From: Escherichia phage ManiMatter_Bas94
Sequence record: PQ850617.1
DNA length: 64,000 bases
Reading direction: 5' to 3' (one strand)
Shown here piece by piece: positions 1 through 64,000 of this stretch (positions are counted from its first letter, which is position 1; each line of letters begins with the position of its first letter). Under the pieces are notes generated by a model, which saw only the letters and a list, made by a program, of their open reading frames with translations, ran no database searches and had not been told where the DNA came from. A program made the position numbers and the translations under genes.

Positions 1-456
1 GCTTCTAACCCGACCACTAACGTTGGTTTTGATGAAGCTGATATCTTTGATATGACTCTGCAACTGTACACCGCTGGTTCTGAAGCAGACATCATCATGA
101 TTAACCCGGCTCATGCTAAGATCTTCGCTGGTCTGCAAGAAAACACTCAGGGTTCACGTAAGCGTATCTTTGAGAACACCAAGCAGTTCATCTACGAAGT
201 TAACAGCATCACTGACCCGCTGGGCCAGAACTACAAAATCATCGTTAACCGTTGGATGCCTACCGATGCAGTTTACTTCTTCCGTAGCGCTGACTGGACT
301 CAGATGGTCCTGCGTGCTCCGAAACGTACTGAACTGGCAAAAGATGGTTCTTATGAGAAGTGGATGATTGAAATGGAAGTTGGTCTGCGTCACCGCAACC
401 CTTATGCTTCCGGAGTTCTGTTCACTGCTGCGGGAAAGTTGGATCCGCAACAGTAG
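1..456 (+). CDS. Major capsid protein, C-terminal part (5' end outside the window)
   Basis: Frame 1 is open from base 1 (ASNPTTNVGFDEADIFD precedes the listed Met at 52). Codons are strongly biased toward high expression (ctg, cgt, ggt, aac). It is the first gene of the virion module and is followed by an Ig-domain ORF and a strong terminator. The assignment rests on context, not on a diagnostic motif. Confidence 0.6.
   Translation, partial: ASNPTTNVGFDEADIFDMTLQLYTAGSEADIIMINPAHAKIFAGLQENTQGSRKRIFENTKQFIYEVNSITDPLGQNYKIIVNRWMPTDAVYFFRSADWTQMVLRAPKRTELAKDGSYEKWMIEMEVGLRHRNPYASGVLFTAAGKLDPQQ
432..438 (+). promoter_or_regulatory. Candidate -1 programmed frameshift site G_GGA_AAG
   Basis: This is a perfect X_XXY_YYZ heptamer in the capsid reading frame (gcG GGA AAG), 16 nt before the capsid stop codon at 454-456. 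The -1 frame is open from 372 and runs into the Ig-domain ORF. The same heptamer is the lambda G/GT frameshift site. Confidence 0.6.
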
Positions 457-461
457 ACAGT

Positions 462-974
462 GTGACTGTTAGCCCTGCGTCTGTAGAAAGTCTAGAGACA
501 GGGGCTACTCAGCAGTTTACTGCAAGCGCTGAGAAGAGTGACGGCTCTACCGAAACAACTGGCTTTACTTGGTCAGTAACAGGAGGCGGTTCTATCACTC
601 AGTCTGGTTTGTATACTGCTCCGAGTGCGGCTCAATCCACTGATGTATCCATTACTGCGACTTTAGAGGGTGTTTCTGGTACAGCAACCATTTCTGAAAT
701 TGTTGATCCTGCCCCTACTATTGTAGCTAAGGGTCCAATTACAGGTAAAACTGGTGGTTCTTCCACTAACTTCACTACCATGTTTACTGTAACTAATTCT
801 ACTGCTGCGGATTACACGTTTGTTGTAACCCCTACAGAAGCTGGTACAGTAAGCGCCGCTGGTGCGTTAACCTTAGATGATGCTGCAAGTGGCGAAGTTA
901 CTGTTCAAGCAAGTTTGACAGCTGACCCGTCCATCAATGCAACATGCACTTTTACTGGTGTAACACCTGCTTAA
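462..974 (+). CDS. Ig-like (Big_2-type) two-domain ORF, probably a frameshift extension of the capsid protein
   Basis: The motif VTVSPASVESLETGATQQFTASA...GFTWSVTGGGSITQSGLYTAPS is a typical Big_2 signature. The domain consensus begins upstream of the listed GTG (VDSVTVSP). I see no convincing SD, and the ORF lies in the -1 frame relative to the capsid gene. Confidence 0.65.
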   Translation: MTVSPASVESLETGATQQFTASAEKSDGSTETTGFTWSVTGGGSITQSGLYTAPSAAQSTDVSITATLEGVSGTATISEIVDPAPTIVAKGPITGKTGGSSTNFTTMFTVTNSTAADYTFVVTPTEAGTVSAAGALTLDDAASGEVTVQASLTADPSINATCTFTGVTPA

Positions 975-981
975 AATTAGA

Positions 982-1006
982 CCCTGCCTTCGGGCGGGGT
1001 TTTTTC
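982..1006 (+). terminator. Rho-independent terminator
   Basis: Stem ccctgcc/ggcgggg with a ttcg tetraloop, followed by tttttt. Confidence 0.85.
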
Positions 1007-1033
1007 GTTTTAAGACCTATACAAGCCAGCGTG

Positions 1034-1042
1034 TAATGTATA
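1034..1042 (+). promoter_or_regulatory. TAATGTATA motif (candidate phage-sigma late promoter)
   Basis: Exact TAATGTATA lies 34 nt upstream of the ATG at 1076 and directly after a terminator. TAAGACCTA lies 14 nt upstream, the same arrangement as at 17917. Confidence 0.6.
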
Positions 1043-1075
1043 TTCTTTGTCTACATATAACAAGGAGGACAACCT

Positions 1076-1828
1076 ATGGCAATGCCAGATGTTCAATACC
1101 CCATCAATACCTATGGGTGGCTAAAGAAGGCCGTGGCCCTCTGGGCAGATAGGGACGATGATGAATTTGTTAATCAAATTCCAAACTTTATTAACTTTGC
1201 AGAGAAAGAGATTTATCGTAACTTACGTATCCCTCCTCTGGAAAAAGAAGTGTATTTAGATATTAAAGATGGAGTAGCTTACATTCCTCCTGATTACTTA
1301 GAAGCTCAATGGATGATGAGAGCCAAAGATGGTACAATCTTCCAAGTAACATCTCCTGAAGAGATTAGCTATCGTAGACAGCACGGAACAATTAATCCAT
1401 CTCATTGGAATAACCAACCTGTTAACTTTGCTCGTTTCGGTAGTCGTTTCATTTTCTACCCTAGCATCGAAGCAGATACTCCGTACTACCCTGATGATGG
1501 AAGCCCTTTGATTCCAGCAGAAAACTCAGTGATTCTTAGTTATTATGCAGACCCACCGGAGTTCCATGAAGATACAGACACTAGTGCTATTCTTACTATC
1601 GCACCAGAGCTTCTTCTGTATTTCACCCTACGTCATGCTTGTCTGTTTGTTCAAGATGATAACGGTGTTCAGAAATGGTCAGCATTAGGAAAAGCTATCC
1701 TTGATGAAATGGTAGAACAGAATAAGAAACAAGAGTACTCAGGTTCACCTATCGCAATTCCGAATAACATGACCCGACTTCAGAGCAGCTTGCCTGATAT
1801 TTATGGTATTCGTACTTCTCGTGTATAA
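1076..1828 (+). CDS. Virion structural protein (head-tail adaptor / tail tubular A-like candidate)
   Basis: 250-aa ORF with SD aaggagg. Its position is directly after the capsid gene and before the fibre genes. No diagnostic motif. Confidence 0.35.
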   Translation: MAMPDVQYPINTYGWLKKAVALWADRDDDEFVNQIPNFINFAEKEIYRNLRIPPLEKEVYLDIKDGVAYIPPDYLEAQWMMRAKDGTIFQVTSPEEISYRRQHGTINPSHWNNQPVNFARFGSRFIFYPSIEADTPYYPDDGSPLIPAENSVILSYYADPPEFHEDTDTSAILTIAPELLLYFTLRHACLFVQDDNGVQKWSALGKAILDEMVEQNKKQEYSGSPIAIPNNMTRLQSSLPDIYGIRTSRV

Positions 1829-1837
1829 GGAGATAAT

Positions 1838-4486
1838 ATGATCGTTTATAATAACCAAGCACCTGATGCAGTGAATAACGTTGGGCAGTTTGGTGCTACT
1901 GAAGGCTCTATCGGAGCTTACAAGCAAGCGGCAGAATATGCAGCTGATTCTAAGTATTGGTCACTGTTGGCAGAGGCTAAGTTTGGTACAGTTGATGACT
2001 TGATTGCTCAGGTTGAGATTCTATACAAACAAGGTGTTCTATTAAGAGAAGATATTGAAGACTTAAAACAAGACTTCATTGCACAAGATGCTCGTTTGAT
2101 GAACCTCATTGCTCAAACTAACGCAGCTGTAGCTGATGCAAATAATGCAGTTGCTCTGATTAATCAGAAACTTGTAGAAGTTCAGAATCAACTCGACGTT
2201 CTGTTGGGAATGTCTGTTGACGTAACTACACTTCCTCCGGGAACTCCGGCTACTGGCTCTTTTAATCCGAACACTGGTGTAATCTCTCTGGGTATCCCAG
2301 AAGGTGATCCCGGAAAGGATGGTTCTGTTACTGACCTATCTGCTGCTCCTACCGGTACACCGGAGCTGGGGGACATCGGTTTCTATGTTGACAAAGATGA
2401 TAACATTGTTCACAAAACAACTCTCGAAGATATTGCAAACCTGATCCCATCTGTTCGTTCTGTTTCAGTTAACGATGGCCCTGCGCTTGACGGAGAAGTT
2501 GCTCTAACGCTTAACAAAGAGACGGTAGGTTTAGGGAATGTTCTGAACGTGGCTCAGTACAGCCGCCAAGAGATTAATGATAAGTTTGACAAAACAACTA
2601 AAACCTACCAATCGAAAGCCGAAGCTGATGCGGATGCTCAATACCGACAGGTAGGAGAAAAGGTTTTGGTGTGGGACTCAACGAAGTATGAATTCTATAC
2701 TGTTGCAGCGAATAAAACCCTTACTCCGGTTAAAACAGAAGGTCGTATCCTAACTGTTAACTCCCGTTCTCCTGATTCAACTGGTAACATCGATATCGTA
2801 ATCCCAACAGGAAACCCATCTTTGTATTTAGGGGAGATGGTAATGTTCCCTTATGACCCAGCTAAAGCTGTCTCCTATCCGGGCATTCTTCCTGCGGACG
2901 GTCGTTTGGTGTCAAAAGAATCTGCTTTGGATTTAGGCCCATCCCTTATCAGTGGACAACTCCCTGTTGTTTCTGAAACAGAGTGGCAAGCTGGTGCTAA
3001 GCAATATTTCTCTTGGGGTAAATTAGCCGATGGCATCACTGATGCAGATTCTACTAACTATATCAATATCCGTCTTCCTGATTGGACAGGCGGTGAGGCT
3101 ATTCGATCCCCTGATTCTGTAAAAGATAGTGCATATAAAGGTAATGTTCAAAGTCAGGTCCCTTATGTAGTCACTGTAAATAACCAAGCTCCTGATGAGA
3201 TTACAGGTAACGTCAATATCTCCAGATCTATCTTAGGTGCTGCTGCTGCTGGTGCAAACTCTGATATAACATCTCTCGCAGGGCTTACAACAGCGCTTTC
3301 TGTCACTCAGGGTGGAACAGGTGCAAAGAATTCCAATGATGCTAAGGTAAATTTAGATTTAGACAGAATAGAGCAAGGTTCTGGAGAGACTAAGATCCTA
3401 TCTCCAAATAAAGAAACCTACATGTTTGTTGATAATGACGGGTGGGGTTGTTACCGTACCACGGCTGGGTTGGTCGGTACTGTAGCTTTGTCAGTTGAGA
3501 GAGGGGGCACTGGAGCAACAGATGTTGCTAGTGCAAGAGATAATCTAGGACTTAAATCTCTTTCTACATTAGATACTGTTCCAGTAACAAAAGGTGGGAC
3601 AGGTGCTATCACTGCTGCGGAGGCTAGGTCTAATTTAGGTCTTGGTTCTGTTGCTACTCTTAGTAACGTACCAATCGCTAGTGGTGGTACAGGTGCTAGT
3701 GATGCTGCCGGTGCAAGGTTTAATTTGGGGTTGGGAAATGTTTCTACTCTGGACAACGTACCAGTTGCTAGTGGTGGTACAGGTGCTAGTGATGCTGCCG
3801 GTGCCCGAAGCAACCTCGGAGCGCTGAGTAACACTCCAGCAAACACAGGTGCAGGTAATACTGGTGCGCGAGTCCAACATGCCACCGGAAGAGGTCTGTT
3901 TACTTTAGACATGTTTAACTGCTACTGGTATATGCAGCCAGAGGATACTAACTTCTGGGTTGCCCACGGTGTGTCATATGCAGGGCCTAATGGCGAAGCC
4001 TCAGAGTATGGTCGTATATCTTACGCAATAAAGATTGCAGATGGAACAACAAAATATGTCCATTGTCTTACAAACAAAAACACCATCATTGATACAGGCG
4101 GATTTATCAAAGCGGCATCTCCGGTAGTTAACATTTATGCCAACGGTCGGTATGAAACGAACGATGAGTCTGAGGGGGTTAGTGTCATCCGGCAGGGTAT
4201 TGGTGAATATCTGATTACCGGTTGCCTCGGTCTTAACTCTGATGCAAGATGGGGTGGGGTGGATGGGGGGTTTGAAATCCCAACAGATCGCAACAAGCAA
4301 CCTAGGATTTGGCTGGACTATGAGGTTAAAGAAGATGGTTCTATTTTAGTTAAAACCTATCACAGAACTCACCCAACCTCTCCAGTTTTTGCTAGAAACG
4401 AGATAGAAGGTTTTTCTGATGGGGACCCTATTGATATTCCAAGTGATGCTTTTATCTCAGTTCGTGTAGAGATGCCAGCTGAGTAA
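1838..4486 (+). CDS. Tail fibre protein (coiled-coil N-terminus, GGTGA..A..AR.NLGL repeats, globular C-terminus)
   Basis: Five tandem units of the phage tail-fibre repeat type (V.ASGGTGASDAAGAR.NLGL). The N-terminus is a heptad-rich segment. Confidence 0.75.
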   Translation: MIVYNNQAPDAVNNVGQFGATEGSIGAYKQAAEYAADSKYWSLLAEAKFGTVDDLIAQVEILYKQGVLLREDIEDLKQDFIAQDARLMNLIAQTNAAVADANNAVALINQKLVEVQNQLDVLLGMSVDVTTLPPGTPATGSFNPNTGVISLGIPEGDPGKDGSVTDLSAAPTGTPELGDIGFYVDKDDNIVHKTTLEDIANLIPSVRSVSVNDGPALDGEVALTLNKETVGLGNVLNVAQYSRQEINDKFDKTTKTYQSKAEADADAQYRQVGEKVLVWDSTKYEFYTVAANKTLTPVKTEGRILTVNSRSPDSTGNIDIVIPTGNPSLYLGEMVMFPYDPAKAVSYPGILPADGRLVSKESALDLGPSLISGQLPVVSETEWQAGAKQYFSWGKLADGITDADSTNYINIRLPDWTGGEAIRSPDSVKDSAYKGNVQSQVPYVVTVNNQAPDEITGNVNISRSILGAAAAGANSDITSLAGLTTALSVTQGGTGAKNSNDAKVNLDLDRIEQGSGETKILSPNKETYMFVDNDGWGCYRTTAGLVGTVALSVERGGTGATDVASARDNLGLKSLSTLDTVPVTKGGTGAITAAEARSNLGLGSVATLSNVPIASGGTGASDAAGARFNLGLGNVSTLDNVPVASGGTGASDAAGARSNLGALSNTPANTGAGNTGARVQHATGRGLFTLDMFNCYWYMQPEDTNFWVAHGVSYAGPNGEASEYGRISYAIKIADGTTKYVHCLTNKNTIIDTGGFIKAASPVVNIYANGRYETNDESEGVSVIRQGIGEYLITGCLGLNSDARWGGVDGGFEIPTDRNKQPRIWLDYEVKEDGSILVKTYHRTHPTSPVFARNEIEGFSDGDPIDIPSDAFISVRVEMPAE
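3295..3830 (+). repeat. Tandem roughly 90-bp (30-aa) tail-fibre repeats, the last two nearly identical at DNA level
   Basis: ccaatcgctagtggtggtacaggtgctagtgatgctgccggtgca (3671-3715) compares with ccagttgctagtggtggtacaggtgctagtgatgctgccggtgcc (3761-3805). Confidence 0.85.
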
Positions 4487-4495
4487 ATAAAACAT

Positions 4496-4516
4496 GCTCC
4501 CTTCGGGGAGCTTTAT
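4496..4516 (+). terminator. UUCG-tetraloop hairpin, weak or leaky terminator
   Basis: gctccc-ttcg-gggagc followed only by tttat. Confidence 0.4.
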
Positions 4517-4528
4517 GGAGGATTATAA

Positions 4529-6673
4529 ATGTCTAGAGAATTAATGCCCAAATCTGGGATAATGATGCCTCATGTGGTAGTTACTAGAGATGCCGCAGTT
4601 GTGGGTGTGTCTACAGTTGATGGCGTGGCAGGTGCTGTTAATTTAACAGATAAATATCTACAAAAGTCTGATGCTGAAGCAACATATCAAACGAAAGCAG
4701 AAGGGGCTACTAAGCAATATGTAACCGATGCTATTAACCCTATTATGACAAATGCTCTGTTTAAAGATGACCCTTTTGTCAATAATGATACACCTATCCG
4801 CTCTGGTGGTGGTAATGGTGTTGAATCAGTGGATATGATTAAAGTTACCCCCGAGAACTCTATCAAACTAGGGAGTTATGCTTCTTCTGTTCAGGGGGTT
4901 GAGATTCACTCTGCTGGTCGTGTTCAGGTTGTTGATCAGAATGATGGTGGGGTAGAAACTAAATACCCTATCTATTCTAAGCGTTTCCGTCCTGAGATTG
5001 AAGATTTACCTTTTGCTGCAATCGGTTCTTATGTTAAGGATTCTCAAGGTCGTACTGTTGGTGTAACCCGTACTGGTATTAACTCTGATATCAAACAACT
5101 CACACAGAAGGTGACTTTCACTCAACCAGTTACTGTTCCTGATGCGGTTGGTGACTATGATGCAGTTACTTTGAGACAGCTTCGTAACAGTGGTGGCTCT
5201 GGCGGTCCTACCATGAGTGGTATCTCTAACTTTGGTATTGGTGATTTCCACTTACGTGATAGTCGAGCTTTCATCCCAGCTTTTGAAGTTCCCTCAGATG
5301 GTCAGCTTTTAAATCGTGCTGATTATCCTGACCTGTGGGCTTATGCTCAACTATTAACCCCTATTAGTGATTCTCTTTGGGTAGGAGATATTACCCAAAG
5401 AGGTAGATACTCCACAGGCGATGGCACCACCACTTTCCGTGTCCCTGACCGAAATGGTATTCAGCTTAACTCCCTTGCAGCTCTTTATGGACGAGGTGAT
5501 GGGGGTGCTTCCGCAGCTAATGGTATGGTTTTTGACTCTGCCGCTCCTAACATCTACGGTGACATTGGTGGTGTTGTAGCCTATGGTCAGACTGGTGCTA
5601 TTATGCGAGGTCAGGAAGAAACTGCACTAGCTCCACAACCAGTTACAGGAAACGGTGTATTAAGGGTAAGCTTGGATGCTTCCAAATCAAGTCCGATATA
5701 CGGTCGCAGTAACTCAGAAATCATGGGTCGTAACTTTGTAGGTGTTTGGACTATTCGTGCTCATGGTGGTTTTACTGCTGCTAACACATCTTGGTCAGTT
5801 ATTAATAGTGATGCAAACCGTCCTGCTGGTGGAACTCGAGCAACTAGTGGTTCTGTTGTTGCTGAATATAAAATAGGTTCAGAAGTAGAAGCCTCTACTA
5901 CGCTCCAAACTGATGCTTATATCGACGGAGCTTATTATGGGATTATCAATGTTTATAATAAAACCAAAGGAGTTACCAAGCAATTAGCTTTTGATGATTC
6001 TGGAACCCTGAACTCTGATAGGTATGCTGCTCGGTTTGGGACAATGATGGCTTGGAGCCAAACAGGAAGTCGCAGAGGGACGTTTTCTACAGACAACCAA
6101 GGGATCGGTGCTAACTACTCTTTTAACTCTATACTGAGTGCTTCCCAAGCATCCCAAGGTGGATACAAAACTACTACCCATGTAGGGATGATTCACAACG
6201 ATGCTGGAACTTTTGCTGATTCTTGTTGGCACGTAGCTGGGGATGAAGACAACAAATATGGTTGTCGTTTAACTCTTCGACCAAACAGAAATGAGCTTTT
6301 CTATTACACTTGGCAGCCTGGCGCATCAGGAGTTTACACTCTTGCTATGAATCCTGTGTCAGATGAAAGGTTGAAACACAACATTCAAGATCTCTCGCCT
6401 GATGAAGCAATTCGTGCGATTAAAGGTTTGGATTTCAAATCGTTTGTATATAACAACGACGAACAAGGAAGAACTCGTCGTGGTGTTATCGCACAGCAAG
6501 CAGAAAAGGTAGAACCTCTTTATGTTAAGACTCGTAGGTTCCATGACAACGACGGCGTAGAGCAAGAACAGAAAGAGCTGGACTCAGCTCCTATGCTCCT
6601 CGATACTATGCAAGTTGTTCAAGACCTGTTGAAACGTATTGAAGTTCTAGAAGCGAAGTTAGCAGAGAAGTGA
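4529..6673 (+). CDS. Tail fibre/spike with tail-collar domain and C-terminal S74 intramolecular-chaperone domain
   Basis: Collar-type motif LLNRADYPDLWAYAQ...GDGTTTFRVPDRNG. C-terminal SDERLKHNIQDL...RRGVIAQQAEKVEPLYV matches the self-cleaving chaperone of endosialidase / L-shaped fibre type. Confidence 0.8.
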   Translation: MSRELMPKSGIMMPHVVVTRDAAVVGVSTVDGVAGAVNLTDKYLQKSDAEATYQTKAEGATKQYVTDAINPIMTNALFKDDPFVNNDTPIRSGGGNGVESVDMIKVTPENSIKLGSYASSVQGVEIHSAGRVQVVDQNDGGVETKYPIYSKRFRPEIEDLPFAAIGSYVKDSQGRTVGVTRTGINSDIKQLTQKVTFTQPVTVPDAVGDYDAVTLRQLRNSGGSGGPTMSGISNFGIGDFHLRDSRAFIPAFEVPSDGQLLNRADYPDLWAYAQLLTPISDSLWVGDITQRGRYSTGDGTTTFRVPDRNGIQLNSLAALYGRGDGGASAANGMVFDSAAPNIYGDIGGVVAYGQTGAIMRGQEETALAPQPVTGNGVLRVSLDASKSSPIYGRSNSEIMGRNFVGVWTIRAHGGFTAANTSWSVINSDANRPAGGTRATSGSVVAEYKIGSEVEASTTLQTDAYIDGAYYGIINVYNKTKGVTKQLAFDDSGTLNSDRYAARFGTMMAWSQTGSRRGTFSTDNQGIGANYSFNSILSASQASQGGYKTTTHVGMIHNDAGTFADSCWHVAGDEDNKYGCRLTLRPNRNELFYYTWQPGASGVYTLAMNPVSDERLKHNIQDLSPDEAIRAIKGLDFKSFVYNNDEQGRTRRGVIAQQAEKVEPLYVKTRRFHDNDGVEQEQKELDSAPMLLDTMQVVQDLLKRIEVLEAKLAEK

Positions 6674-6677
6674 GATA

Positions 6678-6696
6678 AGCCCCTTCGGGGGCTTTA
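6678..6696 (+). terminator. UUCG-tetraloop hairpin terminator
   Basis: agcccc-ttcg-ggggct followed by ttt. Confidence 0.55.
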
Positions 6697-6765
6697 GTAG
6701 TAAGTACCCTTAGTAAGTAATGAAACTAATATATCCCAAGAGGTTAATATATAGGAGACACTCAA

Positions 6766-6984
6766 ATGAAAATGATGAAACAAGCTGCATATGGTTTAGT
6801 TTGTTTAGGTGCAGGTGTTGTGGTGTCAACCGCAGTTCCTGTAGGCGCAGTTCTTCCATTAGTAACTGTCCCTGCTCCAGTAGAGAAACTTAGTTCTCAA
6901 TGTAAGCAGCGAACCATTCAAAATAATCTAGTTGTTATTTGTCCTGATGCTGAATCTAACGCTCTGAGAAAGATACTACCTTAA
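6766..6984 (+). CDS. Small single-TMD membrane protein directly upstream of the endolysin (holin / lysis-accessory candidate)
   Basis: Hydrophobic N-terminal segment AAYGLVCLGAGVVVSTAVPVGAVLPLV. Good SD ataggag. The function is inferred from position only. Confidence 0.35.
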   Translation: MKMMKQAAYGLVCLGAGVVVSTAVPVGAVLPLVTVPAPVEKLSSQCKQRTIQNNLVVICPDAESNALRKILP

Positions 6985-7013
6985 TTTAAAGGGACCACAA
7001 AAGGAGGTTAGAA

Positions 7014-7505
7014 ATGGATAACGCCGCATTGCCACCTGTACAACTAAACTTAAGTCCAGCTGGAATGGAATTCATCATGAAGCATGAGGGTATGAGAACC
7101 AAGGCTTATAAAGATTCCGCAGGTATCTGGACGATATGTGTAGGGGCTACGCGCGATATGAATGGTTATCCGGTTAGACAAGGATTAACGTATTCTATAG
7201 AGGATTGTCTAGCTCTGCTAGATAGAGACACACAAGACTCTGTTCGTGCTACTCAGAAGAACATAAAGGTTCCTTTACTAGTTCATGAGTTTGATGCACT
7301 CACTTCTTTCAGCTTCAATGTTGGCAGTGGTGCTTTGAGCACATCTAAGTTAAGGAAGGTTATCAATGGAGAGGTCAAAGGTGATGTATACTCAGAGTTT
7401 CTTCGTTGGGATAAAATTACGGTGAATGGAGAGAAGCAGAGGAGTCAGGGTCTTCATAACAGAAGGGTTGCAGAAGCTGATCTTTACACCGAAGGTAAAT
7501 ATTAA
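7014..7505 (+). CDS. Endolysin, GH24 (T4/P22-type) lysozyme
   Basis: HEGMRTKAYKDSAGIWTICVGAT is the canonical E...D...T catalytic region of phage lysozymes. No signal or SAR segment. Confidence 0.9.
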   Translation: MDNAALPPVQLNLSPAGMEFIMKHEGMRTKAYKDSAGIWTICVGATRDMNGYPVRQGLTYSIEDCLALLDRDTQDSVRATQKNIKVPLLVHEFDALTSFSFNVGSGALSTSKLRKVINGEVKGDVYSEFLRWDKITVNGEKQRSQGLHNRRVAEADLYTEGKY

Positions 7506-7517
7506 TGGAGGTGCCTT

Positions 7518-8321
7518 TTGGCTATCGAAACTAATGCGGTAGTTGTTACCGATTTAAACCCGCTCTATCCTAGAGACAGGGATTACATCTACGAAGGGGC
7601 GGCTCAAATCCGCCTCATTAAACAAACATTACAGAACACATTCCCAAATGTTACAGAGCCAGTTCAGTTGGACTCAGATTCTCTCAATATTCTGGCTAGC
7701 AAAGTTACCTTTACTGGTGACTCTATGGATGTTGGTGGGTTGATGATCAAGAATGCCACTCCGGGTACAGGTGATAGCGATGTTGTCACTAAAGGCCAGA
7801 TGGAAGCTTTCATGCAGAACTGGATGGCTAATAAACTTTACAGGATTGGCTCTTACTATATCACTGAAGAAGATATTAACCCCGGTGATAGTTCTTCTCT
7901 TGGTTTTGGCTCTTGGGCTAAAGTGACTGGTGTTATCATGGGTACTGGTGTAGTAAACCCTGATGGCTCTGTTCCTAATGCTCAGAGGGTTGAATTCCAA
8001 GCAGGTGGTACTGGTGGTCGTGTATTCAATACCATTCGTACAGAGAACATACCTTTGATGACAGTTAATGGCTCCAGCTTCTCTTTATCCAGCAACACCC
8101 ACAGTCACAACATGGTATTTGGTCGTGGAGATGCTAGCGGTCATAACAGCTCACCTAATTGGTATAGTCCGGGTGGTGGTTACAGTCAGAGAACGGAGAA
8201 TGATACACACTCTCATACAATCTCTGGTAGTGTGAGTCTTGGTCGTGACGATATCTCTCGTCAACCTATCAACACTTTGCCACCATTCAGAGCGGCTCAC
8301 ATTTGGAGACGTATTAGCTAA
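7518..8321 (+). CDS. Tail fibre protein (collar-like C-terminus with HxH motifs)
   Basis: TTG start 6 nt after ggagg. N-terminus PLYPRDRDYIYEGAAQIRLIKQTLQNTFPNV is typical of fibre N-termini. Also carries HSHNMVF and HSHTISG motifs and a LPPFRAAHIWRR ending. Confidence 0.6.
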   Translation: MAIETNAVVVTDLNPLYPRDRDYIYEGAAQIRLIKQTLQNTFPNVTEPVQLDSDSLNILASKVTFTGDSMDVGGLMIKNATPGTGDSDVVTKGQMEAFMQNWMANKLYRIGSYYITEEDINPGDSSSLGFGSWAKVTGVIMGTGVVNPDGSVPNAQRVEFQAGGTGGRVFNTIRTENIPLMTVNGSSFSLSSNTHSHNMVFGRGDASGHNSSPNWYSPGGGYSQRTENDTHSHTISGSVSLGRDDISRQPINTLPPFRAAHIWRRIS

Positions 8322-8330
8322 GGAGGAATT

Positions 8331-11300
8331 ATGGCGCTGTATCCAATAAAGTCACTAGGTGCTGTAGGCGTTATCGCTGATCAGGCTCCGACAGACTTAG
8401 CTCCTAATGCTTTCACTAATGCTATAAATGCTCGATTTGTTGAGCAGAGAGTGTTTAAGACGGGGGGCAATGCCCCTCTTTCTTATGTAGATGAAGATAA
8501 GGATTTAACCCCTCTGTCTTTCGTGTCTATGCCTTTCGATTATTATAGCGCAGGTAATAGCTTTCTTGTTGTAGGTACGAATAAGAAGTTATATAAACTG
8601 ACAGATGAAAGCTTGACTGACATTAGCCGTAAGGTTGCTACAGTCACTAAGAAGGCTTCTGCCTCAATTAAGATCTATCCAGTTGTTTCTCAAATCGTTC
8701 CTAAAGAATCAACTATTTCAATGAACTTCAATCAGACTAAGAATCTAGAAGTTTCTCTTCTTCCTGCTGATGCTAACAATACCGACCTTGTTTGGGAGGT
8801 TAGTAATTCAACCTATGGAAGTATTGCAGTAGACCCTAATGATTCTAAACTTGCTACTCTAACATCTTTTGAGAGAGAGGGGAATCTTGTAGTAACCATC
8901 TCTACTGCTGATGATTCTGTAGTGGCTCAGATTGCTGTGAACATTATAGATGGTGATTCGGGAATCTTCTTGAGTCAGGACACTGTTACTATCCGTAAAG
9001 GAGGGACTACCACTCTTACGGCTGTTACTGGTAAAACCCCTGTTACTTGGTCTAGCAGTAATGCTTCTATTGTATCCGTAACCCCTAACGCTAATTCTCT
9101 AACTGCTGTTATTACTGCTAATGGTGAGGGCAACGTAACAATCACTGCCGATAATGGAACGAAGACTGCTTCTTGTGAGGTTGTTTCTATACCTCAGATT
9201 GATAGCATCTCTTTAAGCCAGTCGGATGTTATTGTAAGCAGAGGTTCTCAGTACATCTTAACTGCTACCCTTTCTCCTGCTGATGCCCCTAATCAAAACA
9301 TTACTTGGACCTCTTCTAATCCAAATATTGCAACAGTATCAGGGACTAGTACACAAGGGACGATCAATGCCTTACTTGCTGGATTTACTGAGATTACGGC
9401 TACCACTGAAGAAGGTAACAGAGTTGCTGTCTGTACTGTACGAGTAGATTTAGCTGGAAGGGCGATGAGAACAAGTGCTATGGCATTTGCTGCACCTGCA
9501 TCAGAACCAATTGAATCACAAGAGGAAGAAGTAGTAACTTCTCCTGAAAGTGAAGAGACGGTTTATTTTGCTGATCCTGTGTCTGGTATCGATACGTCAG
9601 GGATGTATGAAGGTAATAACTTCTACGACTACTCTAACGTGAACGACATTGAAGGTTTTGCAAGAGCTTCTTTACTAGAAACCCCTTTGTCATCCGTAAC
9701 CTTGGATGTTGTCAGTGCTTCTCTTGATGTTGGTGAGGAAATAGTTATTACAGCTACAGCTTCTCCAGAAGGTGAGTATTCCTATCAGTGGTCTGTCGAT
9801 AAGACTGGTTATGTTTCTACAACTTCAGTTACTGGTAAATCTATCAAACTGGTTGCTCTTCGTAAAGGAGAGATTAACGTAACATGTACTGTCAGTCAGA
9901 TGACTCAGAAAGATTACGATGCTTTTGATGATTACCCTTGGTATCACGCTGTTATCTCTAACTGTGCAGTTGCTACAACTCACTATGAAACTCCTCAGGT
10001 AAAAGAGTTCGAATCAGAATACTTTGTAGACCTTCCGGGGTGGGGTGAGCAAACAGTTGTTGATAGTGATGGAAACCCTTCAGTCAAAAAGTTTAACTGG
10101 AAATGTGAGAGAGTAAGATCTTTTAACAACCGTCTTTTTGCTCTGAATATGAGAGAGGCTAATGCTTCTGGTGTTACCACTAACTACCCTCTTCGTCTTC
10201 GTTGGTCTAATTTTGCCAACGAGAACAAAGCTCCTACTTTATGGGATGACTTTGCCTATGATCGAGTTGTGTCTTCGGACTTGGCTTCTAACATCGTAGG
10301 ACAGACTCAGGCTTTAGAAAATGGATATGCTGGTTACATCGACTTAGCTGACTCTAACGGCAGCTTGATTGATATCCTACCTCTTAAAGATTACTTGTTC
10401 GTTTATACAGAGTTTGAAACGTACATTGGTTCTCCAACTAATAACACGTACCAACCTCTGATGTTCAAGAAACTCTTTAACGATTCCGGTATCCTTGCTC
10501 CTGAGTGTGTAGTAGAAGTTGAAGGTAGTCATTTCGTAGTTACTCAGAACGATGTAATCTTACACAATGGTGCAACTAAGAAGTCAATCGCTTCTAACCG
10601 TGTTAAGAATATGCTAATTAATGAAATATGTCTGGTTAACCCTTTAGCTACTCGAGTACATTTGCATCAGGATAAGAAAGAAGTTTGGATTCTGTACGTA
10701 GGTCCGGGAGAACCAAAAGAAAGCTTCGCTTGTACTAAAGCTGCTGTATGGAACTACGAGTTTGATACTTGGTCCTTCCGTACTATTCCTTATGCTCAGT
10801 GTATCGGTCTAGTTGACCCTCCTGTTTTAGAGAGAGGTCCAATCTGGTCTGACTTCCAAGAGATCACTTGGGATGACCAATCTATCAAAGAACTCGTTTG
10901 GAGAAAGGATGCAACAAACTTTAGACAGAGGGTTACGATAGTAGGTTCGTTCTTGAGGGGGTTCTATCAAGTGGATGTAGGTGCTCTTGATTATTTCTAT
11001 GATAGGCTTAATGATAAGATTATAGAAAAACCACTGGAGATGAGGTTAGAGAGAACTGGCATTGATTTTGATAACATCACTAATGAGTGGAATCAAAAGC
11101 ATATCAATAGGTTCAGACCTCAGACGACAGGTTCTGGTACGTATACTTTTGAGGCGGGTGGTAGTCAATTCTCTAACGAGTATGGTCATCCACATACATC
11201 CAAGACGTATACGATTGGTGTTGATAGGCATGTCTCGGTGAGACTGAACCATCCATACCTTTTCTATAATGTTATAGATAATGATGTTAACAGCAATGCT

Positions 11301-11348
11301 GCTATCAATGGATTAACGATAGAGTTTGCTGTTGGCGGGCGGAGATAA
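8331..11348 (+). CDS. Large tail (nozzle / tubular-B-like) protein with about five inserted Big_2 Ig-like domains
   Basis: The N-terminus KSLGAVGVIADQAPTDLAPNAF..N..F resembles the T7 gp12 N-terminus. There are repeated Big_2 signatures (LLPADANNTDLVWEVSNS.., TWSSSNASIVSV.., ITWTSSNPNIATV..). Confidence 0.5.
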   Translation: MALYPIKSLGAVGVIADQAPTDLAPNAFTNAINARFVEQRVFKTGGNAPLSYVDEDKDLTPLSFVSMPFDYYSAGNSFLVVGTNKKLYKLTDESLTDISRKVATVTKKASASIKIYPVVSQIVPKESTISMNFNQTKNLEVSLLPADANNTDLVWEVSNSTYGSIAVDPNDSKLATLTSFEREGNLVVTISTADDSVVAQIAVNIIDGDSGIFLSQDTVTIRKGGTTTLTAVTGKTPVTWSSSNASIVSVTPNANSLTAVITANGEGNVTITADNGTKTASCEVVSIPQIDSISLSQSDVIVSRGSQYILTATLSPADAPNQNITWTSSNPNIATVSGTSTQGTINALLAGFTEITATTEEGNRVAVCTVRVDLAGRAMRTSAMAFAAPASEPIESQEEEVVTSPESEETVYFADPVSGIDTSGMYEGNNFYDYSNVNDIEGFARASLLETPLSSVTLDVVSASLDVGEEIVITATASPEGEYSYQWSVDKTGYVSTTSVTGKSIKLVALRKGEINVTCTVSQMTQKDYDAFDDYPWYHAVISNCAVATTHYETPQVKEFESEYFVDLPGWGEQTVVDSDGNPSVKKFNWKCERVRSFNNRLFALNMREANASGVTTNYPLRLRWSNFANENKAPTLWDDFAYDRVVSSDLASNIVGQTQALENGYAGYIDLADSNGSLIDILPLKDYLFVYTEFETYIGSPTNNTYQPLMFKKLFNDSGILAPECVVEVEGSHFVVTQNDVILHNGATKKSIASNRVKNMLINEICLVNPLATRVHLHQDKKEVWILYVGPGEPKESFACTKAAVWNYEFDTWSFRTIPYAQCIGLVDPPVLERGPIWSDFQEITWDDQSIKELVWRKDATNFRQRVTIVGSFLRGFYQVDVGALDYFYDRLNDKIIEKPLEMRLERTGIDFDNITNEWNQKHINRFRPQTTGSGTYTFEAGGSQFSNEYGHPHTSKTYTIGVDRHVSVRLNHPYLFYNVIDNDVNSNAAINGLTIEFAVGGRR

Positions 11349-11352
11349 CAAC

Positions 11353-11382
11353 AAGGGGCTTCGTGCCCCTTTTATTGTTTTT
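11353..11382 (+). terminator. Rho-independent terminator
   Basis: aaggggc-ttcgt-gcccctt followed by ttattgttttt. Confidence 0.8.
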
Positions 11383-11392
11383 GGAGGAACTT

Positions 11393-12361
11393 ATGGGTGC
11401 AGGTGGTTTTCGTAAGAACACTGGTCGCAATAACACCACACTCCCGTACAACGTTGGGTTTCTCAATAATGTACAGGACACAGAAACTTATAACGTAGCT
11501 GTTTATGATGAACTACAGAAAGTCAGCACAGCTACTAACCAAATGTTCCAAGCTATAGATGAAATTCACGAAGAGATTGACGTTCGTATCAAAGCTCTTC
11601 ATGCGATGAATCTACAATTTGATGAGCTTGAGAATAGAATTACTACAGAGATAGAGACAGCTATTGCCGATATCCAAACACAGATGGGGAATCTCTCCAC
11701 TGAAGATATTTGGGATAATTCTGTTCAACCTCCTGTAAAATTAGAAAGCACTGTATCTGGCTTTAAGACGAGTATTGAAGGTAACACGACTAAGATTCAA
11801 ACGGTAGAAGGTATTGTCAACGACCAAGGTCAAGAGATTGCTTTAGTTCAGACAGAGATTCAAAACATTAATGGAAGCCTATCTCAGTATATGAAGCTCT
11901 CTGAGTATGAAGCTACGTGGGGTGTTAACTCTTCTGTTAATGGTCAGTACGCTGGAGTTAAGCTAACTAACAATGGAACAAACAGTCAATTCCAAGTAAC
12001 CGCTAACAAGTTTGTTGTCGGTGATGGTACGACAGGGAATACACCATTTGTGTTTGAGAATGGAAGAGCTAGGATGGAGTTCGCTGATATAAAGAACGTC
12101 AACATCACAACAGCTCAGGTTGCCAACGCTAGGATTCAGTGGGCACAGATTGATAACGTATCCATCTCCAACGCCCAAATTCAGAACTTGTCAGCGGATA
12201 AAATCACTGCTGGTTCTATGTGGGGTTCTAACTGGAGACTTACTGTTGGGGGTGACTTTGTTATGGGCGGCACAGGTGGGGCACAATTGTGGATGAATGG
12301 GAACAGGATAGACTTCTATGATGGAAGTGGTGCTCTGAGAATTAGGATAGGGAGTTGGTGA
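11393..12361 (+). CDS. Tail-associated structural protein (coiled coil plus beta-repeat C-terminus)
   Basis: I prefer ATG 11393 (ggagga, 4 nt spacer) over the listed GTG 11363, which lies inside the terminator. Contains heptad-rich EIHEEIDVRIKALHAMNLQFDELENRI and repeated N.(S/T).AQ(I/V) units. Confidence 0.5.
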   Translation: MGAGGFRKNTGRNNTTLPYNVGFLNNVQDTETYNVAVYDELQKVSTATNQMFQAIDEIHEEIDVRIKALHAMNLQFDELENRITTEIETAIADIQTQMGNLSTEDIWDNSVQPPVKLESTVSGFKTSIEGNTTKIQTVEGIVNDQGQEIALVQTEIQNINGSLSQYMKLSEYEATWGVNSSVNGQYAGVKLTNNGTNSQFQVTANKFVVGDGTTGNTPFVFENGRARMEFADIKNVNITTAQVANARIQWAQIDNVSISNAQIQNLSADKITAGSMWGSNWRLTVGGDFVMGGTGGAQLWMNGNRIDFYDGSGALRIRIGSW

Positions 12362-12362
12362 T

Positions 12363-13382
12363 ATGGCATATGGAATATGGTGTCAACCGGTAGGTCCGGG
12401 GCCAGCCGCCCCTGCCTCTCTTTTTATAGATAGTAATTTAACATTTCCACAATATCTAGGAGCATACAATATATCTCCTTCGTGGAGTGCTAGAAATGCT
12501 TCTTTTAACGTAGGCTCTTTTGATGGTCAAGGTGAGTTATTAATTGTCCCGACTAGTAGACTTATTCAAGATTATTATGTAGGGACAGATTTAATGCCTA
12601 GTTTTAGTTATGTAACAGGTATAGGGACTTCTGGACAAACAGTAAATATTAACATAGAGCCTGCTGGAGCTAGTGGTAACAATAACAGAAACTTCCCAAT
12701 GTCTTTCCAAGCATATAAACTCTGGCCTAGAGGTAATAGAAGCTACGGAATAACTTTCTCAAACTCAGCAGATTTCTTTTCTATCTCTGATAGTGGGGTT
12801 GTTGGTCAGTGTGTTTGGGCGTACAGAGGGGCTGTAGGAGACGGTTTTACTGTCCCTAATGCTGGCCCCAACGCTCTAGTATTTGCCAACTGGAATCAGG
12901 GTGGGGTGTGTGCTTCTTACAACGCAAGCAACGGTCAAATGATCATAACCCACGATAGATCAAACCAGTCTGGCAGTAACAGAGGTGCAGTAATATATGA
13001 TATGAGAATTGCTGTTTTTGCTAGTGGTGTGGGTGTACCAGAACATAATGGAGGTCTGAATATATACTCTCCCGGAACTACAACTTGTGTATTCTCTACT
13101 TACAGGACTCCGTTTGCTATCAGCAGGTTCTTCCCATCTAGTGGGGGTTATACAGGTCTAGGCATTCCTATGATGTGTATGAATGTCACTAATGGAGCCA
13201 TAACAGCGCAAGGTGGTGGATGGATGTGGGTTCATGAAAGATCTCATACAATGAGTGGTACGTCAGTAGGAACAGGCTTTGGCCCACTCGTGGCTAACTG
13301 GACTGACCGATACCCAATCAACGTTAACATAAACCTAGGATTCAATTACCCAATGTTGGAAGGTTCTTTAATTTATGCATAA
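12363..13382 (+). CDS. Virion structural protein, unknown function
   Basis: 339-aa ORF translationally coupled to the upstream gene (tgatATG). No motif recognised. Confidence 0.45.
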   Translation: MAYGIWCQPVGPGPAAPASLFIDSNLTFPQYLGAYNISPSWSARNASFNVGSFDGQGELLIVPTSRLIQDYYVGTDLMPSFSYVTGIGTSGQTVNINIEPAGASGNNNRNFPMSFQAYKLWPRGNRSYGITFSNSADFFSISDSGVVGQCVWAYRGAVGDGFTVPNAGPNALVFANWNQGGVCASYNASNGQMIITHDRSNQSGSNRGAVIYDMRIAVFASGVGVPEHNGGLNIYSPGTTTCVFSTYRTPFAISRFFPSSGGYTGLGIPMMCMNVTNGAITAQGGGWMWVHERSHTMSGTSVGTGFGPLVANWTDRYPINVNINLGFNYPMLEGSLIYA

Positions 13383-13391
13383 GGAGATATT

Positions 13392-14174
13392 ATGGCAATT
13401 AGAATGGGTATCGAAGAACTAGACCCAATGGTGCAACAGGCTTCAAAGAAGTATGGAATACCAGCTGCTTTGATTCATGCTGTAATCCAAAGGGAGTCTA
13501 GCGGTCGTCCTACGGTGGCCTCCGGAACTGGTCCTGTAGGTTTAATGCAGATCAGTAAAGGAGTAGCCAAAGATTATGGTTACAAACTAGAAGATAGACT
13601 TGACCCGGCAAAGAACATTGATATGGGTGCTCGTTACATCAGAGACAATCTGAAAGCTTTTAATGGTGATGTTAAGAAAGCGATGGTTGGTTATTCAGAA
13701 GGTATTAGTGGTGCTAAGCAGATGTTCGCTGGTAAAAGAGGTTTTACTTCTCAGGCTCTTGACTCAATGAATAACAAACACTTTCTCCCTTTCTATGGTG
13801 ACGCATCTTCTCAGATTGCTAACCCTATTGGAGCTTTACAAGCTGTTCAGCCCGTCAACCAGTTCAGTTCGGACTATTTAGACAGAGAGAAGGCTGCACA
13901 AGCTCCAACTCAGGCAGAGATTGCTGTTTCTAAGACAGGTGCTTTAGGTGGTAATCCTGTAGAGTTTTACTCTGATGAAGTGCAGGAAGGTGAAGACCAG
14001 AAGCCCCAACAGAACTTTGGTAATGCAGTATTAGGGGTGGCTGCTATGCTTGCTGGTAAACCTCCTACCTCTCAAACAGTTCAGAGGGCAAGTGCACCTC
14101 ATGCAGCAGGTTCTCAGTACAGCCCACAAACACAAGCAGTGCTTAGACGTCTGGCTAGCATTGGTGTTAAGTAA
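13392..14174 (+). CDS. Virion-associated lytic transglycosylase (SLT domain)
   Basis: IQRESSGRP...GPVGLMQISKGVAKDYG shows the catalytic E-S and GLMQ motifs of the SLT family. Confidence 0.9.
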   Translation: MAIRMGIEELDPMVQQASKKYGIPAALIHAVIQRESSGRPTVASGTGPVGLMQISKGVAKDYGYKLEDRLDPAKNIDMGARYIRDNLKAFNGDVKKAMVGYSEGISGAKQMFAGKRGFTSQALDSMNNKHFLPFYGDASSQIANPIGALQAVQPVNQFSSDYLDREKAAQAPTQAEIAVSKTGALGGNPVEFYSDEVQEGEDQKPQQNFGNAVLGVAAMLAGKPPTSQTVQRASAPHAAGSQYSPQTQAVLRRLASIGVK

Positions 14175-14193
14175 TAATCGTTAAGGAGGACTT

Positions 14194-15246
14194 ATGTCTT
14201 TATTTGGAAAATCAGCTTCTAGCAAAACCACAGTGGCTCCTTCCTCTCAGGTTGATGCCCTGCTGAAGCAGATTGTTGCTAATGCTCAGAATATGCAGAA
14301 CAACGATCAGGGATTCATTTCCCAACAGCTGGCTGGGTTTAATGGCAACCAACAAGGTGCTCTGAACAACTTAGCAGCTTCTACTACTCAAAAGCAATTG
14401 GCTGATATGTACACACCTCGTACACAGCAAGGGCTAGACCAACTGAATTCTCTTGCCCAGCAGTATCAGAATATTGTTAATGGTGGTGGCCTGACTGCTG
14501 ACGGTGTTAATAACTTTAGTAGAGGTTTAAACAACTCAGCTCTTGCTCAAGCTACCAGTAAAGCAGCTTCCAATGTATCTCTTGGAAATGGTTCTGACTC
14601 AGGCTCTCTTCGTAGAGCTGCTGCTCAGGGTGCTGCTCTTAATGGTGCTAATACAAACCTCTCTCGTACCATCAATGGTAAGAACATGGGAATTAGTGCT
14701 CTTCAACAAGATCAAAACTTCCAGAGGGGTTTGCTTGGTGCTCAGTCTGGTTTAGCTGGACAGAACCTCAATCTCGGTGCACAAGGTGTTCAGGCAACTC
14801 AGCAAGCTATCCAGAATCAACTCATGGCTGGTAATTTACAACAGCAACAAGCTCAAGCTCAAGCAGATATCAATTGGCAGAATGCTATTGGTTCTCGGCA
14901 GTATGGGTGGAATCAGCTTAACAATCAGCTTAATGTACTAAACAGTGTAAGCCCGATGGCTGGATATACGATTAAGAATGCTGCTCCGGGTATTAGTACA
15001 GGACAACAGCTCCTAGGTGCTGGTATTACTGGTTTAGGTATTGCAGGTCGTTTGGGTGCTTTCTCTCCTGACCAACAGACTCAGAATGCTTGGAGTTCCT
15101 ATAACAATTCAGGCGGGCAATCTGGAATGGCTGGTCCTATGATTGGGGGTTCTAATCTTTCTCAACAGAAAGGTCAGTCTAACTGGTTATCCACAATGGG
15201 TAATAATATCTTAGGTGGTGTCTTAGGGGCATTCGGAGCAAACTAA
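14194..15246 (+). CDS. Q/N/G-rich internal virion (ejection) protein, paralog A
   Basis: Low-complexity Q/N-rich sequence. Shares MSLFGKS.., GFNGNQQGALNNLA, W..GWNQLNNQL and a Gly-rich hydrophobic tail with the next ORF. Confidence 0.5.
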   Translation: MSLFGKSASSKTTVAPSSQVDALLKQIVANAQNMQNNDQGFISQQLAGFNGNQQGALNNLAASTTQKQLADMYTPRTQQGLDQLNSLAQQYQNIVNGGGLTADGVNNFSRGLNNSALAQATSKAASNVSLGNGSDSGSLRRAAAQGAALNGANTNLSRTINGKNMGISALQQDQNFQRGLLGAQSGLAGQNLNLGAQGVQATQQAIQNQLMAGNLQQQQAQAQADINWQNAIGSRQYGWNQLNNQLNVLNSVSPMAGYTIKNAAPGISTGQQLLGAGITGLGIAGRLGAFSPDQQTQNAWSSYNNSGGQSGMAGPMIGGSNLSQQKGQSNWLSTMGNNILGGVLGAFGAN

Positions 15247-15258
15247 AGGAGATTTGAT

Positions 15259-16227
15259 ATGGCTTTATTTGGAGGAGGGAATAGTAAAACTACTTCCCAA
15301 ATGATTCGCCCTGAATACATTCAACAGTATATTGACCAGCTTAGCCAACAGATTGGTAATACTAGTTCAGGGGATTATGTTTATCGTGACAACGTAGGGT
15401 TTAATAATAACCAGATAGAAGCTCTTAACAACTTAGCACAATCTGGTGCTCTAGGGACTCTCTCGCAGCAATATATGGATGCAGCAGGTCAAGGGTTAGG
15501 TTATCTAGATAATGCCTATAAAGGTTATCAGAGCCTTTCTGGACAGGGTGGGATTACTGGGGAGCAGATTGGTGCTCTTGCTGGTCAACTATATGATAAC
15601 GATGCTGTGCAAGCAGCTATTACAGCTAATAATGAACAAGTTCAACAAAACCTAGCACGTAATGCTCTTCCTCAGCTAGCTCAACAGTATGCTGGTCAGC
15701 AGGGTTCAGGTGCTCGTATGGCTAAATCTTTTGCTCAAGGCGATGCTCTGAATCAGATGCAAGGACAAGCAACAGATATTACCAACAGTGCCTATAATTC
15801 GGCTATCAGTCAAGCTGAAAGCATTCTCTCTGGTAATAGACAGAATCAGGCAGCTGCTCTCTCAGGTCTTTCCAATATTGGTTCTAACCTTTCTAACTTA
15901 GGTCAGCAAGGTGCTAATTTGTCTCAACAGCAAATGTTGAATCAATGGAATGCAGGGTTGCAGCAACAACAGCAACAACAGAATGAATATGATAATGCCT
16001 ACCAGAATGCCCAGAATGCAGCTAACTGGGGATGGCAGGATATCAATAACCAACTCGGTGCAGCAGGTGTACTTAACGGTGCTCTTGGACAAACTACAAC
16101 TACCAAAACATCTGGTGGTGGCGGTGGCTTCTTAGGTGGAGCTATGAGTGGTGCAGCGGCAGGTTCTTCCTTTGGACCTTGGGGTGCATTGGCAGGGGGC
16201 GTAATCGGTGGGTTGGCTAGTAATTAA
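15259..16227 (+). CDS. Q/N/G-rich internal virion (ejection) protein, paralog B
   Basis: MALFGGG.., GFNNNQIEALNNLA, NWGWQDINNQL, and the tail GALAGGVIGGLASN. Paralogous to 14194..15246. Confidence 0.5.
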   Translation: MALFGGGNSKTTSQMIRPEYIQQYIDQLSQQIGNTSSGDYVYRDNVGFNNNQIEALNNLAQSGALGTLSQQYMDAAGQGLGYLDNAYKGYQSLSGQGGITGEQIGALAGQLYDNDAVQAAITANNEQVQQNLARNALPQLAQQYAGQQGSGARMAKSFAQGDALNQMQGQATDITNSAYNSAISQAESILSGNRQNQAAALSGLSNIGSNLSNLGQQGANLSQQQMLNQWNAGLQQQQQQQNEYDNAYQNAQNAANWGWQDINNQLGAAGVLNGALGQTTTTKTSGGGGGFLGGAMSGAAAGSSFGPWGALAGGVIGGLASN

Positions 16228-16240
16228 TTAGGAGACAAAT

Positions 16241-17896
16241 ATGCAACAGACAACTTACGCTCAGGTCAGAAGTCGTGACCCGAGAAATACTTTCTATGGT
16301 GTTAATCCGGGAGCGGCTTCGGCCTCTCCTTATATGGCTAGACCTATTCAGACAGCAGATGTTTCTATGTACCGACGTCCTTCTGTACCTCCATCTCTCG
16401 CAGGTCTTATCTCTCAGGCAGAAGAAGATCAGAATGCTATGGTGAATCCGGGATTTCAGCAACGTCTTATGGAACAACAGAATCGAGGAACCCCAACAAG
16501 TCTTCAGGGTATTGATATTGGAGCACCAGCCCCTGTAGCAGCTAATCCTGATTTATCCACTGATCAGGGTTTACAAGATGCTGGACTTATGCCTAGCGAC
16601 CCTCTTCCGGTAACGCCTCCTACTAAACCGCTAGAAGATGGCCCTATGGAGTTTACTCCTTCTCAAGTGGAACAGGCACAAGGTGTTGTTACTACTCTTG
16701 CTCAAGGTCAGGACACTGGAGACGGAATGGCTGGGGCTACTCGTATTAAAGATCAGGAACGTGTTAATAATGATATCATGCAAATTGCTAAAGCTAAAGA
16801 CCCTTCCGAAGCTTGGAATAAACTACAGAAAGAACCTTTCTATCAGAATTCCAGTTTCTATACAGGTTTGATGGGTGTAGGTCTTTCTATCATGTCAGGT
16901 AAATCTCCTATCGAAGCATTCCAAATTGGTCAGGGAATGGCTAATCAAGATGAGACTAAGAAGCAACTAGAAGCTAACCGTGATGCTCTGATTGAACAAG
17001 GTTTCTCTCAAGACTCAATTGCAGCTGCTATTGCTAACGGAGATCCATCTCTTCTGAAGATGAAAACTATAGACCCTGCTCAAAAAGAAGCATGGTATGA
17101 GGAGCGTGAAAGACGTCAGAATGCGGAGTGGGATAGACGTCAACAGATTCAAGAGAAATCTATGCGTGAGCGTGCTGAGGAAACTCGTCGTGCTGCTGAA
17201 GAGAGGACTAACATGAACCTTGAACGTCAGAAAAAGTTGATTGACTATCGTGATAAGGTTAAGGCTGAACGTGCCGAACAAGCTGCTCAGAGTTTTAACT
17301 TCTCCCCTAAAGAGACTCGTAACGCTCAGAATACAGCTGAAGGTAAAGTTGCCACTCAGTGGGCAGAGAAAGGTGGCCTGTTTAACCAATCCAATAAAGA
17401 CTTGGACTTGGCTGATAAAGCTATTAAGGACAAGGATTACCAGACGGCCCGTTCTGCTTACATGCAGGCTATCATGAACTCCGCAAGGGCTGAAATCGGT
17501 TCTACTCGTTCTCTTACTGAAGAAGACTTGGGACATTTTGCAGAAGATCCATCAATCTTCATCCGTGTAGGTAACAAGTTCGCTCTGAAGTCGGGATGGC
17601 GTCCTACTGATTCTGCTCTTGCTTATGCTCGTAAACAAGCGAACGTCGGTTACACCTCTGCTATGAAGGGTGTTGCTGATGCTAAGAAAGCTGTTATCGA
17701 AGCGTACATCGGCTCTAAGATGGATAAGAAGAGAGCTACTGCATTGGTTAACCGTGCAATCCCTTCTGGCGGTTTCTATGATCCTCTCGGTGTTTTCTCT
17801 GAGGAAGCAGAAGAGTCAGTTGGTGGTGCAGCAACCAATCCTAAACTGAATGGTGCTTTATCTGGTTCTTCAGATACTAGCTGGTTCACTGAGTAA
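16241..17896 (+). CDS. Internal virion protein, unknown function
   Basis: 551-aa ORF in the internal-protein block with a charged coiled-coil centre (ERERRQNAEWDRRQQIQEK..). Confidence 0.45.
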   Translation: MQQTTYAQVRSRDPRNTFYGVNPGAASASPYMARPIQTADVSMYRRPSVPPSLAGLISQAEEDQNAMVNPGFQQRLMEQQNRGTPTSLQGIDIGAPAPVAANPDLSTDQGLQDAGLMPSDPLPVTPPTKPLEDGPMEFTPSQVEQAQGVVTTLAQGQDTGDGMAGATRIKDQERVNNDIMQIAKAKDPSEAWNKLQKEPFYQNSSFYTGLMGVGLSIMSGKSPIEAFQIGQGMANQDETKKQLEANRDALIEQGFSQDSIAAAIANGDPSLLKMKTIDPAQKEAWYEERERRQNAEWDRRQQIQEKSMRERAEETRRAAEERTNMNLERQKKLIDYRDKVKAERAEQAAQSFNFSPKETRNAQNTAEGKVATQWAEKGGLFNQSNKDLDLADKAIKDKDYQTARSAYMQAIMNSARAEIGSTRSLTEEDLGHFAEDPSIFIRVGNKFALKSGWRPTDSALAYARKQANVGYTSAMKGVADAKKAVIEAYIGSKMDKKRATALVNRAIPSGGFYDPLGVFSEEAEESVGGAATNPKLNGALSGSSDTSWFTE

Positions 17897-17916
17897 GACC
17901 TAAGTCCTGCCTTCCA

Positions 17917-17925
17917 TAATGTATA
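17917..17925 (+). promoter_or_regulatory. TAATGTATA motif (candidate phage-sigma late promoter)
   Basis: Exact motif 38 nt upstream of ATG 17963. TAAGACCTA lies 14 nt upstream, as at 1034. Confidence 0.55.
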
Positions 17926-17962
17926 TAGGAGGTAGGACATTTTATTTATAAAAGGAGACGTT

Positions 17963-20900
17963 ATGGCTAACATTAAACCGTGGGAAGAAGCTTCCAAAGC
18001 TCCTGCGTATCTGAATGCCTCTCCGGAGCAACAGGCTCAAATGAGAGAACAATATAAGGCAGCAGGTGGCTTTATTCCTGAGGAACAACCAGTAGCACAA
18101 CCACAACAAGAAGAACGTGGTGTTATAGGTGAGGTTGCTCAAGGTGTGTCAAATGCTCTTCAATCTGGTGGTGCAAACATTGCAGCTAGTGCTGCTAAAG
18201 GTATTGGTGGTTTAGTTGAGATTGGTGAAGATCTAATTGGAGCACAAACTAGTTATGGTAAGCGTATCCAAGAGAACTCTCAGAACCTTCTGAAAGAACG
18301 TATGGATAAGATTGAGGATGGGATTGGTAAAACTGCTGGTCAGTATGCTGGCGTTGTTGGTGATATTGGTTTGACAGTTACTAACCCGTTAGCTGCCGCT
18401 GCTATCATCGCAGGTCGTGAGACAGGTCGTGCATATGCAGACCAAACCCCTAAAGAGGGAGAAGACAAGTCTGTTCTGGATGCAGCCTTAGTTGGTGGTG
18501 CTAACTATGCAGCTCAGAGAATTCTTCCGGGTGCTGTTGGTACAGCTGAATCTACACTTGGTCGTATCGGTCAGAACGTTGTTACTAACGCAGTGGCTGG
18601 TGCTAAAGGCGGTGCTCTTGTAGGTGCTGCTGAAGCTCAGAACAAATATGGTGATGACACAACCTTTGCTAATGTCTTAGAAGGCGCTATTGAAGAAGGT
18701 GCTATTGGTGCTGCATTCGGTGGTGCAGTTGGTGGTGTTCATGGCTTAATTAGCCGTCCAGATTCTGCTGTCTTCAAGAATACTCCAGAATATGCAAAGA
18801 CTGACATTGCTGCTGACGATGAGCTGATTCGTAGTGCTAAGACTGTTGATGAACTGAAAGAAGCCTACTCTAAAGCTGAAACTGCTAACGCCGCTTCCGC
18901 TCTTAATCTTCTGGATGAGAATGGATTCCGTATTACTGATGCTGTTGCTTTAGATTCTCCTGCTGCTCAGCGTATTCTTAATACAGACCAAGCCAGTGCT
19001 GAGAAAGCTGCTTCTGCTCAGAAAGAGCATTCTAACATTCCGGGCCTCAATCCTTTGGCTCCTCCTGCTAAGACTCGTGGTAAAGCATTCGCTGATAACG
19101 AGCACAACCAGAAGAAAGCTGTCGCTATGAAAGATGCAATGGCTGACTACACCAAGGATAACACGAAAGTTCTTACAGATGTTCTAGATAACCTAGACCG
19201 TGAATTAACTGCTTACCGAGCTGCTGATGATTTTACTGGCAATCCACTTGATGTCAAGAATCGCACACAAGCTGACCGTGACTTCGTTGATGCTTATAAG
19301 ACTTTCTATAATGAAGCAAATCGATTCAAAGCTCGTGATGGTGAAGACTTTAACAACTTTGTAGAGAAAGCTACTGAGCTACGGAAGATGGCTGATAACG
19401 TTTCTCCAGAGATGAAGAAAGCTATTAGTGGGTTGAAGAAACTGAAAGGTATGCCTGAAGGTTTTAACCCTATTCAAGATGCTTATACTCTGAACAATGC
19501 AGCTAAGTTCATGAGCAACCAAGACCGTGGTTGGACTTCCCTGACCGATGATGGATTCCGTGAGGCTTCTTCTCCTAGTCTGGTTATGAACACACTCGGT
19601 GCTGCTAAGTATGCTCTGAATCGCTTCTCTTCTCAGCGTGCTCGCTCTCAACGTGTTAAGCAACAAGAAGCTAACAGCGAAGCTATCCGCTCTCTGGCTC
19701 GTGGTGATTTGGAAGTTGCTCGTGCTAAATCTACTGCTGATGAAGCTCGTGCTAAAATGGAAGAAGAACCAGTTGTTGATGACATTAAATTTAAGACGCA
19801 AAATGACGTGGAAACCGAACCGGTTCGGGAGCCTTCTTCTAGTACTGTGACGGAAGAAAATCTTCCTTCTTCCACTCCTCAAGAAGCCCCTCTTACAGCT
19901 CGCGATTTAGTTGCTCAAAGACGTGCAGTTAAACAGGCAGAACAGCGTCGCGCTCAAGAAGAGGCCGCACAGGCTCCAGAACCCACTGTAGAGGAACCAA
20001 CGGTTAAAGCTGAGCCATTACCTGCCCGTGCTCCTAAAGCTCCTAAGGAGTCTATACAGGACGTTAAACCGGCAAGTGGTGTAGAACGTTTAGCTGCCAT
20101 GTCTAGTGCTGCTCGTCAGGCTACTATAGATCGTGCAGAACGTTTTGCTCGTTCTCTGTACTCTCAGACTGCTAAGGCTAAGGCCACTGCTGAAAACTTC
20201 TTGGCTTACAAGGGAAGTTATAGGGAGTTGATGCGTCGGATTCGTCAGGAAGATAATGCTATCAACACTGAGCGTCATGAAGAGATGGCTCGTAATCAGC
20301 TAGCTTCTCAGCAAGGTATTGCTACTGCTAAGAACAACACTGTACGAACTAACTTTGCTGAATGGGTTAAGGAACGTGGTCTGCCAGAAGACATTGCTAC
20401 TAAGGCATTACGTGCTGAAGAGAAGGGTTTAGGTGGGAACGTGACTAACTTAGATAGTCTGAAACGTCGTGCTGAAAGGTTGTATCAGAAGCAGCGTGAG
20501 GACGAGTTTGATAGACTGTATCAACAGGCTCTGGAAGAGAATAAAGCTTTTGATAAGAAGAATGCTCCTAAACTGGCTGACCAGAAGAAAGAACTTCAAT
20601 CTGAGATTGATACTTTGATTGATTCAGAACCTTTACGTCCTGCTCAGAAAGATGCTATGCGTAAACTGATGAATGACTTTGTAGATGAGAAGTTTAAATC
20701 TTCAGAGAAGGCTGGTAGGGAAGAAGCTTTGGAAGTAGGTCAGATGAAGGATATTTGGGATGGGTTTATTAACACCTATAACAGAGAAGTGAATGCCTTC
20801 AACAAAGCTAACAAGAACTCTCAGTACGAAGCTTTTGCTAAACACATACAGGCTCGTGAAGAACGTCTTGCTACTCTGAAAAATAAAGCTCAGGCTCGTG

Positions 20901-22270
20901 CTCAAGCGAAAGCTACAGCAGAAGCTGAACGTCAGTTACTCGAAGCTATTGCAGCTCAGAAGAGTGAGATTGAGAAGATGTTTGATGAGTTACCTAAACC
21001 TGTCCGCGAGGCTCAGGAAAGCCGTACTCTGAAACAGCTTGCAGCTCACCATGATAAGAACTCCCCTGTTCCTCCAGAACGTTTCCGTAGTATTATCGAA
21101 CGTATCCACAACGCCGAGTCAGATTACCTTGATCGTCAGCGTCGTTTAACTGATGCAGAAGAAGATGCTCGTCAGGCTAAGTGGAACAAAATGTATGAGC
21201 AAGCGGAAGAGATGGACCGTAAGTTTGAGATAGACAAAAGGGTTAAGCGCAGTGAAGAGCTTAAAGCGGCTCAGAAGCGTGAGAATGACCTTATGGCGGT
21301 ACAACGTCAACGTGACGACATCCATCGTCGCCTGATGCATACTTTGGAGGATAGGGGCATATCTAAAGAGGATGCTGAAGCATTTGCTGGTTCCTACATG
21401 GATAACCGTTATGCACTTCTTGATAAGCCTATGACTCCTACTGAACATCAGAATGCTCGTTCTCGTATTGAGGCTGATGTTGAGAAGTTTGCTAAGAAGT
21501 ACGAATCAATGACTCCTATTGAGAAAGAGATTGTTAAGGTTACTGGAGATACTGAAGGTAAGCTTGATAACTTGGATTCGGATACTAGGAAGGCTATTGA
21601 AGAGGCTCGGAAGGTAGACTCTGATATTAAGAAACTGCAAGAGGAAGAGATGGAGATGGAGAAGATTCGTTCTGCTCTGCCTGATGATGAAAGATCTCAA
21701 GCAAATTCTGATATCTTGGAAAGCATTAAACAGCAGGAAGAAGCCTTTGCTGATAAAGCAGAGAAAGCTTTCTTGAATGGGAAGAGCTTGGATGAGTTGG
21801 CTAGTGTGGCTGAAGTTTTAGACAGGGTTCATGGTGCAGACAAGGCTGGTAACAACCGTCGCTTTGTACGTGCATTGCAGACTGCTGCTGAAAACAAGAA
21901 GAAGTATGGTGATAATCCGGTAGCTTGGTTTAGTGCTGATGATTATTCTGCTATTGCTAAACTTGGTGCTTCTTCCGCAGGTGGTAACAAATCTAGAGCA
22001 CTGGAGAAAATCTTTGGTTCTACAGCTGAACAAGCTAAGAGTAAGTTGCTTGGCAGGGATGATGTAGCGAAGATGAGACGTGTAATTGAAGAGAACCCTG
22101 ATATTAAGATTCCTTCTTACAAGACAACGAATCGTACTGAGTACTTGCAGTTCTTGGAGAAGTTTAATGACGAAGGGAAGCCGAAGATTAAACGTGGCTC
22201 ATTGTCAGAGAAGCTTGAACGCAGTAAGCGTCAATCGAGACTCCGTGTAAGAGTTCGATCTAAGGAGTGA
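17963..22270 (+). CDS. Giant internal virion protein (1435 aa, T7 gp16-position; K/E/R/A-rich coiled coil)
   Basis: Longest ORF and last gene of the virion module. Gly/Ala-rich N-terminal third, then an extended charged helical region. Confidence 0.55.
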   Translation: MANIKPWEEASKAPAYLNASPEQQAQMREQYKAAGGFIPEEQPVAQPQQEERGVIGEVAQGVSNALQSGGANIAASAAKGIGGLVEIGEDLIGAQTSYGKRIQENSQNLLKERMDKIEDGIGKTAGQYAGVVGDIGLTVTNPLAAAAIIAGRETGRAYADQTPKEGEDKSVLDAALVGGANYAAQRILPGAVGTAESTLGRIGQNVVTNAVAGAKGGALVGAAEAQNKYGDDTTFANVLEGAIEEGAIGAAFGGAVGGVHGLISRPDSAVFKNTPEYAKTDIAADDELIRSAKTVDELKEAYSKAETANAASALNLLDENGFRITDAVALDSPAAQRILNTDQASAEKAASAQKEHSNIPGLNPLAPPAKTRGKAFADNEHNQKKAVAMKDAMADYTKDNTKVLTDVLDNLDRELTAYRAADDFTGNPLDVKNRTQADRDFVDAYKTFYNEANRFKARDGEDFNNFVEKATELRKMADNVSPEMKKAISGLKKLKGMPEGFNPIQDAYTLNNAAKFMSNQDRGWTSLTDDGFREASSPSLVMNTLGAAKYALNRFSSQRARSQRVKQQEANSEAIRSLARGDLEVARAKSTADEARAKMEEEPVVDDIKFKTQNDVETEPVREPSSSTVTEENLPSSTPQEAPLTARDLVAQRRAVKQAEQRRAQEEAAQAPEPTVEEPTVKAEPLPARAPKAPKESIQDVKPASGVERLAAMSSAARQATIDRAERFARSLYSQTAKAKATAENFLAYKGSYRELMRRIRQEDNAINTERHEEMARNQLASQQGIATAKNNTVRTNFAEWVKERGLPEDIATKALRAEEKGLGGNVTNLDSLKRRAERLYQKQREDEFDRLYQQALEENKAFDKKNAPKLADQKKELQSEIDTLIDSEPLRPAQKDAMRKLMNDFVDEKFKSSEKAGREEALEVGQMKDIWDGFINTYNREVNAFNKANKNSQYEAFAKHIQAREERLATLKNKAQARAQAKATAEAERQLLEAIAAQKSEIEKMFDELPKPVREAQESRTLKQLAAHHDKNSPVPPERFRSIIERIHNAESDYLDRQRRLTDAEEDARQAKWNKMYEQAEEMDRKFEIDKRVKRSEELKAAQKRENDLMAVQRQRDDIHRRLMHTLEDRGISKEDAEAFAGSYMDNRYALLDKPMTPTEHQNARSRIEADVEKFAKKYESMTPIEKEIVKVTGDTEGKLDNLDSDTRKAIEEARKVDSDIKKLQEEEMEMEKIRSALPDDERSQANSDILESIKQQEEAFADKAEKAFLNGKSLDELASVAEVLDRVHGADKAGNNRRFVRALQTAAENKKKYGDNPVAWFSADDYSAIAKLGASSAGGNKSRALEKIFGSTAEQAKSKLLGRDDVAKMRRVIEENPDIKIPSYKTTNRTEYLQFLEKFNDEGKPKIKRGSLSEKLERSKRQSRLRVRVRSKE

Positions 22271-22277
22271 TAAAAGA

Positions 22278-22322
22278 AAAGCCCTCAAGGAGAAAACCTC
22301 TTTGAGGGCTTTATTTGTTTTT
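22278..22322. terminator. Bidirectional terminator between convergent modules
   Basis: Long hairpin gccctcaa(gg ag..ct c)ttgagggc flanked by an A-run upstream and ttatttgttttt downstream. The plus-strand and minus-strand gene trains meet here. Confidence 0.8.
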
Positions 22323-22482
22323 AGAGGTTATTGATGAAATTAATCAGACGTTCTTCACTATCATCAAAAGCTTTTCCAGCTGCTTCCATGTCCCAAGTAT
22401 TGGCATTGTCAATAAAGCTCTGAGCTTCTAATAGATCGTGGATTAAGTCGAAGAGTTTATTTTTATCTGATTGTGTGATCAT
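22321..22482 (-). CDS. Small hypothetical protein (53 aa, below ORF-track cutoff)
   Basis: Hand translation gives MITQSDKNKLFDLIHDLLEAQSFIDNANTWDMEAAGKAFDDSEERLINFINNL. SD agga with 6 nt spacer. Confidence 0.45.
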   Translation of the reverse strand: MITQSDKNKLFDLIHDLLEAQSFIDNANTWDMEAAGKAFDDSEERLINFINNL

Positions 22483-22490
22483 GTAAGTTC

Positions 22491-22718
22491 CTAGATTAAA
22501 TCGTAATATTGAATAATGTCAGAGAGTTTGAACTCTCGAATCTCGTCTTTCTCTACATCTATCGCTGTCATAATCCAACAAGGTTTGCCACAGTTATGAA
22601 AACGGGAGCTAGCAACGGAGGTTCGGAGTGGAATAACGGACCGGTCAGCAACCTCGCCTCTCCAATTGCGATAGCGAAAGCGAAGCACTTGTTGCGTAGA
22701 TTTTTGATCATCACTCAT
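22491..22718 (-). CDS. Small WYL-like beta-barrel protein (75 aa)
   Basis: Start moved to ATG 22718 (ATGAGTGATGA overlap with the upstream stop). RGEVADRSVIPL...CWIMTAIDVEKDEIREFKLSDI follows the WYL-domain pattern R.v.P....WyL.a.D....R.F....I. Confidence 0.4.
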   Translation of the reverse strand: MSDDQKSTQQVLRFRYRNWRGEVADRSVIPLRTSVASSRFHNCGKPCWIMTAIDVEKDEIREFKLSDIIQYYDLI

Positions 22719-23112
22719 TTCCTTTTTTGAATTGTTTTCTTGCATCATTCTCTTCTTTTGTTTTAATCTTATGACAAGGATCTTTACACAGAACCTGAAA
22801 ACCTTCTTTCTCACACAGAGCACGAGAGATGATTTCATCCCAAGTAGCTTCATGGTCAAGAGGTACTATAGGCTCTATGTGGTCAATAGCCATATCTTTT
22901 ACAGGGTGGTCAGAACCACACATGGCACACTTAAAGTGCATTGCCAGTCTACCTGTCTTTGGATTAATCTTCTGTTCTGTCTTGGCTTCTGCTAGTGCAT
23001 CGAACATGGGCTTCCACTTTCTAGTCAGAGAACGAATCCCTGACTTGATGAAAGAGTTGTAACGAGCTTCAGTCCAAGTTCCACTACATCGTGTCTTCTC
23101 AGACTTCGCCAT
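22711..23112 (-). CDS. HNH endonuclease
   Basis: CAMCGS..., AIDHIEPIVP and ..CKDPCHKIK form a His-Me finger with Cys pairs. Confidence 0.7.
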   Translation of the reverse strand: MAKSEKTRCSGTWTEARYNSFIKSGIRSLTRKWKPMFDALAEAKTEQKINPKTGRLAMHFKCAMCGSDHPVKDMAIDHIEPIVPLDHEATWDEIISRALCEKEGFQVLCKDPCHKIKTKEENDARKQFKKGNE

Positions 23113-23278
23113 AATCAGCTTCTTCCCAAACTCGTTTGTTTACACGATGACTCACTTTGCCCTCACGAGGAATACGACCTGTCCGCTGATCAAACAGTTG
23201 ATGTTTAATCTTTTGATCTTTACGAGATTCACGATTGGAAGAGTTTTCATCATATGAACGATAATCAAATTTACCCAT
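23099..23278 (-). CDS. Small basic hypothetical protein (59 aa)
   Basis: Start moved to ATG 23278 (SD aagga, 7 nt), downstream of the FEN stop at 23292. The end overlaps the HNH start. Confidence 0.4.
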   Translation of the reverse strand: MGKFDYRSYDENSSNRESRKDQKIKHQLFDQRTGRIPREGKVSHRVNKRVWEEADYGEV

Positions 23279-23291
23279 TATAATATCCTTA

Positions 23292-24110
23292 TCACCAAAT
23301 TTTTTCGAGCCACGACCAATCAAATAGGTCTTCCGGAGCCTGACCAACAAAGAGCAGCCGAGCATTCTCAAGCATTTTCTCTTCATCTTCAGTATCGAAC
23401 TTCTTATAATATTCCATTCGTACTATATGATACATGGTCCACTTATCTGTAACCCCAGCCAACAACTTAGCTGCTGCTTTCTTCCCTATTCCTTGACGTC
23501 GAAGCTGGAGCTTACCGCCCCACATCACTTCTTTACGTTCACCACATCCGGGAATATTATCTGTTCCATCTCCAATCAGCATCTGATAGAAGAAATTTTG
23601 CCATGAAACTAAATCAGATACGTAGTGAGGAGGAACCTCTTTTTGTCTTTCTCCACAAGCCCAACGGTAATGCCATCCGGGAGTTATTAACAAATCTTTG
23701 TCTCTAGTACAGATGATAGTGTTCTTATCTCTACGTTGCCTTTCAGCTAGTGCATCATCAGCCTCTCTCCCAAATACATCTATGTATTCATACTTACCTT
23801 TAATATAATCACCGACATTTTGCCAGTGAAAAGGTCTTTCTCCGGGAGGTCTGTTTGCTTTGTAGTCTTGCTGCTTAGCAACATCGAAACGGAAGTTACC
23901 GCCTTCGCTGAAGTAGAACACAACCTTGCTGCAACCTGAGCGAGCAATGATAGTATCTATCTTGTACTGAAGTCGTTCAATCATGAAATTATAATCAACT
24001 GGAACACGTCCTGTGTCAAGAAAGGGATGCTCCTGAGTAAGAGCACCCACTTCATATCGAAGAACGTCAGCATCCACTATAGCTACTTCAGGGAGCTTAA
24101 CGTCTTCCAT
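23292..24110 (-). CDS. 5'-3' exonuclease / flap endonuclease (T7 gp6 / T5 D15 family)
   Basis: Motifs YKANR, GREADDALA, TRDKDLL, and GDGTDNIPGCG...GIGKKAAAKLL (helix-3-turn-helix). Confidence 0.9.
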   Translation of the reverse strand: MEDVKLPEVAIVDADVLRYEVGALTQEHPFLDTGRVPVDYNFMIERLQYKIDTIIARSGCSKVVFYFSEGGNFRFDVAKQQDYKANRPPGERPFHWQNVGDYIKGKYEYIDVFGREADDALAERQRRDKNTIICTRDKDLLITPGWHYRWACGERQKEVPPHYVSDLVSWQNFFYQMLIGDGTDNIPGCGERKEVMWGGKLQLRRQGIGKKAAAKLLAGVTDKWTMYHIVRMEYYKKFDTEDEEKMLENARLLFVGQAPEDLFDWSWLEKIW

Positions 24111-24111
24111 A

Positions 24112-25282
<1,171 letters not shown>

Positions 25283-25529
25283 AATGCATCTCTTTATAAA
25301 TAGTTTCCGTGTTCTTCTTCCAGTTAGATAAACCGGTAAGAACTCTCTGAGCAACTTCATCAGCTGCCTTGCTTCTTTCAATCTCTAACTCTTGTTGATG
25401 CTTTTCTTTATCCAGATTGTTACTATCTGTTCTGTACTCATTAAACTTCATTCCGCCAAAGAACACCAGAGCAGAGAAGATAACAAATCCTAGATTATCA
25501 CTTAAAGTGCTTTGCATATTGACCCCAAC

Positions 25530-25553
25530 GAAAAAAGCCACCCGAAGGTGGCT
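25530..25553 (-). terminator. Rho-independent terminator after the SSB gene
   Basis: Minus strand reads agccacc-ttcg-ggtggct followed by tttttt. Confidence 0.85.
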
Positions 25554-25574
25554 AAGCTATAACAAGGAGAGTTA

Positions 25575-26321
25575 TTAGAATGGGCTGTCGTTGTCGTCTT
25601 CGTAGGTAGAAGCAGGCTCTTTATCAATCGTAGGGATTGAAGGAGTAGCTTCTTTCTGTTCTGTTTCAGAAGCACGAGTAATTTCACGACCAGCCAGAGG
25701 TATGTTCTTAGCGTCATTAGCTTGAGTAAGCAGGTTGCGCTGGAACGGGAACATCAGTTGATAAGATGCTACGTTCTCATCGGTTTCAGCATACGGTTCG
25801 AAGAATACCAGAGGACTACGAGCTTCACCAACTGCTGCACGATATTTGGTTGGGATTGGAGAAATGGTTTTGATGGAGTTTTTAACTTCACCAGCTTTGT
25901 TAGTGTAGGAGTTAACCAGAATGTTAACAGGCTGACCTAACAGCACATCCTTAAACCAAGACAGATCACCTTTCAGTGCTTGAATGCTTGGGTCAATCAT
26001 CTTGCAAAGATCAAGGATACCAGAGTTCTTAGCTCGTGGGTTTACATCATAACTCTTGAACTGGCAAGCAGGACGTGGTTCTAATGCCTTACCATCGGAA
26101 TCTTTACCCGTAGCATCAACACCAATCAGCTCGAAAGCCAAATCCATACGGAAAGCTGGATTCTTAGGAGTTACTGCTTTGGTCTTCGGGTCAATCCAAG
26201 GGTCACGATTGTGAACACCCAAACCTACTACACGAACAATACGTGCTTCGTATTCACCATCAGGGATTACATCGTAGTTGGATTTACGAGAAGAAGTTGC
26301 GATAGTTGGAATCATAGACAT
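25575..26321 (-). CDS. ssDNA-binding protein (T7 gp2.5-like)
   Basis: Acidic C-terminal tail STYEDDNDSPF ends in an aromatic residue, as in SSB/gp2.5 tails. High-expression codon bias, own promoter and own terminator. Confidence 0.6.
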   Translation of the reverse strand: MSMIPTIATSSRKSNYDVIPDGEYEARIVRVVGLGVHNRDPWIDPKTKAVTPKNPAFRMDLAFELIGVDATGKDSDGKALEPRPACQFKSYDVNPRAKNSGILDLCKMIDPSIQALKGDLSWFKDVLLGQPVNILVNSYTNKAGEVKNSIKTISPIPTKYRAAVGEARSPLVFFEPYAETDENVASYQLMFPFQRNLLTQANDAKNIPLAGREITRASETEQKEATPSIPTIDKEPASTYEDDNDSPF

Positions 26322-26380
26322 ATTTTAATTTCCTTATTTAATTTGAAAGATTGTTGCTCTCTTTGAGCGGTTATGTATAA

Positions 26381-26389
26381 TATACATTA
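26381..26389 (-). promoter_or_regulatory. TAATGTATA motif (minus strand) upstream of the SSB gene
   Basis: Plus-strand tatacatta is an exact minus-strand motif about 60 nt upstream of ATG 26321. It forms a near-palindrome with ttatgtata (26371-26379). Confidence 0.55.
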
Positions 26390-26452
26390 CGCTTATACCG
26401 ATAAGAGTACTATATAATATAAGTGTCTTTGGTAGTAGATATAACACACTAG

Positions 26453-26461
26453 TAATGTATA
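26453..26461 (+). promoter_or_regulatory. Orphan plus-strand TAATGTATA motif with GGTAGTAGATAT upstream element
   Basis: Exact motif pointing rightward into ORF-free sequence inside the leftward gene train. GGTAGTAGATAT lies 10 nt upstream, the same arrangement as at 36386 on the minus strand. Confidence 0.45.
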
Positions 26462-26557
26462 TATTGTATAGCTGATAAAGTTATTGCAGGCTTGTATATT
26501 GGGCAATTCATAGAATCCCTTGCAAGTACCGAAGGGCAGGAGCCACCTGCGAGATAA

Positions 26558-26623
26558 AAATAGAGAATTAAGGAATCCTTGATTTAGGTTGTAGGGACTC
26601 CTAGGGACTTTGATTCTCTATTT
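26558..26623. terminator. Long inverted repeat (11-bp arms), probable minus-strand terminator
   Basis: Arms aaatagagaat...attctctattt. On the minus strand the hairpin is followed by TTTTTATCTC. Confidence 0.55.
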
Positions 26624-26742
26624 AAAAGAATAAATAATTACTATATCTAATACTAAACAGACTGAAACAAAGATAAGAAACTTCTTATAAATACTCATTA
26701 CTTATCATCTAAATAGTTAACTAATCTCTGATATAAAGAAGT

Positions 26743-26931
26743 TTAAATCAAGCATCCATCACAAACATAGTCTCCACTAAGAGACTCTTGTAACAAACGA
26801 TTTTGTTCCTCTGAATATAGAGAATTTACTAATTCTTTTAACTCTGAAAGAGTGATGAAATCAATAGTATTTCCATTATCTAAAATAGAAGAGTTAAGTA
26901 AATATTCATTGTCTTTAATTTTATTAATCAT
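26743..26931 (-). CDS. Hypothetical protein (62 aa, AT-rich)
   Basis: ORF-track ORF. ATGA coupling to the upstream small ORF. Confidence 0.45.
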   Translation of the reverse strand: MINKIKDNEYLLNSSILDNGNTIDFITLSELKELVNSLYSEEQNRLLQESLSGDYVCDGCLI

Positions 26932-27068
26932 TCTTCATTTCCTTTTACTTCAGCGTAGACTTTGATAATGCCCTTAAGAACTTCCTTAGAAGCAATAGCA
27001 CTTTCTTCAGAGGTGTGAATAGTAGAAAACTCTTTCTTTCCAATCTTGTAAGTGTGAACCCAAATCAT
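26928..27068 (-). CDS. Small hypothetical protein (46 aa)
   Basis: Hand translation gives MIWVHTYKIGKKEFSTIHTSEESAIASKEVLKGIIKVYAEVKGNEE. ATGA overlap downstream. Confidence 0.4.
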   Translation of the reverse strand: MIWVHTYKIGKKEFSTIHTSEESAIASKEVLKGIIKVYAEVKGNEE

Positions 27069-27070
27069 AC

Positions 27071-27232
27071 TTATTCCTCGTATTCCCAATTTCTTTCATA
27101 ATATCCAGAGTTATAATTTAGAGCGCATCTCTCAGCCTCTTCTATGTCATCAGTGTTTAGGATATTTACCCACCCACCAACTTCATCAAAACCTTCTTCC
27201 TCTTCGTTAAACCATACACTATACTTTTTCAT
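27071..27232 (-). CDS. Small acidic hypothetical protein (53 aa)
   Basis: Hand translation gives MKKYSVWFNEEEEGFDEVGGWVNILNTDDIEEAERCALNYNSGYYERNWEYEE. ATGA overlap with the upstream gene. Confidence 0.4.
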   Translation of the reverse strand: MKKYSVWFNEEEEGFDEVGGWVNILNTDDIEEAERCALNYNSGYYERNWEYEE

Positions 27233-27621
27233 CGAATCACCAAAGGCTCTTCAGAGTACACAGGAGCGGCTATTTCTACAGGAGGTGCTGCCCTAAGGTC
27301 ATTAAGTCTTACACCCTTCAGCATCCCATCTAGGTGGTCCTTTTTGGGTATTCCAACAGGGAAGTCGTCAATCCAGATATCTACAAAGAAACCTAACTGG
27401 CGACATACGTCATCTTTCTGAACACCATTGCAAAAGATGATAGGAATCTGCAAACGCTCTGCATCAATCTTAATGTCGTGATTATCATACCCATTAGGCT
27501 CTGCAAAGCGGTAAGTTACAAAACGTACATCATAACCTTTGGCTTGCATTAATGCCACCACAGATCGCCACAGCTCTTTATCTGAGGTGTAAGTATCATC
27601 GTAATCTAAACCAATATTCAT
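27229..27621 (-). CDS. HAD-superfamily phosphatase (nucleotidase candidate)
   Basis: N-terminal DxDxT motif (GLDYDDTYT) and C-terminal acidic motif DIWIDDFP. Confidence 0.5.
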   Translation of the reverse strand: MNIGLDYDDTYTSDKELWRSVVALMQAKGYDVRFVTYRFAEPNGYDNHDIKIDAERLQIPIIFCNGVQKDDVCRQLGFFVDIWIDDFPVGIPKKDHLDGMLKGVRLNDLRAAPPVEIAAPVYSEEPLVIR

Positions 27622-27637
27622 GTTGAATCCTTTTAGA

Positions 27638-27662
27638 CAAGAAAAGCCGCCCTAAGGCAGCT
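27638..27662 (-). terminator. Rho-independent terminator
   Basis: Minus strand reads gctgcc-ttag-ggcggc (fully paired only on this strand, through a G-U pair) followed by ttttc. Confidence 0.6.
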
Positions 27663-27668
27663 TCTTAT

Positions 27669-27845
27669 TTAACTATTCACTTTAGCTTCAAGTGTTTCAT
27701 TTTCAATACTCAAGTCAATCACTACGCCAGTAAGCTCAACGACTGCTTGGCGAAGGGCGTCTTTACCCATAGAATGTACTTGAGATAAGAAGAAAGCTTT
27801 ACCTTCTTCCGTGGATAGGGTTTCTTTTAATTCAGAAGCAGTCAT
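27669..27845 (-). CDS. Small hypothetical protein (58 aa)
   Basis: Hand translation gives MTASELKETLSTEEGKAFFLSQVHSMGKDALRQAVVELTGVVIDLSIENETLEAKVNS. Confidence 0.4.
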   Translation of the reverse strand: MTASELKETLSTEEGKAFFLSQVHSMGKDALRQAVVELTGVVIDLSIENETLEAKVNS

Positions 27846-27859
27846 TGATATTCCTTATT

Positions 27860-28027
27860 TTACATTGTATAAATTCGCATGATTGTACCACCATCAGCTT
27901 CAATAGCAGAAACAACTTCATCTCGTTCTTCATCCGTGTACACTAGTACGCTTTTAAACGAGCCAGTCACATCTGTGTACAAAATGTTGTACTTGGGAGG
28001 TGGTTTACGGTAAATACCTTCCATCAT
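27860..28027 (-). CDS. Small hypothetical protein
   Basis: Start moved to ATG 28027 (MMEGIYRK..), which makes an ATGA overlap with a 39-aa upstream ORF. Confidence 0.4.
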   Translation of the reverse strand: MMEGIYRKPPPKYNILYTDVTGSFKSVLVYTDEERDEVVSAIEADGGTIMRIYTM

Positions 28028-28221
28028 TCTTTCTCCTCTCGTTCTTTCCACAGTTCAGCAAGCTCTAGGTAGAACTCAGCTTCATCAGGACGTCCTTGTT
28101 CATTACAGATGGCGCTTTGACGATAACACCAATCTGATGGCATCTCTTCCACTTCAATCTCCTTATTATGAACTAATCAATAAGACTAGTTCATTTGTAT
28201 TTCAATCTTTCAGTTCTGAAT

Positions 28222-28715
28222 TTAGTGTGTATGCATCCAGTTTAACCCAATCTGACAATCAGAAGCCAGAGGACACTCCATGTTCAAGTACTCACCAGCC
28301 TTCTTAACACAAAGCTCGGTGTACTCTTTGAGTTTCTGTACATCATTACGGTTCACTGAGAACTGGCCCTCATCGTGCATATCAATTACCTTAGCACAAC
28401 GAACTCCATCTTTCTCAATCCACTTGTTAAGGAACATCATAGCATATTTCATAACAACAGCACCAGCACATTGCAGGAGTGTGTTAAGGGCTTTATGAAC
28501 CATAACCTTACCAGTGGCATCCCGTCTCATTGTAATCTTACGACCATCAACGCCAATCAAATACCCTTGAGCAGCTTTCTCTGTCATACGATCAATGAGG
28601 ATTGCAATACATGGGTTCTCTGCCAAGAAGCGTGCTCGCATCACTGAACCTTCGTCAGCTCCACCACCTACGATTGAACCAAGCTTAGCATCACCAGCAC
28701 CATAGTTAAACGCAT
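28222..28715 (-). CDS. DNA polymerase (family A, T7 gp5-like), exon 2
   Basis: Begins (Y)AFNYGAGDAKLGSIVG, the second half of motif B. Contains motif C VIDMHDEGQF. There is no start codon at the true 5' end. Confidence 0.85.
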
Positions 28716-29421
28716 CTCATATATTCGACAAGAGCCGCAACACTCTCGCCCGTTCTCTTATGAACTGCTACATGTCGCCATGTAGGATAGACTATATCAT
28801 CACCCTCTGTCGAGGGGTTGGGCGCTTCCACCGGCATTAGCTTCCGGTGTACTCCTTTCGGATAGTCGTTGCACCTTCAAGTATTCTATAGCTGTTTCTA
28901 ATCGGCTAACATCATCTTTCAATAGCCCTAAAGCTCTGTTGCAGTTGTGACACAACAGACCGCGTATTACTCCGGATTCATGGCAATGATCAACCACAAG
29001 TTTAATTCTGTGATGTGTTGCCATTGCAAACCCTTCGCCCTTACAGATAGCACACTTCCCATCCTGATCAGCGTACATCTTTTCGTAATCGCTGGCTGTG
29101 ATTCCATAAATTCGTTTGAAGTAGGAATTTCTCCAGCCCCTATCTTTGCATTCATCAGAGCAATAATGTTCAGATGGTGCATTTGGTTGAAAATCTTTTG
29201 AGCAATTACGACAAGGTTTTGGATTGAACCGACCTTGAGGGTATTTACTTGCCTCAGCAGTCTGTTCTTCTTTAGTTTTAGTTACAGTTGTATATTCCAT
29301 AAGCACCTCCATGTTGAGTTGCTATAGAATACTTGCTTGGCTCAGGATTGTCTACTAGAGAGTTTCCCTGAGTTCACCCAATTTAATCGACGAGATTACT
29401 CTCGAAGTATCCATTTACGTC
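28716..29421 (-). mobile_element. Group I intron (706 nt) with homing-endonuclease ORF, inserted in polymerase motif B
   Basis: Joining ...TTTATCT(29422) to AT GCG TTT AAC(28715) restores RDNAKTFI-YAFNYGAGD (T7 has RDNAKTFIYGFLYGAGD). The last exon nucleotide is U, and UAUCU pairs with intron GGAUA to form P1. The last intron nucleotide is G. GNRA hairpins cgaga-gtaa-tctcg and ctacatg-gcga-catgtag are present. Confidence 0.8.
28800..29300 (-). CDS. Intron-encoded His-Me finger endonuclease (endonuclease VII / HNH type)
   Basis: VVDHCHESGVIRGLLCHNCNRALG is the EndoVII-family signature. An N-terminal Cys cluster is present. ATG 29300 is preferred (GGAGGT SD within the listed start). Confidence 0.8.
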   Translation of the reverse strand: MEYTTVTKTKEEQTAEASKYPQGRFNPKPCRNCSKDFQPNAPSEHYCSDECKDRGWRNSYFKRIYGITASDYEKMYADQDGKCAICKGEGFAMATHHRIKLVVDHCHESGVIRGLLCHNCNRALGLLKDDVSRLETAIEYLKVQRLSERSTPEANAGGSAQPLDRG

Positions 29422-30772
29422 AGATAAACGTTTTAGCGTTGTCACGAGTAGGAAGACCAGCAAGTTTCTGGTTGTGGGAGTGGATATCACCTTCAAGAAG
29501 GATATCACGATACATAATAGCAGAAGCTAAACCACGTTCTGCCAGAGCTTTCTTAGCTGGATTATTCTCTTCGATTGCTTCAGCAAGCATATCCCTACAT
29601 TCTTTAATGAGGTAGTGAGCGAGCATACGAAGTTCAAGTCCAGAACCATCATACCCTAAGAATACTTCTTTACCAGCGGGTATGTAATATTTGTAAGCAC
29701 CTACAGGCTTATCTTTCTTCCCCGGCTTACCTTTCTCGTAAATTACGTTAGTACCTTTTCGTATATAACAACCATCAGGAACAACGTTAGTAATAACGAA
29801 AGGACGAGAGTGATCACTGTCTGAATTATAGTCAGACTCAAACAAACTGCGACACTCATGACCAAACAAACCACGGGAGGGAATATTAACCACGATACGA
29901 TGTTTGAATCGAAAAGTTGGCGTAGCGCAGCTGTTAGCTTCTGCCGAAAGTTTACCATCTTCGCGTTCCTTTGCTATGAGTCCACTGATAAGACCTAGCC
30001 TGTGAGCCGCTACAACGCGCCTCTTAAGCAAACTTCCAACACTCCCTAGCTCGCCCCCTAACCCTTCTTCAAGAGTCTCCTCGAGGTTTGTAGGAGCTGT
30101 AGGCCACTTGTTTGAGGTAGCTAGTGCTATCTTAATCTCATCAAACGTGATAGGTCTACGTCGGTTAGGGTTTAAACCTAAACCAAACACATAAGCCTTC
30201 ATATAGTTCTTAGTCTTAAACCTAAAATGCTTCTCTAAGAACCTCCTAATATCTGCGTCAACCATCTCGGCTGTCTGCTTCTGTTTAGCATTACCTCGAA
30301 TCCAAGCTGAATACCACGCTTGGTATGTTCCATACTTTCGTATATCTTTCTTGATTTCAAAAGTATTCCAAGGTTTCTTTGATACGTTAAACTCTGGAGG
30401 AAGAAAACCCTCATCCATAAGGGCTTCTTTAACTCGTGCATCTTTCGATGGGTCAAAGTCCACGTATTCAACACAGGTGAATGCTCCACCAATGTCTTCT
30501 CTCTTAAGGCCAACTCTATCACAATAGGCTTGAGGCCACTTCTGTAAAGCTCCAGACTTCTTAAATGGCTTCATATAAGTAGAGCCATCTAATCTCATCT
30601 TAGGTAAGAGAGGGATCAGTTCTTTGTCGATATTAACAATAATCTCTTTAAGGAGGTGAACATACCACCGAGCATTTCTTCGGTTGAAACTCACTCCGTG
30701 CTTCGCTTGCTTAGAGATTATATCAGCGACAGTCATCTCTGTCAAAAATGGGAGAGCGTCCGGGTTGCTCAC
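29422..30772 (-). CDS. DNA polymerase (family A, T7 gp5-like), exon 1; polymerase domain only
   Basis: Motif A LGYDGSGLELRMLAHY. Ends ...GLPTRDNAKTFI, the first half of motif B, followed by an intron-borne stop. No exonuclease motifs at the N-terminus. Confidence 0.85.
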
Positions 30773-30788
30773 TTTATACTCCTTTAAA

Positions 30789-31211
30789 TTATTGGTAAAG
30801 TAAATCTGTAAATGCTTGGTTGTCTTCTACTACATCTAGCAAGGTTGCTTCGTTACTATAAGACCTAACCGTCCCGTTGACAACTGTCCGAGTAGGAGAG
30901 GGAGGTGGTGTATGGTTAGCTCTAGCTTCGCGAGGTTGCTCTCGTACTAAATGAGCCATAGCCATTTGGTTAGCGACTTCTTCTCTTTCTCGAATAGCTC
31001 TCTGAATATAAGCTAGCTTCATGCCCCAAGCTTCTTCAAATTCTTGAGGATGTTTGTCACTGATAACCACATATTGACGTTCAGGGATACCAGAGCGAAT
31101 CTCTGATAAGAGTTCACAGAACAAATCCAGTTCGTGTTCAGTGAGATTCATTTCGATATCATCCCACTTGAGAACTAGGAAACGGTTTTGATATCTAGTC
31201 GGTAATGGCAT
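30789..31211 (-). CDS. Hypothetical protein (140 aa)
   Basis: ORF-track ORF in the leftward train. No motif recognised. Confidence 0.45.
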   Translation of the reverse strand: MPLPTRYQNRFLVLKWDDIEMNLTEHELDLFCELLSEIRSGIPERQYVVISDKHPQEFEEAWGMKLAYIQRAIREREEVANQMAMAHLVREQPREARANHTPPPSPTRTVVNGTVRSYSNEATLLDVVEDNQAFTDLLYQ

Positions 31212-31214
31212 AGC

Positions 31215-31469
31215 TTAACCTTTAGGGAATGGGATGAGGTTTTCTACTGCAACACGGAATTCTTTCTCTACATCTTTATTCTTATAAGAAATGAATTTCC
31301 CATCAGCACCACGGAGGATTACGTTAGTGCGAGCTGTTTTTGGGTTATGACTGATTTGGTTTGCAATGAGACTAATGTTGAGTTTAGTGTTGTGGTTATT
31401 GGTGAATTTCCACTTAGCCAGACGATTAGTCATTACATCAATGATAGTTACAGTTTTTACAATAGACAT
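31215..31469 (-). CDS. Hypothetical protein (84 aa)
   Basis: ORF-track ORF, 3 nt upstream of the next gene. Confidence 0.45.
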   Translation of the reverse strand: MSIVKTVTIIDVMTNRLAKWKFTNNHNTKLNISLIANQISHNPKTARTNVILRGADGKFISYKNKDVEKEFRVAVENLIPFPKG

Positions 31470-31502
31470 AGTTATTACCTAAGAAGTTTAGTTTGGTTTA
31501 TA

Positions 31503-31534
31503 TAAAAGAAAAGGCCACCCATTTGGGTAGCCTC
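31503..31534 (-). terminator. Rho-independent terminator
   Basis: Minus strand reads aggctaccc-aaat-gggtggcct followed by tttctttt. Homologous to the terminator at 53984-54017. Confidence 0.8.
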
Positions 31535-31537
31535 ATA

Positions 31538-31855
31538 TTACGATGAGCTTAAAGCTCCTTTGCGTGCTCCAGCTGCCTTCCCAGTTCGATCTCCACTTTT
31601 GCCGCCAGCTGAACGATTTCCGCTGACTGTTTCAACACGTAAGTTGCTTGACGCATTAGAGCCTCCTGACTTGATAGCTCGTTTGTGTCCAACGTCTTTA
31701 CCTCTGACAGCAGCTTTTCCATCGCGCTTTTCAACGATGCGACGTGCACGGTGGCGCTGAGCATCTCCGCTCTTGCTACCAATTCCCGTTTCACCCCTTG
31801 CGATGGCGGTACGTCTTTCTTGTGCATAATCTCTCTTTCCTACATGGTCTGCCAT
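31538..31855 (-). CDS. Small basic Gly/Arg/Lys-rich protein with an HNH-like signature
   Basis: Strong SD (aaggag, 6 nt), located after a TAATGTATA motif. GHKRAIKSGGSNASSNLRVETVSGNRSAGGK parallels DHiiPlskGGsn..sNLqllC..CN..K. A second 92-aa ORF (31549..31827) is open in another frame of the same strand. Confidence 0.45.
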   Translation of the reverse strand: MADHVGKRDYAQERRTAIARGETGIGSKSGDAQRHRARRIVEKRDGKAAVRGKDVGHKRAIKSGGSNASSNLRVETVSGNRSAGGKSGDRTGKAAGARKGALSSS

Positions 31856-31891
31856 TTAGAACTCCTTAATATATCAGTGTACACTAAGGAG

Positions 31892-31900
31892 TATACATTA
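31892..31900 (-). promoter_or_regulatory. TAATGTATA motif (minus strand)
   Basis: Plus-strand tatacatta lies 37 nt upstream of ATG 31855. Confidence 0.55.
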
Positions 31901-31909
31901 TGAATGATG

Positions 31910-32077
31910 TTAAAACTCTGCTAAGTATTTAATATCAGAGGCATATACCTCATCAAAGGAAATAATTTCTCCATTGTAAAGAAGTTCTATCTTCAATATA
32001 CCAGAGCATTTGGTGTCTTTAGAATCAACCCTGATAGAGAGCTTATCAACTATCTAAGCTTTAATCTCTTCTATCAT
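31910..32077 (-). pseudogene. 56-codon ORF interrupted by an in-frame TAG at codon 8
   Basis: MIEEIKA-TAG(32056-32054)-IVDKLSIRVDSKDTKCSGILKIELLYNGEIISFDEVYASDIKYLAEF. I see no alternative canonical start with an SD after the stop. Confidence 0.4.
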
Positions 32078-32090
32078 TAACTCTTGAGTG

Positions 32091-32276
32091 TTATTCACTC
32101 CACCCTCCCGGTGGTACAAAATCATCAGGAACGTCAATGATAGTAGGTTCTCCATTATTCATGCAGGTGTCTTCATTGAACTCTTCACACTCAAAGCATG
32201 CTCGTTCGATATTTTTGTAGAAGTCGATGGTTGCTGAACCATCACCACAATCTCGGATAACTAGAGCTACTTTCAT
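32091..32276 (-). CDS. Hypothetical acidic protein (61 aa)
   Basis: ORF-track ORF. ATGA-type overlap with phoH. Confidence 0.45.
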   Translation of the reverse strand: MKVALVIRDCGDGSATIDFYKNIERACFECEEFNEDTCMNNGEPTIIDVPDDFVPPGGWSE

Positions 32277-33016
32277 TTCTCTTGTCCTTTTTCCATTGCT
32301 TTAACAATAGCTTTACAGAAACCAGAACGAACAATGTCATCTGATTCACCATCTACAATCTCAGCGAACTCATACAGATCATGTTCATCAATAAAGTTAG
32401 TAGCCCAAGTAAGACCACTCTCACGACCACGCATGTCATGCTGGTTAGTATCACCCATGCAGAACAGTTGAGAGGTTTCTCCCAATCGAGTCATGATTGA
32501 GAAGGCTTCATCTTTAGTGGTGTTCTGGAATTCATCAACAATAACAACAGCATCATTGAAAGAACGACCACGGAGATATTCCAGAGGTACAAATTCAATG
32601 TTCCCATTACCAAGCTGGCATTCATAAAAACCCTTACCGTATCGCTGAGTGATTACGTCAACAATAGGCATCAGATATGGTTCGAACTTATCACGAAGCC
32701 CACCCGGAAGTAATCCGAGAGAATTACCCATGCCAACAGAAGGTCGGCTAATGATAATCTTTTGAATCTTACCACTCTTCAGTGCATCAATGACAGTAGA
32801 GGTGATGACGAACGTCTTACCACAGCCCGCAGGAGCGTCTGTGAACACCACTTGTTTAGTCTTGATAGCATTGAGTAGCTCAGATTGAAACTGATTCTGA
32901 GGGACCACTGGCTTCGCTAAAACAACCTCTTCATACTCACGCTTACCTTTCTTAGTGACCAAGGCTTCACGACGTAAATCTTTACGAGATTCTCTACGGG
33001 ACTGTCTACGGCTCAT
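32273..33016 (-). CDS. phoH: PhoH-like ATPase
   Basis: Walker A DAPAGCGKTF, Walker B VVIVDEFQN, and the GDTNQHD motif. Confidence 0.9.
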   Translation of the reverse strand: MSRRQSRRESRKDLRREALVTKKGKREYEEVVLAKPVVPQNQFQSELLNAIKTKQVVFTDAPAGCGKTFVITSTVIDALKSGKIQKIIISRPSVGMGNSLGLLPGGLRDKFEPYLMPIVDVITQRYGKGFYECQLGNGNIEFVPLEYLRGRSFNDAVVIVDEFQNTTKDEAFSIMTRLGETSQLFCMGDTNQHDMRGRESGLTWATNFIDEHDLYEFAEIVDGESDDIVRSGFCKAIVKAMEKGQEK

Positions 33017-33198
33017 TTGCGCTCTCCTAGCTCTTCGTAATTAAATACAGAGGTTCGACAATCTTTACATGTTGTTGTATAGACTCGAACATTAATGTAC
33101 TTCTTGTTCTTCCCTTTGGTGGGTGAGCCTTTAGCAAGCTCACTGATAACTTTAGAACTTAAGTTTAGGTTTGTGCCTTCGCATTTAGAGCACTTCAC
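33013..33198 (-). CDS. Zinc-ribbon protein (61 aa)
   Basis: The CSKCEG...CKDCRT pair of CxxC motifs. GTG start in a GTGA overlap. Confidence 0.5.
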   Translation of the reverse strand: MKCSKCEGTNLNLSSKVISELAKGSPTKGKNKKYINVRVYTTTCKDCRTSVFNYEELGERK

Positions 33199-33365
33199 TC
33201 AGGCTCACCAACAGTAACTTCCCATACAACTTGAGAGATGATATTGTTGATCTGTTTGATTTGCTCGTAAGTCAGTTGCATACCTTTCATCTTCCGAGAG
33301 GCATTGCTTCGTGCTCTTCGCTGACGATAGAAGTTATTCTTTTTAGTAGAGTGTAATCTACTCAT
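33195..33365 (-). CDS. Small basic protein (56 aa) with Arg-rich N-terminus
   Basis: Hand translation gives MSRLHSTKKNNFYRQRRARSNASRKMKGMQLTYEQIKQINNIISQVVWEVTVGEPE. Coupled at both ends. Confidence 0.4.
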   Translation of the reverse strand: MSRLHSTKKNNFYRQRRARSNASRKMKGMQLTYEQIKQINNIISQVVWEVTVGEPE

Positions 33366-33460
33366 TTCACAAGCTCCACTTCTTCAATACTGTACCCTTC
33401 AAAATACTCACCATCTTGATCATACTGGTTGATTGCTCTTGTTAGTACCCACACTTTCAT
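33362..33460 (-). CDS. Very small ORF (32 aa)
   Basis: MKVWVLTRAINQYDQDGEYFEGYSIEEVELVK. ATGA coupling downstream, but it overlaps the end of 33420..33776 by 41 nt. Confidence 0.3.
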   Translation of the reverse strand: MKVWVLTRAINQYDQDGEYFEGYSIEEVELVK

Positions 33461-33776
33461 TATTCTTCTCTTTATGAAGTCTATAAACAGCTGTCGCCAT
33501 GCAAGCAACAGCTTCATTGTGTGGGAGATGCATCCCTGTAGAACCATCCCAATCTTTGAACTCATTGTCAAAGACTCCGGTAGGCTCTGGATACAGAGCT
33601 TGCAGCTCAACCAAATCATTAGCAACTTGTTGCCATTTATCATCAGACCAGATAGGGTCATCCAACCAGTAATACAAATAGGAATGGATGATTAATTGCC
33701 TTCTGTGCCGATTAATTACTTCAGCGGGACTTATCTCACTTCCATTTGAAGTCCTAAATGTATTACTGTCAATCAT
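33420..33776 (-). CDS. Protein resembling NAD-dependent DNA ligase domain Ia
   Basis: IIHSYLYYWLDDPIWSDDKWQQVANDLVELQALYPE parallels the LigA N-terminal consensus h..YY....P.isD.eYD.L...L..lE...Pe. Confidence 0.35.
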   Translation of the reverse strand: MIDSNTFRTSNGSEISPAEVINRHRRQLIIHSYLYYWLDDPIWSDDKWQQVANDLVELQALYPEPTGVFDNEFKDWDGSTGMHLPHNEAVACMATAVYRLHKEKNNESVGTNKSNQPV

Positions 33777-33778
33777 GA

Positions 33779-34435
33779 TTAATTATTCCAAGTAGTTGAT
33801 AAGGCTTTCCAAGAGATAGGATAAAGTTTCTTCATTTCTTCATCAATAGTTTGTGCAAACAGTCGGACCTCATACTGAGCGTGCTCTGACAGACGTTGAC
33901 GGCACACATCTGACCAGCCATATAGAGAGCCAGTCCACACCCACTCAGTGATCATCCCCTGAGGAAGAACAAATCGAGCTTGCTCTGGTGCAACAAATTC
34001 AATCAACTTATCATATGCTGCTAGAGAGGATTCATATGCATCGTTAATCAGCATTAATGCTTCAGCTCGTTCTCCATCGATGAGTTGAACCCCTGAACCT
34101 GCATGGAGGTCCGAAGGTCTCGCAAAAATCTCTTTAGGGATGAAGACTTCAACTGCTCCATCTTTATACCGACGGGACATTTCGTTCCACGAGAATCCAA
34201 CCTGATGCTTGCCCAGCTGTCTCGCAATTGCGATAGGTGCTTTGCATCGGAAACTGACTTGTGGGTGTCGGAATGGAGTAACATGCTTTTCTCTTGCGAG
34301 GAAGTTGATGAGACGTTCATCACGTTCATTTAAATCACCTTCACGGGTTACGCCAAAGGAAACTCGAGCTGCGTTTACTACGCTACGATCGCTTCCCATA
34401 GCTTCGATTAATGTTGCTTGTAGTTGTTCATTCAT
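33779..34435 (-). CDS. thyX: FAD-dependent thymidylate synthase ThyX
   Basis: ThyX motif region RHPQVSFRCK...GKHQVGFSWNEMSRRY (RHR..S.NE.S.RY type). Confidence 0.9.
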   Translation of the reverse strand: MNEQLQATLIEAMGSDRSVVNAARVSFGVTREGDLNERDERLINFLAREKHVTPFRHPQVSFRCKAPIAIARQLGKHQVGFSWNEMSRRYKDGAVEVFIPKEIFARPSDLHAGSGVQLIDGERAEALMLINDAYESSLAAYDKLIEFVAPEQARFVLPQGMITEWVWTGSLYGWSDVCRQRLSEHAQYEVRLFAQTIDEEMKKLYPISWKALSTTWNN

Positions 34436-34450
34436 CCGTGAATATCCTTA

Positions 34451-34726
34451 TTATTTATTGCTCAGTGCTGTGTCCAAAAATGCTTTCAGGTTTGCTTCAG
34501 TCTGCATACCAGAGAGGCTGTAATGTGCGCCACTATTCCGGTCAGGCACAACGAAAGCAGGAATGCTTCGTACACCATACTTAACAGCTTGTTCACGACC
34601 GTCACCCTCAAGGATATTAATCTCTTCCACTTCTACATCGAACTCCTTAACAACCTTCTCAAAGATAGGAGCCATTGCTTTACATGGAGCACACTGATCA
34701 CTATAAAACTTAATTACTTTAGACAT
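34451..34726 (-). CDS. Thioredoxin-fold protein
   Basis: Active-site CAPC in FYSDQCAPCKAMAPIF, with a length of 91 aa. Confidence 0.85.
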   Translation of the reverse strand: MSKVIKFYSDQCAPCKAMAPIFEKVVKEFDVEVEEINILEGDGREQAVKYGVRSIPAFVVPDRNSGAHYSLSGMQTEANLKAFLDTALSNK

Positions 34727-34734
34727 GTAAATCC

Positions 34735-34914
34735 TTATGCAGTCAGGAGGTGAAGCAGGAATGGGATAACAACAGCTACGACAACCATGATAGTTGATGC
34801 TGTTTGAATCTCACCTTTCTTGTCAGGGGTTTCTTCGATAAGCTTACCAGAAGCCCAATAGATACCACCACCAATAAAGATAGCCCAAATACCCCATACG
34901 ATAGCTGATAACAT
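34735..34914 (-). CDS. Small two-TMD membrane protein (59 aa; class-II-holin-like topology)
   Basis: Hand translation gives MLSAIVWGIWAIFIGGGIYWASGKLIEETPDKKGEIQTASTIMVVVAVVIPFLLHLLTA. Below the ORF-track cutoff. Confidence 0.45.
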   Translation of the reverse strand: MLSAIVWGIWAIFIGGGIYWASGKLIEETPDKKGEIQTASTIMVVVAVVIPFLLHLLTA

Positions 34915-34931
34915 ATATCTATATCCTTATA

Positions 34932-34964
34932 AAGAGAAAACCCCGTCTATTCCTAGACAGGGCT
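34932..34964 (-). terminator. Rho-independent terminator
   Basis: Minus strand reads ccctgtcta-ggaa-tagacgggg followed by ttttctcttt. Confidence 0.8.
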
Positions 34965-34972
34965 TGAGTTTT

Positions 34973-35536
34973 TTAGTAAGACACATCACCACTTGAGTGG
35001 GACATGTTGCTCTTGACAAAGTAGCAATACTTGCCAAGACCTTCATTAATTTCTTGAAGCATACTTTGATCGACTGGATAAGTGGCTAAATCGCCATCAA
35101 ACTCATCCATCTTCTCAATAATACACAACAAGGTCATGCACATATCAGAGAGCATACCGTCCATGTCTAGATCAGCGTTACCCTCTGAGAACCAAGCATG
35201 AGAGAGGTAGTTAGCTGCTGTAGCATCCACTTTAACACAGTGGTAACGCATACGTTCAGCAATACGATCTCCTACTTGTCGTGCGTAATCTTCCAGCTCG
35301 TCAAACATACCATGAACACCCTGAAATCCTGCACCAGAGACGTTCCAGTGGTAGTTTTTAGCTTTGATGTGCAAGAGTTCCATATTAGCTTGTAAGCAGC
35401 TCAGGATGTGTTCTAGGCTGTTTCCACTAATCATACCCTGCATCGTTTCAAGGCGAGAGATTGATAGGTCGGACCGGTCTAACATGCTATAACTGTCACG
35501 ACCAATATCAGGTAAATCAAAGACATTCTTATGCAT
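34973..35536 (-). CDS. Dps / ferritin-like protein
   Basis: IKAKNYHWNVSGAGFQGVHGMFDELEDYARQVGDRIAERM matches the Dps signature k.HW.v.G..F..lH..f.e.......D.iAER. Confidence 0.7.
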   Translation of the reverse strand: MHKNVFDLPDIGRDSYSMLDRSDLSISRLETMQGMISGNSLEHILSCLQANMELLHIKAKNYHWNVSGAGFQGVHGMFDELEDYARQVGDRIAERMRYHCVKVDATAANYLSHAWFSEGNADLDMDGMLSDMCMTLLCIIEKMDEFDGDLATYPVDQSMLQEINEGLGKYCYFVKSNMSHSSGDVSY

Positions 35537-36023
35537 TATATTCCCTCCAAGTTTGATTAAGTAGAACTTTTGATATCACTTGCTGAGAGACACCAAAACG
35601 TCTTGCAAGGGCAGAGCCTCCAAACTCTTTATCTCGAGGAATATAAACTCTCCTACAGTACTCTACATCTTTTAGAGTAAGTTTAGACTGCGGATTGTCT
35701 TCTCCAAACCTCTGTACCATCAAACCTAGTGATGATGCATGTTGAGAGTTTTCTCGGTGGGTACACCATTCAAGATTATCTTTATGATTATTAAGTTTAT
35801 TGCCATCCTTATGGTTGACACACGGAAGATTATCAGGGTTCGGTATGTATTTACTAGCAACCAACCTGTGGACATAGAAATTTTTTAATCCGTCAGGAAA
35901 GTAAATAGTAACTCTATAATAGGCACCATTAGTGCGGAGGGTTAAAAACCTCCCACTCTTTACAGTAAATACTCTACCATCTTCTGTTACATCAATCTTC
36001 CCTTCCAATTCCTTTGGAATCAC
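35529..36023 (-). CDS. Free-standing HNH homing endonuclease (HNH_3 / I-HmuI-like with C-terminal HTH)
   Basis: YVHRLVASKYIPNPDNLPCVNHKDGNKLNNHKDNLEWCTHRENSQH plus a C-terminal DNA-binding tail. Confidence 0.9.
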   Translation of the reverse strand: MIPKELEGKIDVTEDGRVFTVKSGRFLTLRTNGAYYRVTIYFPDGLKNFYVHRLVASKYIPNPDNLPCVNHKDGNKLNNHKDNLEWCTHRENSQHASSLGLMVQRFGEDNPQSKLTLKDVEYCRRVYIPRDKEFGGSALARRFGVSQQVISKVLLNQTWREYNA

Positions 36024-36346
36024 TTAGGGTCTTCTCCTTCTAACTCAGTAGAGTTTGCTACATTTCTTTCTAGATTACTTAGGATCTGCTGGGTAATTAC
36101 GATGCAGTTCTGTGGGTCTACTGACTTAGAACGCCCCATTTCTGGGTCATACACCTTAACACGCTTAGCAGTTGAACCTGTAACCTGAAGAACCTTCAAC
36201 AGATATCCCTGATTACCGATAGACCAAGCAACAACATCACGATTCTTGATAAAGCGACCAAGCATATCACGATGATAAAACTGTTGCATCACCTTGGATT
36301 TTGTAATCTCTTCAGTGGGCGGGGCCACTTTACTCAAATCTAACAT
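36020..36346 (-). CDS. Hypothetical protein (108 aa)
   Basis: ORF-track ORF and first gene after a promoter-like motif. Confidence 0.45.
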   Translation of the reverse strand: MLDLSKVAPPTEEITKSKVMQQFYHRDMLGRFIKNRDVVAWSIGNQGYLLKVLQVTGSTAKRVKVYDPEMGRSKSVDPQNCIVITQQILSNLERNVANSTELEGEDPK

Positions 36347-36385
36347 AACTCTCTCCTGTAAAATACAAACTCTTATTGTACTCTA

Positions 36386-36394
36386 TATACATTT
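36386..36394 (-). promoter_or_regulatory. AAATGTATA variant motif (minus strand) with GGTAGTAGATAT upstream element
   Basis: Minus strand reads ggtagtagatat-N10-AAATGTATA, 40 nt upstream of ATG 36346. Confidence 0.5.
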
Positions 36395-36418
36395 GAGAGT
36401 TACCATATCTACTACCAA

Positions 36419-36628
36419 TCAGTAGTGAACTTTTCCGCTAATATAAACACGACCAGAGGAATACTCTTTGGCCTTATGGATACTGATACTCTTAGTTAAA
36501 TCTGTATTGAACATAGACTTTTTAAAATCTCGAGCCTGTTGACGAGTAGGAAGTGCAGTCATGGTCATACCACCTGATGCCCACTTAATCTTTGCTAACC
36601 AAAACTGTCTCATAGCGATTGGTCTCAT
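36419..36628 (-). CDS. Hypothetical protein (69 aa), paralog of 36628..36825
   Basis: Shares TR..AR..K and the ..KVHY/KVYY C-terminus with its neighbour. Confidence 0.45.
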   Translation of the reverse strand: MRPIAMRQFWLAKIKWASGGMTMTALPTRQQARDFKKSMFNTDLTKSISIHKAKEYSSGRVYISGKVHY

Positions 36629-36825
36629 TAATAGTAAACCTTGCTGTTGGCAAAAAGAGCACCTTCGTTATTCACAATAGCTTTCCCTATTGTAACCTTA
36701 TTGAGTCTAAAAGTAGACTTGTATTGGTTTTTGACCCTACGAGCGTGCTCTCGAGTGTCAATAAAATCTACAGCTACCAAGTCTCCAGTCGTGTTATCGT
36801 GTACACGAACAATCCATTTTTTCAT
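36628..36825 (-). CDS. Hypothetical protein (65 aa), paralog of 36419..36628
   Basis: ORF-track ORF forming a tandem paralog pair. Confidence 0.45.
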   Translation of the reverse strand: MKKWIVRVHDNTTGDLVAVDFIDTREHARRVKNQYKSTFRLNKVTIGKAIVNNEGALFANSKVYY

Positions 36826-36839
36826 TGTTCCAAACTCCG

Positions 36840-46307: not shown

Positions 46308-47411
46308 TTACAGCGCTTGCTCTAACTGATTTTCCAGATGATCTGGAATATATTCTGTGATGTTGTTATCACTGTGTCCTGACTCACGTAGCAAGTCAAA
46401 AATAGCACGGATACGCTGTTCTGATGCAGATCGTACAGTAGATAGGTCAGTTGTACGAAGCATAACCAGAATTTCTTGGTACAAGTTGTTAGCGTTCCCT
46501 CGAATATACCCAAGGAATCCATAGAAGTCTGGAATAAGACGTAAGTCAACAAGAACTTCTCCGTTGGAGTTGGTTCGACGTAAACGAATACGACCAGACT
46601 GCTCTACTTCATGAGAACGACAATACAAAACATCACGGGCCATACAATACCCTGAATGCAAATCCGATTCGTCCAGATTGTAATCCAGAGGAAGATAAGG
46701 AAGCATTGGGGCAAATCGTACAGTATTTAAATGCTCAATAAACTGGTCATTGCTCATCTCTGCGTTATCTAAAGCCAGCTTCTTCAACATTAAGAAGCGG
46801 TTAACCAGATTGAGAAGTTGACCACGTTTCCACTTAGGCTCGCTGATACGAAACTCAATTGAGCCGTATTGGGCAAGTGGCAGAAGGTTCAGAGATGTAT
46901 ACTTATCCCATGAACGAACCAGACGGTTGAAGAACTCTTCACCGTCGTAGTTAAATGCGTCAGAGGCGTTCATTACCTGTGCTTGTACCACTGCGAAAGC
47001 AGGGCAGAAGTTGCTACGGTAACGATGATAGCCTGAACACTTGAACAACATTTTTTCATAGAAGGTCCAAGCGAGGATGGTTTTCTTGAGGATATTACTA
47101 TCAGCATCCCTCATATCCATATGAACGTGAGTAGAGCAACGCCAAGTCCCCTCGGCGTGCGATTCAGCTACTGCTTCACTCAGGTTGTTGATAGCGTCTA
47201 ACAACTCCTGTCCATTGTAAGGTCGTGAACATACCATTTCACAACCATTACGCAGGGAACCATCCTCTGTACAATCCCACATATCTGCTTCAATATGGTC
47301 GGAACCTTCGAGTTCTAGTTCGATACCGATACCGCACTGAAGTGCAATTGAACTATGCGCCTCAGTTAAACGACCTTCTCGGTATCCAAAAGTTTGCGCT
47401 ACAGTTGTCAT
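46308..47411 (-). CDS. Amidoligase (glutamine-synthetase-like, Amidoligase_2 type)
   Basis: The N-terminal CGIGIELELEG strand motif is typical of the family. Located in the cluster with the GATase and ATP-grasp genes. Confidence 0.6.
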   Translation of the reverse strand: MTTVAQTFGYREGRLTEAHSSIALQCGIGIELELEGSDHIEADMWDCTEDGSLRNGCEMVCSRPYNGQELLDAINNLSEAVAESHAEGTWRCSTHVHMDMRDADSNILKKTILAWTFYEKMLFKCSGYHRYRSNFCPAFAVVQAQVMNASDAFNYDGEEFFNRLVRSWDKYTSLNLLPLAQYGSIEFRISEPKWKRGQLLNLVNRFLMLKKLALDNAEMSNDQFIEHLNTVRFAPMLPYLPLDYNLDESDLHSGYCMARDVLYCRSHEVEQSGRIRLRRTNSNGEVLVDLRLIPDFYGFLGYIRGNANNLYQEILVMLRTTDLSTVRSASEQRIRAIFDLLRESGHSDNNITEYIPDHLENQLEQAL

Positions 47412-48025
47412 AACGAATCCACCAACGTAATATTATAATTGCTAAGATTTTCAGAGATGTGATGAAAATGTTCCAGAAGTCGCATCGGTTGCTGACCATA
47501 AGAGTCACGAGATGCTTCCAGATCTACTTGCCCTACCAGTGCACCTTTATAATGCACTTTACCATCTGTAGGGTTGATGTAAATGTAACGAGTGACCAAT
47601 CCATCAAACTCTGGATTGAACAAACTGTAAACCATCTCCCCAGAGATAGAACGACCAATCCCAGGAGCATTTCGAATCTTATTACCCATTAAACCCTTTG
47701 CTCTCTGACGAACAGGGTTAATGTGAGTCCAGCTCACAGTGTTACCGTTATGGAACAGATAACCAACATCAGGTGATTCAAGAATCAAGGTTGGGTCGAA
47801 CACTGGAATATTCATCACAGTGTTTCGAAGATTCCCATGCTCGTTCTTGTACCACTGCTCTACAACAAAATACAGAGCCTGCTCTGCTTCGTGAGAGAAG
47901 TCATCGCTGCGGAAGTTACCGCTCTGCTCAACACCAATCACAAAACATGGAAGGTTGATATTACCTGCTCGTTTAGCAATCCATGTACCGTTATAGTAAT
48001 GAGAAAAATCAGATACTAAGCTCAC
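47408..48025 (-). CDS. Cluster protein of unknown function (205 aa)
   Basis: ORF-track ORF with ATGA overlap to the amidoligase gene. Confidence 0.45.
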   Translation of the reverse strand: MSLVSDFSHYYNGTWIAKRAGNINLPCFVIGVEQSGNFRSDDFSHEAEQALYFVVEQWYKNEHGNLRNTVMNIPVFDPTLILESPDVGYLFHNGNTVSWTHINPVRQRAKGLMGNKIRNAPGIGRSISGEMVYSLFNPEFDGLVTRYIYINPTDGKVHYKGALVGQVDLEASRDSYGQQPMRLLEHFHHISENLSNYNITLVDSL

Positions 48026-48034
48026 GATAACCTC

Positions 48035-48841
48035 TTATGCTACCTGAAGGCGTTTAATCTGCTGGTCCGCTTCTTTAACGTTATTACCGTTAATGATTTC
48101 ATGAAGCTTCTCAATCGGAAGGCGAGAGTGCAATGCCATCAGAGTGGACATGTCACACTGCTGAACAACCTTGTCAACCTGATCATAAACAAACTTACGG
48201 TTTTCACGATCGCTAATCCAGAAGTTAGACAGGGAACGATATTCAATACCATAGTCCTTGTAGCGGATTGCAGATGCTTTACCGTAGAGTTCTTTACGGC
48301 GAGTGTCTTTATCCATAATAACTGCTGGGAGGGATAGGAAGTAGTCACACAGCACACCCAGCATCATCTGAGTTTGCAGGGTGATATCCAAAGCACCAAC
48401 TACGCCAAGATGTACGTGACCACCGGCAGTACGAAGCCCCTTATTTTGAGAAGTCGGGGATGGGTTCTTCTGACCAGTGAAAGCGTTGAAATCAGGAGTA
48501 CATCCAAAGATGAACGCTGATTCATTGAAAGTCTTCATCTCTTCTTCAGTGAAGATGTGAGAGCTAACACCCGGAGCTGTTTCCATGTCCAGTTTGTTCA
48601 GGACATTATTGGTGAGATCGATACCACGTTGCATGTTGTCATTAAACGCTTCAAAACCACTCTGTGGGTCAATATCAAACTCAGCCAGTACGTTGTCCTC
48701 TTGAAGACGAACATCCTTAGCCAGAGCGATCTTATCGTCCTTAGAACAACCTAACAGACCAGCTACAGAGGTGATGATTCCTTTGCTGGTACGAACGAAC
48801 ATTTCCGGATCCGATCCTATTAAGAATTTGCGCTTAGTCAT
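48035..48841 (-). CDS. COOH-NH2 ligase (phiEco32-like type 2, GCS2-like)
   Basis: The FLIGSDPEMFV start, HVHLGV and YRSL-type motifs are consistent with my recollection of the phage COOH-NH2 ligase family. Not verified by HMM. Confidence 0.5.
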   Translation of the reverse strand: MTKRKFLIGSDPEMFVRTSKGIITSVAGLLGCSKDDKIALAKDVRLQEDNVLAEFDIDPQSGFEAFNDNMQRGIDLTNNVLNKLDMETAPGVSSHIFTEEEMKTFNESAFIFGCTPDFNAFTGQKNPSPTSQNKGLRTAGGHVHLGVVGALDITLQTQMMLGVLCDYFLSLPAVIMDKDTRRKELYGKASAIRYKDYGIEYRSLSNFWISDRENRKFVYDQVDKVVQQCDMSTLMALHSRLPIEKLHEIINGNNVKEADQQIKRLQVA

Positions 48842-49805
48842 TGTAATACTCCACTAGTTCAGAAAAGAGAGATGAGATTGTGTTACCGATTTCTTCAGGA
48901 TTAAGACCAGAATCTATTCCAGTACGCTGAATTATTCGTGCTGTAAAGTTTTGTACTGTAATGTTTTCCAACTTATTGTCTATTGCTTCACGTTTGTGAC
49001 CATAACAGTTGGACCAGAGTTTTAACCACTCTGACATTGTTTCATACTCATCCGGATCTTGATCTTTAGCACGAGCAAATCTTCGTAAGACATCTGTGTT
49101 GTGGTTACGAACATAACCATTCTCGTTGTCACCAACACCGAAGGGGTTTTGAACCCATACTTGCTTCGTGTATTCATCAGAGTCAACAACCAAAGGAAGG
49201 AATGCTGCTGCTGACATATTGTTGTCAATAACAACAGACGTGCTTTCACTACTCCCATTGGAAGCTCCTCGTTGAGACCACCTACCAAAGAAGTCACGAC
49301 CCAACCCAGCTAACAATAGAGCGATGCCAATGCGTTTACGCTTCAGCCACTCTTCCCTGTCTTCAATTCCTTCTGCTAGGAAATCCATTCCACGATACTG
49401 CCCTTCCAAAATGCTACGGAAGAGCATAAGTCCTGTGAAGATTTGATCTGCTGGATGCTCACGGAGGTTGACAGCTACGCTATTCGCTGAAGTGATTGTG
49501 AATACATCGCGATAGCAAGACATGGAGTTCATAATATCTGCTGTTTCAACCAAGTTCTTTTCAATATAAGATGCATCATGACCGTGAAAAGAGTGAGTCC
49601 AGTAATTCAGCATCTCCAGTTGCAAGTTGATATCACGGTTGAAGCGTCTATAACGCCCCTCTTCCATGATAACTTCGCCATTAATATCGCTTACGCATTG
49701 GCCTTGCATGTAGTTGTGAATACCGAAGCACCCACGACCTAAGAACTTCTGTTCCCCTAAATCTTGTTGAAGATTCAGAGGTACGATCGTTGTGGAGATT
49801 GACAT
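48834..49805 (-). CDS. Cluster protein of unknown function (323 aa)
   Basis: ORF-track ORF that overlaps the next gene by 8 nt. Confidence 0.45.
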   Translation of the reverse strand: MSISTTIVPLNLQQDLGEQKFLGRGCFGIHNYMQGQCVSDINGEVIMEEGRYRRFNRDINLQLEMLNYWTHSFHGHDASYIEKNLVETADIMNSMSCYRDVFTITSANSVAVNLREHPADQIFTGLMLFRSILEGQYRGMDFLAEGIEDREEWLKRKRIGIALLLAGLGRDFFGRWSQRGASNGSSESTSVVIDNNMSAAAFLPLVVDSDEYTKQVWVQNPFGVGDNENGYVRNHNTDVLRRFARAKDQDPDEYETMSEWLKLWSNCYGHKREAIDNKLENITVQNFTARIIQRTGIDSGLNPEEIGNTISSLFSELVEYYND

Positions 49806-49815
49806 AACTAACCTT

Positions 49816-51012
49816 TTATTTTCCTAAAAATAATCCGCTCATAATACCATCCCACTCAGAGGATGGGATCACTGAATACTCCGAACTTTGGTCCAGAGTT
49901 CCACTACTAAATCGCTGAACAATGTTATAGATGTTGAACAGGTCTTTAGCCTCAGTACGGATACCGTAGACTAATTTATCAGATGTTCTTTCATCTTTAG
50001 ATACCCGACGAGCAAAATTAACCAGAAGGTTGTCACATTTAAGCGTTTCTGACCCACTCTCTACCAAATCAGGGTGCATCACAGGCAAGAACATCGAGTT
50101 ATTGACTCGCAACTCTGCTGTTTCGTCATTCTCATAATGAATCCACTTAAAGTCTTCATCACGGAAGTGACCACAACCATCTCTGTACGACTGCTGACGC
50201 CAAGGCACTTGAAATGCTTCAGCGTATTTATCAGCCATGCCGACTGTAAACAGCGACGCTGGGAAGATACAAGCATCCCAATCATTACCAACCAGAGTTG
50301 CTTTAGTTTCCCCCAAGAGGTTAGTGTAAGTGCTAACCATTCGGGAGTAAATGTAAGCCTGAAGAATTGTCCAGCCTTCAATCAACCATTTATGAAGGAA
50401 GGTTTCAACTTGACTCTCTTCGTCTTCGCAATAGAAGGTTCGGTCTAGCATTAAATAGAACAGACAACGATCAGCAGGGATGTTCTCAGTTGCTACACCC
50501 ATAAAACCTTTCTCGTGCCAGCGTAAACAGGAGGGACGATCTTTGTCCACAAATGCTTCCATAGCTTCCAGTACAGCACGAGGTGAGGTTTGGTATTCAG
50601 GGTTTTTACTATTCCAACGATCAATGTTGTTCTTAGGAGGTGTGTCTTCATCTTCATACGAACACCAACTTAAAGCTTCGGATACATGCTCTGCGTCATG
50701 CCAACGTCTAAAACCTAACATCTTCATGTGAGTTCCGGAGTTCCAGATATGCTTGATTTTACACATATCCATCTCTCGGCTTAACAGGAACTCTTCCCCA
50801 TCAGCACTACGAACGTTAGCTTCTTCATGCCACACTCGAACGTGCATATTCCACCCATGAGTTGCCTCATACATATTAGGGTCGAAGTATTCATATTCGT
50901 CGTCATCTTCATCAACGCCACCATTATAGTTGCGAAGCTGAAGGAATCCATAACAAGGAGGGTTAACCGTTAAAACATTACCTTCAGTATCTTCTAATGT
51001 TACTGGAAACAT
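49816..51012 (-). CDS. Cluster protein of unknown function (398 aa)
   Basis: ORF-track ORF and first large gene of the cluster. Confidence 0.45.
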   Translation of the reverse strand: MFPVTLEDTEGNVLTVNPPCYGFLQLRNYNGGVDEDDDEYEYFDPNMYEATHGWNMHVRVWHEEANVRSADGEEFLLSREMDMCKIKHIWNSGTHMKMLGFRRWHDAEHVSEALSWCSYEDEDTPPKNNIDRWNSKNPEYQTSPRAVLEAMEAFVDKDRPSCLRWHEKGFMGVATENIPADRCLFYLMLDRTFYCEDEESQVETFLHKWLIEGWTILQAYIYSRMVSTYTNLLGETKATLVGNDWDACIFPASLFTVGMADKYAEAFQVPWRQQSYRDGCGHFRDEDFKWIHYENDETAELRVNNSMFLPVMHPDLVESGSETLKCDNLLVNFARRVSKDERTSDKLVYGIRTEAKDLFNIYNIVQRFSSGTLDQSSEYSVIPSSEWDGIMSGLFLGK

Positions 51013-51023
51013 TATACCAACCT

Positions 51024-51386
51024 CTATTGGTTTTTAATCAACTCAATAGACTTACGGATATAAAGAATATCTCGGAAGTTTCTGTAGTTGTTCATAAATT
51101 GATGCTTCTGGAACTCAGCTTCTTCCAGAGCTTTCTTTGCGTCTGCGTAGTTTTTACGGGCAAGACATACAACCCGCTCTGGTAACATGTTTGCACGATG
51201 GATTAGATACTTGTGAGCTTTCATATTGCTTTGCTCACGAGCAATCTTACCTTTAGCAACTTTGATACCATTTGCAATCCAAGCAAGTTCTTGCTCAAGC
51301 TCATCGTTGGACATTCCACCGAGGTTTGATGCAACCTTGTTCAGAGTTTCAATATTAACGTTGCCCTTAATGGGACGTGTATTCAT
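51024..51386 (-). CDS. Coiled-coil protein (120 aa)
   Basis: ORF-track ORF, heptad-rich. Confidence 0.45.
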   Translation of the reverse strand: MNTRPIKGNVNIETLNKVASNLGGMSNDELEQELAWIANGIKVAKGKIAREQSNMKAHKYLIHRANMLPERVVCLARKNYADAKKALEEAEFQKHQFMNNYRNFRDILYIRKSIELIKNQ

Positions 51387-51388
51387 AC

Positions 51389-51541
51389 TTACTCCTGTTG
51401 TTTACACTCGTCAATAACCCACTGATAAGTGGATTGCCCAGAAAAGAAACACTGAATAAATCCAGATGTTCTCTGCGTTACCAGTGCTAGTGCACATATC
51501 ACTACCGCTGCTGCTAGCAGTTTCATATCTAATTTAGACAT
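51389..51541 (-). CDS. Small secreted/membrane protein (50 aa)
   Basis: Hand translation gives MSKLDMKLLAAAVVICALALVTQRTSGFIQCFFSGQSTYQWVIDECKQQE. Confidence 0.4.
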   Translation of the reverse strand: MSKLDMKLLAAAVVICALALVTQRTSGFIQCFFSGQSTYQWVIDECKQQE

Positions 51542-51558
51542 ATTTCCTCTCTTTGAAT

Positions 51559-51586
51559 TTAAAAAAGGACTCTCCGAAAAGAGCCA
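51559..51586 (-). terminator. Rho-independent terminator (one bulge)
   Basis: Minus strand reads ggctct-tttcgg-agag(t)cc followed by tttttt. Confidence 0.6.
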
Positions 51587-51772
51587 AACTTTAAATCCAA
51601 AAAAAGATATTACCCAATATCTGTGGATAACCTGCTCTTAAAATATCTATCCGACGGATGTTTGAGGAACACTCCTCGCCCTAGCATCGGCCCCATACGG
51701 GAAATAAATTAAGATTAGGTTAGTTGAGTCAGAATAACTCACATAGCCTTCTCCGGAAGAAGGCTATAGATG

Positions 51773-52006
51773 TTACTCGCCTTTCTTAGCACGATCTTTG
51801 GCAGTTTTGCCAGTGCGGATGCGGTGTGAAACGTTAACCAGAGTGCCACCATCAACTACGGTAACGCTCTTGTTTTTAGCCAGATCAAACACAGCCTTCT
51901 CTGTGCCACCCAAGCGAATTTGCTTAGGTTCACTGAAGGTTTGGGTTGATTTAGATTGGAACTGGAACGGTTGACGGATTGCATCAATTGCACTTACTTT
52001 AGACAT
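51773..52006 (-). CDS. Hypothetical basic protein (77 aa)
   Basis: ORF-track ORF flanked by long structured spacers. Confidence 0.45.
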   Translation of the reverse strand: MSKVSAIDAIRQPFQFQSKSTQTFSEPKQIRLGGTEKAVFDLAKNKSVTVVDGGTLVNVSHRIRTGKTAKDRAKKGE

Positions 52007-52112
52007 AGGGGAAATTCCTTAAAAAATCATGGCTGCGTAGAGGGAATTCCCTACGCAAATTAGGCCGCCTAAAAAGAGGCGTCATAGTACTAAAAGGAGG
52101 AGAGAAGAGGGC

Positions 52113-52229
52113 TTATTTAGCTACCTTTTTCTGTCCGTTTACGAACCAGATAATTGTTCCATCAGGTTGTCGTTGACCAAAGCCTTTCTGGTTAATCATA
52201 TCGTCATAAGAATATGCTTTACGTCTCAT
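52113..52229 (-). CDS. Small hypothetical protein (38 aa)
   Basis: Hand translation gives MRRKAYSYDDMINQKGFGQRQPDGTIIWFVNGQKKVAK. Confidence 0.3.
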   Translation of the reverse strand: MRRKAYSYDDMINQKGFGQRQPDGTIIWFVNGQKKVAK

Positions 52230-52232
52230 CTG

Positions 52233-52478
52233 TCACTCCTGAACAACTGACATACGAATCATTTCTACCGGAGTGTCACCTTTCATAACACCCAGCACAC
52301 CAGTCAGAAGATTAACTGTAGTAATCCAGTCTTTTTCTACAGAGATTTTGCTGGATACATTGGCAACACGCATATGATACTGAGGTGATGCTGTTCCTCT
52401 CTGAACTACGAAAGGGTTTCCGGGAATAATTGTAGCCAGCGAAACTGTGTTATCTTTAATCTTTGGGATGATTTTCAT
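52233..52478 (-). CDS. Hypothetical protein (81 aa)
   Basis: ORF-track ORF. Confidence 0.45.
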   Translation of the reverse strand: MKIIPKIKDNTVSLATIIPGNPFVVQRGTASPQYHMRVANVSSKISVEKDWITTVNLLTGVLGVMKGDTPVEMIRMSVVQE

Positions 52479-52486
52479 CTTGATTC

Positions 52487-52798
52487 CTATTTAAGTTTAA
52501 GGCTAACATTAAGGTGCATACACGCCCTGTTCTGTACAGCGGCATAACTTCTACCGAGCATGTCTGCCATTCTCTGAATAGGCATGAACCCAGCATTACG
52601 AATAACAAACTGATCTTCTTCTTCCGTCCACTTGACACGTAGAGAAGCCCTTGATATACCAAACTTGGTACAGGCTGTGTTAACAGCATTCTCTGTAACA
52701 TTCATAATCTGAGCAACTTCTTGAACCGAATACTCTTTGATTAGTCTCCGAAGATTTTCAATCTGCATCGGAGTCCATATAGTTCTTCGTGCTTTCAT
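52487..52798 (-). CDS. Tandem Myb/SANT-like HTH DNA-binding protein
   Basis: Two repeats: WTPMQIENLRRLIKE..VQEVAQIMN.TENAV and WTEEEDQFVIRNAG..IQRMADMLGRSYAAVQNR. Confidence 0.5.
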   Translation of the reverse strand: MKARRTIWTPMQIENLRRLIKEYSVQEVAQIMNVTENAVNTACTKFGISRASLRVKWTEEEDQFVIRNAGFMPIQRMADMLGRSYAAVQNRACMHLNVSLKLK

Positions 52799-53093
52799 AT
52801 ACCCTCCAATTAAACATTTATATAAGACTTGCTTAGATAAAGATTCAATAAAATAGGGGGAGGGGACGAATCCTCCCTTATCCTATTAATTAGTATTGCA
52901 TGTAAGATCTAACAATCGGTTTCCTTTGTAGGAATAAGCGTTATGCTCATCCAGCACTAAACTCCCGCCCCCTTAGTGGGCTGGGTTATTAAAGGGTAAC
53001 GCCCTTATGGGCTAGTTACGTGAATGTTAGTTTGATAGGAGATCTGAAGTCCTATCTCAAAGGACTCTCGTAAGAATCCTTCACGATAAGCTC

Positions 53094-53291
53094 TTAATAT
53101 ACTAATCCGTGTAAGAGAAACACTCTATTAGTTAACTCTGCTTTAGCTCTGTAATAAGCCTTAGAACCTAACAGGCGGCTCTTAACAAAGAACTTGATGT
53201 CATTGCTTACGTCTTGTATTAAACGCTCCTGTACAGCTTCTGAGGAGCTATTAATTGAATCAATTAACACCTTTGTAGATGTGTAATTCAC
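53094..53291 (-). CDS. Hypothetical protein (65 aa)
   Basis: GTG 53291 is preferred (AAGGAG, 7 nt). The listed longer ORF overlaps the lipoprotein gene by 89 nt. Confidence 0.35.
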   Translation of the reverse strand: MNYTSTKVLIDSINSSSEAVQERLIQDVSNDIKFFVKSRLLGSKAYYRAKAELTNRVFLLHGLVY

Positions 53292-53292
53292 A

Positions 53293-53574
53293 TCACCACT
53301 CCTTACCGGTTGTAGTTGTAGAGCCACCACACCACTGTGCATCAGATAAGGTTTTAGTCTCCTCATCCATTGCTGCACCATTCATGCATGAGATACCATT
53401 GTAACGCATATCAATTTCGCCAGAAGGAACCTTCTCACCTTTATGCCAGCGAGATACACAAATACCTTCCACTGCTACTGCACACCATCCATCAGGACGG
53501 CTCTGTACGCAGCCTGTAAGGGCCACACAGACAATGAAGATACAGATTAAGGATATTACACCACTCCAACTCAT
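53293..53574 (-). CDS. Small Cys-rich lipoprotein (93 aa)
   Basis: Internal ATG 53574 gives MSWSGVISLICIFIVCVALTGC-VQSR, with a textbook lipobox LTGC. The listed N-terminal extension runs through the tRNA-like element. Confidence 0.6.
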   Translation of the reverse strand: MSWSGVISLICIFIVCVALTGCVQSRPDGWCAVAVEGICVSRWHKGEKVPSGEIDMRYNGISCMNGAAMDEETKTLSDAQWCGGSTTTTGKEW

Positions 53575-53597
53575 AACACACCTCCAAGAGCTTCTAG

Positions 53598-53677
53598 TGA
53601 GGATGACAGGATTTGAACCTGCATACTCCAATTACTTCTTTAACGACCGCTTAGAAGGCGGGGAAGATACATCCTCA
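53598..53677 (-). tRNA. tRNA-like element (possible degenerate tRNA-Arg UCU); non-canonical by eye
   Basis: The minus strand has a 7-8 bp acceptor stem GAGGATG/CATCCTC, a perfect T arm GCAGG-TTCAAAT-CCTGT, and a hairpin CCGC-CTTCTAA-GCGG with an anticodon-like loop (UCU). I could not fold a D arm: only 7 nt lie between the acceptor stem and that hairpin, and 23 nt follow it. Confidence 0.4.
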
Positions 53678-53717
53678 TTAAGAATTCTCGTTAAAGCTGG
53701 TTTAAATCACATCAACC

Positions 53718-53969
53718 TCAAGCACAAGCAGGGAGAGTGATGATTTTATACTTGCCATCAAATTCTCCAAACAAACCTAAGAATGTAGGACTATAAGTAC
53801 CAGTACAAACAAACTCATCAAACAGTTCGTTATAGCTAGGCTTAATCTTCCAAGCCCATACATAACCCATCTTGTCAATTGCAATGTAACGAGTGTTTAG
53901 AGGAACAGTCATCATCACACCATCAACTTCGACCACTTTAGTGATTGGTGCAGCTTGGAAGTTTTTCAT
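53718..53969 (-). CDS. Hypothetical protein (83 aa)
   Basis: ORF-track ORF. Confidence 0.45.
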   Translation of the reverse strand: MKNFQAAPITKVVEVDGVMMTVPLNTRYIAIDKMGYVWAWKIKPSYNELFDEFVCTGTYSPTFLGLFGEFDGKYKIITLPACA

Positions 53970-53983
53970 ACTTTACCTTTAAT

Positions 53984-54017
53984 TAAAACAACAAAGGCCA
54001 CCCAATCGGGCAGCCTT
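53984..54017 (-). terminator. Rho-independent terminator
   Basis: Minus strand reads aggctgccc-gatt-gggtggcct (two G-U pairs, paired only on this strand) followed by ttgttgtttt. Confidence 0.7.
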
Positions 54018-54021
54018 TCTT

Positions 54022-54231
54022 TTATTGACTCACACCACGAATCAAATGATTCTGTAGCATTTCATCTTCTGCATTATAAAGGAATGCGAACATCAATTCC
54101 TTAGCCACATCTCTTGAGCAGTTAAGACACTTAGAGATTTGAGCTAGTTGCATATTACGTTCGGTGTGCTCCACTAAGGCAATGCGAATGATCTCTCGCA
54201 TACCTATTACATGGGCTGTTTTAACCGGCAT
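54022..54231 (-). CDS. Hypothetical HTH-like protein (69 aa)
   Basis: ATG 54231 is preferred because it overlaps the upstream 46-aa ORF's stop. The listed start at 54273 is an alternative. Confidence 0.4.
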   Translation of the reverse strand: MPVKTAHVIGMREIIRIALVEHTERNMQLAQISKCLNCSRDVAKELMFAFLYNAEDEMLQNHLIRGVSQ

Positions 54232-54361
54232 AGGTCCAATTACCTTGCTTGTCACGGATAGTGGACATTGCATGAACCCAGAAGCCTTCCAGTTTCAGAG
54301 CACCATTAGTTACTGCATCCATACGTTCAGGGCGGTTCATACGTTTGGTTGATACTTTCAT
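54221..54361 (-). CDS. Small hypothetical protein (46 aa)
   Basis: Hand translation gives MKVSTKRMNRPERMDAVTNGALKLEGFWVHAMSTIRDKQGNWTYAG. Confidence 0.35.
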   Translation of the reverse strand: MKVSTKRMNRPERMDAVTNGALKLEGFWVHAMSTIRDKQGNWTYAG

Positions 54362-54661
54362 ACCTATCTCTCTTTGTTAGTGAAGGCATTATTGCCAGTT
54401 GATATAGCAGATAGCCCTATTAAAAAGGACTACCGACTATCTAAACTGGTGAAGACTCCCTACCCCTAGGAAGTCTCCTGAATCCCAAACCAATATGTAC
54501 CCCTACATATCGGAAAGTCTACCGAAAATTAACAGGTTTTAGTCTAACACCGGATGTTCGAGCAAGCTCTCCCTAGCGGTGTGGCATATGCCTGATTTAA
54601 TAAGTTAATGAGGAACACCCTCACATAGCCCTCTGATAAGCACAAGGGCTATAAGTCGGTG

Positions 54662-54958
54662 TTACTTGTCGGCTTCAATCTCTTGATGCTTAGCTATAGC
54701 TACTCGCAAGTCCTCATTAGCACGAGTAAGGCGTAATACTTCATGGTTGAGATTCTGAAGACGCTTGTTTCTATCTTCAACTTGCGTAATAAGATCATTA
54801 AGAGTTGCTTTAACTTTCTCATTATACATCTCATCCACTCGGACTAGAGATTTGTACATTCTCTCCCAGCTTGCTGCTTTGTTCCTAAGGATAATAAATC
54901 CTATAACGCTGATAGTTAAACAGCTTACAAAAAGGAATTTATATATCTCTAAAGTCAT
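54662..54958 (-). CDS. Membrane-anchored coiled-coil protein (98 aa)
   Basis: TMD FLFVSCLTISVIGFIIL followed by heptad repeats. Confidence 0.45.
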   Translation of the reverse strand: MTLEIYKFLFVSCLTISVIGFIILRNKAASWERMYKSLVRVDEMYNEKVKATLNDLITQVEDRNKRLQNLNHEVLRLTRANEDLRVAIAKHQEIEADK

Positions 54959-55157
54959 ATTATTTACCCTTTATCAGAGATTAAAAGTAATATTATTTAA
55001 GTAAGTTATATTTAGTAAACTTATTTTCTAAGAAATTTTCAAAGGGTCTATATACAGAGCATTACCCATAGTCCCAGAACACTACCATCTTTTTCAATAA
55101 ATTTACTAAGTGGTTGGTTTATAAAGGAATTTAGTTTGTCAAATCTGGCACTAGTGA

Positions 55158-55547
55158 TTATTCCCTAGAGCTATTATCGAACACTAAATCACCACAATAC
55201 ATAGGATTGGCATACCATTTTGGCACCCCTTCGCTCTTACTCTGAAAGTAAGTCCCACTGTACAGCGGAACATAATTCTTCTTAAGGGCACGTTTAGCAA
55301 GTCTCTCGCTTTCTCCAATGGCTTGCTTAGTCATCGGATTTTTATCACGAATCAGCTTTACATAACGTTTATAAGGTTTCTCCTGTTTTAATAGTACCGG
55401 AATCCACTCAAACTGGTTCTTTTGTCTTATCACCTGTTCAGCGGTCAGTTTTCGTTGGGCCATTCTATTTATCACGGTATCCGCAACCATAGCCTTACAT
55501 GCGGTTGGCTGATTCCCTGCCTCATAATAAATAGTCAATGTCAACAT
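55158..55547 (-). CDS. SleB-type cell-wall hydrolase (Hydrolase_2)
   Basis: LTIYYEAGNQPTACKAMVADTVINRMAQRK..AEQVIRQKNQFEW follows the SleB family pattern. Confidence 0.65.
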   Translation of the reverse strand: MLTLTIYYEAGNQPTACKAMVADTVINRMAQRKLTAEQVIRQKNQFEWIPVLLKQEKPYKRYVKLIRDKNPMTKQAIGESERLAKRALKKNYVPLYSGTYFQSKSEGVPKWYANPMYCGDLVFDNSSRE

Positions 55548-55584
55548 TAGCTGGGCCGTTGTTATCAGAACTTGCTACCTCCTC

Positions 55585-55782
55585 TCAGGATAAAACACCT
55601 TTCATGTATGCCTTACTCGAAGCCCTCCTTGTGGCTTTTAGTATGGATTGCTTAGCCTTATTCTTAGCTTCTTCTGTCATTCCATCAAAAACACCGAGCT
55701 TAGTTAGCTCCTTACTAGGAGGCTTATAGGAAGGGTTTAAAGCATTAGATAAATTATGACCATAGGCATGACCACGGCACAA
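55585..55782 (-). CDS. Hypothetical basic protein (65 aa)
   Basis: ORF-track ORF. Confidence 0.35.
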   Translation of the reverse strand: MCRGHAYGHNLSNALNPSYKPPSKELTKLGVFDGMTEEAKNKAKQSILKATRRASSKAYMKGVLS

Positions 55783-55801
55783 TAAAGAAGAAAGATTAAG
55801 C

Positions 55802-56167
55802 CTATGGATTTACACATTGACCGTTACCGGATGCGATTTCATTCATTGACTCATCAAACAAGGTTAGGGATGAGCGCATCAAGTGATCGACCGTGATTTG
55901 TTTACCGGTAGTTTCATTTACCAGTTGAATAGTTTTATCATATGATTGCACATGATCGAAATCATTTACATGCAAAATAATAACTTTAGGTGACTTTTTA
56001 CCAGTCGAATAGTTTTCTATCAAATAGGTGCACTGTAAACCTTCCACCGTATCAGGGGAAAATGTTGCAGCCTTTACACTACCCATAGCCGATAGGAGAA
56101 CGCCCAGCAGTAGAACGACCAGAAAAAAACCTACAACCATTTTAATGATGAATTTAATAAACCACAT
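55802..56167 (-). CDS. Membrane/secreted protein (121 aa)
   Basis: N-terminal hydrophobic segment MVVGFFLVVLLLGVLLSAMGSVKA. Confidence 0.45.
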   Translation of the reverse strand: MWFIKFIIKMVVGFFLVVLLLGVLLSAMGSVKAATFSPDTVEGLQCTYLIENYSTGKKSPKVIILHVNDFDHVQSYDKTIQLVNETTGKQITVDHLMRSSLTLFDESMNEIASGNGQCVNP

Positions 56168-56269
56168 AACTATAAACCTTTTAATCAGAGGATGTAAGAA
56201 TAAAGCATATCAGCGACGAATAACGCCACTGTAACGACGAATAAGCAACGCCAGAAAAATCATTAAGCA

Positions 56270-56515
56270 TCATTTTAATCCGTGATTCAGTAGGTTCGCC
56301 AGTGATAGCCCACCGTCAAAATAAATTGAACGGAAGTCATCGCGGGTAATTTCAATCCCTACAGCAGATAACCAATCTTTGGCCTTTTTAAAATCCATGA
56401 CGCAGAAAGTAACGGTCGGGATTATTACATCACCAGCTTGCAAGCTAAACGCAATAAAAGTATCACACACAAAACAAGAAAAGCCGCTAGACAATTTAAC
56501 TTCTTTGATAGCCAT
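56270..56515 (-). CDS. Hypothetical protein (81 aa), paralog of 61304..61555
   Basis: MAIKEVKLSSGFSCFVCDTFIAF.. aligns with MSIKEIKLSNGLSCCVCDTFIAF.. along the full length. Confidence 0.5.
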   Translation of the reverse strand: MAIKEVKLSSGFSCFVCDTFIAFSLQAGDVIIPTVTFCVMDFKKAKDWLSAVGIEITRDDFRSIYFDGGLSLANLLNHGLK

Positions 56516-56529
56516 AATTCTAACCCTTA

Positions 56530-57018
56530 TTATTTAGCACTGATGCAATTAGCTAGGTTGATGTGTACGGTATAAACCGCATTATTCTCACTATTGTAAA
56601 CCGTGGTGGCAAGCATTGATTCGTTTATCGGGCCATAACTGACTAGATTTGTAACAGCTTTCGCATGTTTGTAACGTTGTACAGTGCCAAATGTAACTAG
56701 TTCGGGATCGTTATCAGTGCGCTTTAATAGCAAATCATCATTGCCCTGATTATCTAGTGTTTTGGTACTAACGACCAGACCATCACGGGAAACGTTACTA
56801 AATTTAACCTTTAAGACGATTTGATTGGTGTCACTATCCGCACCGTTACAGATTAACCATTTGTTAGGTGCATCCTTCACGAACAAACTAGCGGCATTAT
56901 TAGCAGAAGCAGAACTAGCGATAGCGTTGTCAGAAAAAGAAGTTACCAGTGCACTGACACCGATGGCTGTAACCAGTGCATAACTTGCCAGATTAATAGT
57001 CTGCATTACTTTCGCCAT
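56530..57018 (-). CDS. Secreted protein (162 aa) with signal peptide
   Basis: Signal-like LASYALVTAIGVSALVTSFSDNAIA. Confidence 0.45.
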   Translation of the reverse strand: MAKVMQTINLASYALVTAIGVSALVTSFSDNAIASSASANNAASLFVKDAPNKWLICNGADSDTNQIVLKVKFSNVSRDGLVVSTKTLDNQGNDDLLLKRTDNDPELVTFGTVQRYKHAKAVTNLVSYGPINESMLATTVYNSENNAVYTVHINLANCISAK

Positions 57019-57040
57019 TTTTGCTACCCCTTAGATAGAA

Positions 57041-57097
57041 TCAATTAACTATTGCCACTTCTATAATACAAAGACGGTATTCAAGGTTACTACTCAT
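57041..57097 (-). CDS. 18-codon mini-ORF with a strong SD
   Basis: AGGAGG-7 nt-ATG gives MSSNLEYRLCIIEVAIVN. It lies directly after two terminators. The listed 61-aa ORF spans those hairpins and is rejected. Confidence 0.3.
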   Translation of the reverse strand: MSSNLEYRLCIIEVAIVN

Positions 57098-57121
57098 ACT
57101 TATACCTCCTGTTTTACGGGC

Positions 57122-57149
57122 ATAAAAAAGCCCCAGCCGTAGCCGGGGC
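57122..57149 (-). terminator. Rho-independent terminator (second of a tandem pair)
   Basis: Minus strand reads gccccggc-tacg-gctggggc followed by tttttt. Confidence 0.8.
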
Positions 57150-57201
57150 AAACCTGAAAGCAACGCATGACCGTTGCTATAAATACACTCGCAAATGCAC
57201 T

Positions 57202-57225
57202 TACAGCAACGCAAAAAGCCGCTCA
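57202..57225 (-). terminator. Rho-independent terminator (first of a tandem pair)
   Basis: Minus strand reads agccgcc-tttga-gcggct followed by ttttt. Confidence 0.75.
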
Positions 57226-57314
57226 AAGGCGGCTATGTGGAAGCTTCAAATGGGGAGAGGGCACGACGCGGCAGAAAGAGCGTCATAGTACTAAAAGAGG
57301 GGGCTGCATTCCTA

Positions 57315-57758
57315 CTACTTAACCCTTGCTTCTTTGATGGGGTCAATATATTTTTCAACTCCCCACTTATGTTTGCTGTCTGCGTAGAATACATCAGGTG
57401 CGCATTGGCTTGTTTTAGGGAAGGCTTGCGGATCTTTGGTGCTCCCTTTAAACTTCTGTTTACCACGGGTGCGACCATTACAGAAGATTTCTAGTTTCTT
57501 CTCCTCTTCTGTTTTAGCTCCCCCGCTCTTTAATAGTGAACGTTTATGATCAGCTAACAGCAACGCATCAGCACGATGGGTACGATGGCCTACACGCTTG
57601 GGCACACTAGAAGGAATATGAGATTCAGCCTCAGCCCTTGCAGCACGACGCTTTAAACTACGCTTGCTAACATGATTAGTTGCCTTTGGTTTCTCTTTCT
57701 CCAATTCAGAAATAGAAAAACAACGCCCGCCCTTCATGCTGATTTTAGATTTAGCCAC
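57315..57758 (-). CDS. Basic early protein (147 aa) with an Arg-rich segment and an HNH-like signature
   Basis: The Arg-rich segment is KRSLKRRAARAEAE. ADHKRSLLKSGGAKTEEEKKLEIFCNGRTRGK parallels the motif in 31538..31855. Confidence 0.45.
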   Translation of the reverse strand: MAKSKISMKGGRCFSISELEKEKPKATNHVSKRSLKRRAARAEAESHIPSSVPKRVGHRTHRADALLLADHKRSLLKSGGAKTEEEKKLEIFCNGRTRGKQKFKGSTKDPQAFPKTSQCAPDVFYADSKHKWGVEKYIDPIKEARVK

Positions 57759-57827
57759 TATCTTATTCCTTTCAGTGATAAGTTATATCGGGCAAGCCCA
57801 TCAAGGCGATAGGCTTGAACAAATAAC

Positions 57828-58037
57828 TCAACCAAGTAAACCAAATGATTTCCAACTACGCAGTAAGATCGTACCATCATCCATAGTTACGCATAATTTT
57901 AGTAGTCGCTTACTGGTACTGCTCACCGTTGTGATTCGTCCGGTTGTACATTTACCTTTATTGCTATAAAGATATATAACACGATGGCCTAACAAACGAG
58001 ATGGCGCTTTCTTAAATTCTGAAATGTTAGTGATCAT
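57828..58037 (-). CDS. Hypothetical protein (69 aa)
   Basis: ORF-track ORF with a 1-nt overlap to the upstream gene. Confidence 0.4.
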   Translation of the reverse strand: MITNISEFKKAPSRLLGHRVIYLYSNKGKCTTGRITTVSSTSKRLLKLCVTMDDGTILLRSWKSFGLLG

Positions 58038-58255
58038 TATCCATATACCTTAACATGATTGATTCGACGTGAATGATGATAAGAAGACTCAACAGCCATT
58101 GCCTTTAATTCTTCTTTTCGTTGGTTAGTGTGTACAATATCCCAATGATTATGATCGTGTTGGCGCTGTAATATCTTACTACATTTGCGATGGTTTCCCG
58201 TGCTGCGACGTTTCTCACAAATAGGACACTTACCAAAATCATTACTGAATATCAT
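58037..58255 (-). CDS. Cys/His-rich small protein (72 aa)
   Basis: CPICEKRRSTGNHRKC...HDHNH. Confidence 0.4.
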   Translation of the reverse strand: MIFSNDFGKCPICEKRRSTGNHRKCSKILQRQHDHNHWDIVHTNQRKEELKAMAVESSYHHSRRINHVKVYG

Positions 58256-58479
58256 TTTCTCAATCCTAACTTTCTTAAGACACGGCCTAACGTTGTTTCT
58301 TGGGTGATAATATACCTGACCGCTTCACGTTCCAACGTTTCAATCTTCATTGGCGACGGATACCATTCACCGGTAAGCATACACCTATACTCAACGCCAT
58401 ACTTTTTAGATAGGCGGTAATGTTGACCGTTGACAAGGTTCCTATAAATCGTGGTATGCGTCGTTAACATAATCGTCAC
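58252..58479 (-). CDS. Hypothetical protein (75 aa)
   Basis: ORF-track ORF with ATGA-type overlap downstream. Confidence 0.4.
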   Translation of the reverse strand: MTIMLTTHTTIYRNLVNGQHYRLSKKYGVEYRCMLTGEWYPSPMKIETLEREAVRYIITQETTLGRVLRKLGLRK

Positions 58480-58530
58480 CTTTGATTAGATTCTTTGATT
58501 AGTACACTGAATCAATGCACTGATAAAAGA

Positions 58531-58562
58531 AAAGGCGCTACCCGTTAAAGATAGCGCCTCAT
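58531..58562 (-). terminator. Rho-independent terminator after the first early gene
   Basis: Minus strand reads aggcgcta-tctttaacgg-tagcgcct followed by tttcttttatc. Confidence 0.7.
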
Positions 58563-58582
58563 GTTTATTTAGATTGTCTTAC

Positions 58583-59482
58583 TTATGCCGCCTGACGTGC
58601 CGCCATAATTTCAGCCGCTTTGCGCAATACTTCTTCCTCTTCTGCTTTCGCCGCTTGTTCGGTACGGGTAGCAACCGTTGAAGAGATACGACCGCGCAGA
58701 CTTTCTAACTTCTCTTGCATAGCTGCGATGGTCTTTTCCATTTCATCAGCGTATGAGTCCAGTGATTCTAGTTCCTTGCTCGATGCGTTCATCAGATAAT
58801 CATCAGAGATCGCTACCGTTGAGGCCGTCACTTTCTTGATGAGTGAGTCGAATGACTTCTTAACCTTGCCGACTTCTTCACTTAAGGCAATAGTGTTATC
58901 ACTGGTAGCGCCGTTGCGCTCATCGGCCAACAATTTTGCTTCAATACGGATTGCATTCAAGCGTTCAACTAAAGCGTAAATATCCTGATTAAAATCTTCC
59001 TTGTTTTTCGCCGGTATTTGAAGGTGTGCCGCCACGTTGTCATTGCAACCTTTGTAGAAGTTAGGATTATCCACTTCAATTGCACGACCTAAAGCAAAAT
59101 TCTCGAAAGCATTCGACCAGCGAGCGCGGTTTTGTTCCATTTTGGCCTTAATTTGCGCTTCTTTCGCATCTTCTTTCGCTTTCGCTTCACCTTCCAGATT
59201 AATCCATTTTTTACGACCGTTCGCCGCCTCGGTATTAAACTTGATTGGAGTAAGGAAAGTAATTGCAGTGGCAATAACATCCATATCGCGGAAACGTTCA
59301 GTTAACAGAAAATCGACCGCCGACTGCAATACATCTAATTTCTTGCCGTTGCTGCGGAAGTGCTGCAAATGACCTAACAGAAAGTTAGAAACATCTTGCT
59401 TAATCGCCGCGTTATTGCTACGGATGTTGTTTGCCAGTGCATTGAAACCGGATTCTTTTACCAGATTAAAAACTTTAGCCAT
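58583..59482 (-). CDS. First early protein (299 aa), helical, unknown function
   Basis: ATG 59482 is preferred (aaggtg, 7 nt). It is the first ORF downstream of the promoter array. GC- and CpG-richer than the rest of the window, judged by eye. Confidence 0.5.
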   Translation of the reverse strand: MAKVFNLVKESGFNALANNIRSNNAAIKQDVSNFLLGHLQHFRSNGKKLDVLQSAVDFLLTERFRDMDVIATAITFLTPIKFNTEAANGRKKWINLEGEAKAKEDAKEAQIKAKMEQNRARWSNAFENFALGRAIEVDNPNFYKGCNDNVAAHLQIPAKNKEDFNQDIYALVERLNAIRIEAKLLADERNGATSDNTIALSEEVGKVKKSFDSLIKKVTASTVAISDDYLMNASSKELESLDSYADEMEKTIAAMQEKLESLRGRISSTVATRTEQAAKAEEEEVLRKAAEIMAARQAA

Positions 59483-60301
59483 GATATTCACCTTTCAATT
59501 ATAAGGGCACTATTGCCCCGCTCGCTATGAGCTTTCAAGCCATTATTGACTTAACTATAAACGCTCACTATAAACGCTTATAGGTAAGCGGAGCGGTCTT
59601 ATCAGGAGTTAACCTTGCCGCTCCCTTATCCGTGATGTTTCATCTGGTATCTTTAATTAGTCGCTATAAATAAAGCCGACTTGATAGCGATGATCAATCA
59701 TCACAATAAGGCCAGTGTGTCCGACTCAATTTAATTACATTACTGTAACCGTCGGCAATATCGTTTACTCTGCTTTCGCTCCCGCCTATCCTTTTGTATC
59801 AGCTCTTTATCGCTAGTCATCGCCCACTACGGGATACTATTGCGAAAAAGTCACTAACCGCCTAATATTCCGGCGTTTTATATCTTTCGGCAAGTTTACT
59901 ACACAACACGACTATGTACTTTCATCCTAAGACGAATATCAAGCCGCTCACGTCGTAAACGTTCACACTAAAACCTTATTGTTAAATAGCAATTTGCCAC
60001 TTTTTAACCGTTCGCCGCCGCCCTCAATTGGGCGTTAATTCGTCGGGATTGTCTACCCTGATCAGTTTCTTTCATTGTAGCGCCTTTTTAGCTAGGCCGC
60101 CGCTACCCATTAACCGTGGGCGATTAGTTTTAGCCTTGCGTGCACTCAATGATTCCGCTTACCAGTGGTGACGTTTCCAGTTAAGGGATTGTAAAGCTGT
60201 TTACCCTGATAATTTAGGGAGCTTTACGCCGTTTTATCTGGTATGTTTTCCGATGGTCATTATCATCCAACATATGCAACCGATATAGGGGAACGTTTAA
60301 A

Positions 60302-60314
60302 TTATTAAAGAGCG
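60302..60314 (-). promoter_or_regulatory. boxA-like element 1 (CGCTCTTTAATAA)
   Basis: Minus-strand sequence about 90 nt downstream of the predicted P1 start. Compare rrn boxA TGCTCTTTAACAA. Confidence 0.55.
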
Positions 60315-60408
60315 GTAAATCTGTCAGTGTGCTTTCTCACACTACGCAACTGTTAGCCGTTGTGTCGCTTTTTCACTGAAGCGGTGATTTGCTTAGTGAC
60401 TTGTGCTT

Positions 60409-60437
60409 ATTATGAATCATTTTGCTTCCGCCGTCAA
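60409..60437 (-). promoter_or_regulatory. Sigma70 promoter P1 (TTGACG-17-CATAAT)
   Basis: Read on the minus strand, with A-tracts upstream (gatgaaaaaagattaaaaaagtga). Confidence 0.7.
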
Positions 60438-60541
60438 TCACTTTTTTAATCTTTTTTCATCGTTCCCGCTGTTGGGAAGATATATCAATCAGCTATATTT
60501 GATTGAAGATTAAGCGATCAGGCTTGAACTTATGATTCATA

Positions 60542-60554
60542 TTTTTAAAGAGCG
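60542..60554 (-). promoter_or_regulatory. boxA-like element 2 (CGCTCTTTAAAAA)
   Basis: Lies 13-25 nt downstream of the predicted P2 start. Confidence 0.55.
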
Positions 60555-60573
60555 GTTTTTCTGACTTGTGATC

Positions 60574-60602
60574 AGTATAAACTTACTTTCTCACGTTGTC
60601 AA
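60574..60602 (-). promoter_or_regulatory. Sigma70 promoter P2 (TTGACA-17-TATACT)
   Basis: Read on the minus strand, with an A-tract upstream (gataaaaaagagat). Confidence 0.75.
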
Positions 60603-60676
60603 TCTCTTTTTTATCGTCTTCTTTGATTCTCTTCCCTTATCTCGCGTGAATCTATGCGAAAGGGCAAGACGATAAA

Positions 60677-60689
60677 TTTTTAAAGAGCG
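60677..60689 (-). promoter_or_regulatory. boxA-like element 3 (CGCTCTTTAAAAATTTATCG)
   Basis: Lies 28-40 nt downstream of P3. The similarity extends to the rrn leader TGCTCTTTAACAATTTATCA (from memory). Confidence 0.6.
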
Positions 60690-60723
60690 GGATTTTTTAA
60701 GTCATCGCTGACCTTGTACACTC

Positions 60724-60752
60724 ATTATAGGTTAGGCTTTTTCCGGTGTCAA
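60724..60752 (-). promoter_or_regulatory. Sigma70 promoter P3 (TTGACA-17-TATAAT, full consensus)
   Basis: Minus strand reads ttgaca ccggaaaaagcctaacc tataat. Confidence 0.85.
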
Positions 60753-60771
60753 TATTCTTTTTCAGAATATT
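60751..60771 (-). promoter_or_regulatory. boxB-like hairpin A (AAUAUUCU-GAAAA-AGAAUAUU)
   Basis: 8-bp stem with a GAAAA pentaloop closed by U-A, 17 nt downstream of boxA 4. It overlaps the UP/-35 edge of P3. Confidence 0.45.
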
Positions 60772-60788
60772 TTCACTTTCTAGCCTGA

Positions 60789-60801
60789 TTTTTAAAGAGC
60801 G
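60789..60801 (-). promoter_or_regulatory. boxA-like element 4 (CGCTCTTTAAAAA)
   Basis: Downstream of P4 and followed by hairpin A. Confidence 0.55.
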
Positions 60802-60944
60802 TTTAAAGCTGTATGGCTCCCATAACACCACTTGATGATCAGTTAACCTACGATCATTCAGGACTATAGTACCCGCTTAGTTGCGTCTGACTTGCTTCAC
60901 TCACTAGGGAGTTACTTGAGCGGTCATCTTGTCTTTCTAAGCTC

Positions 60945-60972
60945 ATTATAGGTTAGGCTTTTCAGTTGTCAA
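60945..60972 (-). promoter_or_regulatory. Sigma70 promoter P4 (TTGACA-16-TATAAT)
   Basis: Part of a roughly 80-bp direct repeat with the P3 unit (60721-60802 versus 60942-61022). Confidence 0.8.
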
Positions 60973-60990
60973 ATACTTTTTCAAGTATTT
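60971..60990 (-). promoter_or_regulatory. boxB-like hairpin B (AAAUACUU-GAAA-AAGUAUUU)
   Basis: 8-bp stem with a GNRA loop, 18 nt downstream of boxA 5. The stem differs from hairpin A at several positions but stays complementary. Confidence 0.45.
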
Positions 60991-61008
60991 TTTCACTTTC
61001 TAGCCTAC

Positions 61009-61021
61009 TTTTTAAAGAGCG
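61009..61021 (-). promoter_or_regulatory. boxA-like element 5 (CGCTCTTTAAAAA)
   Basis: Lies 41-53 nt downstream of the predicted P5 start. Confidence 0.55.
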
Positions 61022-61068
61022 GGGCAATTTCTTGCCTTGTATGTTTTACATCGTACCCGATGGAAATG

Positions 61069-61096
61069 AGTATACGCGAGCCTTTAGAAAGTGCAA
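61069..61096 (-). promoter_or_regulatory. Sigma70 promoter P5 (TTGCAC-16-TATACT)
   Basis: Read on the minus strand, with AT-rich sequence upstream. Confidence 0.55.
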
Positions 61097-61254
61097 TAGG
61101 GGAAAGCAAATTATTTTAAACTTTTTCACTGTAGGGAAGATAGAAGAGCGGGCTGACGTGGTACACCATAGGAAACGGCTTGTAAAGCGATAATAGGCGG
61201 CCTAAAACGCACCACAATGAGCTAAAAGGGGATAAGGTATATAATCACCTTAGA

Positions 61255-61286
61255 AAAGAAAAAAGCGCCTTTATTGGCGCTTATAG
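61255..61286 (-). terminator. Rho-independent terminator
   Basis: Minus strand reads agcgcc-aataaa-ggcgct followed by tttttctttt. Confidence 0.75.
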
Positions 61287-61303
61287 GGATGATTTAAAGT
61301 TTT

Positions 61304-61555
61304 TCACCATTTAGGCAAATCTGCATCAAGTAGGCCAGCAAGTGACAATTCACCGTCAACATATATCGATCTGAAATCGTCCCGATTGATATCAATGCGT
61401 ACCATTTGCAGCCATTTTTTGGCCTCGTTAAAGCTCATTGAGCAAAAAGAAACCGTGGGCAATATTACGTCACCATTTTGCAAGCCGAACGCGATAAAAG
61501 TATCGCACACGCAGCAAGAAAGACCGTTCGACAATTTAATCTCTTTGATACTCAT
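61304..61555 (-). CDS. Hypothetical protein (83 aa), paralog of 56270..56515
   Basis: Full-length similarity to 56270..56515, roughly 60 percent aa identity by eye. Confidence 0.5.
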   Translation of the reverse strand: MSIKEIKLSNGLSCCVCDTFIAFGLQNGDVILPTVSFCSMSFNEAKKWLQMVRIDINRDDFRSIYVDGELSLAGLLDADLPKW

Positions 61556-61582
61556 GTTTTTACACTCCCAAAGATAGGTTAT

Positions 61583-61729
61583 TTATTTGCTGAATTTAGC
61601 GCCATAAAACTTACTAATCTTGTTTTTCGGGCTTAACTTGCTATCAGTGAGCGCTTCAATCACTTCACAAACGATCAGGGCAAGTAAAGGAAAAACTACA
61701 GCCATAAACATCATTACCAGAATAATCAT
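61583..61729 (-). CDS. Small membrane protein (48 aa)
   Basis: Hand translation gives MIILVMMFMAVVFPLLALIVCEVIEALTDSKLSPKNKISKFYGAKFSK. Confidence 0.4.
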   Translation of the reverse strand: MIILVMMFMAVVFPLLALIVCEVIEALTDSKLSPKNKISKFYGAKFSK

Positions 61730-61861
61730 TTCTATCACTCCAATCACTCAATCCGTAGGCTTCAATTTACTACTACTTAATAAGGAAAGCAATCACCACG
61801 GGCAAAATACTACCCGCAGAACAGACCACGGGGGAACGTGCCAGATAATGCGGTAATAATA

Positions 61862-61997
61862 TTCCACTTAAATAATTAGTTAACTATTAATAACATTACT
61901 CAAACATCAAACGTTAAAAGAAAAGAATAACAGAACGCTGAAAAAGAAAAGAATAAAAAGAAATATAATAAACATCAAACATAATCTTTCCACTTAA
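61862..61997. repeat. AT-rich region with nested short direct repeats
   Basis: ttccacttaa (61862, 61988), aacatcaaac (61903, 61971), aaaagaaaagaataa (61916, 61942). Confidence 0.7.
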
Positions 61998-62171
61998 TTA
62001 ATGCATATATCATTATTGCACTCATAATTATCACCATTGAAACTATTTACATTCAAACTATGGGGGATGGCGATAGTTGCTATCCGGTATTAATAGCCTC
62101 AATATAATCAAGCATTAACAATGGCTAGCCTTTCCCATACTCTTTTAAGGGGCACTAAATAAACGGGTATT

Positions 62172-62180
62172 AAATGTATA
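62172..62180 (+). promoter_or_regulatory. AAATGTATA variant motif (candidate promoter of the rightward operon)
   Basis: Same variant as at 36386. Followed by four ACGGG repeats (62163, 62192, 62208, 62220). Confidence 0.4.
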
Positions 62181-62411
62181 GGATGTTATACACGGGGCAA
62201 TAACTGCACGGGATAGGGCACGGGAAAAGTGGAACGTTGAAAAAGAAGGTAAAGGCATTGCCAATACCCATTTTTTAAATGAGGACTCCCCCTTTTTAAC
62301 AATTCGTCGCGGAGCGCCTAGCCCCACTCGGTCAAATCAGAATTTTAAACCCTTATATATAAGCATATGCCCCAACTTTATGTTGTGGATTTAAGCTTGA
62401 GGAACTATTTA

Positions 62412-62576
62412 ATGAATCTAATTAAAGTGTTTAGACGAATGAAATGTAAGCACAATTACTATCCTCTTCGTAAAGCTTACGGGGATGAAAGAATACACGG
62501 GCTATACTTATCAACATGGAGGTGTAGGGAATGTGGTAAGTTAAAGTTTAGTGAATGGGTAGACAGACCGGGATGA
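62412..62576 (+). CDS. Small zinc-ribbon protein (54 aa)
   Basis: ATG 62412 is preferred (gagga SD). The motifs are CKHN...CRECGK. Confidence 0.4.
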   Translation: MNLIKVFRRMKCKHNYYPLRKAYGDERIHGLYLSTWRCRECGKLKFSEWVDRPG

Positions 62577-62589
62577 TAGTGCCTTAACG

Positions 62590-62698
62590 TGACATAGCCT
62601 TTATGAAGTCCCCTTTATGACATGCCCTTTACTTCAGCGTACACGGGTTGTCAATGATGACATGGCCTTTACGGGTAGGTCTTATGATGTGCCCTTTA
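62590..62698. repeat. Iteron array, four copies of TGACATRSCCTTTA
   Basis: tgacatagccttta (62590), tgacatgcccttta (62618), tgacatggccttta (62658), tgatgtgcccttta (62685). Spacings are 28, 40 and 27 bp. Confidence 0.75.
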
Positions 62699-62747
62699 TA
62701 CTTCAGAGACAGCTACTACGTAGCGTCGTATTCAGAGGAGAAGAATT

Positions 62748-62969
62748 ATGAATTTAGTATTAGACTTTTTATCAGAGGTTGTGCCTCGCTTTCGTACGGA
62801 GACTTGTGCCTTCGTTAAAATATCCCCTGAAGAATTAGAATGCATTGGTCGTCTGGTTGACTTGGATGACGATGAAGAATTTGATGCAACGATGGAAGTT
62901 AGTAGCCTAGGATGGTTATTCTTCCGAGCGTTCACCACTATCAAACCACACACTTATAAGGAATACTAA
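62748..62969 (+). CDS. Acidic hypothetical protein (73 aa)
   Basis: ORF-track ORF with SD gaggag. Confidence 0.45.
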   Translation: MNLVLDFLSEVVPRFRTETCAFVKISPEELECIGRLVDLDDDEEFDATMEVSSLGWLFFRAFTTIKPHTYKEY

Positions 62970-63002
62970 TTTATGTTAGATTGTAAATATCAAGGAGATG
63001 AT

Positions 63003-63404
63003 ATGTTAGATTTAATCCACACTACTCGCCCTAATTCTAAAACTAAAACACAACCATCTACTCTGGAAGTAATTGAATACGAATCTACTAAACATGATCA
63101 CCTCCCTGACTATGCTCGTGCAATGATTGAGATGATTGAAGAAGCTGAATATGAAATGCTCCATGATTACATCACCTCCAAAGATGAATGGCATCGTGAT
63201 GTTCGAATCGAAGAAGATGGTACAGAAACAATTACGTGGATTCACAAGAGTGAGTTAGTAGACGACGCACTGCGAGACTACGAAAAATTTTTGGTCGACG
63301 GCTCTATTCTTTTAGAGGAAGAGAAGGGTGTAGAACTTCCGTGGGAGGGTGAGACAGTTGCTTTAGGTAAGATGTTTAACCTGTCCGTTGGTGATTGTAA
63401 GTAA
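63003..63404 (+). CDS. Acidic hypothetical protein (133 aa)
   Basis: ATG 63003 is preferred (aaggag, 5 nt). The listed start at 62973 is an alternative. Confidence 0.45.
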   Translation: MLDLIHTTRPNSKTKTQPSTLEVIEYESTKHDHLPDYARAMIEMIEEAEYEMLHDYITSKDEWHRDVRIEEDGTETITWIHKSELVDDALRDYEKFLVDGSILLEEEKGVELPWEGETVALGKMFNLSVGDCK

Positions 63405-63409
63405 TGTTT

Positions 63410-63432
63410 GCCTCCTTTGGGAGGCTTTTTGT
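63410..63432 (+). terminator. Rho-independent terminator
   Basis: gcctcc-tttg-ggaggc followed by tttttgtg. Confidence 0.8.
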
Positions 63433-63460
63433 GTTGTTGATAATGTAGAAGGAGTATAAA

Positions 63461-63931
63461 ATGTTTGGAGAAAACGGAGGACTCACACCTGCACAGGTAG
63501 CTGAGATTACAGGAAGATTACCCGGAGTAACGGAAGAACTTGAATCCAAGGGTATGAACCCAAGCAATGGGAAGTTTCAAAAGGGAAATAAATTCGGACG
63601 ACCCAAAGGTAGTAGAGGTAAACTGACACAATTAATGTTGGACCGTGTTGCTGCAAGTCATTTGTCTCCTGATGAAGTGTTAATTCAAATTTACGAAGAT
63701 CCTAATATTCCACCTGATCTTAGATTCAAGGCTGCATCAAAAGTTGCAGATCTGGTATATCCTAAGGCGGCCTCTGTTGAAGTTAAGATTGAGGAAGAGA
63801 ATGTAGTCAACGAAGAATCACTGAATGCACAAATCAAGGACTTCTTGACTGGAGCACTTGGTATCGACGTTATGCCTCCAGAAGACAACTCCGAGGACGC
63901 TGAAAAGGGGGAGGAAGCGGACGAGAGTTAA
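63461..63931 (+). CDS. Terminase small subunit candidate (GRPKG-motif DNA-binding protein)
   Basis: FQKGNKFGRPKGSRGK is a motif I associate with phage proteins encoded next to large terminase genes. Acidic C-terminus. Located at the start of the rightward morphogenesis operon. Confidence 0.4.
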   Translation: MFGENGGLTPAQVAEITGRLPGVTEELESKGMNPSNGKFQKGNKFGRPKGSRGKLTQLMLDRVAASHLSPDEVLIQIYEDPNIPPDLRFKAASKVADLVYPKAASVEVKIEEENVVNEESLNAQIKDFLTGALGIDVMPPEDNSEDAEKGEEADES

Positions 63932-63961
63932 TTAAAGGAAAGAAGGGGAGGTTCTTTGACG

Positions 63962-63986
63962 AAGGGACTTTCCCTTTTCTATTTTT
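63962..63986 (+). terminator. Hairpin plus T-run
   Basis: aaggga-ctt-tccctt followed by ttctattttt. Confidence 0.5.
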
Positions 63987-64000
63987 AAACTGGAGGAAGT

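What the first reader, a model, noticed from the sequence alone, without database searches (positions are those of the whole stretch)
62590..62698. Iteron array (4 x TGACATRSCCTTTA) upstream of the rightward operon that begins with a small-terminase-like gene
Four direct repeats lie at 62590, 62618, 62658 and 62685, plus a partial copy at 62608. They are spaced 27-40 bp apart in a 170-bp ORF-free stretch. Two copies are followed by CTTCAG.

Ordered arrays of this kind typically bind an oligomeric DNA-binding protein. Plausible roles are a small-terminase recognition (pac/cos-like) site, a replication origin, or an operator array. The location next to the probable genome-end / packaging region and about 770 bp upstream of the GRPKG-motif protein favours packaging.
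Basis: seen in the sequence. Interest (0 to 1): 0.55.

Follow-up and report, generated by a model that had tools for sequence, protein, structure and literature searches.

The report
Conserved repeat array near phage terminus
Six short direct repeats about 450 bp inside the left end of a phiEco32-like E. coli phage genome are real, recur in diverged form beside the small-terminase gene of many related phages, and most likely help the DNA-packaging enzyme recognise the phage chromosome, which no experiment has yet tested.

Summary
The repeats are real. There are six same-strand units of RTGA-N4-SCCTTWA at 62573-62698, against 0.31 expected in 64 kb, and none elsewhere in the window.

The window is a Kuravirus (phiEco32-like). 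By homology its physical left end is at 62127 and its 193-bp direct terminal repeat (DTR) is 62127-62319. The array lies 254-379 bp beyond the DTR, between two small genes. It is not directly upstream of the packaging genes: two genes, a terminator and the gp36-type late promoter separate it from the PaP3-type small-terminase gene (63461-63931).

Units occur in all 25 Kuravirus/Suseptimavirus relatives examined. Diverged arrays (TATGAC-N3-4-SSCAT...), each followed by YCAGNGT(A), lie upstream of the small-terminase (TerS) homologue in 7-11, GAP52, ECO319P1, Privateer, LAh_8, TacPo2 and several metagenomic contigs. The mapped Kuravirus left end is cut just after the same syntax (SCCTTWA ... CAGNG ... 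CT|AGCC).

Best reading (about 0.45): a TerS recognition array within the packaging signal flanking the DTR, analogous to T7 SRL/SRR and lambda cosB. Unit-to-unit recombination and insertion of tiny ORFs between units look secondary. Origin, operator, promoter and RNA readings are poorly supported. I found no published description.

The parts
62573..62587 (+). Unit 0 (ATGATAGTGCCTTAA), weak 'TAA-type' unit overlapping the stop codon of the Zn-ribbon gene
   Evidence: Matches RTGANNNNSCCTTWA. Scores 12.3 bits with the relatives-only PWM. The same position holds TGGATAGGCCTTAA in relatives.
62589..62603 (+). Unit 1 (GTGACATAGCCTTTA)
   Evidence: (22.2 bits).
62603..62617 (+).
   Evidence: (22.4 bits). 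Conserved as TGAAGTCCCCTTTA in many relatives.
62617..62631 (+). Unit 3 (ATGACATGCCCTTTA)
   Evidence: (23.6 bits). It is the left partner of the exact unit3 x unit5 deletion seen in phage LAMP.
62634..62641 (+). TCAGCGTA element following unit 3. It is the Kuravirus form of the YCAGNGT(A) element that follows unit groups in all related phages.
   Evidence: The same element (CAGTG/CAGAG) lies 3-6 nt before the mapped left genome end in 14 of the 16 relatives with informative upstream sequence.
62657..62671 (+). Unit 4 (ATGACATGGCCTTTA), the best match to the family consensus
   Evidence: (27.1 bits).
62684..62698 (+). Unit 5 (ATGATGTGCCCTTTA)
   Evidence: (23.9 bits).
62703..62709 (+). TCAGAGA element following unit 5 (second 'CTTCAG')
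62127..62319 (.). Direct terminal repeat (DTR), placed by homology. 62127 is the physical left end. Both boundaries read CT|AGCC.
   Evidence: The LAMP and Paul records start at the base homologous to 62127. Annotated DTRs are 172 bp in LAMP and 193 bp in Paul and YF01. A 193-bp DTR is reported for phiEco32, SU10 and YF01 (PMC4281155, PMC9965538). Boundaries were aligned. The right boundary could be 62298 if LAMP's 172-bp annotation applies.
62112..62126 (+). Degenerate module (GCATTAA-CAATGGCT) abutting the left-end cut site. Relatives carry SCCTTWA ... CAGNG here.
62283..62298 (+). GGACTCCCCCTTTTTA, the most conserved block of the DTR. It resembles the 3' half of a unit and is conserved as far as 7-11, GAP52, Privateer and LAh_8.
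   Evidence: PMC9965538 notes that DTR positions ~130-170 are highly conserved. PMC4281155 describes the CCCTTTTTTA repeats.
62250..62263 (-). Reverse-strand unit-like sequence TGGCAATGCCTTTA inside the DTR (3 mismatches). Its significance is uncertain.
   Evidence: It is conserved in relatives, but two other 3-mismatch hits occur by chance in the window.
62367..62576 (+). CDS1, a 69-aa CxxC...CxxC Zn-ribbon protein (context, not part of the array's conserved partnership)
   Evidence: Homologues occur almost only in E. coli/Shigella Kuravirus-group phages, with none in the distant array-bearing phages.
62748..63404 (+). CDS2 (73 aa, phiEco32 gp4 homologue) and CDS3 (143 aa, gp5 homologue), lying between the array and the late operon
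63410..63448 (+). Intrinsic terminator (63410-63425) followed by the gp36-type late promoter TAATGTAGA (63440-63448)
   Evidence: The sequence matches the SU10 late promoter '1480 gttgataatgtagaaggagtataaaatg' (PMC4281155 S2 table).
63461..63931 (+). Putative small terminase (PaP3/NV1 type), the candidate binder of the units
   Evidence: It lies immediately upstream of TerL in all relatives. In the profile search against PDB the top two hits are the only entries named small terminase: 7joq at E=0.0029 and 6w7t (PaP3) at E=0.094. There is a weak DUF5681 hit. A published HHpred assignment exists for the YF01 homologue (PMC9965538).

Best explanation
The array is part of the phage's packaging signal. 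It is a set of same-oriented binding sites for the oligomeric PaP3-type small terminase (TerS, 63461-63931), placed just inside the left end of the genome.

In the replicative concatemer, related elements sit on both sides of the 193-bp terminal repeat. A unit or half-unit plus CAGNG lies immediately before the left cut (…CAGTGCT|AGCC). A CCCCCTTTTTA block lies near the right cut (…GCGCCT|AGCC). The main array of five or six full units (RTGA-N4-SCCTTWA, two of them followed by TCAGNG) lies 254-379 bp further in.

Inferred mechanism: TerS HTH pairs read the two conserved half-sites of each unit, TGA and CCTTTA, whose centres are about 10 bp apart. Several units together load a TerS ring. This marks the DNA as phage and positions TerL, possibly with a helper nuclease, to cut at the CT|AGCC boundaries and start packaging.

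Shown here: the array's existence, its exclusivity, its conservation, its co-occurrence with TerS, and the shared syntax at the mapped end. Inferred: that TerS is the binder, and the loading and cutting steps.

Secondary consequence: the repeated units act as recombination joints, so relatives have gained or lost units and tiny ORFs between them.
For: 1. The units are far beyond chance and confined to this one spot in 64 kb.

2. All 25 Kuravirus/Suseptimavirus left ends examined carry 2-6 units in the same place and orientation. TGA and CCTTWA are invariant while the middle positions vary freely. That is the pattern of a bipartite protein site.

3. Diverged but clearly homologous arrays lie upstream of the TerS homologue (50-63% identity over residues ~31-105) in Salmonella 7-11, Cronobacter GAP52, ECO319P1, Proteus Privateer, Aeromonas LAh_8, Pantoea TacPo2 and the metagenomic contigs L037 and L039, and by eye in L038 and L040. 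The general pattern ATGR-N4-SCMT is about 13-fold enriched on the TerS strand within 1 kb upstream of TerS: 32 hits in 10.8 kb against 20 in 88 kb. This pattern was derived post hoc.

4. In 7-11 and its relatives no gp4/gp5 genes intervene. The order is array, then the mapped late promoter, then TerS. The conserved partner is therefore TerS and the terminus, not the neighbouring Kuravirus genes. CDS1 homologues are absent from these phages.

5. Spacing is partly conserved: 40+27 bp in the window against 40+28 in GAP52 and ECO319P1, and 27, 27, 26 in 7-11.

6. The experimentally mapped left end of Kuraviruses is cut 3-6 nt after CAGNG, with SCCTTWA 0-25 nt upstream, in 14 of the 16 relatives with informative upstream sequence, although the surrounding sequence is otherwise divergent.

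7. In contig L037 five units persist inside a 269-aa ORF and are read in different frames. The constraint is therefore on the nucleotide sequence, not the protein.

8. The gene is a PaP3/NV1-type TerS by profile search and by published HHpred (PMC9965538). PaP3 TerS binds its 20-bp cos sequence specifically through paired HTHs (PMC7672466). That sequence, GCCGGCCCCTTTCCGCGTTA (the start of the PaP3 record), contains GCCCCTTTCC, which resembles the unit 3' half and the Kuravirus left end AGCCTTTCCC.

9. There is a textbook precedent. T7 has a 13-nt-period CCTAAAG array (SRL, nt 175-341) directly after its 160-bp terminal repeat, with further copies inside the repeat.
Against: - There are no binding, footprinting or packaging data for any phage of this group, so the identity of the binder is pure inference. 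Every core gene co-varies with the array across these clades, not only TerS.
- The array is 254-379 bp from the nearer DTR boundary, with a promoter and a gene in between. That is further than lambda cosB lies from cosN.
- The geometry is not fixed. LAMP has lost two units, phiEco32 and ES17 have 182 bp (a small ORF) between units, and other relatives have 2-6 units at varied spacings. A rigid TerS-ring wrapping model does not predict this.
- The units are not in helical phase (1.33, 1.52, 2.57 and 3.81 turns).
- In the window itself the module at the left cut site is degenerate (CAATGG, GCATTAA).
- Local alignment between the cut-site flank and the array is not significant: score 17 against a shuffle mean of 16.6.
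- The TerS monomer model was low-confidence (pLDDT 65) and the fold search was uninformative.
- The physical ends of the distant phages are not known to me, so their array-to-terminus distance is inferred only from the conserved CCCCTTTT...CT|AG block.
Confidence: 0.45

Rival explanations
1. The units are junction or boundary repeats with no dedicated binding protein. They would be short conserved sequences at the borders of tiny optional ORF cassettes. Homologous recombination and gene conversion would maintain them, and they would drive gain and loss of those cassettes, much like T4-type PeSL cassettes or lambdoid boundary sequences.
For: In relatives the units flank three optional small ORFs: a 26-aa hydrophobic ORF after CDS1, a ~45-aa acidic ORF between units, and a ~40-aa ORF before gp4. 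The window, Bas93 and LAMP lack all three and keep only the junctions. 'cttcagcgtacacgggttgt' in the window looks like the fused leader and 3' end of the acidic ORF. The LAMP deletion is an exact unit3 x unit5 recombinant.
Against: 7-11, GAP52, Privateer, LAh_8 and TacPo2 carry homologous arrays with no ORF cassettes between units. Concerted evolution alone would not keep TGA/TATGAC and the C-rich half across phages whose TerS is only ~50% identical while the unit centres drift. The same syntax at the mapped terminus has no explanation under this model.
Confidence: 0.15
2. The units are binding sites for a different phage or host DNA-binding protein. Possible roles are an operator or roadblock array controlling the small rightward left-end operon, or a factor that organises the first-entering or last-packaged DNA end.
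For: The array lies within a transcribed early or left-end unit, downstream of a conserved promoter-like block (62330-62362) and upstream of gp4/gp5. All units share one orientation. The bipartite conservation pattern fits any sequence-specific binder.
Against: No sigma70-type promoter or terminator overlaps the units. The adjacent Zn-ribbon protein is absent from the distant phages that have arrays. In those phages the flanking transcription units differ, with a late promoter immediately downstream, so a conserved operator role is hard to picture. No candidate regulator was identified.
Confidence: 0.12
3. The array is a replication origin: iterons bound by an initiator.
For: It consists of direct repeats near a genome end, close to the point where coding strand and GC skew switch. 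A 24%-GC, ORF-free stretch lies about 500 bp to the left, at 61840-62060.
Against: The units are 14-16 bp and out of helical phase. The array has 44% GC and no adjacent AT-rich unwinding element. No DnaA or IHF consensus sites occur in 61000-64000. No initiator gene is nearby. The number and spacing of units vary freely and ORFs can sit between them. The GC-skew switch coincides with the change in transcription direction and so is uninformative.
Confidence: 0.07
4. The function is at the RNA or translation level. Either the units form a relay of overlapping mini-ORFs (ATGACATGGCCTTTATGA = M-T-W-P-L-stop) that couples translation from CDS1 to gp4, or they form a structured or protein-bound RNA element.
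For: In the window, ATGA and TAA-N-RTG overlaps link CDS1, three mini-ORFs, a 44-aa ORF (62617-62751) and the gp4 start at 62748. The position before TGA is always A or G, never C or T. 16-nt-period units use CCTTAA while 14-nt-period units use CCTTTA|TGA.
Against: The RNA fold is no better than shuffles (z = +0.37) and there is no Rfam match. In 7-11, GAP52 and similar phages there is no upstream gene to couple from. In L037 the units lie inside one long ORF in changing frames. The spacing between the last two units is 25 or 27 bp in different relatives, so the frame is not kept.
Confidence: 0.05

Closest known systems
Phage T7 short-repeat arrays SRL/SRR flanking the terminal repeat
   Same: T7 is also a DTR podophage. 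Its array of short same-strand repeats (CCTAAAG core, 13-nt period, nt 175-341) starts just after the 160-bp terminal repeat, and further copies lie inside the repeat. The Kuravirus arrangement is similar: unit-like elements before, within and after the 193-bp DTR. As far as I know, neither function has been demonstrated.
   Different: The sequences are unrelated. T7's array abuts the repeat and precedes the early promoters, whereas here a promoter and a gene separate the DTR from the array. T7 TerS (gp18) belongs to a different family, and T7 packaging is linked to its own RNA polymerase, which these phages lack (PMC4281155).
Lambda cosB (R1-R3 gpNu1 sites) and related multi-site TerS recognition regions (P1 pac hexamers, SPP1 pacL/pacR)
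   Same: These regions contain several short repeats of a TerS recognition sequence beside the cut site and near the terminase genes. An oligomeric HTH small terminase reads them to position the nuclease (established knowledge, not tested here).
   Different: The distance to the cut is larger here (254-460 bp). All units are direct repeats. No IHF site is present. The end product is a DTR rather than cohesive or headful ends. Binding is unproven.
PaP3 cos site bound by PaP3 TerS (PDB 6w7t; PMC7672466)
   Same: The TerS belongs to the same structural family by profile search. Sequence-specific binding of a ~20-bp site by two neighbouring HTHs has been shown in vitro. The PaP3 cos sequence contains GCCCCTTTCC, which resembles the unit 3' half SCCCTTTA and the Kuravirus end AGCCTTTCCC.
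   Different: PaP3 is described as a cos phage with one 20-nt cohesive end. No array was reported there; I saw only one full unit-like sequence (ATGAGTGGCCATCAGTC, 423-441) and two partial ones. The resemblance spans 8-10 bp and could be chance.
T4-type PeSL mobile regulatory cassettes and lambdoid boundary sequences
   Same: In both cases repeated short noncoding elements flank small optional ORFs, and recombination occurs between the copies.
   Different: PeSLs are early promoters plus stem-loops scattered through hyperplastic regions. Here there is no promoter or hairpin in the units, there is a single locus, and arrays exist in relatives without any cassettes.
Plasmid or phage origin iterons
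   Same: Both are tandem direct repeats in a noncoding stretch.
   Different: The length, phasing, AT-rich neighbour, DnaA/IHF sites and initiator gene expected of iterons are all missing.

Membership tests
Small-terminase recognition site (pac/cosB-type) | Specific binding by the phage's TerS | not testable with these tools
   Needs EMSA, footprinting or ChIP. Only indirect support is available: co-occurrence with TerS across clades.
Small-terminase recognition site (pac/cosB-type) | Location close to the packaging cut site or genome terminus and to the terminase genes | tested here: met
   The array lies 447-572 bp from the homology-placed left end and 254-379 bp from the DTR's right boundary. 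It is 763 bp upstream of TerS in the window and 100-250 bp upstream in 7-11, GAP52 and TacPo2.
Small-terminase recognition site (pac/cosB-type) | Conserved among relatives and co-varying with TerS specificity | tested here: inconclusive
   Units are conserved in all 25 close relatives. The 3' half changes between clades whose TerS is ~50% identical: CCTTTA, CCATCWA, GGCATGW. With only 3-4 clades, all genes co-vary.
Small-terminase recognition site (pac/cosB-type) | Required in cis for packaging | not testable with these tools
   Needs a deletion or transduction assay. LAMP tolerates the loss of 2 of 6 units.
Small-terminase recognition site (pac/cosB-type) | The neighbouring gene really is a small terminase | tested here: inconclusive
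   The best two PDB profile hits are TerS of NV1 and PaP3, but they are weak (E=0.0029 and 0.094). Synteny with TerL is universal. The AlphaFold monomer was poor and the fold search empty. A published HHpred assignment exists.
T7-type terminal short-repeat arrays (SRL/SRR) | DTR genome with short same-strand repeats flanking, and partly inside, the terminal repeat | tested here: met
   T7 was checked. For Kuravirus. In Kuravirus the left-flank element is a single module and the main array is offset by about 254 bp.
T7-type terminal short-repeat arrays (SRL/SRR) | Sequence or protein homology with the T7 system | tested here: not met
   The unit sequences are unrelated (CCTAAAG against RTGA-N4-SCCTTWA). 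No Pfam or PHROG match linked the TerS-like protein to a named terminase family; its only terminase matches are PaP3/NV1-type TerS. I did not compare it with T7 gp18 directly.
Replication-origin iterons | Repeats of ~17-22 bp in helical phase, next to an AT-rich unwinding element and host-factor sites | tested here: not met
   Units are 14-16 bp. Spacings are 1.33-3.81 turns. The array has 44% GC. No DnaA or IHF consensus occurs in 61000-64000.
Replication-origin iterons | Cognate initiator gene adjacent, and origin activity | not testable with these tools
   No initiator-like domain was found in the four flanking proteins. Origin mapping needs experiments.
Tandem sigma70 or gp36 promoters | -35/-10 hexamers at 16-18 bp, or the tAATGTATA element | tested here: not met
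   The scan found no promoter in 62577-62747. By eye, the best -35/-10 combinations need 19-20 bp spacers. The gp36 motif is absent from the units, and the real late promoter is at 63440-63448.
PeSL-like mobile regulatory cassettes | Each repeat carries an early promoter and a stem-loop and flanks variable ORFs | tested here: not met
   The units do flank variable ORFs in some relatives. They contain no promoter and no stable structure. Arrays also exist without ORFs between units.
LUZ24/tf-type localized nick sites (TACT/RTGMC) | Nine-base consensus, many copies, all on one strand across the genome | tested here: not met
   The window has only 3 consensus sites, on mixed strands and none in the array. 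The units share only TATGAC/RTGAC with the consensus (PMC3517423).

The most novel reading that the evidence does not exclude
'Unit + YCAGNG' is the complete recognition-and-cut signal of a PaP3-type terminase (or a helper nuclease), and the internal array is a set of extra or decoy cut-competent sites. This would mean two things.

(a) The phage can shift its terminal-repeat boundaries, or form alternative ends, by choosing among modules. That could explain the different DTR lengths reported in this group: 53, 172, 193 and 206 bp as reported or annotated, and about 249 bp by my boundary estimate.

(b) The same elements double as recombination joints that shuffle tiny early genes at the genome end. 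Packaging-site repeats would then be driving gene-cassette turnover.
Probability: 0.12. Interest if true: 0.65.

Novelty: new member of a known kind. Interest (0 to 1): 0.5.

Why it matters
How short-DTR phages that lack a T7-like RNA polymerase recognise and cut their concatemers is an acknowledged gap; the SU10 authors call the mechanism 'completely different and unknown' (PMC4281155).

This analysis supplies a concrete, conserved candidate cis-element, and a defined partner protein of a TerS family that already has solved structures (PaP3, NV1). The hypothesis can therefore be tested directly by EMSA, cryo-EM or deletion.

The element spans phages of Escherichia, Salmonella, Cronobacter, Proteus, Aeromonas and Pantoea, several of them therapy candidates. 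Knowing the packaging signal matters for engineering these phages, for predicting transduction, and for setting genome starts correctly in annotation.

If the TerS reading is wrong, the array is still an unusually well conserved noncoding element that needs explaining.

Tried and rejected
- **N4-like hairpin promoters.** This was my first guess from genome size. I dropped it once BLAST showed the window is a Kuravirus.
- **Sigma70 promoter array.** The units contain TGACA, but no acceptable -10 sits at 16-18 bp and the scan found nothing.
- **Sigma54 (TGGCAC-N5-TTGC) and the gp36 late-promoter motif.** The defining GG/GC dinucleotides and the TAATGTATA element are absent from the units.
- **Structured RNA.** The fold z-score is +0.37, there is no Rfam hit and no tRNA.
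- **Coding repeat.** The unit frame is not conserved (spacings of 25 or 27 bp), and the units are read in several frames in L037.
- **Ancient duplication of the DTR junction.** The local alignment is not significant.
- **tf/LUZ24 nick sites.** The consensus is not enriched or strand-biased.
- **CDS1 (Zn-ribbon) as the binder.** It is absent from the distant array-bearing phages.
- **TerS structure.** The AlphaFold monomer was poor (pLDDT 65, pTM 0.28) and the Foldseek search against PDB found nothing. A single-sequence PDB search also found nothing.
- **IMG/VR searches.** These yielded only 5 relatives, all duplicates of GenBank phages.
- **Primary papers.** The phiEco32 papers (PMC2587145, PMC3275717) are not held in the library, so the original end-mapping and transcription maps are cited only through later papers.
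- **Literature search for the motif.** It found nothing relevant.
Full report
**What the window is**

Megablast of 61800-64000 finds 97 phage records. All are phiEco32-like podophages of E. coli or Shigella (genus Kuravirus and allies). The closest are Bas93 (95.6%), Bas92 and LAMP.

The LAMP and Paul records begin at the base homologous to window 62127. Their first 172 bp (LAMP) or 193 bp (Paul, from PhageTerm) are annotated as a direct terminal repeat (DTR). YF01 carries the same 193-bp annotation. Published work gives 193-bp blunt-ended DTRs for phiEco32, SU10 and YF01 (PMC4281155, PMC9965538).

By homology, then, the physical left end of this genome is at 62127 and the DTR is 62127-62319. 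Both boundaries read CT|AGCC.

**The observation**

The repeats exist as described.
- Three copies match TGACATRSCCTTTA exactly, with 0 expected.
- The fourth copy has two mismatches.
- The 'partial' copy is a full unit starting at 62604.
- A sixth, weaker unit overlaps the stop codon of the upstream gene.

The generalised unit RTGA-N4-SCCTTWA occurs six times in the 64-kb window. All six are on the + strand within 62573-62698, against 0.31 expected.

A weight matrix built only from other phages scores the five strong copies at 22-27 bits. The best score elsewhere is 12.5 and the best in shuffles is 16.5.

Spacings are 16, 14, 14, 40 and 27 bp.

The array lies between a 69-aa Zn-ribbon gene (62367-62576) and a 73-aa gene (62748-62969; the phiEco32 gp4 homologue). 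A 143-aa gp5 homologue follows.

After these come an intrinsic terminator at 63410-63425 and the sequence gttgaTAATGTAgaaggagtataaaATG. The SU10 paper lists this same sequence as the gp36-sigma late promoter in front of the equivalent gene.

The late packaging and structural operon therefore starts at 63461. The array belongs to a separate small left-end transcription unit that the SU10 authors class as early.

The 156-aa product of 63461-63931 sits directly before TerL in every relative. Its family profile's two best PDB matches are the small terminases of Pseudomonas phages NV1 (7joq, E=0.0029) and PaP3 (6w7t, E=0.094). The YF01 paper reached the same assignment with HHpred. My AlphaFold monomer was too poor to add anything.

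**Close relatives**

I fetched 25 Kuravirus and Suseptimavirus left ends. Every one has 2-6 units at the same place and in the same orientation.

Within units, TGA (preceded by A or G) and CCTT(T/A)A are invariant, while the five or six positions between them vary freely.

Unit number and spacing differ between phages, and the differences begin and end at units.
- LAMP lacks 62622-62689 through an exact recombination between units 3 and 5.
- Bas93 has an 18-bp insertion beside unit 4.
- phiEco32, ES17 and others have a ~45-aa ORF (182 bp) between two units.
- Others have a 26-aa hydrophobic ORF after the Zn-ribbon gene, or a ~40-aa ORF before gp4.

At this stage the best reading seemed to be 'cassette-junction repeats'. 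The window would then be an 'empty' version: 'cttcagcgtacacgggttgt' looks like the fused leader and tail of the missing acidic ORF.

**Distant relatives change the picture**

A tblastn search with the TerS-like protein finds homologues at 50-63% identity over residues ~31-105. These occur in Grimontviridae (Salmonella 7-11, Cronobacter GAP52, ECO319P1, Proteus Privateer), Aeromonas Lahexavirus, Pantoea TacPo2 and others.

Upstream of each TerS gene, the strongest direct-repeat family is a recognisably related unit:
- 7-11: TATGACCTCCCATCAA, ATGACAAGCCATCAATCAGTG, TATGATATCCCATCTATCAGTG, TATGAATAGCCATCAA.
- GAP52: TATGACCTCGCATCAA, and two more units.
- Privateer: ATATGACCTGCCATCAA and TATGACATGGCATTAT, among five units.
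- LAh_8: TATGAGTAGGCATGT and TATGACTGGGCATGT, among others.
- TacPo2: TTATGACATGGCATGT and TTATGACTAGGCATG, among others.

In every case groups of units are followed by T(T/C)CAGTGT(A). This is the counterpart of the window's TCAGCGTA.

Spacing is partly conserved. GAP52 and ECO319P1 have 40 and 28 bp, against 40 and 27 in the window. 7-11 has 27, 27 and 26.

These phages have no gp4/gp5 genes and no ORFs between units. In 7-11 the array runs straight into the experimentally mapped late promoter of gene 1 (GTAAtg-N16-aCTA; PMC8948821).

The post hoc pattern ATGR-N4-SCMT occurs 32 times on the TerS strand in the 1 kb upstream of TerS across 11 loci (2.95 per kb). Elsewhere in those loci the rate is 0.23 per kb.

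The metagenomic relatives behave in the same way.
- L037 (TerS 72% identical) has five Kuravirus-type units plus two more directly before TerS.
- L038 has CCCCTTC-type units by eye.
- L039 has weaker units.
- L040 has TATGACCTCCCACGGGG-type units plus repeated TTCAGTGT.

In L037 the five units lie inside a 269-aa gp5-like ORF and are read in different frames. The constraint is therefore on the DNA sequence.

Homologues of the neighbouring Zn-ribbon protein occur almost only in the E. coli/Shigella group, with none in the distant array-bearing phages. It is not the conserved partner.

**Link to the terminus**

In 14 of the 16 Kuravirus-group relatives with informative sequence to the left of the DTR, the mapped left-end cut lies 3-6 nt after CAG(T/A/G)G. 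A unit or its 3' half (SCCTTWA) lies 0-25 nt further upstream. An example is TATGATTGTGCCTTA-TCAGAGTA-T|AGCC in ev_rybdy3. The rest of that flank is not conserved.

The DTR's most conserved block, GGACTCCCCCTTTTTA (62283-62298), resembles a unit 3' half. It is recognisable in 7-11, GAP52, Privateer and LAh_8, and in all but 7-11 it is followed about 20 nt later by CT|AG.

In a concatemer, unit-like elements would therefore flank the terminal repeat on both sides and also occur within it.

In the window itself the left-flank module is degenerate (GCATTAA-CAATGGCT). Direct alignment of that flank with the array is not significant. This link therefore rests on the family as a whole rather than on this genome.

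**Interpretation**

The most economical explanation is that the units are recognition sites for the small terminase and form part of the packaging signal. Several lines point this way.
- The conserved partners across roughly ten lineages are the TerS gene and the terminus.
- The conservation pattern is that of a bipartite protein site, with two half-sites about one helical turn apart.
- The constraint acts on DNA.
- The mapped cut site carries the same syntax.

There is experimental precedent. PaP3-family TerS is a nonamer that binds a ~20-bp site specifically through two adjacent HTHs (PMC7672466). The PaP3 cos 20-mer, GCCGGCCCCTTTCCGCGTTA, forms the first bases of the PaP3 record. It contains GCCCCTTTCC, which is close to the unit's 3' half and to the Kuravirus end AGCCTTTCCC. 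I treat that as suggestive only.

T7 offers the nearest textbook analogue: a 13-nt-period CCTAAAG array (SRL) immediately after its 160-bp repeat, with copies inside the repeat.

The recombination and ORF insertions between units in Kuraviruses then look like side effects of having many short direct repeats in one place.

I put this reading at about 0.45. Nobody has shown binding. The array is 254-379 bp from the nearest DTR boundary. Its geometry is clearly not fixed, which argues against a rigid wrapping model. And any core protein would co-vary with it.

**Rivals**

- Pure junction or recombination repeats (0.15). This fails to explain the cassette-free arrays in distant phages and the syntax at the terminus.
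- Sites for another regulator (0.12). This remains possible, but there is no candidate protein and no promoter overlap.
- Replication origin (0.07). This lacks every expected feature: units of 14-16 bp that are out of phase, 44% GC, no DnaA or IHF sites, and no initiator gene.
- RNA or translation-level function (0.05). The mini-ORF chain in the window is striking (ATGACATGGCCTTTATGA = MTWPL-stop, linked by ATGA overlaps through to gp4). It is not conserved in frame, has no upstream gene in 7-11-type phages, and the RNA does not fold better than shuffles.
- Not considered further: sigma70, sigma54 and gp36 promoters, and tf-type nick sites.

**Novelty**

The SU10 and YF01 papers that I searched for repeat-related terms mention only the repeats inside the DTR. 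A full-text search for the motif found nothing relevant. The primary phiEco32 papers were not available to me.

I class the array as a new member of a known kind, namely multi-site terminase recognition or terminal short-repeat arrays. Interest is moderate. It gives a concrete, testable cis-element and partner protein for the unsolved question of how these RNA-polymerase-less DTR phages recognise and cut their concatemers.

Noticed in passing
window 60409-60972, minus strand: Four near-consensus sigma70 promoters lie within 560 bp. Two are perfect TTGACA-N16/17-TATAAT, and all point leftward. This is presumably the strong early promoter cluster described for phiEco32 and SU10.
   Followed up: partly
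window 61840-62060: A ~220-bp stretch of 24% GC, free of long ORFs and purine-rich on the + strand, lies just left of the DTR. AT skew flips from -0.256 (60-61 kb) to +0.162 (61-62 kb). It could be an unwinding element, promoter UP region or entry/exit signal; its role is unexplained.
   Followed up: no
window 61797-62642, + strand: CACGGG is clustered: 7 of the window's 13 + strand copies lie in this 850-bp stretch around the terminus, three of them inside the DTR (62191, 62207, 62219) and one inside the array (62642). L040 has analogous TCACGGGGA repeats. This looks like a second terminal repeat family.
   Followed up: partly
window 62125-62130 and 62318-62323: Both homology-placed DTR boundaries share the sequence CT|AGCC. 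This suggests a common nuclease cut motif at the two ends of the repeat.
   Followed up: partly
window 62172-62184: TTAAATGTATAGG inside the DTR matches 8 of 9 positions of the gp36-sigma promoter element tAATGTATA (Paul has GGTAATGTATTGG). This may be an unreported late promoter reading rightward out of the terminal repeat.
   Followed up: no
window 62973-63404; locus L037 1566-2375: The gp5 homologue (PHROG 12176, labelled 'ABC transporter', which looks like a mis-propagated name) is N-terminally short here: 143 aa, aligning to profile positions 53-210. Other Kuraviruses have 172-218 aa. In metagenomic contig L037 a 269-aa version extends through a five-unit array.
   Followed up: partly
relatives L004, L005, L007, L008, L016, L017, L019-L021, L023, L026 (between the Zn-ribbon gene and gp4): Three tiny optional ORFs come and go between units: a 26-aa hydrophobic peptide (MEIIFWLVIVFCLFICFSIARCIKYD), a ~45-aa acidic protein, and a ~40-aa protein (MKFLKELHSLIYKDIVYSV...). 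Most are unannotated in GenBank records.
   Followed up: partly
locus L041 (PaP3) 1-20 and 423-441: The PaP3 cos 20-mer contains GCCCCTTTCC, which resembles the unit 3' half. PaP3 also has ATGAGTGGCCATCAGTC, a near-perfect 7-11-type unit plus CAGT, about 420 bp from its end. A tf primer near nick sci-2 (TAGCCATCAGTCACCACCA, PMC3517423) carries the same GCCATCAGTC.
   Followed up: partly
window 62710-62733: A 24-nt block (CAGCTACTACGTAGCGTCGTATTC), containing the palindrome CTACGTAG within an imperfect hairpin, is present only in the window, LAMP, Bas92 and Bas93, just upstream of the gp4 RBS. Other Kuraviruses lack it.
   Followed up: no
loci L038 1247-1702 and L040 2028-2504: In some distant relatives an HNH endonuclease gene lies immediately upstream of, or close to, the TerS gene. 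It could be a helper nuclease for end formation, as in HK97-type phages.
   Followed up: no
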